DNA of 28,167 bases. Source: Nitrospirota bacterium (lineage in GTDB: Bacteria > Nitrospirota > UBA9217). Positions 1 through 28,167 of this stretch are shown here, piece after piece; within the stretch, counting starts at the first letter, position 1; each line of letters starts with the position of its first letter. The position numbers were made by a program, and so were the translations under genes. The stretch lies in contig DASPSR010000023.1 of NCBI GenBank assembly GCA_035623825.1, positions 1 to 28,167 of the forward strand. The letters run 5' to 3'. Below the pieces are notes generated by a model that was not told the DNA's origin, did not search any database, and saw nothing but the letters and a program-made list of their open reading frames with translations.

Positions 1-321
1 AGTATTCAAGTCGATAAGCTCAACATTATACTCTTTAAGAAGGCGCAGATACCCGAAGTTCTTATATGCTTCGTGTGTATCGTAGCACGCCGCCTCCGCA
101 ATGATGATTTTGTCCTGGTAAAAGCTCGAAAAAAAATCAAGGATACCTCGTATCTGGTCTACATGGCTCGATGCAAGCTGTATTGTTGAGGAAACGAAGT
201 TGGGTTTGATCACAGGTCGCCTGGATCTCAACCCTTTTTTAACGTCATCGGTGATAAGATCAAGTGATCTTTTCGCAATTGTTCTCCTATCATCTCCTTT
301 TATTAGTGACACTCGCGGCAT
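1..321 (-). CDS. DUF362 domain-containing protein (N-terminal part; runs off the window edge)
   Basis: Not in the ORF track. Manual translation from ATG at 321 gives MPRVSLIKGDDRRTIAKRSLDLI...RPVIKPNFVSSTIQLASSHVDQIRGILDFF...KIIIAEAAC...FGYLRLLKEYNVELIDLN, open to base 1. The IKPN, IIIAE and VELIDLN motifs are typical of DUF362. Confidence 0.8.
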   Translation of the reverse strand, partial: MPRVSLIKGDDRRTIAKRSLDLITDDVKKGLRSRRPVIKPNFVSSTIQLASSHVDQIRGILDFFSSFYQDKIIIAEAACYDTHEAYKNFGYLRLLKEYNVELIDLNT

Positions 322-465
322 GTGGATTTTATTGTACTTTTGTTCAATCTTTTCTCGATCGACGAGATTAATTTTAGTATAGCAAAAAAGAAAAACACTG
401 ATGTGGTATTCGGGGAGTGTTGATGATGTGACAATAAAGAGCAACTCAAAGGACAAGATTTCGAT

Positions 466-514
466 ATGAAACATACATCCCGGTGTGTCAGTCAAAAACA
501 ATAACTACAGGATG
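466..514. repeat. Dispersed intergenic repeat, copy A (partner at 23568-23616)
   Basis: atgaaacatacatc-N8-tcagtcaaaaacaataactacaggatg matches 23568-23616 at 39 of 49 positions in an ungapped manual alignment. Confidence 0.75.
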
Positions 515-773
515 CTGCATTGGAGTTAAGGACAAGCTTAACTACAATAACTTCATGTAGAAGTCTCTCTTTTCTCGTCACAGGGCTGCCTTTTTCACTG
601 ACTGGAAGCCTTCAAATGGGTGACTAATAAATCTCATGACCTGGCATTGGGGCTTTCTACCCGAAGGTCTTCAATTCTGCTTCAGCGTGTTTTCAGCGCC
701 GCAGTCCGCAACCGTTTCGATTCGCCATGCCGCTCAATCCGCCAATGAAACCGCTGTTCCCGGGGTGGCGCGG

Positions 774-1280
774 TCAGATATCCAGGGTGATCGTCTTTTT
801 CGACGTCCTCAGCTTCGACTCAATGGCGGTTCTCAATTCGCTCAGGGAAAGGTCTCTGTTCTGCCCCTTCAGGAACTTCTGCATCGTCACCAGCGCATCA
901 TGTTCCACATCGAACGATAGGGGCCGCGACAGGTCGCCCACGATTTTCACCTCGCACCTGATGGTCCTCTTCTTCCCCTTCACCGCTACTTCCAGGTCCC
1001 TCTGTTGGAAGGTGATTTGCTGGAAGACATGGAGAGTGTCGATGCGGTGATACCCCGAGACTTTCAACTCTCGGGCGAGAAAACGCGCGATGACCCCCTC
1101 CTTCGCATCATCGGTGTCTATGATGATGATATTGCCCGGACGGTTTTTCTTGGTGATGCTGGAGACCAGCTGCACGTTGCGTGCGCCTAGTTCCATGATC
1201 CGCCCGATTGCGAAGCCAGTCACCTCGCCGGATACGTGGTCCACCTGTGCGAAGAGGAGGCGTGCCTTCTTCTTTTTCAC
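774..1280 (-). CDS. LarC-family (DUF111) nickel-insertase C-terminal-domain-like protein, stand-alone
   Basis: FAQVDHVSGEVTG...MELGARNV...ITKKNRPG and late DVEHDA match the LarC2 pattern (ETNIDD..GE...GAxDV...MKKxRPG; KPEYED). There is no His-rich N-terminal LarC1 part. The GTG start overlaps the upstream TGA (GTGA). Confidence 0.75.
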   Translation of the reverse strand: MKKKKARLLFAQVDHVSGEVTGFAIGRIMELGARNVQLVSSITKKNRPGNIIIIDTDDAKEGVIARFLARELKVSGYHRIDTLHVFQQITFQQRDLEVAVKGKKRTIRCEVKIVGDLSRPLSFDVEHDALVTMQKFLKGQNRDLSLSELRTAIESKLRTSKKTITLDI

Positions 1281-3049
1281 GAGAACACCAGCCCCTTCAT
1301 AATATCAGACGCCAGACGGGCGGCATGCTTGATATTTGGCGCAGGCAGTGCCAGCAGCACATCGGCAGCAGCCACCGCCTCCTTGGCTGCCGCATCAGGG
1401 TCCATTCCCATGACAGCCGCCATGCAGGCGCAGACGGTGACATCCAGAGAGGAGGCACCGGAGCAGAGCAAATCGATGATAGCGGGGGAGACCGCTGAGA
1501 TGGCGTCGATGGTCGCTTGGTCGGCGTTCATCAGGGCCTCGGGTGCGGCCTTTGCGAGGACATTGTCGAGACGATGGATCTTGCCGTCAATCTTTACCTC
1601 CACATCCACATAGGCGTCGAAGGCAAAGTGGCGCTGGGCAAAGACATGGGACCTCCGGCCCGACCCGGGCCGGACCTCCCTGAACCGTATGTACTCTATA
1701 TTGCGGCCGAGCCTTTTGCTCATCGCCTTTGCGACAGTCACTTCCAGTGATCCGATGAGCCTTTCCTGTGCGCCGCGAACTACCTCACGCAATGTCTTGC
1801 CGAGCTTCATATCGGTATAGGCTTGAAGAGCCCTCACAGCAACCGCATTGGTGAAGCCGGGCTCGGTGGCAGCAAGAATAGCATCCGTTACGGGACCCCG
1901 CTCGACGGTATCAGCCTTGCGGGCCAAAACGTTGGTGGCGGTGATGGCCTGGTCCCGCTGAAAATGCATGTCCATGGTCTTGTTGATGACGCCGATTATC
2001 TCCTCCTGAGGCGCTCCCTTACCCATCAGGTACAGGGCCAGCGTGGGCGAGGTGACCCAGTGATGTAGGGGTATCACCAGCGGTCCCCCGGACCTTCCCG
2101 CTCCGATGACTGAACCTTCCTGGATGATCGAACACAGCTCGGCGAACATAATCATTCCCACCACCGTTGGGGTTCCCGAGTCCTTGAGGATGATGGCAAG
2201 GTCCCCCACCACCCGTGCGGTGTTCAACTCCTCCCCGGTACCGCGGACATGGACAACGGCTGGAAGCTCAGCCTCCTCCACTGCGGCTTGGGCGATGGTC
2301 TCCGGAGTTCTCGTCACCATGAAGCTCCCGAACTCCTCGCCCACGTAAGCATCGGGATGAATGATCTCCAATGCCGCCGCGGCCCCATACAGGGCGGAAA
2401 ACCAGCGGTTCGGTTTCATGCCTGCGGAACCATACGCCTTGATCATGGCCTTCGTGCCAATACGGCTTAGCTTCTGTCCGAGCTTGGGAAATAGGTGGTC
2501 TTCGCCGATGGCTGAATGTCCGATGATGGGGCCGCCAGCGCCCAGCGGCAGGAAGCGTGAATCATAAGGGGCAAGGTGCTCGCTCTCTAAGGCCTGGTAA
2601 ATGGCGAGCGTCGCGGCAAAACCTGATATCTTGTTGTTCTGCTTCTCCGTAGGCATAGAGGAGATGCGGCCCGAGGGGATACCTGCGGCCATCCTCGTCA
2701 CCGCACCCAGTTTTCGGTTCGGGCAAGGCATGCCACACTGCACGTTCACCCCGGCCCAATACAGAAGAACTGCGGCGCAGAGCCCGGCGTTGGCCGGATC
2801 AGCGCCGCACTCCATCAGTTTCTTGACCGCCTTCCTCGCAATATCGTCCACATCGGTGTGGGCCTCGTCGGAGGGTTCGAGCTTCATATGCCTGCCCCTC
2901 CGCATCTCCCTGGCTATCACATTTGCCGCGGCCCAGATGCCGATATTGAAGGCGCCCCATCCGCCGAGACCGGCTTCGAGCTTGTCCACTGTCAGGTAAT
3001 CAGGCCGCGCAGTGACAGCCCTGAAAACAGCTATGATTTCACGTTCCAT
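1277..3049 (-). CDS. Conserved-looking protein of unknown function (590 aa)
   Basis: Long ORF with RBS (AGGAGA) and operon spacing of 34 bp after the methyltransferase and a 4-bp overlap with the larC-like gene. Motif-like segments: NRKLGAVTRMAAG, NNKISGFAA, IIGHSAIGED, LEIIHPDA, GDLAIILKD. No family I can name. Confidence 0.9.
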   Translation of the reverse strand: MEREIIAVFRAVTARPDYLTVDKLEAGLGGWGAFNIGIWAAANVIAREMRRGRHMKLEPSDEAHTDVDDIARKAVKKLMECGADPANAGLCAAVLLYWAGVNVQCGMPCPNRKLGAVTRMAAGIPSGRISSMPTEKQNNKISGFAATLAIYQALESEHLAPYDSRFLPLGAGGPIIGHSAIGEDHLFPKLGQKLSRIGTKAMIKAYGSAGMKPNRWFSALYGAAAALEIIHPDAYVGEEFGSFMVTRTPETIAQAAVEEAELPAVVHVRGTGEELNTARVVGDLAIILKDSGTPTVVGMIMFAELCSIIQEGSVIGAGRSGGPLVIPLHHWVTSPTLALYLMGKGAPQEEIIGVINKTMDMHFQRDQAITATNVLARKADTVERGPVTDAILAATEPGFTNAVAVRALQAYTDMKLGKTLREVVRGAQERLIGSLEVTVAKAMSKRLGRNIEYIRFREVRPGSGRRSHVFAQRHFAFDAYVDVEVKIDGKIHRLDNVLAKAAPEALMNADQATIDAISAVSPAIIDLLCSGASSLDVTVCACMAAVMGMDPDAAAKEAVAAADVLLALPAPNIKHAARLASDIMKGLVFS

Positions 3050-3083
3050 GATCTTTCTCCTACACAGGATTCGGACGCAAGGC

Positions 3084-4112
3084 TCAGACAGCCCATTCCC
3101 TCGCTACCCGCATGAACGCATGTATGTTTTCGTACGGCACACCGGGTGGGATGTCGCAGCCGGGCATGAGGATGAAACCTCCTCGAGTGCCGACTTTCTC
3201 GATGACATTACGGCACGCGTCCTCGACATCCTGTACCGTGCCTCTCAGGAGGACGTTCACCGGGTCCACATTCCCCGCAAAGCATATGGTGCCATGCAGT
3301 ATCTCTTTGGCCCGAACCATGTCCGTCTTGTGATCAAGGCTTATGCAGTGCACCCCTGTCCGGGGATAGAGGTCCAGCCGGTCCGTGGTGTTGCCGCAGA
3401 TATGCAGGATGGTACGCGCCCCTTTTCCGGCTGCCCAGCTGATGAAATCCTGCAGTTGGGGCAGCACGAATTGTTCGAACTGCTTTCTCGATATCAGATC
3501 CCCCGAGGCCGTCGGCTCGCCAAGCAGAATTAGGTCAAGAAGGCCAGGCGACAGAAGCGGTTCGTAAAAGAGCTTTAGCATGCTGACAGCAAACTCCGTC
3601 ACCGACTTCACTAGGCCGGGATTCTTGTAGAGCGCTTTCATCATGGCCTCTTCGCCGACCAGCCGTGCTCCTAGGGTAAAAGGCCCCCACGCCGTCAGCG
3701 TCACAGCATAGTTACCCAGTGCTTTGCTTACAACGCCATAGGCCTGACGAATGGTGGACAGAACGGGATCGCTGCTGATCCGCGAAAGATCGAGTCCCGT
3801 CAGGTCGGATTCCGCATGCACCAGGGTGCCTTCGAGGTCAGGCGTTCCGACATCGCGGTAGTTGATTGCGCATCCGAGTGCTGCAACAGGGAAATTGGGA
3901 TACCCGGAGCCCACGTAGACGATATCGCTCTTAAGCCTGTCAGCCATCTCCGTGATCATCCGGGCCATAAGGGATGAATCAGTTGACATTTGTTTGAAGG
4001 AAACACCGTATTCGCGCGCACTCCATGTGCCCGCGCCAATGAGAGCCGCCGGAATACGATCCGCCGTTTCGCGGTTCAGAGCCCTGTCTATCACTTCACG
4101 GGGCGTTTCCAC
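3084..4112 (-). CDS. UroD/MtaA/CmuA-family methyltransferase (methylcobamide:thiol MT2-like)
   Basis: GPFTLGARLVG, EPTASGDLIS, LHICG, AGNVDPV and MPGCDIP; the H-x-C...C zinc motif is intact. Probable start is GTG at 4112 with AGGAG just upstream (the ORF track starts at 4133). Confidence 0.88.
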   Translation of the reverse strand: METPREVIDRALNRETADRIPAALIGAGTWSAREYGVSFKQMSTDSSLMARMITEMADRLKSDIVYVGSGYPNFPVAALGCAINYRDVGTPDLEGTLVHAESDLTGLDLSRISSDPVLSTIRQAYGVVSKALGNYAVTLTAWGPFTLGARLVGEEAMMKALYKNPGLVKSVTEFAVSMLKLFYEPLLSPGLLDLILLGEPTASGDLISRKQFEQFVLPQLQDFISWAAGKGARTILHICGNTTDRLDLYPRTGVHCISLDHKTDMVRAKEILHGTICFAGNVDPVNVLLRGTVQDVEDACRNVIEKVGTRGGFILMPGCDIPPGVPYENIHAFMRVAREWAV

Positions 4113-4235
4113 TCTGCTTCTCCTGCCGTCCACACTAAATATACCATGGGAGATTTACCCAGTCATAAAGACATCAAAAAGACTCTCGCTAAGCTCTCAT
4201 AAATTATCTTCGAGCTAATAATTAATCAGAGATTG

Positions 4236-4274
4236 ACTTTATCACGATTTGTAAGGCTGGTCAAATTAATTTGA
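4236..4274 (-). promoter_or_regulatory. Putative sigma70 promoter of the methyltransferase operon with an overlapping palindromic operator
   Basis: The minus strand reads TTGACC-N17-TAAAGT. A perfect 14-bp palindrome TCAAATTAATTTGA (4261-4274) overlaps the -35 box. Confidence 0.5.
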
Positions 4275-4617
4275 AAAAGCGTCTTATCTATTATTTATTT
4301 TATCGAATACGCGGCTGTTGGATGATGTTCGATTTAGCGTATTGAACAGTTTTCACTCAGTATCAGAAATAATCAAAATTACGACCTTGGAGTCCTCTAC
4401 CCGAATGCTTTCTGGATTAATTATAAATATGTTAGTTGCGTGAGTGGTATTTTGCCTCGGGATTGGCAGGTTGCTCATGCTTGAACCCGGGACGGGAATG
4501 CGTCGCCGTAGAAGATAACCTTGTTTCTGGGAAAGCGCTTGGCGAAACGGGCGGCACTCACCTCTCCCAAGGCAAAGTCTCCGCGACGCCTTGTGATGTT
4601 TTATATTGGCAGTTCCT

Positions 4618-5931
4618 TCAGACAAGACAGGATTTAAACGTCTTCAAATGCTTAGGATTTCCTTTGAACTTGATGCTACCCGTAATCATTACCCTAACAG
4701 GCGATATCTCTTCATTGAGCATGCGCACCCACGCTTCCGCATCGGCCCGGATACGCAGATCGGCAATACCCTGATGGCCCTCGCTGACAATAATTTTCCG
4801 ATTGGCAATATTGATGGTTGCCTCCCGCTCGGTACCGCCTGTGAACGTAAACTGCAGGTTCAGCTTTACTCCTTCAGCCTTCTCAGGATTGAACAGTAGC
4901 GTAACGCCGTCCAGGAAGCTTCCAATCGAAGCGGGCCTAATTGTATTCTTGACGTAGCGAACGGTCTTTGCCGTGTTTGACCGGGCTGTCTTTTCAGCCC
5001 GTGTTCCCTTTATCACATAGACCGGCTCCCTTTTCTCGCGCAGCGGTCTGACGATGGCTTGAACATAAGCTTTCTTGTCTCTACGGTACGCCTCCACTGT
5101 TTCTTCGCCTGCAGGGCAGACTGCCATACAATAGGAGCATCGGTAGCTATGACCGTATGTCAGGGATTCCCATTTTGCGATGGTCTCGTAGTCGCGGAAT
5201 TGGGCGCGATACGACCGGACGCTTCCCGATGAGACGATCTTTTCAATCCATTCTTGAAATCCTCCGAACAGTTCGTGATAATTATGCATCGCACAGGACA
5301 TGAAATCCAGGCCTTCGTCCATGCGAATCGCCCCCACCGGACATACGGAGATGCACAGTCCGCAGCGAAAACAAGGAGATTCCGGTAACGGCTGATCATA
5401 GCGGTCGAGAGGAACATTGATCAATATCGTATCTAGTATGACGTGATTGCCAAACTTCGGGTGGATTATCACCCGGTGTACGCCCATCATGCCGAGACCG
5501 GCCTCCGATGCCACAATCTTGTGGCTCACTTCCCAGAGTTTTCCCGGCCAGCGGGTGGTATCCATGGGAAAGGCGGGCGGCACGGCAATGCCGCGTATTC
5601 CCTTCGAGTTCAGACGTCGAATAATCCGGAAAGCGGCATCGGCCAGGCGCTCAATGGTCTTTGCGAATTCCCAGTCGGCAACCGACGTCGACGGGCTGGT
5701 AACGCTTTCGCGGTTCGCCCGTACCAGAAGGGACACGGCCGTGGCTGCCCCGGGGAAAATCCTCAGCATAGCATCGCGCTCCGGCTCGAGCGCAGGACGG
5801 CCAATATCGACAAATCCAGCGTCATCCGCGCCCTCCTCAAGACAGATTTTTCGAAGATCGTCCGCGGACAGTGTATTGTTGCAGCAGTCCTTGTTTGCCA
5901 GATCGACGAGTTTGTGATCATTAGCATTCAT
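4618..5931 (-). CDS. Epoxyqueuosine-reductase/reductive-dehalogenase-like 2x[4Fe-4S] protein with C-terminal SCP2 sterol-carrier domain
   Basis: N-terminal GADDAGF, SHKIVASEAGLG..G..IIHPKFG, CFRCGLCISVCP, C...CSYCMAVCP. The C-terminal FNPEKAEG..LQFTFTG...ADLRIRAD...GSIKFKGN is SCP2-like. Confidence 0.82.
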   Translation of the reverse strand: MNANDHKLVDLANKDCCNNTLSADDLRKICLEEGADDAGFVDIGRPALEPERDAMLRIFPGAATAVSLLVRANRESVTSPSTSVADWEFAKTIERLADAAFRIIRRLNSKGIRGIAVPPAFPMDTTRWPGKLWEVSHKIVASEAGLGMMGVHRVIIHPKFGNHVILDTILINVPLDRYDQPLPESPCFRCGLCISVCPVGAIRMDEGLDFMSCAMHNYHELFGGFQEWIEKIVSSGSVRSYRAQFRDYETIAKWESLTYGHSYRCSYCMAVCPAGEETVEAYRRDKKAYVQAIVRPLREKREPVYVIKGTRAEKTARSNTAKTVRYVKNTIRPASIGSFLDGVTLLFNPEKAEGVKLNLQFTFTGGTEREATINIANRKIIVSEGHQGIADLRIRADAEAWVRMLNEEISPVRVMITGSIKFKGNPKHLKTFKSCLV

Positions 5932-5939
5932 GATTTACT

Positions 5940-6084
5940 TGACCTCCCCCCTGATTATTGTACCAGGTATAGTGTCGGATTTTTTGGTTGGATTGCCTAT
6001 GGAGCCGTGGGGGCGATAACCCATAGCGCTGTGTGGATGGATGTAAGCATACTCCCACCTCCACATTTCAATCAAGACTTTGAC
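5940..6084 (-). mobile_element. IS3-family remnant: transposase C-terminus plus right terminal inverted repeat
   Basis: KVLIEMWRWEYAYIHPHSAMGYRP matches the IS3 integrase-core tail (IExWRxxYNxxRPHSSLGYRPP). It is followed by CTGGTACAATAATCAGGGGGGAGGTCA, a typical IS3-family end terminating in CA at 5940. Confidence 0.75.
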
Positions 6085-6378
6085 TGGAAGATACCAAACA
6101 AGGATGAAACTTATCTTATTTTTAAACTTTAGCACCAAGCCGCCAGATTGTCAACACGGCAGAGAGAGCAGGAGCGGGAGTTCCGCTCGGCGTGGAGAGC
6201 TAGGACTAGAGTTCCGGGTAACTTAATGAGACGGAAGGAGCATGCTATCTTCAAGGCATTGTTTTTAAGAGGTCTTGGTGCCTTCTGGCCGAGGACCTAT
6301 CCTGTAGATCACATAAACAGTGGAAATATTGACGTATTATGCCCAATCGTCTTTATTTAGCTTATGGGGGGGTACGGT

Positions 6379-6411
6379 AAAACAAGATCAACACCGCGGT
6401 CGCGGAGTTGA
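6379..6411 (-). terminator. Possible intrinsic terminator downstream of the Rdx gene
   Basis: Hairpin TCAAC-A-CCGCG/CGCGG-A-GTTGA followed on the minus strand by TCTTGTTTT. Confidence 0.35.
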
Positions 6412-6482
6412 GCGTGCGGATATCGCTTAGACAAGCACGTAAAAAATAGAGCGGGAAATAGCAGTGTTGATGCGCGAAGCAG

Positions 6483-6722
6483 TTAAGGATTTTCTGGCTT
6501 TGTCTTCAAGATACCAACAATTTCATTGAAGTCGGGAAAGCGCCTCGTCGCTTTTTTGGAAAATATCAGTTTATCATCTACCGCAACCTCAAAGGCGCCA
6601 ATCTCCTGAGAGTGTATTAATTCGGGTTTCATGCCGATTTCTGTTTCTATTAGGCGAGAAAGGCTGGCAGCGATCGGCCTGTAATTGCAGGTGCCGCAAT
6701 ATGATATGGACAATTTCTTCAT
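6483..6722 (-). CDS. Rdx family (SelW/SelT/SelH-like) redoxin, Cys homologue
   Basis: ISYCGTCNYRP...GAFEVAVDDKLIFSKK..RFP carries CxxC where selenoprotein homologues have CxxU. ATG at 6722 has a GGAGG RBS. Confidence 0.85.
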   Translation of the reverse strand: MKKLSISYCGTCNYRPIAASLSRLIETEIGMKPELIHSQEIGAFEVAVDDKLIFSKKATRRFPDFNEIVGILKTKPENP

Positions 6723-6879
6723 ATTTTTATCCTCCATGGCTGCTTTCAAGATATGCACTATTGGCAATCCTAGGGAGACGACGGAGTCGTTTGCCTTTTT
6801 TTTAAAGAAGATTAACCGAAAACTGAACTATATTATAGCAGACCGATTGACAAGATATCACCCTGCCACGCGACCGCGT

Positions 6880-8802
6880 CTACTCATCGAACTTGATGAT
6901 TTTTCTGTTTTTCATGATATGGGCTTCTATCTCGTCCGCTGCCTTCACAGGATCTTCCTCGCAGAACAATCTGCCGCCGGTCACATTGACCAGATCTTGT
7001 GTCAAATATTGCACTACCCGTGGGCTTCCGCTTATCATCGGCTCAGGTGACACATAGGTGAGCAGGCCGTAGGAAAGAGCGGTGAAGATGTCGGCAATCG
7101 CCTTCTGCTCCATGTATTCGGGTACGGCCGCTGCAACGGGCAACTCGCTCGAATCGCAGCCAATCGTCCAGCACAGGGCAGCCACGGTATCGAGGATTTT
7201 CCCCACGTCGGTGCATGAACCGTAGGAGACGATAGGCGGCACATCATATTTTTCACAGATCGACCTCAGTTCCGGCCCTGCGTGTTTCGCCATCTCCTTT
7301 GTCGAAAGGCCGAGATTCTGGTGGGTTGAGGAACAGCATCCCGCGCCGATAACCATGATATTCCGTTTGATTAATTCCATTGTCAGCTTGTGGATCGCGT
7401 TTCCTCCCTGTCCATGGCGGACGGTAGTGCAGCCCGCGACAGCCACCGCGCCCTTTATGTTTCCCTTTTTCATCTCCTCGATATAGCTGTAGATGCTGTT
7501 GCCGAACATCTTGAGCACCGTCTCGGTGGTATATCCTGCGATGCAGTTGGTCTTTGTCTCGTGTGAGGGTAGGTTGACGATCCTCTTGCTGCCATTCCCG
7601 CGCCTCGACCTAAACTGTTCGATTGCGGTCTCTACCACCTGCGTCGCCTGTTTGTCTGCGATCTCGGGATCGAAATCAAGCGTGTCGACGTCGGGGAAGC
7701 GTACCACGGGGTCCGTACTGATCAGCTTCGTGCCGTATTTGTCGGCAAAGGTCTTCAATGTCGGTACCGAACAGTTCATATCCATCAGAAAGAGATCGAC
7801 CACGCCGGTAGCGATAAAGAGCTCTTCCTGAATCCAATTGCCCAACTGCCCGCCGAAGACATTTGCGTATTCACCACGGCCGGACACGTTCATGAGCTGC
7901 TGTCCCTCGCAAAGAGAGCCGTAGAGCTTTATGCCCTTTGCGCCAGCCTTTTTGGCCTGGGACTGGTAGCGTTCGCTGCCGGCCTTCTCCATGATAAGGC
8001 TTGCAAACAGCGGCTGATGGCCGTTGGCGATGATATTCACCGTTTCCGGATCGAGACAGGCGATGTTATTTTGTCCCGGGACAAGGTCTGCGGTCCCCAT
8101 AATGATGTCTTGCATGACGGTGATTCCCCAAAGCGCAACGTACTCGTTTGCGTTGCCGAGTCTCAGCGCGGTCTTGAGCAGGTCGATCGGATCGTTGCTC
8201 ACATTGGTCATGCACTTTGTCAGCGCTGTAAGTATCTCTGAACTCGTCCCACCGGGGTAAAGCCCCTCTTTTTTCCAGACTTCCTTCCTTCTGTCGAGCG
8301 CAAAAAGGTCCATGAGCTTGAGAGGATCATTGACCGGCTTGGCGATTTCATTGAGGATAAAGTCGGCAAAGATGACGGCGAGTTCGTTTGCCGGTTTCGT
8401 GTGGTCGATCCCAAGGCCTTGACACATACGCTGGAGTTTTACCTCGTCCTTTATCCGGAGAGGTGACCTTCCCTCGCCGATCGCCTTTAACGTGTTGGCG
8501 AGATTACGACACTGGTACGTGTTTGCGGCAGTGCCGATGATCGCCAATTGAAGCAGATTCCGTGCGACGATCAGGTCGCCTGTGGCGCCGCAGACGCCCA
8601 GAGGCGCCTTCGCGCTGATTCTGCAAGGGCCGTCGGAACAAAGCTGACAGCTCAATCCCTTCCTGCAGTGACCGCACTGCGGCTGCTGCGCCTCGAAGCG
8701 CTCAAATACCGTGCTCATGCCCTGAGAGAGTGCAGCCATATGCACTTCATGGCTCTGCACATCTTGATGTCTTCCGTTTACGAGCGGTTTATTTTTTGTC
8801 AT
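6880..8802 (-). CDS. cooS: Anaerobic CO dehydrogenase catalytic subunit-like protein (CODH/HCP superfamily), divergent
   Basis: QPQCGHC...CQLCSDGPC...GVCGA (D and B clusters); NGHQP, LCEGQQ, DMNCS, AGCTT, AGCCS and GSCTD (C-cluster ligand positions); EYMEQKA. ATG at 8802 follows AAGGGGGG. Confidence 0.9.
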   Translation of the reverse strand: MTKNKPLVNGRHQDVQSHEVHMAALSQGMSTVFERFEAQQPQCGHCRKGLSCQLCSDGPCRISAKAPLGVCGATGDLIVARNLLQLAIIGTAANTYQCRNLANTLKAIGEGRSPLRIKDEVKLQRMCQGLGIDHTKPANELAVIFADFILNEIAKPVNDPLKLMDLFALDRRKEVWKKEGLYPGGTSSEILTALTKCMTNVSNDPIDLLKTALRLGNANEYVALWGITVMQDIIMGTADLVPGQNNIACLDPETVNIIANGHQPLFASLIMEKAGSERYQSQAKKAGAKGIKLYGSLCEGQQLMNVSGRGEYANVFGGQLGNWIQEELFIATGVVDLFLMDMNCSVPTLKTFADKYGTKLISTDPVVRFPDVDTLDFDPEIADKQATQVVETAIEQFRSRRGNGSKRIVNLPSHETKTNCIAGYTTETVLKMFGNSIYSYIEEMKKGNIKGAVAVAGCTTVRHGQGGNAIHKLTMELIKRNIMVIGAGCCSSTHQNLGLSTKEMAKHAGPELRSICEKYDVPPIVSYGSCTDVGKILDTVAALCWTIGCDSSELPVAAAVPEYMEQKAIADIFTALSYGLLTYVSPEPMISGSPRVVQYLTQDLVNVTGGRLFCEEDPVKAADEIEAHIMKNRKIIKFDE

Positions 8803-8824
8803 ACCCTTACCCCCCTTTAGTCGC

Positions 8825-8868
8825 ATGATAACAGGGAGAGACCGGTATCTTTATGATATAAATCATAA
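8825..8868 (-). promoter_or_regulatory. CRP/FNR-family-type binding site centred at about -41.5 plus extended -10 of cooS
   Basis: Perfect inverted repeat TTATGAT-N4-ATCATAA at 8851-8868 and TGT-TATCAT extended -10 (hexamer 8825-8830), giving class II activator geometry. Confidence 0.7.
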
Positions 8869-9612
8869 GCGTCTGGAGAATAAAGCGCAGAGAGCCATCT
8901 CATTCACTCGGTAAGAATGGAAAATGGCGAACTCCTCGGCGGAGACAATGAGGCACGTCCAGCAGACCACCAAATATACGCAGTCCCTGACCTTTAAGCT
9001 GAGATGTCCCTTCTCTACGAGCTCGGCTTCGAGGCCCACTATAGAGTGGCTCGGCGAGAGCAGGCAGAAGCAGCACGGCCAAAATAAATGCAGGGGGTAT
9101 AAGCCATGATCTCCAAGCCTGTGTTGAGACGAATGAAATTTTCGGTTAAATGAATGCTGAGAGCGGAATTACCTAAGTGGAAAAAGCCACGAAGTCCACG
9201 AGCGGATAGTGGCTGATACAGTGAATTGCCTTAAACTGCTATCGACCCTACAGATTTTTTACCTGATGTTTTGCTAATAGGTAAAATAGGGGTTTGAAGA
9301 TACGATAAGGGATTTGATAATATTTATCCAATTGCTCTTTTGGCATAGGGAGGAGCCACACGGTTGACAAAATCATTAAATAATCCTTAAATTTTTAGAT
9401 ACTCGTTATGTGCTGGCAAACGCTGACCCATGTGCAGCAAATCCCAGTGACGGCATGCGCCAATGGAAGCATGATACATACCGTTGATTGACGGTCCGAT
9501 GGCGAGGCGAGCTGTTGAGTGATTTTCGATACCAGGAATGCCGTCTGCTTGATAATTCTTGCTTTAGCCGCGGTAAAACGCCACACAAAAAACTTGCACT
9601 TTTGTTTTACTG

Positions 9613-9804
9613 TTACTTTACGGCGACTAATGAAATGTCCAATTTTTTCTCAACCTGTTTTATCTGAGAAAGTTCATCGTCTTTCAATTGTACTATCTTT
9701 ATGTCTTTACACGAGAATGCGATTAAGGTCTTTCCTAACTTTTTTTCCAGAGACTGGATATCTGCTAGGCTTTCCTTTTTTAGTTGCGCTAACGTGCATA
9801 ACAT
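9613..9804 (-). CDS. Small hypothetical protein with two internal repeats
   Basis: Strong RBS (AGAGGAGG) and its own promoter. Two ~30-aa units: AQLKKESLADIQSLEKKLGKTLIAF and VQLKDDELSQIKQVEKKLDISLVAV. Confidence 0.75.
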   Translation of the reverse strand: MLCTLAQLKKESLADIQSLEKKLGKTLIAFSCKDIKIVQLKDDELSQIKQVEKKLDISLVAVK

Positions 9805-9835
9805 GTCTTGCCTCCTCTGTAAGTTTTATAAGATC

Positions 9836-9864
9836 AAGATAAGCCAGAAATCCTGCAATGTCAA
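9836..9864 (-). promoter_or_regulatory. Putative sigma70 promoter of the small repeat protein
   Basis: TTGACA-N17-TATCTT on the minus strand. Confidence 0.55.
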
Positions 9865-10059
9865 GCGTCCTCCTGTTATTTGCAAACCCCAAGCAGAAAT
9901 GCCGTGTTCATACCAAAGTAGAAATGAGAATTATATAATGGGCACCTTCGAGCGTTTTTTATCTGATGAAATACAAAATGACATCTGAGCTAGAAAACGT
10001 TTCTCACAAGCGTTAAGCTGATTATAACAAACTGCAAAAGTAGCTCGCTGCCATAGGAT

Positions 10060-10632
10060 TTATGAGCGTGCAAGTTGATTTGCGAAGCTGCGAGCTTTGA
10101 ACGCCAGAATCACAAGAACTACGCCGAAGATGAAGGCATATGTCCCAATCAGCCAAAGTACGGCGAGAGCGCCCGTGACCGGCTGCGCCATGAGGAGGAC
10201 GCCAAACACGACCGATGCCAGGCCGCCGAGAATGAGCAGCCACTCATTCTTTATCACCCTCCGCAGGAGGATCGCTGCCACGATCTCGAGAACGCCCGTG
10301 GCAATCGCCCAGATTGAGATGTAGAACAGGAGTGCCAGCGCAGTGACACCGGGCACCACGAAAGTCATGATTCCGACGCCAATGCCGATGAGTCCCCACA
10401 GGAGCAGCACCCATCGGTGCTCGTGCTCCCCCTGTCCTGCAACGGCAGTCCAAACCCCGAGAATGCCGTCCGTCAGCGCATAGATGCCGAAGAGCAGCAC
10501 CAGCGCCGCAAGCGAGATCCCAGGTTGCACCCAAGCCAAGACGCCGAATATGATCGCGATGATGCCACGCAGAAGTAGCACCCACCAATTGCGGGAAAGA
10601 ATAGTGGCCAGTTGCTTCTCTACAATGTTCAT
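10060..10632 (-). CDS. hdeD: HdeD family (DUF308) membrane protein
   Basis: NWWVLLLRGIIAIIFGVLAWVQP, two DUF308 repeats and about six TM helices; AAGGAGG RBS. Confidence 0.88.
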   Translation of the reverse strand: MNIVEKQLATILSRNWWVLLLRGIIAIIFGVLAWVQPGISLAALVLLFGIYALTDGILGVWTAVAGQGEHEHRWVLLLWGLIGIGVGIMTFVVPGVTALALLFYISIWAIATGVLEIVAAILLRRVIKNEWLLILGGLASVVFGVLLMAQPVTGALAVLWLIGTYAFIFGVVLVILAFKARSFANQLARS

Positions 10633-10884
10633 GATTGATCTCCTCCTTTCGTTTGATGGCCAAGAGTCAGTTATTCGACGAACTCATACGCCGCGAAGCA
10701 ATCGGAGCGGGAACAACAGGCTAAATGCTGGATATGCATGGATTTTATAATGTGATTTCTAGATCTAAAAGTTGTTCGGCGAATTTAGTTTTTATTTTAA
10801 CAGAAAAAAGTAAATTTCGATGGGCCTTTTTTAGGGTGGTATTGCAGGAAATGACTAAAGTAGCAGGCGTAATAAAAATCAAAT

Positions 10885-10913
10885 TTGACATGAAAGGCAC
10901 GCTCAATTATCCT
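10885..10913 (+). promoter_or_regulatory. Orphan plus-strand sigma70-like promoter
   Basis: TTGACA-N17-TATCCT, followed by hairpins and no credible ORF. Confidence 0.4.
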
Positions 10914-11135
10914 TGAGCCATAAGGCCCACCTCTGGGGTGGATTTGAACCTCTCTTCGGGCTTCCGAAGGTCATCTATGCAGCTTCAGCATATTTCTGCG
11001 ATGTACAGTACTTGCGATAACAAACATACTAACGTGCATTGAGGACCAGGTCGATAGGCTGCATATTTCTGGTTGCAACATGTGAACGACCTAAATCAAT
11101 CTATGCTTGCGATGTTGACTTCTCGGAACAATCGA

Positions 11136-11765
11136 TTAGTTCTTATTTTGCTGCACAAGATAAACTCCAGACCGGACATCATTACTAAAATCATGAGCGA
11201 AGTTTATGATCATATTATCGATAATAGAACTTGCAACGCTAGGCGGCCAATTAAATGGTGTCAAGAACACAAGAAGCAATTGGATCCATGAGTCCATGTG
11301 GTCTGTATAAGTGTATGTCTTAAGCACATGGTCGTTCTGTTTCACATCTACTGTCATGATGAAAATGTCTCGGCCGTAAGCTGGGATGACACCAAGCGTC
11401 AAACCTGAGATAAAACCATTCAAGAACGCAATAACCTCGGGAGGCCTCCCCTCATTGTGAAAGACAAAGGAGTAATGGTAGTCTCCCTGTGCTGAACCCG
11501 ATTTCAATTCAGCAAACAGAGGACCTGCGGACAATACCTTTTGTATCTCTTTATCGAGCTTCGAAGCGGCAATTGAATTCTCACCATGAGGTCCGAATGC
11601 TTTAACGTCGTACGAAGCAAATATCTTTTTTTCGGGATTCAACAACTGTTCATTGGTATGGGTTGGGAGTTCCCTTCCCGCGAAACTAGCGCACCCCGAT
11701 GCCATGAATGCCGCAGACAGACTTATCAATAAAATCTGGCCGATCCTGCCTCTATTCAGTTGCAT
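11136..11765 (-). CDS. Hypothetical lipoprotein
   Basis: Signal peptide with lipobox ASG-C25 and GGAG RBS; internal GFISGLTLGVIP motif. Confidence 0.75.
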   Translation of the reverse strand: MQLNRGRIGQILLISLSAAFMASGCASFAGRELPTHTNEQLLNPEKKIFASYDVKAFGPHGENSIAASKLDKEIQKVLSAGPLFAELKSGSAQGDYHYSFVFHNEGRPPEVIAFLNGFISGLTLGVIPAYGRDIFIMTVDVKQNDHVLKTYTYTDHMDSWIQLLLVFLTPFNWPPSVASSIIDNMIINFAHDFSNDVRSGVYLVQQNKN

Positions 11766-11949
11766 TTACACTCCAGATAGAGGTAAAATGTGAGGATAAT
11801 AGGCTCAGTACGCGTTGACAGTTACAAGAATGATTTGCCTTAAAGTTTCAATCCGCCTTATGGTTACCAATGTTTCGATCTTCCTCAGCCCACCTACAAA
11901 CATGATCAGCCGCAATCTGATTTCTGCGAATTCTCAAATGAAAGTTCTG

Positions 11950-12486
11950 CTAATATAATGGAAGCGCCTCAGCACCGCTTTCCTGTATGATGAGAATCAG
12001 GTCCGCTCTCCGGAACTGAGCCTTTCCGGACAGCATCTTCAAAAAGGCTACAAATACCTCACCAACAAATTCGATCATCTCGAGGTTCGCACGCCAGAAT
12101 TTCACCGCTGATTCGCCGATCCGTCCCAGATTTGTGCTTGGGGCCTTTTCCCTTCGTTCTCCTGTTCTTTCCGGCACCACAGATGCAAGGGAAAGGAGCC
12201 TCTGCACGCCCTCGGGCAGTCCCTTTTGATCGACTCCAATATTGTGAATTGAGCTCTGTTTGATGACATGAATCAAATAGGTCAAAAGCCCGCTGTCCCA
12301 ACTGCGGAGTTCTTTAGTGTCAAAGGCTACATGCTGAAGATATGGATCTTCTTTTATATGTTCCTCGACATCGATTGCAGATGGAAGGTCATTTTCAATA
12401 TGCCAATCCCCTGAGAGATGCACGAGAAGCACTTTATCAGCAGTTTTGCTGAATTTTAATTCCCATTTTCCAGTCTTTTGTTCCAT
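11950..12486 (-). pseudogene. mlaE: Truncated MlaE-family ABC permease (N-terminal STAS-like domain only)
   Basis: LSGDW...FDTKELRSWDSGLL...LPEGVQRLLSLA...FVGE...IQESGAEALP, then a stop exactly where the transmembrane MlaE domain should begin. I found no recognisable continuation downstream. Confidence 0.8.
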
Positions 12487-12653
12487 TAAGGAGTCTCATT
12501 CACTATTGTTCCGCGCCTGCTGAGAGAGTTGCGCTTATCAGGTCCAAGGCTTGAAGACCTGAAGTACATAATCATGTTTTTACACTGGAAGTGATGGCAT
12601 TCTTCCTTGCTCGCAGAGGAGACAGAATCAGAGTCGTCGCTTTTATTTCTCGC

Positions 12654-13250
12654 TCACCGTTTTCCGTAATCTGTGAAGACGTAGTCTCGCGCCTTTACGA
12701 TCGTATGGCATGCGAATCCGCACTTGGCGTCGTTCCCCTGCGGCGGCATGTCGGCCATGGTGCCGGGCGTGAAGGTCCCGGACGCGGCGTCATACTTGAA
12801 CACGGCCCATCCCCATCCGCCGCTGTCCGCGAACCTCTTGCTGTCCTTCACCATGAAGTCGACGTCATGCAGCGCGCCCGGCACCGTCGCGGCGGGGAAT
12901 GTCTCCATCTTTTTCGGGTCCCAATGGATCTTCGCCATCTTGGAGCCGTCAGGGAACGGCTTGCCGTTGCCGGGAACGCCGGCCCGGTAGGCGTCGATCA
13001 TCACGGGGTTGGCGAGGATCGCAGCAAACAAGGGTCCATCCTCGCTGATGGAGACAAGGTGCCAGTCTTCGTATCCCCTGAACTCAGAGAATGCAAGCCC
13101 ATTCGGCACTTGCACAGTGTACTTGTCCTGCCCGGCAAGGACCATGCTTCCCAAGAAAGCGAGCAATACCACGATGATCACAATCGCCGAGATGCTTTTG
13201 ATTTTCATCTTCGATGCCGTTCCTGCAGAATCTTCATTCCGTGCTTTCAT
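12654..13250 (-). CDS. Cytochrome P460 family protein (exported)
   Basis: FSEFRGYEDW, ILANP, FPDGSKMAKIHW, DFMVKDSKRF..SGGWGWAVF, and C-terminal heme motif CGFACH followed by DYVFT. N-terminal hydrophobic signal; GGGAGG RBS. Confidence 0.88.
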   Translation of the reverse strand: MKARNEDSAGTASKMKIKSISAIVIIVVLLAFLGSMVLAGQDKYTVQVPNGLAFSEFRGYEDWHLVSISEDGPLFAAILANPVMIDAYRAGVPGNGKPFPDGSKMAKIHWDPKKMETFPAATVPGALHDVDFMVKDSKRFADSGGWGWAVFKYDAASGTFTPGTMADMPPQGNDAKCGFACHTIVKARDYVFTDYGKR

Positions 13251-13527
13251 GATTGACCTCCCAATTATGAGACGAGTTCTCCGTTCCGCATTAGAATATT
13301 GTCCCGCATCACCGCTTCAATTTATCAAAGTTACAATCCCTCCACCATTTTCATCTCAAAGCATAAGACATCACCTCCTTCACTCATCGGGCATCTACAC
13401 ACGAGCTCCTGGATCTTCGCCAGTTGCGAGCTTGACCGATCAGTGACAGTTTCCCGGTCGGGCCAGCGTGTCGCCTTGCGAACAACAGCAATAACATTGG
13501 AAGTAGATGAGGTTGCGATGCGCACGC

Positions 13528-13679
13528 TCAACCCGTCTCCGTGGCGCACGCAGATCTCGCCGTTAATGCCGCAGGAACGGATATCTTCCCCTTGTAGACG
13601 ATGCGCGCGTCTGGCAAGGTCTCGATCGAAGTCCCGATTGCACTGACGATCATCGCGGCGAAGCAAGGCTTGCTTTCAT
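13528..13679 (-). pseudogene. Probable relic of an exported-protein gene
   Basis: GGAGG RBS plus ATG 18 bp after the hydrolase stop. MKASLA continues after a frameshift as AAMIVSAIGTSIETLPDARIVYKGKI, which is signal-like, and then degenerates. Confidence 0.3.
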
Positions 13680-13697
13680 TATGAATGCCTCCGATAT

Positions 13698-14528
13698 TTA
13701 GTGCGGAGCCTTCGCCGCCGCTTCCATGATGACCGCGGCCACAGCCTTCGGATGCGAAAGCATTGATACGTGGCTCGCCTTCAATTCCGTAGTTGCCGCC
13801 TTCATGCGCTTCGCGAAGAAGCGTTCTTCATCAGGCGCGATCGCTCCGTCGAGCGTGGATACGATGTACCACGACGGCTTCGTCTTCCACGCGACGCCGG
13901 ACACCGTGGCTCCAAAGGCCGAGACGGCAATCGGACCCTGCGTGGCCGCGACCACGCGCGCTTCAGCTGCCGGCAGGTCCGACGCAAAGTGCTTCACCAT
14001 CGCATCCGTAGGCAGGCGCATAAAGCCCTCCTTGTCGACGATCGGCGCCGCGAGCGCGGGGGGAGGCGGATATGCCTTCCCCAGTTCGCCGACCGCCTCG
14101 CCTTGATCCGGTCCGAAGGCCGCGACGTAGACCAAGCCGACAACCTTGGGATCCATACCCGCTTCGGTGATCACGACGCCTGCCCACGAATGGCCTACCA
14201 GGATCACGGGACCATCCTGCTGAGCCAACGCGCGCTGGGTCGCCGCGACGTCGTCTGCAAGCGAGGTCAGGGGATTCTGCACAGCCGTGACGTTGTAACC
14301 CTTGTCCTGCAGAATCCTGATCACCTTGGCCCAGCTTGAGCCATCGGCGAAGGCGCCGTGCACAAGGACAATGTTCTTGATTGGCTGCGCAGGCGCAGCG
14401 CCGACGGCTGCGGCGCAAACCGACAATGCGATCGAGACTACTGCAGCCACCCAAATCCGTACAGCATGGAAGAATCTAGCGCCGACGTGGCAACGACTAC
14501 CCTGTTCACTCCGTGGAATGATCTTCAT
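13698..14528 (-). CDS. Exported alpha/beta hydrolase (Ser nucleophile)
   Basis: VLVHGAFADGSSW, GHSWAG, D(GAI) and SH(VS) catalytic positions; signal peptide ending around AVGA. Confidence 0.9.
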   Translation of the reverse strand: MKIIPRSEQGSRCHVGARFFHAVRIWVAAVVSIALSVCAAAVGAAPAQPIKNIVLVHGAFADGSSWAKVIRILQDKGYNVTAVQNPLTSLADDVAATQRALAQQDGPVILVGHSWAGVVITEAGMDPKVVGLVYVAAFGPDQGEAVGELGKAYPPPPALAAPIVDKEGFMRLPTDAMVKHFASDLPAAEARVVAATQGPIAVSAFGATVSGVAWKTKPSWYIVSTLDGAIAPDEERFFAKRMKAATTELKASHVSMLSHPKAVAAVIMEAAAKAPH

Positions 14529-14672
14529 GAAACTGACCCCCTTCCTTTGATGGATCTCGCTGAGTCCTCCCGCCTCTCAGTCACGTCCGAGAACGCGCGA
14601 GGAGTCGCGGACAAACCAAATCCTCCTGCTGACGCTGCATGACACTCATCTCGGGCGCCTCACGAAAGCCCA

Positions 14673-15725
14673 TTAATAACCGGCCACCTCGAAGATGGCG
14701 TCGGCGAATGCCTTCGGCGTCTCTTGCGGCAGATTGTGCCCAATGCCGCCCTTAATGACCCGGTGCGCATATTTACCGGAGAATTTCTTGGCATAGGAAC
14801 TCGCTTCTGGGTGTGGTGCACCATTGGCATCGCCTTCGAGAGTAATGGTTGGCACGTTGATGATCGGACCTTCGGCTAGCCGCTTTTCCAGATCGTCATA
14901 TCTTGGCTCGCCTTCAGCCAGGCCGAGCCGCCATCGGTAATTATGGATCACAATGCTGACATGATCCGGGTTGTCGAAGGCCGCTGCGCTGCGATCGAAT
15001 GTGACATCATCGAATTTCCACTTCGGCGAAGCGAGCTGCCAAATGAGCTTGGCAAAATCATGCCGGTATTTGTCGTAGCCGGCCCGGCCTCGCTCCGTGG
15101 CAAAATAAAATTGGTACCACCATTGCAACTCAGCCTGCGGTGGCAACGGTATCTTACCGGCTTCCTGGCTGCCGATCAGATAACCGCTCACGGAGACGAG
15201 CGCCTTGCAGCGCTCCGGCCAGAGCACTGCAACGATGTCGGCACTACGGGCTCCCCAATCAAAGCCGGCGAGGATCGCCTTCTCGATCTTTAGCGCATCC
15301 ATTAAATCGATCACGTCGTGCGCGAGCGCTGATGGCTGGCCATTGCGGAAGGTTTCACTTGAAAGAAATCCAGTTGTGCCATATCCGCGCAGATACGGGA
15401 CGATCACCCTGTAGCCCGACGACGCCAACAAAGGGGTGACTTCCACATAGCTGTGAATGTCATAGGGCCAGCCGTGCAGAAGAATTACCGCGGGACCATT
15501 GGTGGGACCGGATTCAGCATAGCCAACATTCAGGACGCCGGCATCGATCTGCTTCAGTGAGCCGAACGACGTGTTTGTCCCCGGCTTCATCGTTGTTGCA
15601 CCTGCCGGTTTTGCCTTGCTGGATTGCGCGTCCGCAGACCCGATTACGCCGAGCCCGGCGGCGGCGAAGGTCAAGGCGGCATTGCGCAAAAAGCGGCGAC
15701 GATCGCGGCTAATTTCTTCGGACAT
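14673..15725 (-). CDS. Tat-exported alpha/beta hydrolase, epoxide hydrolase/haloacid dehalogenase type (Asp nucleophile)
   Basis: Twin-arginine signal DRRRFL...ADA; HGWP oxyanion motif, LRGYG, GFDWG and GHNLPQE. Confidence 0.9.
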   Translation of the reverse strand: MSEEISRDRRRFLRNAALTFAAAGLGVIGSADAQSSKAKPAGATTMKPGTNTSFGSLKQIDAGVLNVGYAESGPTNGPAVILLHGWPYDIHSYVEVTPLLASSGYRVIVPYLRGYGTTGFLSSETFRNGQPSALAHDVIDLMDALKIEKAILAGFDWGARSADIVAVLWPERCKALVSVSGYLIGSQEAGKIPLPPQAELQWWYQFYFATERGRAGYDKYRHDFAKLIWQLASPKWKFDDVTFDRSAAAFDNPDHVSIVIHNYRWRLGLAEGEPRYDDLEKRLAEGPIINVPTITLEGDANGAPHPEASSYAKKFSGKYAHRVIKGGIGHNLPQETPKAFADAIFEVAGY

Positions 15726-15745
15726 TGGTGAACCTCCTGTACCTC

Positions 15746-16927
15746 CTAGCCGAACGTGAAAACCAGAGCATGGACGCCGGGATCGAGGAATTCGATCTCG
15801 AATGTTCTGTCTACAATCGGACCTTTTTGCCGGATGAGCTGATAGAGTCGAGGCTCCCGAACCTCGCCGCTTCCGTCAGGAGCCGTATCGACTCCGCAAT
15901 TCTCACCGGGAGCACTACCATCCAACTTTACTATAAAGCGTACTGGCTTGCCGTCCTTCATCGGAGCCAACACCAGGTGCAGGTCGCGGCTGTGAAACCG
16001 GAACACAATCCTCCCGTGCGCTGCCTGGAGCACGGCACTCTCGGCGTTGAGGTTCCATGATCCACTCAAGCCCCAATGGTTTAATGATAGTTTCGCAGGC
16101 GCGCTATATACCTTGGTGGAATCTCTGGCCAATCGTTCGGGCGATGCAAAATTCTCGGCCTGTCGATATCCGATATACGTTTCCGGAGATCGTGCTGCTT
16201 CGAAGTCTGGCGCGGCCTCGATTCCAACAGCGGAAACGCTAATCGTGCCCCCATTGAGGGCTGTGGCTCCGTTTTCCTTCAGGAGTTCCCGGATGAGGTG
16301 CTCAATGTCGCCATAATCGCCTTCTCCAAAGTGGTGATACCGAATTTGCCCTTTCGCGTCGACAAGATACTGGGCGGGCCAATATTCGTTATTGAATGCA
16401 TCCCAGATTCTGTGATTACTGTCGATTGCGACAGGATAGCTAACCTTCAATTCGCGTGTAGCGTTTTGCACGTTCCCAGGTTCTTTCTCAAATGAGAATT
16501 CAGGACTATGAACCCCTATGACGACAAGCCCCGACTCCCTATATTTGGTCGCCCAGGCTTTCACGTAGGGCAGAGGCCGAAGAGAGTTGATACAGGTGTA
16601 GGTCCAAAAATCGATCAACACGATTTTTCCATACAGAGACTGCTTGCTCAAAGGAGAGGAATTAAGCCAGCCAACTGCTCCATTCAAGTCAGGCATGGGA
16701 CCTTCGTTGCCGAGTGAAGCGTGAAATCTGCCGCCTGATGGCGAAAGATCAGCCTTTTGCGGATGGAATGGACTGATCGAACTATCTTTCGCTTTTGCCG
16801 TATTCACGATGGAAAACCTCGTTATCGGATTCGAGTCCCAACACAAAGTAAAGATGACGGCTGCCATGATCACAGTCACGCCAAGCGCGCGACGGGCCCA
16901 CACCAGAATCGACGAAGATCGCTTCAT
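15746..16927 (-). CDS. DipZ-like thioredoxin-fold protein (TlpA domain plus DipZ C-terminal domain), CxxS variant
   Basis: IDFWTYTCINS, GVHSPEFSFEK, NEYWPA, HFGEGDY, SPETYIGY, PRLYQLIRQ and VFTFG. It lacks the CcdA-like membrane domain of full DipZ. Confidence 0.87.
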   Translation of the reverse strand: MKRSSSILVWARRALGVTVIMAAVIFTLCWDSNPITRFSIVNTAKAKDSSISPFHPQKADLSPSGGRFHASLGNEGPMPDLNGAVGWLNSSPLSKQSLYGKIVLIDFWTYTCINSLRPLPYVKAWATKYRESGLVVIGVHSPEFSFEKEPGNVQNATRELKVSYPVAIDSNHRIWDAFNNEYWPAQYLVDAKGQIRYHHFGEGDYGDIEHLIRELLKENGATALNGGTISVSAVGIEAAPDFEAARSPETYIGYRQAENFASPERLARDSTKVYSAPAKLSLNHWGLSGSWNLNAESAVLQAAHGRIVFRFHSRDLHLVLAPMKDGKPVRFIVKLDGSAPGENCGVDTAPDGSGEVREPRLYQLIRQKGPIVDRTFEIEFLDPGVHALVFTFG

Positions 16928-16971
16928 GGCTGAGATCTCCCTTCCTAAAGCTTATTTATTCCTATTCCGCG

Positions 16972-17421
16972 TCACCGCCTCACCACTAGGATCGGGATTT
17001 TTGTGTCCTTGTGGATTACTCCATAGGTGACACTTCCGAGCACCGCTGCCGCTAAAGCGCTTTCCCCATGGGAACCCATAACAATAAGACTAGCCTTTGA
17101 CCTTTCAGCTTCTTTCACAATATCCTCGACAGGATGCCCTGTTGTGATAACCGTCTTTGATCGAACACCTTTTTTTTCGCACAGCTTTCTTATCTCTCCG
17201 TTATACTCTTCGGCAGCCTCCCTAAGATAATCCTCGACAGACTCCGCTACATGCATCGGGGTCGACCTGGCAGGAACTGTTTGACTTATCAAGGAGTGTT
17301 TATCAATAACGCTCAAGACAATTATTGAGGCATGTAACCGTTTTGCGAGGTCAACCGCAAACCTGGCTGCCTTTTGAGCTGTCTTTGAACCGTCTGTCGG
17401 CACAAGAATTCTTAAAGTCAT
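16972..17421 (-). CDS. Universal stress protein (UspA family)
   Basis: ILVPTDGS, LIVMGSHG and LGSVT. ATG at 17421 follows GGAGGGG. Confidence 0.92.
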   Translation of the reverse strand: MTLRILVPTDGSKTAQKAARFAVDLAKRLHASIIVLSVIDKHSLISQTVPARSTPMHVAESVEDYLREAAEEYNGEIRKLCEKKGVRSKTVITTGHPVEDIVKEAERSKASLIVMGSHGESALAAAVLGSVTYGVIHKDTKIPILVVRR

Positions 17422-17537
17422 GATTTCCCCTCCATTCTCTTTTTTCTCGATCATTCATTCAAGCACTGCGCGATGGATTTCCTAGCCACGCCTCCCAAGA
17501 TGATGGTCTGATCCTACCGATTAGTCGCTTAGTCCTT

Positions 17538-17588
17538 TCATGTTTTCTTCTTCTTTCTGATGTTCATTCGCAGCGGAAGGGCTTTCAT
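17538..17588 (-). other. 16-codon ORF MKALPLRMNIRKKKKT directly after the riboswitch terminator
   Basis: Strong RBS CAGGAGGGG precedes the ATG at 17588; stop at 17538-17540. Confidence 0.4.
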
Positions 17589-17607
17589 CGTCCCCTCCTG
17601 TATCAAT

Positions 17608-17655
17608 AAAAAAAGCCGAGCCATGCGAAGATTTATATCCTTCGGCAGCTCGGCT
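17608..17655 (-). terminator. Riboswitch expression-platform terminator
   Basis: AGCCGAGC...CGAAG-loop-CTTCG...GCTCGGCT followed by a T run; the 5' arm overlaps the 3' end of the aptamer. Confidence 0.8.
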
Positions 17656-17715
17656 GTCTTATGATAAGATCCTAGGCTTTCCGTCCCAATCGTCGAACAG
17701 GGTTGGCTTTATCGG
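17641..17715 (-). ncRNA. GEMM-I (cyclic di-GMP-I class) riboswitch aptamer
   Basis: The minus strand reads CCGATAAAGCCAACCC...GGGACGGAAAGCCTAGGATCTTATCATAAGACAGCCGAGCTGCCGAA, with the hallmark GGGACG(G/C)AAAGCC and GACAGCCGxGxTGCCG. Confidence 0.85.
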
Positions 17716-17764
17716 GATGATTTAAGACTATTCCTATCTTTTTTTATTTCTTTCTTTTAATTCA

Positions 17765-17793
17765 TAGATAGCACAGTTCTATCTACATGTCAA
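17765..17793 (-). promoter_or_regulatory. Putative sigma70 promoter of the riboswitch transcript with an embedded inverted repeat
   Basis: TTGACA-N17-TATCTA with TG extension. TAGATAG-N7-CTATCTA (17765-17785) spans the spacer and -10. Confidence 0.55.
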
Positions 17794-17918
17794 TTTCCAG
17801 CTTTTCGCCACATATGATGTGCTAAGGTTATGCACAGAAATGTACTATATTGAAACAATCAGTCTACAAGTGTCTCGTAACATACATCTATCTAATCAGA
17901 ATATTAACGATTTCGTGA

Positions 17919-17968
17919 TAGTTCTCAATTTCTGTCCTGTAGGTCCGCGGTTGATTCACATGTTAGTT
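17919..17968. repeat. Dispersed intergenic repeat, copy B (partner at 23481-23530)
   Basis: tagttctcaatttctgt...cgcgg.tgat.cac.t.ttagtt; 40 of 50 positions identical by manual alignment. Confidence 0.75.
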
Positions 17969-18143
17969 TTCATGGCAGGCGAATGTTTTTCTTAGCAACT
18001 TCTGATTGAATCTTGCATAATAACGGCGAAGTTGAGGGGGAGACTGCTCCACTATTCAGATTATGTCATACACAAAATTTGCTCGCTGCAAAGAATCATA
18101 GACCCTTAATTACGCTTTTACACAAATCAGAGTAAGCAACTGC

Positions 18144-19262
18144 TCAGAATCCATAGCCCATCTTTAGAAAAATACCATAGTTGTCTAACTTACCTTGGGC
18201 ATACTCCAGACTCGCCACGATGCCTTCCTTCGGCTTTATGATGTACTGGATCCCCGCGCCCACGTTCGGATAGAGGTCTTCAGTATCCGTGCAGCTTTTG
18301 CCGTTCCCGTAAAGGCAGGCAATGCCCGTGAAAATCGTCGCGCCCCAGCTATCAGCAAGCCGCAGCCGCTCTTCTGCCTCAATGGCAGACATGTTCTTTC
18401 CAAGATACTGCCCCATCTTGTAACCCCGCAGGACGACCGGAGCATAGGCACTCGGCGGGGCATCAACGGTCCACTGGTTGCTCTGGCGCACAGCGAGTAC
18501 CTGCCCGCCCCAATGCTCAAAGAAGGCTTTTAGGTCCAGCCGGTAAACGTCGAAATTATTGTCGCCCTCAATCCAATCGCGGTAGGCGACGTTGTTCAAA
18601 TTCATATACCAGCCCCGCGTCGGACTGAACTCGATGTCCCGGGAATCGTGCAAAACGGCCACGCCGATACCGCCGGACCTGAAACCGGTAAGTCCAAGCG
18701 TTTGCAGCATCTCTTCATCCAGGGCGTTCTGACCAATGATCTCGTAGTTCGTTAATATCCCCTGCAAGCCCGCGAACCAGTCGTCATAAACGCGGTACAG
18801 ATAGCGTCCGACCAGAGCTTGGAGATGGTCTTCGGACTTGAGAGGCTTGCCGGTGCCGAGGAAATCATCATAGTCGTTTTTGATGAGGCCCGTAGGGGCG
18901 ACGACAAGAAGACGATGATGGTCGGCGCTCCACGATGCCTTACTGACGATGCCAACAATGGCTGAATTCGTCGAGGTATACTGAGCATTCACGCCGAACA
19001 TAGACACCTGCGACTGCTCGTCGAAATAATGCATATAGGCGGCCAGGAACCCGAGAGAGGTACCGAGCTTCGGGTTCGACGAGAACGTAGGAACTAGCAG
19101 CCATGGCGATTCCTTTTTTCCCTCAGTGGTAGTCGTTGCAGATACCATTGCCGGAGCGGTTTTTGGAGACGCCACCTCTGGTACGTCGGCAGCGAACATC
19201 TGAGAAGGAGCGAACATCATTGCTGTGAATAATAACAGTAATAGATCCGCTGATTGTTTCAT
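18144..19262 (-). CDS. BamA/TamA (Omp85)-like outer-membrane beta-barrel protein without POTRA domains
   Basis: Signal peptide; LLVPTFSSNPKLGT, HDSRD..SPTRG, LRGYKMGQY and C-terminal GYGF beta-signal. Confidence 0.78.
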   Translation of the reverse strand: MKQSADLLLLLFTAMMFAPSQMFAADVPEVASPKTAPAMVSATTTTEGKKESPWLLVPTFSSNPKLGTSLGFLAAYMHYFDEQSQVSMFGVNAQYTSTNSAIVGIVSKASWSADHHRLLVVAPTGLIKNDYDDFLGTGKPLKSEDHLQALVGRYLYRVYDDWFAGLQGILTNYEIIGQNALDEEMLQTLGLTGFRSGGIGVAVLHDSRDIEFSPTRGWYMNLNNVAYRDWIEGDNNFDVYRLDLKAFFEHWGGQVLAVRQSNQWTVDAPPSAYAPVVLRGYKMGQYLGKNMSAIEAEERLRLADSWGATIFTGIACLYGNGKSCTDTEDLYPNVGAGIQYIIKPKEGIVASLEYAQGKLDNYGIFLKMGYGF

Positions 19263-19644
19263 TGTGAGCTCAACCTTCGTCTTGATCGAAATTACTTCAC
19301 AGTCATCTTGATCAGGTGCAAATAGCGCATTGCCAACTAAACCAAATTATAACATATAATGATAGATGCCATTTGATACTTTATGAAGTTCTAGAAAATA
19401 GAAAATCCAGTTCAGGAAGACAACACCGATAAGAACTTCTACACGAAACATGAAAAGTTTAGGAGGATGGAAACCTCAACACTTTCAGAAGGAAGTATTG
19501 ATATATGGAAGAACCGCAATAACAAATGTTTCAGGATGGAACAAACACCTTTAACTCTCGACCACCTACGCAAGAATAGACACACGACCCTTTTATAAAC
19601 ATTTCTTCTTCTATGATTATGACATTATTGTGCGCGATAGCGGC

Positions 19645-19983
19645 CTATTCCGAAGAGGTGTTCCGCTTTTTCTTCTTGTGTGTTTTTTCAATATCACTTC
19701 GAGTGGTAGAAAAGCCGAGGGGATCCAGTGATTCCTCCCGCTTGACAAGAGCCATGAAATCGCACATCGTGCAGTCTTTCAGCTTTTTCGCATACGTACC
19801 CTGAACCGTGCCGCCGCAGAATGTGCCCACCACCGCCCAGCATACTCTCCCCGCTCCAATCCCCCCATGGGCGCCGTCCAGGTCTTCGTCGAGGGTCACC
19901 GGGCAGATTCCGAGCTCCCCCTCCTTCTCCCCTCCGGGCTGTCGTCCGCATTTCATGTATTCCCAGCAATTCAGCTTTTTCAT
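19645..19983 (-). CDS. Two-CW domain-containing protein (Cys-rich, likely metal-binding)
   Basis: NCWEYMKCGR...GICP...GRVCWAVVGTFCGG.VQG...CTMCDF; GAGGAGG RBS. Confidence 0.85.
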   Translation of the reverse strand: MKKLNCWEYMKCGRQPGGEKEGELGICPVTLDEDLDGAHGGIGAGRVCWAVVGTFCGGTVQGTYAKKLKDCTMCDFMALVKREESLDPLGFSTTRSDIEKTHKKKKRNTSSE

Positions 19984-20042
19984 GGCATCCTCCTCGTCCT
20001 ACACAGAGCAGGATTGGTTCGGATAAACTTCTTAATACTGTA

Positions 20043-20071
20043 AATATATGTCTGATGTAAGTCGATGTCAA
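20043..20071 (-). promoter_or_regulatory. Putative sigma70 promoter of the two-CW gene
   Basis: TTGACA-N17-TATATT. Confidence 0.6.
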
Positions 20072-20290
20072 TAAGGTCGTATGGTGATAGAATTGGTAGA
20101 TGATTGCAGAATCCAGGTTGATTCTTTAAGTGTTGCAAACAATGGTTACTTCAACAACTAGAGGAAGAATTATTTGTTTTTAAAGACGGCACCAAGTACT
20201 CATATGAGTAGTCCCACACTTCCAGTTAACAGGCATATCATTATTGATGGTGCGCCAAGGTTGGGCTATCTATCCGAATCCGACGATGGA

Positions 20291-20577
20291 TTAGTTCTTC
20301 TTGATAAAAAGAAAGTAACTGATGAGAATTATCATAATGCCAAATACGATAGATAGAAAAAATACAGATAGGAAGACTTGAACACCCCGAACAATCGCGC
20401 TTCTGAAGCTTTGAAAACATTTCTGCACTCAGGGCATTTCACTGTACTGAATTTCTCGAATTGGATCATGGCGTCGTAGAACCAATTCTGATCAATTGTA
20501 TATGCACGGTTTTTATCGATATCAAATGTTTTGGAGCAACGTGGGCACATCGTACATTTATTTTTTGAAGTAGTCAT
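20291..20577 (-). pseudogene. Small zinc-ribbon protein with a probably frameshifted C-terminal TM anchor
   Basis: CPRC...CPEC. Near 20365-20372 a shifted frame reads SVFFLSIVFGIMIILISYFLFIKKN* and ends at 20291, whereas the annotated frame stops at 20332. Confidence 0.5.
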
Positions 20578-20611
20578 AGATTTCGGAAGGGAACATACAA
20601 ATTCGGGTATG

Positions 20612-20636
20612 TGAAACTTTTGCGCATTTCAGGAAG
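20612..20636. repeat. Dispersed intergenic repeat, copy C (partner at 21412-21436)
   Basis: tgaaacttttgcgcatttcaggaag vs tgaaactgttgcgtctttcaggaag; 22 of 25 identical. The two copies flank the OsmC gene as direct repeats. Confidence 0.7.
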
Positions 20637-20718
20637 AAGCTCTGGCTGCGGTTACGCATATTGAATTTTCTGACGGGTGGCCCACTTTAGCAACGGTTAC
20701 GTTATATTTTAGTATTTT

Positions 20719-21231
20719 TTACCCTTTGCTGACCTTTATCTGGCCCGACACCTGAGTAGGTTTTATCAGGCTGTCCACAACGGGGCAATGGGCTATGACT
20801 TTCTCGGCGAGTTCTCGTATCTTGGTCTCATCATCAGGGCTTTCAATACTAAACGTATACTGTAGATCTTTAAATCCAGCGGACACATCATCAAGCATAA
20901 AAAACCCCCGCAGGTCGAGCGTACCTTGGACATCTACCGCCAGCGTATTGATTGTAAAACCTTCATGCATAGCAAACTCATAAAAGGCAGCCTCAATGCA
21001 TGCCGCCACGGCGGCGAGGAGAATTTCTATAGGGTTCGGCGCCTGGTTGTCTCCCCCAGCGGCCTCACCATAATCGGACTTCACAAGATGCTCACGCGCA
21101 ACTGATTCGGTATAGAGGTTTTTAATATGACGGGAGGTGACCTTCGGTTTATAAATTGCGGCCTCGGGTTTTTTTCTAAACAACTCGATTCTTCGTGCGA
21201 CTATCTCCTTGAGATTTCTTTCGCTATTCAT
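20719..21231 (-). CDS. OsmC family protein
   Basis: GGDNQAPNPIEILLAAVAAC...GTLDLRGF...HCPV with both conserved Cys. ATG at 21231 follows AAGGAG. Confidence 0.9.
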   Translation of the reverse strand: MNSERNLKEIVARRIELFRKKPEAAIYKPKVTSRHIKNLYTESVAREHLVKSDYGEAAGGDNQAPNPIEILLAAVAACIEAAFYEFAMHEGFTINTLAVDVQGTLDLRGFFMLDDVSAGFKDLQYTFSIESPDDETKIRELAEKVIAHCPVVDSLIKPTQVSGQIKVSKG

Positions 21232-21486
21232 TGACCATATCTCCTTCATGGTTATTTTAATTTATATGCAATATATCACGATGAATAGTAGTTGGGGAGA
21301 TGGCACAGCGGGTTGAGTCGGACCTATCAAGTCCGCTAAAAGTCCCGCTAACATACCAAAGTTCGCTGTCAATCGAATTATTCGAGACGGAAACATTATA
21401 ATCCCAAAAGATGAAACTGTTGCGTCTTTCAGGAAGTACTGTTGGACCTCATCATGAGCTCAGCGCCTGTTTCATCGAAATAATGG

Positions 21487-22275
21487 TCACGAACGGACGT
21501 TTTCATTAAGACGACGGGAGATGGAAAGAAGCGCATTCCTCGGAGCGACCCTCGTGCTTAATGCCACTATTTTGCTGAGCATCCCGTGTATGGCCACGGT
21601 CTTGCCTTTCATCATGGCCTCGTACCCGTAGCGCGCCACATCCAACGCCTCGGCTGGCCGCCTGATCCTGAAAAGCCTTGATTCTCCCACTGCAGCGGCT
21701 TTCACAAAACCTGTTGCTGTGGGACCGGGACAGAGAACAGTCATATTAACACCGGTGCCTTTAAGTTCGTTAGCAATTGCCTCAGAAAAGGAGAGCACGT
21801 AGGCTTTTGAAGCATAATATACGGCCATCAGCGGTCCCGGCTGAAACGCAGCTGTGGATGCCACATTCACGATCTTTCCGCTCCTTCGCTCGATCATTCC
21901 CTTTACAAAAAGCTTCGTAAGGTGCGTAAGGGCAACTATGTTGAGGGATATCATCTCTGCATCTTTCTGCCAGTCAGTCTCTGCAAATTTGCCCAAGCTC
22001 CCGATTCCTGCATTATTGATAAGGATATCCACTGAGATGTTTTCATTCTCGAGCTCCCGATAAATTTCCTCTGTCACTCCGGGCTTCGAAAGATCTTTGG
22101 CAATTGTCCTTACCGACACGTCGGCGATGCTCTCAAGTTCCTTCTTCACCTCGAGAAGTCTGTCCAAACTGCGAGCCACAAGGATGAGTACAGAGCAGTC
22201 TTTCGCCAACAGTTTCGCGAATTCATAGCCGATGCCGCCCGAAGCGCCGGTTATCAAGGCTGTCTTGTTCTGCAT
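21487..22275 (-). CDS. Short-chain dehydrogenase/reductase (classical SDR)
   Basis: TGASGGIG, NNAG, catalytic S and YYASK. Confidence 0.93.
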   Translation of the reverse strand: MQNKTALITGASGGIGYEFAKLLAKDCSVLILVARSLDRLLEVKKELESIADVSVRTIAKDLSKPGVTEEIYRELENENISVDILINNAGIGSLGKFAETDWQKDAEMISLNIVALTHLTKLFVKGMIERRSGKIVNVASTAAFQPGPLMAVYYASKAYVLSFSEAIANELKGTGVNMTVLCPGPTATGFVKAAAVGESRLFRIRRPAEALDVARYGYEAMMKGKTVAIHGMLSKIVALSTRVAPRNALLSISRRLNENVRS

Positions 22276-22514
22276 AGTAATACCTCGCTAGAAGATCGAT
22301 GGAATTCTCACTCCCGTGGGAACAGAGGGGAATATTGCCCAGCCTCATAAAGTATATCAATAATTATAGATAAAATAAAGGTTAACAGTTCTGAGAAATG
22401 TTTTGAGTTTTCTTGGTTATACTGCAGTCTTTTTCACTGCGAACTTCAACAAGAATATGTGATTTTTCAAATGGAGACTCAATGTCAAAACCACTTACAA
22501 TCACGTAGGTTTTT

Positions 22515-23228
22515 TTACTGGCCGATACTACCTTTTTCAATTAAGTTGGAAAACCGCGTGTCGACCGAGACGTCTCTTTGGACCTCCTTTCTCAAATTCC
22601 TGAATGTCGTCTTCGGCCAGACCTTAAGGTAAAAGTTAACGACCCATTTCGGGATCCACCCTTTCGGATCGCACAGGAACTCCGCGTCAACCCTGGTCTT
22701 TTTATCGTTATCGATAGAACTCAGAATAAAAATCGTGTCAATCAGTTCACCACGAATGTGTTTGGTACGTGGAGCAGAGGGATCGTCTGATGGTTGATAA
22801 CGGAAAACCATCTCCTTCTTGGACAGATCGAAGCTCATTTTGCCTATTGATACAAAATCACGATCCTTGAGGAATAATGGCATTCGAATATGGTCGTACT
22901 CAATGAAACTGTCCTTGGCTCCCCAACGGATGATCCTGGAGTCGACGAGGCCCGCTACCCATTTCCGCCGCCTGTCGGTATCAAAGATGGCTGTCGCTAC
23001 TAGGGGCAATGGTGCGTCTACAATGCCGATTCCCCGAAACGCAACTAGCCCGCTGTCCTTTACTTCCTTCCTGAAAATCTGAATCCCATCAGCAGTGTTG
23101 TCGACAGGTTGCCATTCAACCGCATGGCTAAAGTGCGGTATGAATGCAAAAAGTGCCATACATAGCCCTATCGTCCATCCAAAGCGACAACGAGAGTTGC
23201 TATGAGAGAAGTCTTTAGGTACACTCAT
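22515..23228 (-). CDS. START/SRPBCC lipid-binding domain protein, exported
   Basis: Signal peptide; W....DGIQIFRKE...FRG.G, MPLFLKDRDFV and DPKGWIPKWVVN. Confidence 0.85.
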   Translation of the reverse strand: MSVPKDFSHSNSRCRFGWTIGLCMALFAFIPHFSHAVEWQPVDNTADGIQIFRKEVKDSGLVAFRGIGIVDAPLPLVATAIFDTDRRRKWVAGLVDSRIIRWGAKDSFIEYDHIRMPLFLKDRDFVSIGKMSFDLSKKEMVFRYQPSDDPSAPRTKHIRGELIDTIFILSSIDNDKKTRVDAEFLCDPKGWIPKWVVNFYLKVWPKTTFRNLRKEVQRDVSVDTRFSNLIEKGSIGQ

Positions 23229-23480
23229 TTTAATGCATCTTGGTCTAATCTTTATTTAGGGCAAATTTTGTTCTGTGTAAAGCAATATAAACAAGGTGGC
23301 TGAGAAAAGTATCTCAGAATGAATATTCTCAGTCAAGGGTTTTCAGAGTCTTTGCGGATTATGATCGGGGATTTTATAAGTAAAATATTAAAGGATCTGA
23401 GTTGGAAACTTTCATGTTGCGTAGAATGAGAACCTCCACAACTCCAAGATGGAAAACGCATAGTTATGTTTCAACTCTGC

Positions 23481-23616
23481 TAGTTCTCAATTTCTGTGTT
23501 GTCTATGCGCGGCTGATCCACCTATTAGTTGTTAAACCGGTAAGACAATATTTCTGTGAATAACGACATGAAACATACATCTTTGCCTTTCAGCCAAGAA
23601 CAAGAACTTCAGGATG
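23481..23616. repeat. Composite of repeat modules B (23481-23530) and A (23568-23616)
   Basis: Contains both modules that occur separately at 17919 and 466. Confidence 0.7.
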
Positions 23617-23705
23617 AAGGTCTCGCTAACGTTATAATCAGAAAACCACCCCCTTGTCAGGCGTCACCTGTCTTGCATGTCTGAGGAAATTGCCTTACGG
23701 ATGGA

Positions 23706-25172
23706 TCATTTTCGCCCTACAATCTCCTTGTAGCACATGTTCCCGGAACCGATTGCGGGCGTGAATCCTCCACCGATTACCCAAGCTCCGACGAAGTAAA
23801 GGTTGCGCAAGAGAGGTGATCGCACTTGTGGACGTCTGAAGAACTGCGCTGCCGATGGAGCAAAACCGTAGGGCGTGCCGGATGGTGTCCGAAGGTAACG
23901 ATGCATCGTCCGAGGAGTACCCACCTCTGCGTATTCGACTAACTCATGGATCCCCGGATAGTGCTCTGCAAGCACCTCGAGGTAGGAATTGATGATCTCC
24001 TGTTTCTTTCGCTTGTACTCCTCGTCTCCCATCTTTTCGTAGTGCGGAAAAAAATCGGTCGTACAAATGACAGCGACCGATTTCTCAGGGGCACACAGTC
24101 CTGAATCGATTTGGGAATAGTCTACGAAGACAAAGCCCCGTTTTGTGATGTCCTGATCAAGAAGCGCTTTATAGTCGTCGATGTTGGCTACATTGCGGAA
24201 GAAGAAGCGAGAGTACGCCTGCTTGCCATAGACACTCTTGAGGTTCCTGCGGAAGCCAAAATAAACAGAAAGGAGCGAGTTAGCAGTCTGCCTTGTCTCT
24301 GTGTACGGTTGTCCTGCCAAGGCATACGTCTGAGCAGGTGACAGATTCGACACAACAGCATGAGCATTCAATGTGGCCGTTTCGCCATGCCGTCGATAGG
24401 TAACGGAGACCGCTTTTCTTCCTTCCACCGAAATTGCGACGGCCTCTGAGCCCATAAATACGTCGCCCCCGCTGTCGCGGATTACCGAGGCCAGGTAGTC
24501 GGACAGCTTCTGGCTGCCTCCCTTGATATACCATCCGCCTTCGTTGTAATAGGACGATTGGGCAAGGGCGTGGTAGATCATACTGAATGTATCGGGGACA
24601 GTATGGTAGTAGCCGATGTTGGCGTTCAGCACGAGTTTGAGCTCTTCGTTCTCAATGATCCCGTCCAATACCTCTCGAACGGATCGCCGTCGGTACCTGA
24701 TCAGGCTTCGAAAAACAAAAGGGAACAGCATGAGCTCCCACCACGTTGCATGCTCAATGCGTTCAACATCTTTTGCGAGGGTGTCGATGAGATCAAAGTA
24801 GCGATCTATTCCTTTGGCGTCAGCGGGATAGCGATCCTTGAGCGCTGTCATAGCTTCGTCACGGCGATTCGGCATTGTGAAGTCGAAGCCAGATGCGGTT
24901 ACGCGAAAGAACTCGGCGGGCTCAACGAAATTGACATTTTCGTATACACCCAAGGTGTCAAAGACCGCTTTCGTTGTGGGATGCGTTCGGGCGGCGTCCA
25001 TCTCGTGCAAGCCAACTTCTATCTCGTATCCACCTTTCCTTCGAAAAGTTGTTGCAGCCCCGCCGATTTTGTGGTGTTGCTCGATCAGTGTGATGCGGTA
25101 CCCGTGCTTAGCAAGCAGGGCACCCGCCGTCAGGCCGCCGAGACCACCACCAATGATTGCTATCTGCTCCAT
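23706..25172 (-). CDS. Phytoene desaturase/retinol saturase-like FAD-dependent oxidoreductase
   Basis: IIGGGLGGL Rossmann motif, E....IGG, GGWYIKGGSQ, GTPRTMHRY...G..YG and NLYFVG...GGGF. Confidence 0.88.
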   Translation of the reverse strand: MEQIAIIGGGLGGLTAGALLAKHGYRITLIEQHHKIGGAATTFRRKGGYEIEVGLHEMDAARTHPTTKAVFDTLGVYENVNFVEPAEFFRVTASGFDFTMPNRRDEAMTALKDRYPADAKGIDRYFDLIDTLAKDVERIEHATWWELMLFPFVFRSLIRYRRRSVREVLDGIIENEELKLVLNANIGYYHTVPDTFSMIYHALAQSSYYNEGGWYIKGGSQKLSDYLASVIRDSGGDVFMGSEAVAISVEGRKAVSVTYRRHGETATLNAHAVVSNLSPAQTYALAGQPYTETRQTANSLLSVYFGFRRNLKSVYGKQAYSRFFFRNVANIDDYKALLDQDITKRGFVFVDYSQIDSGLCAPEKSVAVICTTDFFPHYEKMGDEEYKRKKQEIINSYLEVLAEHYPGIHELVEYAEVGTPRTMHRYLRTPSGTPYGFAPSAAQFFRRPQVRSPLLRNLYFVGAWVIGGGFTPAIGSGNMCYKEIVGRK

Positions 25173-25490
25173 ACCAACCCCCTTCTTTTCAAAAACTAGA
25201 CCAGTTATTAGTGGAGCGGAATCCGCCCCGCAAATACCGAAAATCCTATGTTAGCGGATTTAGCAATGAAGATACAATCCCTTGTGTGCGAACCGCAGGG
25301 CAGTAAATCTGGAGCGCCGAAAGTTCAAACATTCGGATTAAAATATGCACTGTCTTAGAAGCCAAATGCTCAGCTTCAGGAAGTAGTAATGGCGCACGAT
25401 GGATAATGATTCAGTTTAATTCAAATATAGCAAAAAACGAGAGCAAGTGTTTTCTTAAGTCGGTTCTTGATATATTTCCTGACAGCATAA

Positions 25491-25605
25491 TGGACTACAC
25501 ACGGGCTTAAGTCCGTGGTATCTGAGAGAAGAATCAGAGGCGATTTAGCCTCCGCTTCGCTCCTGACAGCTATTCATCCCCAGCTTTAACGGCTGGAGCT
25601 GGCTG
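25491..25605. mobile_element. Non-autonomous IS200/IS605-type miniature element (PATE/MITE-like)
   Basis: Two sub-terminal hairpins: CACGGGCTTAAGTCCGTG next to GGACTAC, and ATTCATCCCCAGCTTTAACGGCTGGAG. These resemble IS200/IS605 ends. There is a central hairpin GAGGC/GCCTC and no transposase. Confidence 0.6.
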
Positions 25606-25965
25606 TTTTTATAGAACAAAAATCATAAATAGCAAACTGAATGTTACACTCCAACTCAACCATATCGCGTGTAAACTCCGGGATGAGGGTCTTGACAAAA
25701 GCTATAATCGGAATATAGCAATTTCCAGCATTCCCTTCCTTATCAAAGTCATCTACTGCTTCTTACAGGCCGAAAAGAAAAATTATAAAACCTCTGGCTG
25801 TACTACGCTGAACTCGACATCAAGGGGAGGCACCGGATTTTCTCTTAAGTATCAGATAAAAAGTTGGGGACGTCGATCAATCCTGCTAAAACCTTGTCGG
25901 AATGTCCATTCCGATCCTGAATTCCGAGATTCCCGCGAACTTCTGAACAGTAACGACGCTGTAAT

Positions 25966-25997
25966 AAAAAAGGCATCCCGATCATTCGGGATGCCTT
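25966..25997 (-). terminator. Rho-independent terminator of the helicase gene
   Basis: Perfect stem AAGGCATCCCGA-TCAT-TCGGGATGCCTT followed by a T run on the minus strand. Confidence 0.9.
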
Positions 25998-26017
25998 CTG
26001 TGTAAATTCAGAAAACG

Positions 26018-27412
26018 TTATGCCCAACGGCCTTCGCGCGCCGGTCTGGACGACAGGCGGAAATCCGGAAACTTCCCTCCGTCATGTTTTATGAATTTTT
26101 TTTCCTCGCGGTTGAAACGTGAATCCCCATTTCGTCTATTGTCGTTCCGTGAGGCAAAGGAATTTCTCGGCGAGCTGTTCTGCCCGTATCGACTCCCTGC
26201 TAAGGTCCTGTGCCATCGTTTGCCTGATGCCGGTCCAGGCCTGTTCGAGGGGCTTGAGCGGCGCAGAGGCCGTGCTGGCTCCAGACCTGGAATGACCTGC
26301 TGGGGGATAATCTGGCCGATGAACCGCTCGATCTGGTGAAGGAAATCTATCTCCTTTGACGACGCAAAGGAGATGGCGATCCCGGCCGCACCGGCCCGAC
26401 CGGTGCGGCCGATGCGGTGGACGTAGTCCTCGGCGTTCTTCGGCAGATCGTAGTTGATCACATGGGTGATTCCATTCACGTCGAGGCCGCGGGCAGCCAC
26501 GTCGGTAGCCACGAGGAGCCGGATCTTGCCGCGCCGCATGTTCATGATCGTGCGGTTGCGGGCGCTCTGGGGCATGTCACCGTGGAGTGCCGCTGCCGCG
26601 TGGCCCCGGGACGCGAGCTCGCGCGCGAGCCGGTCGGCATTCTTCTTGGTGCCCGAGAAGATGATTGCCCGCGTCATGGCGCTGTCGCTGATCAGGCGGT
26701 TTAGCATCTTGTTTTTGTGCTGCATATCGTCGGCTGCATGGATCCGCTGCTCGATCGACTCGACAGTGATCTTCTTGCTTGCGATCTCGACCCGTACCGG
26801 GTCCTTGAGGAGCCGCTGGGCGAGCTTGATCATAGCGCTGTCCATGGTCGCGGTGAAGAGGAGCGTCTGACGGGTTGCGGGTGTGGCCACTGCGATAGTA
26901 TCCACGGCGTCGCTGAACCCCATATCGAGCATGCGGTCCGCTTCATCAAGGATCAGAACCTCGAGCCGGGAAAAATCTATCCGTCCGCGCTCCATGTGGT
27001 CGATGAGCCGCCCCGGGGTCGCCACGATCAGGTCCACGGGTTGCGACAAAAGCCGCTGCTGCTCGAAATAGGGCATGCCGCCAAGGATGACGCCACTCCG
27101 GATGCGCAGGAACCTTCCGTACGTCCTGACCGCTTCGGTCACCTGGCTTGCCAGTTCGCGCGTGGGCGTGAGCACAAGCACGCGGGGGCCTTTTGACCGC
27201 TTGGTCAGTGTGGACGGTTTGCTGAGGCGCTGGAGCGCCGGGATGATGAAGGCAGCGGTCTTGCCTGTCCCGGTCTGGGCCGTGGCGATGAGGTCATGGC
27301 CTGCCAGGGCCTTGGGGATGGCCTGCTCCTGGACGGGCGTTGGTGCGGTGTAGCCGCAAAGGTTTACTGCATTGAGGATCGGTTCGATAAGCTCTAACTT
27401 GGAAAACGACAT
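26018..27412 (-). CDS. DEAD-box ATP-dependent RNA helicase (RhlE-like)
   Basis: Q motif PTPVQ, AQTGTGKT, PTRELA, TPGRL, DEAD, TAT, ARGLD and HRIGRTGR; basic disordered C-terminal tail. Confidence 0.96.
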   Translation of the reverse strand: MSFSKLELIEPILNAVNLCGYTAPTPVQEQAIPKALAGHDLIATAQTGTGKTAAFIIPALQRLSKPSTLTKRSKGPRVLVLTPTRELASQVTEAVRTYGRFLRIRSGVILGGMPYFEQQRLLSQPVDLIVATPGRLIDHMERGRIDFSRLEVLILDEADRMLDMGFSDAVDTIAVATPATRQTLLFTATMDSAMIKLAQRLLKDPVRVEIASKKITVESIEQRIHAADDMQHKNKMLNRLISDSAMTRAIIFSGTKKNADRLARELASRGHAAAALHGDMPQSARNRTIMNMRRGKIRLLVATDVAARGLDVNGITHVINYDLPKNAEDYVHRIGRTGRAGAAGIAISFASSKEIDFLHQIERFIGQIIPQQVIPGLEPARPLRRSSPSNRPGPASGKRWHRTLAGSRYGQNSSPRNSFASRNDNRRNGDSRFNREEKKFIKHDGGKFPDFRLSSRPAREGRWA

Positions 27413-27419
27413 ACTTCTC

Positions 27420-27786
27420 CTATGGTCAGTCTGACTTACAAGCCTTATCTTGGAAGGATAACAGGACAGAGATAAGCGATAACGGTTTTTATCCGATCTT
27501 TATCCTGGTATCCCGTCAAACAAGCTGACGGCTCCGGTTTTTCCGGGTCAGTGGTGAGCGCGCCGGCCGCAGAGACACCCTGTGTCGCTATAGCCATAAC
27601 GAGCCGGCGCAACGATGACGGCATAACTGCATCGTTCGCCAACCTGGGGACTGCTGTGATTTCAGAAAGGGAGCTGAAAACAAGGGGGGTTGATGATCGA
27701 TGATATGAAGGGCGGGAACTGCGGTAATCCCGGCCACATTGTTAGGCAGTCGAGTGACATAATACAGGTTTTCCGACAAATAGCAA
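27420..27786 (-). promoter_or_regulatory. Putative promoter and ~340-nt structured 5' leader of the helicase
   Basis: TTGCTA-N16-TATTAT at 27759-27786, then a GC-rich multi-hairpin stretch before the AGGAG RBS. Confidence 0.45.
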
Positions 27787-28167
27787 GAATTATTTTTGTT
27801 TGAAACAGAAAATATTTAAATTACTTCTCGATTACAATATGGCAGTTGATAGAGGCGTCGGAGTCAGGCTGCTCTTTCCGCATCTGGGGCAAATCATGGA
27901 AAAGGTCTCGTATGAACATCCGAGCAGCGTGGGGATTGCAGAATATGACATATAGTGGCAGACGCAATGAACATCAACTTCGGCATGAAATATGGAGTTT
28001 CCAAAAGGCGCAGCGATTGCGTCTTTCAGCTTACTATAAGGAAGTAGACAAGAAAACATGGCAACTTCTTTTCTGTTAAAGTTAATTTTAGCGGAATTAA
28101 AAATTAACGGAAAGGAGAAATTGCCATGCTTAATAATGATTATAACAAGCAGTACGAGAGGCGTCAA

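Follow-up and report, generated by a model that had tools for sequence, protein, structure and literature searches.

What does a 590-residue protein outside the characterised families do between an MtaA-like methyltransferase and a protein resembling one part of LarC? The question is raised by a locus in a 28,167-nucleotide stretch of DNA from a Nitrospirota bacterium, the whole of which we call the window. A preliminary description had cast the 590-residue protein, here X590, as the substrate-specific MT1 of a new methyl-transfer system.

Organization of the locus

The locus comprises three co-directional, tightly coupled ORFs on the minus strand: the MtaA-like URO-D gene (3084..4133), X590 (1277..3049; 590 aa, ATG start) and the LarC2-like gene (774..1280; 168 aa, GTG start). 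The ORF coordinates confirm the coupling given in the preliminary description. A 34-bp gap (3050-3083) containing a GGAG separates the URO-D gene from X590, and the X590 stop overlaps the LarC2-like start in a GTGA at 1277-1280. The URO-D ORF encodes 349 aa from a GTG. An alternative GTG at 4112 lies behind AGGAGA and yields a product of 342 aa, the length of the relatives; it is likely the start of the gene.

A promoter-like site and a palindrome occupy 4236..4274 on the same strand. The site reads TTGACC-17-TAAAGT (4264-4236), and the perfect 14-bp palindrome TCAAATTAATTTGA (4274-4261) overlaps its -35 hexamer TTGACC. The region holds six promoter-like sites, against 2.3 ± 1.5 in shuffles. 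Of the loci compared, only the window's own has the palindrome in exact form; in 25 others the sequence upstream of the URO-D gene departs from it by at least 4 mismatches. Thus, the promoter-like site and the perfect palindrome were rightly noted before, whereas the suggested operator role is without comparative support.

Upstream on the same strand lies a 437-aa Fe-S protein (4618..5931) with a QueG/RDH-like ferredoxin part and an SCP2-like C-terminus, given here for context only. A paralogue of it adjoins a corrinoid protein on contig C33; among the related loci it accompanies only the window's own copy and, weakly, L068 and L083. The window also encodes a CooS-type CO dehydrogenase (CODH) at 6880-8826 (TIGR01702, 622 bits). 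In agreement with the preliminary description, the ORFs scanned in the window, which beyond 8 kb were those of at least 100 aa, include none for LarA, LarB, LarE, RACo or a corrinoid protein.

The two partner proteins and the X590 family

The URO-D fold is present in the MtaA-like protein (PF01208, 7.5e-54, 183.5 bits vs a cut-off of 23.9, positions 2-346 of 346). The 349-aa protein scores under the cut-offs of the narrower models, with 156 bits vs 235.4 for TIGR01463 (MtaA/CmuA), 124 vs 400 for the MtaA equivalog and 121 vs 600 for that of MtbA. Its best PDB match is MtaA 4ay7 (9.4e-22), to whose LHICGN and PGC its His-x-Cys...Cys residues H244, C246 and C326 align. These three residues, which we take to be the zinc ligands, are invariant in 31/31 URO-D-like sequences. 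Fold, alignment and invariance together uphold the earlier identification of an MtaA-like MT2 with an intact H-x-C...C site. Its nearest genomic paralogue (53% identity) lies on contig C33, within a full corrinoid methyltransferase cluster that encodes MTHFR, URO-D, MtrH, URO-D, a corrinoid protein, an Fe-S protein and RACo.

The 168-aa protein matches positions 242-362 of 375 of PF01969 with 49.3 bits vs a cut-off of 22.1, which bears out its description as a stand-alone LarC2-like protein. When hhalign was used to compare it with the LarC2 domain from nine full-length LarC proteins, the probability was 96% (E 3.8e-9, 144 columns); both share the KKxRPG motif, and D14 and G32-A33 are also kept. 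Against the LarC2 model NF052512 the protein reaches 40.8 bits, under the cut-off of 50, while bona fide LarC2 domains of relatives reach 129-161 bits. It is nearer to the uncharacterised MK0293 (3c19, 6.3e-5) than to LarC2 6bwo (E = 1).

X590 has no Pfam or NCBIfam family match and no PDB sequence match, and its model brought no fold match, which places it outside characterised families as first described. Its close homologues number 170, with lengths near 589 aa, and only 177 matches came from 1.84 billion representatives. Ten Pfam families were each matched by a single one of 15 diverse members (best E 0.0018). Lar_N and LarA_C were absent from the window's X590 and these 15 members at E up to 1, and no Pfam or NCBIfam model of the known MT1 families (MtaB, MttB/MtgB, MtmB, MtbB, URO-D-type O-demethylase MT1) matched X590. 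PDB profile searches returned nothing beyond a designed repeat protein and 4h7l (1.7e-4, about 80 residues), and the ESM Atlas no usable match. Aligning the X590 profile to the nine full-length LarC proteins gave a probability of 0.1%; X590 is therefore no homologue of LarC1, and its relation to the LarC2-like protein is without a structural explanation.

The structure model of X590 is mainly helical (pLDDT 89.5, pTM 0.91). With the whole model, Foldseek found nothing in the PDB at E <= 0.001, a wide VIA search peaked at Z 6.3 (3zta_A, 89 aligned, rmsd 3.7), none of 48,161 chains reaching Z >= 8, and a second VIA search against the PDB peaked at Z 5.3. The core of residues 60-345 (pLDDT 86.2) reached a best Z of 3.9 (9b7y_D, 182 aligned, rmsd 5.8), again with nothing from Foldseek at E <= 0.001. 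A likeness to McrA (1e6v_D, Z 5.7 and Z 3.7) was rejected, as it falls within the noise range of the fold searches. The fold-search lists contain no known MT1 family, which by itself is not decisive. X590 thus founds a small, closed protein family without a recognisable fold. No paper was found for the accession numbers of this family, and none of the numbers occurs in the 12 supplementary files of PMC13524815 that were searched.

Across 83 sequences from both clades of the family (35-100% identity), 96 positions are at least 95% conserved. They include K73, K113, K136, K140, K289, H178, H231 and H330, and no Cys. The His/Glu/Asp motifs singled out in the preliminary description (H178, E183, D184, E228, H231, D233, H330) are all conserved to the same degree in this set. 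LarA and NphT hold the nickel-pincer cofactor through a Lys and a His (PMC13524815). In enzymes of this class a Lys serves as tether, a His as nickel ligand, or both; the conserved Lys and His residues of X590 appear compatible with cofactor binding, yet are not specific evidence for it.

Gene neighbourhoods and the role of X590

Gene neighbourhoods were compared in 77 non-redundant related loci. Of the 45 loci with at least 1.2 kb available on both sides, 43 have a LarC2-like gene no farther than 1.2 kb from X590 (24/25 in clade 1, 19/20 in clade 2), and in a first genome set the two genes adjoin in 12/12 loci with room. X590 and the LarC2-like protein are thus a conserved two-gene module. 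Among the 28 loci with flanks of 4 kb or more in both directions, hereafter well-flanked, 15 have LarB, LarE or a stand-alone LarC1 within 7 kb of X590 (6/17 in clade 1, 9/11 in clade 2). These neighbours score above the NCBIfam cut-offs, LarB with 298-305 bits (175), LarE with 316-340 (150) and LarC1-only with 188 (90). In 7 of the 11 well-flanked clade-2 loci a LarC1-only gene follows the LarC2-like gene. A URO-D gene is linked to X590, upstream of it, in 20/31 clade-1 loci vs 0/24 in clade 2. A second kind of clade-1 locus (type B) has no URO-D gene and carries Lar genes instead, as in clade 2, whose neighbourhoods gave no recurring substrate clue except that four loci have a GST and an AraC regulator. 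Loci of the window's URO-D type have Lar genes nearby in 0/22. The sole exception is L012, which was merged with L005 at locus de-duplication and has the order flavodoxin, LarE, LarB, X590 paralogue, URO-D, X590, LarC2-like, LarC1.

The nickel-pincer nucleotide cofactor (NPN/NPMN) is made by LarB, LarE and LarC. The near-constant LarC2-like neighbour and the frequent genes for this cofactor suggest that X590 is probably a new nickel-pincer enzyme. Our preferred reading, which we hold tentatively and regard as close to evenly balanced, is that X590 may be a new scaffold for the cofactor, with the LarC2-like protein as its dedicated CTP-dependent partner, and that the window's subtype is tied to corrinoid methyl transfer. 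X590 would use the cofactor for hydride shuttling or related Ni-C chemistry on some substrate. Its partner, which retains the nucleotide-binding signature of LarC2, would load or activate the cofactor on X590, and might make a cytidine-dinucleotide form of it. A maturation role for the LarC2-like protein, as first proposed, is plausible, but the evidence favours a nickel-pincer cofactor over a simple His/Glu/Asp metal site.

Genome content is consistent with a user of the cofactor. Of 201 genomes sampled from the window's phylum, 149 have LarC and one has X590, so X590 is dispensable for cofactor synthesis and fits better as a cofactor user than as a biosynthetic step; with LarC so common, co-occurrence of X590 and LarC at the genome level is weakly informative. 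Among ten X590-bearing relatives, full-length LarC occurs in 10/10 and LarA, searched as Lar_N, in 0/10. Counting against the nickel-pincer reading are the low LarC2 score of the partner and its nearness to MK0293, the lack of nearby Lar genes in the window's type of locus, and the window's own assembly (89.65% complete), which has no full LarC, no LarC1, no LarB (not even a PurE-type match) and no LarE above the cut-off; local LarB, LarE and LarC HMMs found no matches in it either. Since 43/44 genomes of the window's family and 2/2 of its genus carry LarC, these absences likely reflect an assembly gap. In tetranucleotide composition contig C10 correlates with the rest of the genome at 0.905, the eighth lowest of 45 contigs and no clear outlier. 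Nine sequencing runs, all marked 'DNA?', are labelled as peat metagenome, three of them possible sources of the window DNA; no RNA runs are listed.

Alternatively, X590 and its partner could form a CTP-dependent enzyme without nickel, in which the LarC2-like protein CMPylates a substrate that X590 then converts. LarC2 is described in PMC13510736 as the CMPylating domain, whose CTP site acts on the cofactor precursor. This explanation would suit the URO-D-type loci, where the LarC2-like gene stays by X590 while LarC1, LarB and LarE are elsewhere, as well as the missing Lar genes of the own assembly; a QRPTase (NadC) near X590 in L063 can be added to it. It has to read nearby Lar genes as a shared precursor pool or shared regulation, however, and their place within the clusters in 15/28 well-flanked loci is not easily accounted for if the pincer cofactor plays no part. 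We consider this explanation unlikely.

The preliminary description had X590 as a new MT1 that methylates a corrinoid protein, with the MtaA-like protein as MT2 and the LarC2-like protein maturing a metal site of X590. A linkage to corrinoid and methyltransferase genes is indeed seen in clade 1, through the adjoining URO-D genes and through two independent URO-D-type cases (L039 and the L041-L043 group) where genes for a corrinoid protein and RACo are no more than about 6 kb away, with DUF1638 in the same loci; C33 offers a complete corrinoid system in trans, and the lack of resemblance to any known MT1 leaves room for a new one. The linkage fails in clade 2 and in the type-B loci, both of which carry Lar genes. 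In L039 the two URO-D genes, corrinoid protein and RACo make up a complete four-part demethylase-type set without X590, which itself has no conserved Cys or zinc-type site. The earlier proposal is therefore upheld in part, but the partners that X590 keeps across the family, LarC2-like (43/45) and nickel-pincer genes (15/28), lend no support to the MT1 role, which we judge rather improbable.

That X590 and its partner deliver nickel to the neighbouring CO dehydrogenase, or mature it, is very improbable. A CooS-type CODH is encoded no more than 7 kb away in 6/17 well-flanked clade-1 loci, the window included, but in 0/11 of clade 2, and the CODHs near type-B loci share just 27% identity with that of the window. 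A protein of 590 aa with conservation above 53% across phyla would be an untypical metallochaperone, and the linkage to LarB and LarE would be left unexplained.

Under the nickel-pincer reading, the tight coupling of the module to an MtaA-type zinc methyltransferase suggests that in the window's subtype the reaction of X590 would probably be tied to the (de)methylation of a thiol or ether compound. Methyl transfer would then proceed via the corrinoid protein and RACo activator encoded in trans on C33. The full combination, in which X590 is a new-fold nickel-pincer enzyme, perhaps with a cytidine-dinucleotide form of the cofactor made by its own LarC2-like partner, and works on the substrate side of a corrinoid methyltransferase system, is distinctly improbable. 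If it were true, it would be the first case in bacteria where Ni-C pincer chemistry is coupled to methyl transfer by cobalamin, with methyl thioethers or ethers beyond the reach of known MT1 enzymes as possible targets. If X590 does use the cofactor, it would join the known users as one of unrelated structure that Pfam-based neighbourhood mining does not see, and its private LarC2-like partner may reveal the way in which the cofactor is transferred or altered. In anaerobes from peat and sediment, the link to MtaA-type methyltransferases and CO dehydrogenase may point to an unknown step in C1 or methylated-compound metabolism.

Comparison with known systems

The window's URO-D protein shares its fold and its His-x-Cys...Cys site with MtaA/MtbA and with bacterial O-demethylase methyltransferases. 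Systems of the MtaA/MtbA type use a corrinoid protein and RACo/RamA, which are found in some related loci and on C33 but are absent from the window ORFs scanned. None of the papers found describes a URO-D gene coupled to the X590 and LarC2-like pair.

LarA, of the lactate racemase superfamily, is the classical nickel-pincer nucleotide enzyme and has larB, larC and larE as neighbours; such genes also lie near some X590 relatives. According to PMC13524815, LarA has about 420 aa, whereas X590 has 590, is mainly helical and comes with a LarC2-like partner of its own. The same paper states that hundreds of prokaryotes make the cofactor without LarA. Only two other scaffolds are reported to use it, the AKR-type NphT and an ornithine cyclodeaminase cited there. 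The X590 genomes that carry cofactor genes without LarA leave the role of cofactor user open. The NphT/AKR-fold enzymes (PMC13524815, Nat Chem 2026) were identified by the same reasoning, from a protein other than LarA beside LarB, LarC and LarE. NphT is described there as a TIM-barrel AKR of about 290 aa in PF00248, whereas X590 has no Pfam family; a pipeline based on Pfam co-occurrence, as presented in that paper, would therefore not list X590.

The closest parallel for the 168-aa protein is LarC, the CTP-dependent cyclometallase built of LarC1 and LarC2, to whose LarC2 domain it is homologous, with KKxRPG kept. Unlike LarC, it stands alone, and it is kept beside X590 even in genomes with a fused LarC. 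In clade 2 it is followed by a stand-alone LarC1.

The operon and its two recognizable products

The three genes lie co-directionally on the minus strand: a URO-D family gene encoding an MtaA-like methyltransferase at 3084-4133, the gene of the 590-residue protein X590 at 1277-3049, and that of the 168-residue LarC2-like protein at 774-1280. The URO-D reading frame comprises 349 residues from a GTG, and an alternative GTG at 4112, behind AGGAGA, would give 342 residues, the length of its relatives. A 34-bp gap containing GGAG precedes X590, and X590 and the LarC2-like gene share a GTGA stop/start overlap, in keeping with the tight coupling reported in the preliminary description. The promoter and palindromic operator proposed there are visible as a promoter-like site TTGACC-17-TAAAGT at 4264-4236 and a perfect 14-bp palindrome at 4274-4261 over its -35 hexamer; the operator role lacks comparative support, since the palindrome is exact solely in the window's copy, with at least four mismatches in the region upstream of the URO-D gene in 25 other loci. 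G+C content is 0.56-0.61 across 1001-4000 (the operon) against 0.46-0.47 in both flanks, which, with X590 present in only one of 201 genomes of a phylum sample, the window's own, is compatible with horizontal acquisition. A DUF362 gene at 1-501 is cut by the contig end; a 79%-identical copy ends another contig of the genome (C54) and identical 42-residue pieces end two more (C62 and C15), so that these copies form a repeat that interrupts the assembly immediately downstream of the LarC2-like gene. The cytochrome P460 family gene at 12654-13250, which has stress-type neighbours (Usp, OsmC, thioredoxin-like), has no bearing on the finding.

The URO-D protein matches PF01208 at 7.5e-54. Its best NCBIfam match is MtaA/CmuA (156 bits, below the cut-off of 235.4) and its closest solved relative is MtaA (4ay7, 9.4e-22). 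All 31 related sequences compared retain His244, Cys246 and Cys326, which bears out the intact H-x-C...C site ascribed to this enzyme. The LarC2-like protein matches the C-terminal third alone of PF01969 (positions 242-362 of 375) and reaches 40.8 bits with the LarC2 model, below the cut-off of 50. When 44 such proteins were combined into a profile, it aligned at 96% probability (E 3.8e-9) with the LarC2 domain of nine full-length LarC, sharing a KKxRPG motif; the protein is thus a stand-alone LarC2-like protein, as first described. Its closest solved relative is the uncharacterized MK0293 (3c19, 6.3e-5), with LarC2 itself (6bwo) reaching only E = 1.

The X590 family and its predicted structure

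X590 matches no Pfam or NCBIfam model, 15 diverse members gave no recurrent Pfam match even at E up to 1, and profile searches of the PDB returned nothing meaningful. A word-indexed search found 170 relatives, of which the best 120 are 53-100% identical, nearly all about 589 residues long, and devoid of Pfam domains; the named ones, all but one, are labelled hypothetical or uncharacterized. Among the taxa given as their sources are Nitrospirota, Nitrospinota, Desulfobacterales, Desulfofundulus, Moorellales and Thermoleophilia; one organism that has the protein, Desulfofundulus thermobenzoicus (WP_152947659), is in culture. Against 1.84 billion representatives, a profile search gave 177 matches at E <= 0.001; among the matches listed, 14 are full length (587-627 residues) and the rest shorter. 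A second clade, 35-40% identical, came from a scan of metagenomes. Conservation reaches 95% or more at 96 positions across 83 sequences from the two clades; among these positions are five lysines (K73, K113, K136, K140 and K289) and three histidines (H178, H231 and H330) and no cysteine. X590 defines a closed family under constraint, with an unrecognized fold, and its place outside recognized families, as initially noted, stands. The hydropathy maximum over 19-residue windows is 1.57 (Kyte-Doolittle); because no window reaches 1.6, the protein is likely soluble.

The structure prediction and fold search suggested in the preliminary description yielded a confident AlphaFold model (pLDDT 89.5, pTM 0.91) with no match in the PDB by Foldseek at E <= 0.001. 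Full alignment against 48,161 chains gave 6.3 as the best Z, no chain reaching 8. Predicted by itself (pLDDT 86.2), the conserved core (residues 60-345) reached a best Z of 3.9, and Foldseek returned nothing; these Z values fall below the level that the alignment program gives for ordinary noise. The predicted model thus corresponds to no known fold found in these searches, which does not in itself prove a new one. Methyl-coenzyme M reductase alpha (1e6v_D) ranks high in both structural lists (Z 5.7 over 113 aligned residues, Z 3.7 over 136) and McrB (5n28_B) appears at Z 2.9; this likeness was set aside, all three values being inside the noise range.

Gene neighbourhoods and nickel-pincer cofactor genes

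We collected 13 genome loci and 80 metagenome loci, leaving out the window's own copy and merging those with X590 DNA at least 97% identical, to a final set of 77 (44 of clade 1, 33 of clade 2). Neighbour families were detected by HMMs on six-frame translations and representatives named by NCBIfam. Where at least 1.2 kb is available on both sides, a LarC2-like gene lies within 1.2 kb in 24 of 25 clade-1 loci (missing in L057) and 19 of 20 clade-2 loci (missing in L094). LarB, LarE or LarC1-only genes occur within 7 kb in 6/17 and 9/11 loci, respectively (at least 4 kb on both sides). The family-wide constants are therefore X590 and the LarC2-like protein, and nickel-pincer biosynthesis genes are the next commonest neighbours. 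Clade 1 comprises two mutually exclusive types. The URO-D type, to which the window belongs, has Lar genes nearby in none of 22 loci, with the sole exception of L012 (flavodoxin, LarE, LarB, clade-2 X590, URO-D, X590, LarC2-like, LarC1). In the second type the order is GntR, four small unnamed proteins, X590, a DUF2267-like protein, LarC2-like, LarE, LarB. L012 was merged with L005; they are two contigs of one MAG, each with a copy of the URO-D/X590/LarC2-like block. The copies are at least 97% identical in DNA and differ in their flanks, and L012 alone has LarE, LarB, the clade-2 paralogue and LarC1. The doubling is a recent duplication or else an artefact of assembly. Four clade-2 loci (L084, L086, L091, L097) share a divergent AraC/FtrA-like regulator, a beta-etherase-like GST directly upstream of X590, then X590, LarC2-like, LarC1 and LarB.

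At the genome level, a separate full-length LarC is present in all 10 related X590-bearing genomes (nine confirmed by NCBIfam, the tenth locus being cut by a contig end), LarB is above cut-off in 4/5 and LarE in 5/5. LarC also occurs in 149 of the 201 phylum-sample genomes, 43/44 of the family and 2/2 of the genus, so this co-occurrence is weak evidence, and X590, found within that sample in the window's genome alone, is not needed to make the cofactor. Neither the window's genome nor the 10 relatives has a match to Lar_N (LarA), the classical user; by these gene contents, many genomes of the phylum sample apparently produce the pincer cofactor for users still to be found. In the window's assembly (89.65% complete), PF01969 is matched by the LarC2-like protein alone, with no LarA, no LarB or even PurE-type match, and no LarE over cut-off; local HMMs agree. 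These absences count against the pincer reading for this organism, and since nearly all relatives have LarC, an assembly gap is their likelier cause. They would suit a nickel-independent, CTP-dependent enzyme formed by X590 and the LarC2-like protein, an alternative that we regard as unlikely beside the Lar genes neighbouring so many other loci.

A possible pincer enzyme coupled to methyl transfer

The proposal that X590 is a substrate-specific MT1 acting alongside the MtaA-like enzyme draws on its linkage to methyltransferase genes. With at least 1.2 kb available upstream, URO-D lies within 1.5 kb in 20 of 31 clade-1 loci and in none of 24 clade-2 loci; the linkage thus holds for much of clade 1 and fails in clade 2. 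The methyl-transfer partners missed in the window do exist elsewhere in the genome: contig C33 carries at 37875-46952 (locus L016) a complete corrinoid methyltransferase cluster of MTHFR, a response-regulator-like protein (113 residues), URO-D (53% identical to the window's), a CMD-like protein (175 residues), MtrH, a second URO-D, a corrinoid protein, an Fe-S protein paralogous to the window's 437-residue Fe-S protein, and RACo. Next to this cluster, on the other strand, is a gene for a CobW-family GTPase. Both in L039 and in the L041-L043 group, the roughly 6 kb upstream of URO-D and X590 include genes for a corrinoid protein and a RACo activator; DUF1638 and a further URO-D gene occur there as well. 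Given clade 2, an MT1 role appears quite improbable. A role as CODH maturation factor is more doubtful by far, CooS-type CODH lying within 7 kb in 6/17 clade-1 and 0/11 clade-2 loci (at least 4 kb on both sides). In the window, a CooS-type CO dehydrogenase (TIGR01702, 622 bits) and then a SelW/Rdx-family CxxC protein are encoded at 6483-8826, upstream of the operon on its strand.

We tentatively favour, at a little short of an even chance, a module in which X590 would use the pincer cofactor on a new protein scaffold, with the LarC2-like protein dedicated to it as a CTP-dependent loader or modifier. For the pincer enzymes LarA and NphT, intact-mass measurement has shown an adduct of roughly 450 Da. 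In the window's subtype this module would be coupled to the MtaA-type methyltransferase, with a full corrinoid system in some relatives, and the X590 reaction probably feeds or follows corrinoid-dependent methyl transfer. The open-access literature searched held no description of the family or of URO-D/LarC2 coupling and no accession numbers of its members, which are also absent from the 12 searched of the 17 supplementary files of PMC13524815. The pipeline of that study profiles Pfam co-occurrence, which X590, lacking a Pfam model, would escape. The same study cites an adenine-dinucleotide form of the pincer cofactor, so that by analogy a cytidine-dinucleotide form is conceivable. Two likenesses to known systems suggest the pincer reading: in LarC, as described in PMC13510736, the LarC2 domain contains the CTP site and CMPylates the precursor, after which nickel is inserted by LarC1; and the neighbourhood signature of X590 resembles that of NphT, an AKR-type enzyme which, as reported in PMC13524815, was itself found through its neighbouring nickel-pincer biosynthesis genes.

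Follow-up and report, generated by a model that had tools for sequence, protein, structure and literature searches.

A clade D CooS homologue with a replaced active-site second sphere, and the corrinoid genes near its relatives

The cooS-like gene and its surroundings

The window analysed here is a stretch of 28,167 nucleotides, contig DASPSR010000023.1 of a Nitrospirota bacterium (lineage UBA9217; assembly GCA_035623825.1). Its minus strand carries a cooS-like gene (positions 6880..8802) coding for 640 amino acids plus stop. The ATG start codon at 8802 is preceded by the Shine-Dalgarno-like sequence AAAGGGGGG, and inspection of a longer open reading frame, starting at 8826, revealed no such site upstream. 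A promoter and terminator scan of positions 500-9600 returned consensus matches only, with 9 terminator-like sites against 8.2 expected. The nine sequencing runs listed for this material are all DNA runs labelled as peat metagenome.

The original prediction of a CooS homologue was borne out by profile searches. The protein scored 622.3 bits against the CooS equivalog model TIGR01702 of NCBIfam (cut-off 478) and 447.6 bits against Pfam PF03063 (cut-off 27), but only 34.6 bits against the hybrid cluster protein (HCP) model TIGR01703, the cut-off of which is 360.8. Among solved structures the best match is CooS-V of Carboxydothermus hydrogenoformans (PDB 7B7Q; E 1.5e-141, residues 19-633 aligned); in the same PDB comparison CODH-II was found with E 5e-78, and the sole HCP among the matches with E 8.5e-4. 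The window protein is a cytoplasmic iron-sulfur protein with the CooS fold and falls into the Asn-type branch of Ni-CODH clade D. The same genome encodes a second, canonical CooS (H-H, CCT, S-E-K and the Ile gate), which adjoins NuoEFG-like genes, and also acetyl-CoA synthase (ACS). These two CooS proteins are the only PF03063 matches in the genome (89.65% complete), in which no HCP was found.

Seventeen neighbouring open reading frames were scanned with Pfam and NCBIfam, and none matched cooC, cooF, cooT/J, ACS or hydrogenase, in agreement with the original prediction. A neighbouring gene (6483..6767, minus strand, with candidate start codons TTG 6767, ATG 6737 or ATG 6722) encodes a SelW/SelT/SelH (Rdx) family protein with a CGTC motif. 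As this motif is CxxC, with no in-frame TGA and no Sec codon, the protein was rejected as a selenoprotein. It is followed on the same strand by a gene (4618..5931) for a 437-aa Fe-S protein, which combines a QueG/reductive-dehalogenase-like region with two [4Fe-4S] clusters and a C-terminal SCP2 domain, and which was not found near cooS in 23 related genome loci. Further downstream, still on the minus strand, lie genes for an MtaA/CmuA-like corrinoid methyltransferase of the URO-D family (3084..4133), a conserved 590-aa protein (1277..3049) and a LarC2-like protein (774..1280), the latter matching the C-terminal region of PF01969, the "nickel insertion protein" family. The original prediction had overlooked both the MtaA-like and the LarC2-like gene. 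The N-terminal part of a DUF362 protein (1..501, minus strand) ends the gene row, which is cut by the contig end 6.9 kb downstream of cooS.

The 590-aa protein occupies the same place after cooS, between MtaA-like and LarC2-like genes, in one related locus (L019). It had no Pfam or NCBIfam match and no usable Atlas match, and did not resemble the ~900-aa protein of "type A" operons. Its AF2 model (pLDDT 83.7) gave no Foldseek match in the PDB at E≤0.001, and in a wider structure comparison the best Z was 6.2, inside the noise range of helical models.

Cluster ligands and second sphere of the active site

The N-terminal Fe-S motifs (8590..8676, minus strand) read C43-x2-C46-x5-C52, with Ser51 at the position of CODH-II Cys47. 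The D-cluster motif C43-G-H-C46-RKGLS-C52 is of type III in the scheme of Inoue 2019 (Table 2), and all four B-cluster cysteines (C52, C55, C60 and C71) are present. In CooS-V the CxxC motif, created by a Gly-to-Cys exchange, binds a [2Fe-2S] cluster (Jeoung 2022); by analogy, the CxxC motif of the window protein may bind a subunit-bridging [2Fe-2S] cluster.

Reading of the individual codons, all on the minus strand, revealed a complete set of C-cluster ligands, as had been predicted. His262 of N260-G-H262 (8017..8025) corresponds to ligand His261, with Asn260 where the canonical HGH motif starts with His, and Cys298 of GSLCEGQQ (7897..7920) corresponds to ligand Cys295. Cys344 of N343-C344 (7771..7776) is equivalent to Cys333, with Asn343 replacing the canonical Gln332, and C458, C489 and C530 (7213..7431) are equivalent to Cys446, Cys476 and Cys526. 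The catalytic lysine, Lys563, is retained as Lys567 in E565-Q566-K567-A-I-A-D571 (7090..7110). The loss of an extra cysteine in GSLCEGQQ, also anticipated, is real: the motif faces GLCCTGNE of Desulfovibrio vulgaris CODH, and the first Cys of the pair, Cys294 in CODH-II, is replaced by Leu297, while Glu299 stands for Thr296. Moreover, Glu-Gln-Lys replaces the canonical x-Glu-Lys, so that Glu565 lies two residues ahead of the lysine, like the hybrid-cluster ligand Glu556 of CooS-V.

According to the original prediction, four proton-relay histidines (CODH-II His93, His96, His99 and His102) are replaced by Asn or Gln. The reading of the helix at 8494..8523 (minus strand) as N94-T-Y-Q97-C98-R-N100-L-A-N103 proved exact, but in 19 sampled canonical CODHs the histidine is conserved only at 93 and 96. 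Since positions 99 and 102 vary among these enzymes, and 102 also within the window protein's own subfamily, the meaningful loss is that of His93 and His96. The alignments still place Asn94 and Gln97 at these two positions: the helix columns face H..H..D..E in D. vulgaris CODH and CODH-IV and Y..H..E..K in CooS-V (HMMER alignments), and H-H-H-E in protein P0138 (multiple alignment), which aligns without gaps to the four histidines of CODH-II.

Two further exchanges were found around the cluster. Codon reading and alignment place Asn219 (8146..8148, minus strand) at the column of CODH-II Asp219, which is Asp in 89% of the 19 canonical sequences and Asn in all three Asn-type groups. Asp571 takes the place of the gas-gate residue Ile567, which is Ile in 89% of the canonical sequences; Asp occurs across the clade D groups sampled. 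Ile567 is described as conserved in all characterised CODHs, where it gates CO access (PMC13703895). Compared with CODH, the second sphere thus differs by His93 to Asn, His96 to Gln, Asp219 to Asn, Cys294 to Leu, Gln332 to Asn and Ile567 to Asp, and the acid-base pair is broken, with Lys563 kept and His93 exchanged for Asn94.

Conservation, phylogeny and closest relatives

The window protein belongs to a tight subfamily (at least 70% identity) with a patchy distribution in Nitrospirota, Nitrospinota, Desulfobacterota and Rokuibacteriota. The N-Q-N pattern was present in all 49 cluster representatives covering the helix, and its replacement of the canonical residues is therefore not due to chance or decay; position 102 is N in 34 of the 49. 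The ligands are kept among 51 representatives, with a single Ser at the Cys333 column, and the position of Glu299 is occupied by Ala in 8 of the 51. Seven residues (N94, Q97, C98, N219, N343, Q566 and D571) are conserved in at least 95% of 43 full-length members, where the 19 canonical CODHs have H, H, A, D, Q, E and I, respectively. The subfamily is thus marked by the invariant N-Q-N, its specific extra Cys98, the Asp gate, Glu-Gln-Lys as in CooS-V, and the kept Cys295.

Phylogenetic analysis, proposed with the original prediction, placed the protein in clade D as defined by Techtmann 2012 and Inoue 2019, which comprised 53 rows with support 97 in a FastTree tree of 97 rows and received support 96 in an IQ-TREE tree of 39 rows. 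In these trees clade D is anchored by P0110 (Clostridiales bacterium PH28_bin88 SY88_05410, listed as D-3 by Inoue 2019), and the CooS-V type is represented by the Glu295-type protein P0124 in place of CooS-V itself. Within clade D, an Asn clade (support 98, FastTree, 97 rows; its core 95, IQ-TREE, 39 rows) splits as a three-way polytomy into the window subfamily (support 100, stem 0.57; IQ-TREE, 39 rows), the D-2-type proteins and a type-II Asn group.

The combination of a CxxC D-cluster, full ligands and His replaced by Asn has been catalogued as structural group D-2, for Firmicute proteins of ~710 aa only (Inoue 2019, Table 2). D-2 proteins, such as WP_015926279 of [Clostridium] cellulolyticum, share with the window protein the type III D-cluster, the full ligand set, Asn for His and the retained Lys, as well as the Asn clade in both trees. 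However, the listed D-2 members are all from Firmicutes and are 688-714 aa long, a length that the window protein lacks. The D-2-type proteins P0116, P0117 and P0123 (708-710 aa) share 43-44% identity with the window protein, group on a separate branch and carry His at position 96 and Gln at 99, where the window protein has Gln and Asn. In a few rows of the Inoue 2019 context table, D-2 genes look solitary.

The nearest proteins outside the subfamily (~50% identity) are those of the type-II Asn group, of which one protein, Omnitrophica OGX46221, is listed among the "others" in Inoue 2019. They share Asn93, Asn99, Leu-Cys-Glu and Glu-Gln-Lys with the window protein, but their D-cluster motif (Cys, Gly, Cys) resembles that of CODH-II, and His96 is kept. 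Their loci have an HCP/Hcr-like layout, in which an NAD(P)H oxidoreductase may be accompanied by ferredoxin, hemerythrin or Rrf2, and hold no corrinoid genes; in the four loci checked, the oxidoreductase was found in all, hemerythrin in two and an Rrf2 regulator in one.

CooS-V (structural group D-1), to which the original prediction had pointed as a kindred protein, is in the same clade and has, like the window protein, the CxxC D-cluster motif (C46 in the latter), Ser at the CODH-II Cys47 position, Glu556 (E565) within Glu-Gln-Lys, Asn before Cys333, Asp at Ile567 and no His93. In CooS-V, Asn337 hydrogen-bonds a cluster water and Glu556 contacts the cluster (Jeoung 2022). The kinship does not extend to the type of active site. 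CooS-V has Glu at position 295, whereas the window protein keeps Cys298 and has Glu299 next to it; CooS-V also has Tyr93 and His96 in place of Asn and Gln, and lacks the extra Cys98. The Cys295-to-Glu exchange is a synapomorphy of the CooS-V subclade and is held to be a prerequisite for its Fe/S/O hybrid cluster (Jeoung 2022); because Cys295 is kept, the window protein is not of the CooS-V type by this definition.

With the canonical Ni,Fe-CODHs (CODH-II, 1SU6; D. vulgaris CODH, 6B6V; and the second CooS of its own genome) the protein shares the B-cluster Cys, the C-cluster ligands and Lys563; it differs from them in the six exchanges given above, in Glu562, which is likewise replaced, and in its gene context. 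Its likeness to HCP lies in the PF03063 family and in a Glu located two positions ahead of the Lys, comparable to HCP Glu494 (Inoue 2019), while its domain order and dimer-bridging cluster motif are those of CooS.

The corrinoid neighbourhood and possible functions

The gene context was compared in 24 loci, comprising the window and the 23 related genome loci (71-88% identity), with flanks of 8 kb. Near cooS, an MtaA-like gene was found in 13 loci, DUF1638 in 13, RACo in 7 and a corrinoid protein in 7; at least one of these occurred in 17/24 loci and none in 7/24, counts that overstate independence, as the loci are kin. In 10 loci DUF1638 directly follows cooS in the same orientation (gap of 33-261 bp), and in 6 loci RACo, likewise co-oriented, directly precedes it. 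The identity of these families was confirmed with Pfam and NCBIfam (RACo-like 512 bits on AcsV, for which the cut-off is 800; DUF1638 112 bits), and the link between cooS and corrinoid genes was seen in loci from three phyla. The window, for its part, has no RACo and no DUF1638 gene next to cooS: the sole corrinoid link is the MtaA-like gene 2.7 kb downstream, separated from cooS by two other genes and two gaps of ~0.5 kb. All five further carrier genomes without adjacency encode DUF1638 and RACo elsewhere.

As a control, 80 metagenome loci of sister groups (17 type-II Asn, 58 Glu295 type, 1 Tyr type II and 4 partial) were searched with tblastn. None contained such corrinoid matches (0/58 for the D-1-type loci, which differ in this from the window subfamily), with the reservation that the probes came from the subfamily's own neighbours, that the flanks were 6 kb instead of 8 kb and that distant homologues may escape. 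When 34 neighbours from 7 of these 80 loci were compared with Pfam, no corrinoid genes were identified either. In a sample of 151 genomes of the phylum the subfamily was found in 3 and DUF1638 in 10, including all 3, a comparison low in power with so few carriers.

Other neighbours include CobW/HypB-like GTPase genes (6/24 loci), LarC2-like genes (3/24), the SelW/SelT/SelH homologue (8/24), and genes for a PAS histidine kinase and a LuxR response regulator, which adjoin cooS in 6-7 of the 24. Among the annotated neighbour families common to at least three of the 24 loci there was no CooC, CooF, ACS or hydrogenase, and no N-oxide or stress family.

The corrinoid methyl-transfer neighbourhood of the CooS subfamily is a new observation. 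Full-text literature searches returned no paper tying clade D CooS to corrinoid activation, a search for newer structural groups and passages of Inoue 2022 yielded nothing on the window subfamily, and the literature on RACo/AcsV and RamA activases with DUF1638, as far as its text was available, names no CooS-like partner.

That the window protein is not a canonical CO dehydrogenase is a reasonable inference from its placement in clade D and from the second sphere that it shares with this clade, including CooS-V, which contains no Ni and neither oxidises CO nor reduces CO2 (Jeoung 2022). With about even confidence, we propose that it does not work as a CO dehydrogenase and instead serves corrinoid reactivation as a low-potential redox partner. 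It would not act physiologically on CO or CO2 and would be paired with a corrinoid (B12) methyl-transfer system. The tightest gene links point to RACo, which activates corrinoid proteins by ATP-dependent reduction, and to DUF1638, tied genetically to B12 reactivation: in two reports (10.1101/192971, PMC12478193) DUF1638 is cofit with a split MetH and a RamA-like protein, with the same phyletic profile. Our best guess is that electrons would move among the active-site cluster, the B- and D-clusters and RACo or the corrinoid protein, with cobalt held as Co(I); alternatively, the protein would clear a small oxidant able to inactivate Co(I). The hybrid-cluster potentials of CooS-V are very low (Jeoung 2022). 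It should be noted that gene adjacency gives neither the direction of electron flow nor protein contact. More tentatively, the subfamily may possibly constitute a dedicated corrinoid-activation component between RACo and DUF1638, which would use the CODH scaffold to feed very low-potential electrons into the Co(II)-to-Co(I) step or act directly on methyl-corrinoid at a re-tuned Ni/Fe-S cluster.

A rather doubtful alternative is that the protein is still a Ni,Fe CO dehydrogenase, which would build the C-cluster, use Asn/Gln and water as a relay, and oxidise CO or reduce CO2, with low-potential electrons possibly passing to the corrinoid system. The CO2/CO couple is low enough for the reduction of Co(II) corrinoids. 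There is room for a Ni-containing cluster and CO chemistry, since the six ligands (including Cys295 and the Ni-binding Cys526) are kept, next to Lys563, and the metallochaperone-like CobW/HypB-like and LarC2-like genes lie nearby; the score above the CooS equivalog cut-off fits this as well. Nor is a missing His or an Asp gate proof of inactivity. A clade C CODH, a type with Tyr/Gln for His93/Lys563 (Inoue 2019, Table 2), is reported to be necessary for growth of T. kivui on CO (10.1101/2025.09.14.676152), and the I563E variant of Tc CODH2 is reported to retain about a quarter of wild-type activity (PMC13703895). Against it stand the replacement of His93, His96, Asp219, Gln332 and Ile567, fixed in the subfamily; the lack of Ni and CO activity in CooS-V, the nearest characterised relative; the absence of CooC, CooF, ACS and hydrogenase genes next to cooS in the window and from the annotated shared neighbour families; and the canonical CooS and ACS that the genome already owns.

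The role suggested in the original prediction, protection from nitrosative or oxidative stress through HCP-like reduction of hydroxylamine, NO or peroxide, appears quite unlikely. N-oxides inactivate cobalamins, which could reconcile such a role with the corrinoid neighbourhood. It would also fit the HCP/Hcr-like layout of the sister type-II Asn loci, the want of an HCP in the genome, and the Glu two residues before Lys and the Asn before Cys333 that the protein has in common with CooS-V, which has an HCP-like morphing cluster and slowly reduces NH2OH. However, this turnover is very slow and NO reduction by CooS-V is undetectable (Jeoung 2022). In addition, the window protein keeps Cys295, where Glu295 is held necessary for the hybrid cluster, and scores far below the HCP cut-off. 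The conserved neighbourhood lends the stress role no support: in place of shared N-oxide or stress families, corrinoid genes are found in the majority of the loci. A cytochrome P460 gene 4 kb from the window cooS would suit it, but was rejected as a functional partner, as none of the 23 related loci has P460.

It is very improbable that the protein is a remnant with no catalytic or only a regulatory role, such as a redox sensor or a decaying paralogue. Throughout a subfamily that spans four phyla, cluster ligands and second-sphere replacements alike are fixed; the frame is intact with a ribosome-binding site. In favour of a remnant are the patchy distribution (3/151 genomes), the adjacent kinase and regulator genes, although these are more simply read as operon control, and a 2026 preprint (10.1101/2025.09.14.676152) whose authors propose that clade D has an auxiliary or regulatory function and that clades C and D act as redox sensors.

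Members of the subfamily are annotated in databases as "anaerobic carbon-monoxide dehydrogenase catalytic subunit", and surveys that filter on cluster cysteines alone, as in PMC13240472, would count them as CO oxidisers, both in Nitrospirota and Nitrospinota and in communities of peat or the subsurface. Only a single enzyme of clade D had been characterised as of 2026 (PMC13592312). With all metal ligands kept and the second sphere replaced, the subfamily is a natural experiment on the conversion of the C-cluster site. A dedicated part in corrinoid activation, if true, would give the CODH fold a third function in addition to CO/CO2 conversion and HCP-like chemistry, and the link to RACo and DUF1638 makes the subfamily a candidate answer to two questions, the physiological reductant of corrinoid activators and the role of DUF1638.

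A CooS-like protein of clade D with a replaced second sphere

The minus-strand ORF at 6880-8802 codes for 640 residues. Its ATG (8802) is preceded by AAAGGGGGG, and the longer ORF from 8826 lacks a site of this kind. The product belongs to the CooS fold family: it matched Pfam PF03063 with 447.6 bits and the NCBIfam CooS equivalog TIGR01702 with 622.3 bits (cut-off 478), and the HCP model with only 34.6 bits, below the cut-off of 360.8. In HMMER alignments to solved structures the nearest was 7b7q (E 1.5e-141), far ahead of Thermococcus CODH2 (1e-109), CODH-IV (4e-104), D. vulgaris CODH (1e-94), CODH-II (5e-78) and R. rubrum CODH (1e-71). The protein in entry 7B7Q is C. hydrogenoformans CooS-V (Jeoung et al. 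2022, PMC9311411).

The original prediction held that the four proton-relay histidines are replaced by Asn or Gln. The helix N-TY-Q-CR-N-LA-N (residues 94-103, at 8494-8523) does align with H..H..D..E in both D. vulgaris CODH and CODH-IV, and with Y91..H94..E97..K100 in CooS-V. In the multiple alignment the same columns read H-H-H-E in the representative protein P0138, which aligns to CODH-II without gaps; the CODH-II sequence counts out to His93, His96, His99 and His102. Among 19 canonical CODHs sampled, only the histidines at 93 and 96 were conserved, 99 and 102 being variable, and the subfamily itself is not uniform at position 102, where 34 of 49 representatives have Asn. The predicted motif GSLCEGQQ stands opposite GLCCTGNE, with Leu297 in place of the first Cys (CODH-II Cys294) and the ligand Cys295 retained as Cys298. 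The cluster ligands C298, H262, C344, C458, C489 and C530 and the catalytic Lys567 are kept, also as predicted. As the helix, GSLCEGQQ and ligand alignments all agree, the residue observation is confirmed at the level of sequence.

The surroundings of the active site were compared across 43 full-length subfamily members, the 19 canonical CODHs and, from clade D, four further groups; residues at least 95% conserved were called fixed in the subfamily, and CODH-II numbers were counted on the gap-free P0138/CODH-II alignment. Asn94 (canonical His93) is common to the Asn groups only, with Tyr elsewhere in clade D. Asn219, likewise common to the Asn groups, replaces Asp219, which we take to be the partner of His93. 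Gln97 (canonical His96) and Cys98 (canonical Ala) occur in the subfamily only, and Leu297 is fixed as well. Asn343 (canonical Gln332), Gln566 (Glu562) and Asp571 (Ile567) are common to the whole of clade D, and Glu565, two residues ahead of the Lys, is likewise found throughout it. The CooS-V cluster has Glu556 as a ligand, and a water of this cluster is hydrogen-bonded by Asn337 (Jeoung et al. 2022, PMC9311411). Ile567 is described in PMC13703895 as a gate for CO and O2 access conserved in all characterised CODHs, and the Tc CODH2 variant I563E as retaining about a quarter of wild-type activity. Overall, the window protein has the metal-binding shell of a CODH and the catalytic shell of clade D, modified further.

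A search of 5.8 billion proteins returned 51 cluster representatives at 70-91% identity, followed by a gap down to at most 52%; their source names include Nitrospirae, Thermodesulfovibrionales, Deltaproteobacteria, Nitrospinota and Alphaproteobacteria MAGs. The 50%-identity library holds one representative for the whole subfamily, followed by P0059 (52%), P0123 (43%, 710 aa, Firmicute D-2 type) and P0124 (39%, Tyr93/Glu295, D-1 type). Phylogeny places the window protein within clade D, with a support of 97 in FastTree (97 rows, after 15 rows with more than two gaps in the site pattern had been left out). Inside clade D, the Tyr/type-II group is followed by P0124 and then by an Asn clade (98) comprising the Firmicute D-2 type (100), the type-II Asn group, to which P0059 belongs, and the window subfamily (100, with a stem of 0.44). 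IQ-TREE with 39 rows agrees, with supports of 96 for clade D, 95 for the core of the Asn clade and 100 for the subfamily, whose stem is 0.57; the branching order of the three Asn groups was settled by neither tree.

Part of this was known. Inoue et al. (2019, PMC6344411) assign CooS-V to clade D, structural group D-1, and define group D-2 as having a D-cluster motif of type III, the complete set of C-cluster ligands, Asn in the place of the acid-base His, and a retained Lys. The window protein has exactly this signature, and therefore the core of the residue observation, including the exchange of His for Asn, was already in print as a D-2 catalogue entry without a known function. The D-2 proteins listed there (Supplementary Table 1, parts 17-18) are, however, all from Firmicutes and 688-714 aa long, and the clade D lists of those parts contain no Asn-type entry from Nitrospirae, Nitrospinae or Deltaproteobacteria. 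According to PMC13592312, CooS-V was the sole characterised clade D enzyme as of mid-2026.

A gene association specific to the subfamily

In the window, cooS and the downstream genes are all on the minus strand. The gene for a SelW/Rdx protein with CxxC (6483-6767) is followed by those for a 437-aa Fe-S/SCP2 protein (4618-5931), an MtaA-like methyltransferase (3084-4133), a conserved 590-aa protein of no known family (1277-3049) and a LarC2-like protein (774-1280), and by the start of a DUF362 gene, cut by the contig end because the window is the beginning of its contig. The Fe-S/SCP2 protein combines a two-[4Fe-4S] region, as in QueG and reductive dehalogenases, with a C-terminal SCP2/alkyl-sulfatase-C domain; its position near cooS is not conserved in other loci. 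The 590-aa family is of nearly constant length (589-590 aa), and its members, found in MAGs labelled Nitrospirota, Nitrospinota, Desulfobacterales, Desulfotomaculales/Moorellales and Thermoleophilia, are 53-90% identical. The family had no Pfam or NCBIfam match and no convincing fold match in the PDB (AF2 pLDDT 83.7; best VIA Z 6.2). A cytochrome P460 gene 4 kb upstream of cooS (12654-13250, minus strand) was rejected as a partner, being near cooS in none of 23 related loci.

In these 23 genome loci (71-88% identity), ORFs were clustered, the clusters annotated and the counts repeated by tblastn, which revealed two antisense shadow ORFs. With the window included, and with the reservation that the loci are kin, MtaA-like and DUF1638 genes were each found near cooS in 13 of 24 loci, a SelW-like gene in 8, and RACo (AcsV-like, 512 bits), a corrinoid protein (TIGR02370, 186 bits) and a LuxR regulator in 7 each. 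Less frequent were a PAS histidine kinase and a CobW/HypB-like GTPase (6 each), DUF2284 and a ~900-aa protein with a weak VWA end (5 each), and LarC2-like genes and B12-type ABC transporter parts (3 each). At least one of MtaA-like, corrinoid protein, RACo and DUF1638 was present in 17/24 loci; the other seven (L005, L014, L015, L016, L021, L022, L023) had none of the four.

DUF1638 starts 33-261 bp past cooS on the same strand in 10 loci, and in 6 loci RACo is the gene directly upstream, also on this strand. Three loci (L013, L017, L018) share the order ~900-aa protein, DUF2284, MtaA-like, corrinoid protein, RACo and cooS; DUF1638 comes next in L013 and L017, though not in L018. In L010, L020 and L025, an MtaA-like/CobW-like unit and a kinase/regulator pair diverge from cooS-DUF1638; L004 and L019 have the same upstream unit, with DUF1638 3-4 kb downstream, behind the LarC2-like gene. 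L019 also shares with the window the order cooS, MtaA-like, 590-aa protein and LarC2-like, the last two genes overlapping by 4 bp.

Some loci had peculiarities of their own. The ~900-aa protein (L013:3-2699, L017:185-2923, L018:124-2823; C-terminal VWA match with E 9e-4) is encoded by the first gene of its operon within the analysed flank, beyond which the gene upstream lay. In L004, from a long-contig MAG, the 88%-identical cooS (L004:8001-9917) has an open frame of 586 aa that tblastn extends to residue 639, so that a frameshift or an error of assembly is suspected close to the 3' end; the region expected to hold the 590-aa gene is likewise split into small ORFs. L015 and L016 are titled Nitrospina sp. 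and Desulfobacteraceae, yet agree in gene order around cooS on the ORF map, and one bin may be mislabelled. Matches to selenoprotein-named NCBIfam models were all below cut-off (CobW_rel_Se, 121 bits, L020:2472-3502; ArsM_DUF2284_UU/MbdU, 42-45 bits, L017:3114-3857).

As a control, metagenomes were scanned with a type-II Asn protein as the seed. Of the 80 loci obtained, 17 were of the type-II Asn kind, 58 had Glu at 295, one was Tyr/type II and four were partial. Probes for the MtaA-like protein, corrinoid protein, RACo, DUF1638 and CobW matched in none of the 80 and the LuxR probe in one, the probes being drawn from the subfamily's own neighbours and the flanks being 6 kb, compared to 8 kb for the subfamily. 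The same gene families were absent from Pfam results on 34 neighbours in seven control loci. For clade D, a 2026 preprint that looked at the gene contexts of CODHs reports no clear pattern (10.1101/2025.09.14.676152), and a full-text search (supplements in PDF and on bioRxiv being outside its scope) found no link of a CooS with RACo or DUF1638.

Distribution and source genome

The subfamily gene was present in 3/151 sampled genomes of the phylum, and a search of an 86%-complete genome from the same genus did not find it. Lateral spread is suggested by this patchiness within the phylum, set against 71-76%-identical copies in records titled Nitrospinaceae, Desulfobacterales and Rokuibacteriota. 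DUF1638 occurred in 10/151 genomes, including all three carriers, in one of which (G143) it adjoins cooS. In each of five further carrier genomes that lack such adjacency, DUF1638 and RACo genes are both present at other places.

The source assembly (89.65% complete, 67 contigs) contains two PF03063 genes. The second CooS, in the stretch L003:4572-11870 on contig C13, is canonical: it has H-H at 93/96, CCT, S-E-K and the Ile gate, and its D-cluster motif is of the CODH-II type. Its gene comes directly after NuoE-, NuoF- and NuoG-like genes, with which it possibly forms an NAD(P)-linked CODH module. The one ACS (CdhC) match is apart from it, on contig C22. The genome also encodes RACo-like proteins (four genes), DUF1638 (one) and URO-D-family proteins (six), and its gene content suggests a Wood-Ljungdahl anaerobe equipped with several corrinoid methyltransferase systems.

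Possible functions and candidate corrinoid partners

The kept cluster ligands and the metallochaperone-like neighbour genes would suit a protein that is still a Ni-CODH, and a clade C enzyme without His93 and Lys563 is reported in 10.1101/2025.09.14.676152 to be necessary for growth on CO. We consider this unlikely. The nearest solved relative, CooS-V, contains no Ni and neither oxidises CO nor reduces CO2; its [4Fe-3S-nO] cluster is redox-morphing, it reduces NH2OH slowly and its cluster potentials are very low. Its exchange of Cys295 for Glu, which the authors regard as the prerequisite for the hybrid cluster, correlates with a Gly to Cys exchange giving a [2Fe-2S] bridging cluster (PMC9311411).

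The HCP-like N-oxide reductase of the original prediction is also unlikely. In its favour, no HCP gene was found in the 89.65%-complete assembly, and the sister type-II Asn loci have a layout reminiscent of HCP/Hcr: in 4/4 checked with Pfam (L067, L071, L074, L078), an NAD(P)H-type pyridine-nucleotide-disulfide oxidoreductase with a Rubredoxin_C end lies directly downstream of cooS, accompanied by hemerythrin in 2/4, an Rrf2 regulator in 1/4 and a CooF-like ferredoxin in 1/4. The conserved neighbour genes of the window subfamily and its retained Cys295 argue against this reading. A sensor or remnant is very improbable in view of the strong conservation.

The conserved neighbours point instead to corrinoid chemistry. 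RACo is an ATP-dependent reductive activator of corrinoid proteins, a role that agrees with the family names returned by profile matches for the neighbour genes. According to 10.1101/192971, DUF1638 of Phaeobacter inhibens shows cofitness both with a split methionine synthase and with a RamA-like activase and has the same phyletic profile as the activase, the authors giving no mechanism; a 2025 paper (PMC12478193) treats DUF1638 as part of the reductive recharging of cobalamin. In the DUF1638 copies adjoining cooS (L017:10021-10608 and ten orthologues), Cys11, His39, Cys70, His71 and Cys91 are invariant, which hints at a metal or cluster site.

We give about an even chance to a CooS-like enzyme that would have given up CO/CO2 conversion and would serve as a low-potential redox module of a corrinoid methyl-transfer system. 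With RACo or the corrinoid protein it would exchange electrons by way of its B- and D-clusters or, alternatively, it would remove an oxidant that would inactivate Co(I).
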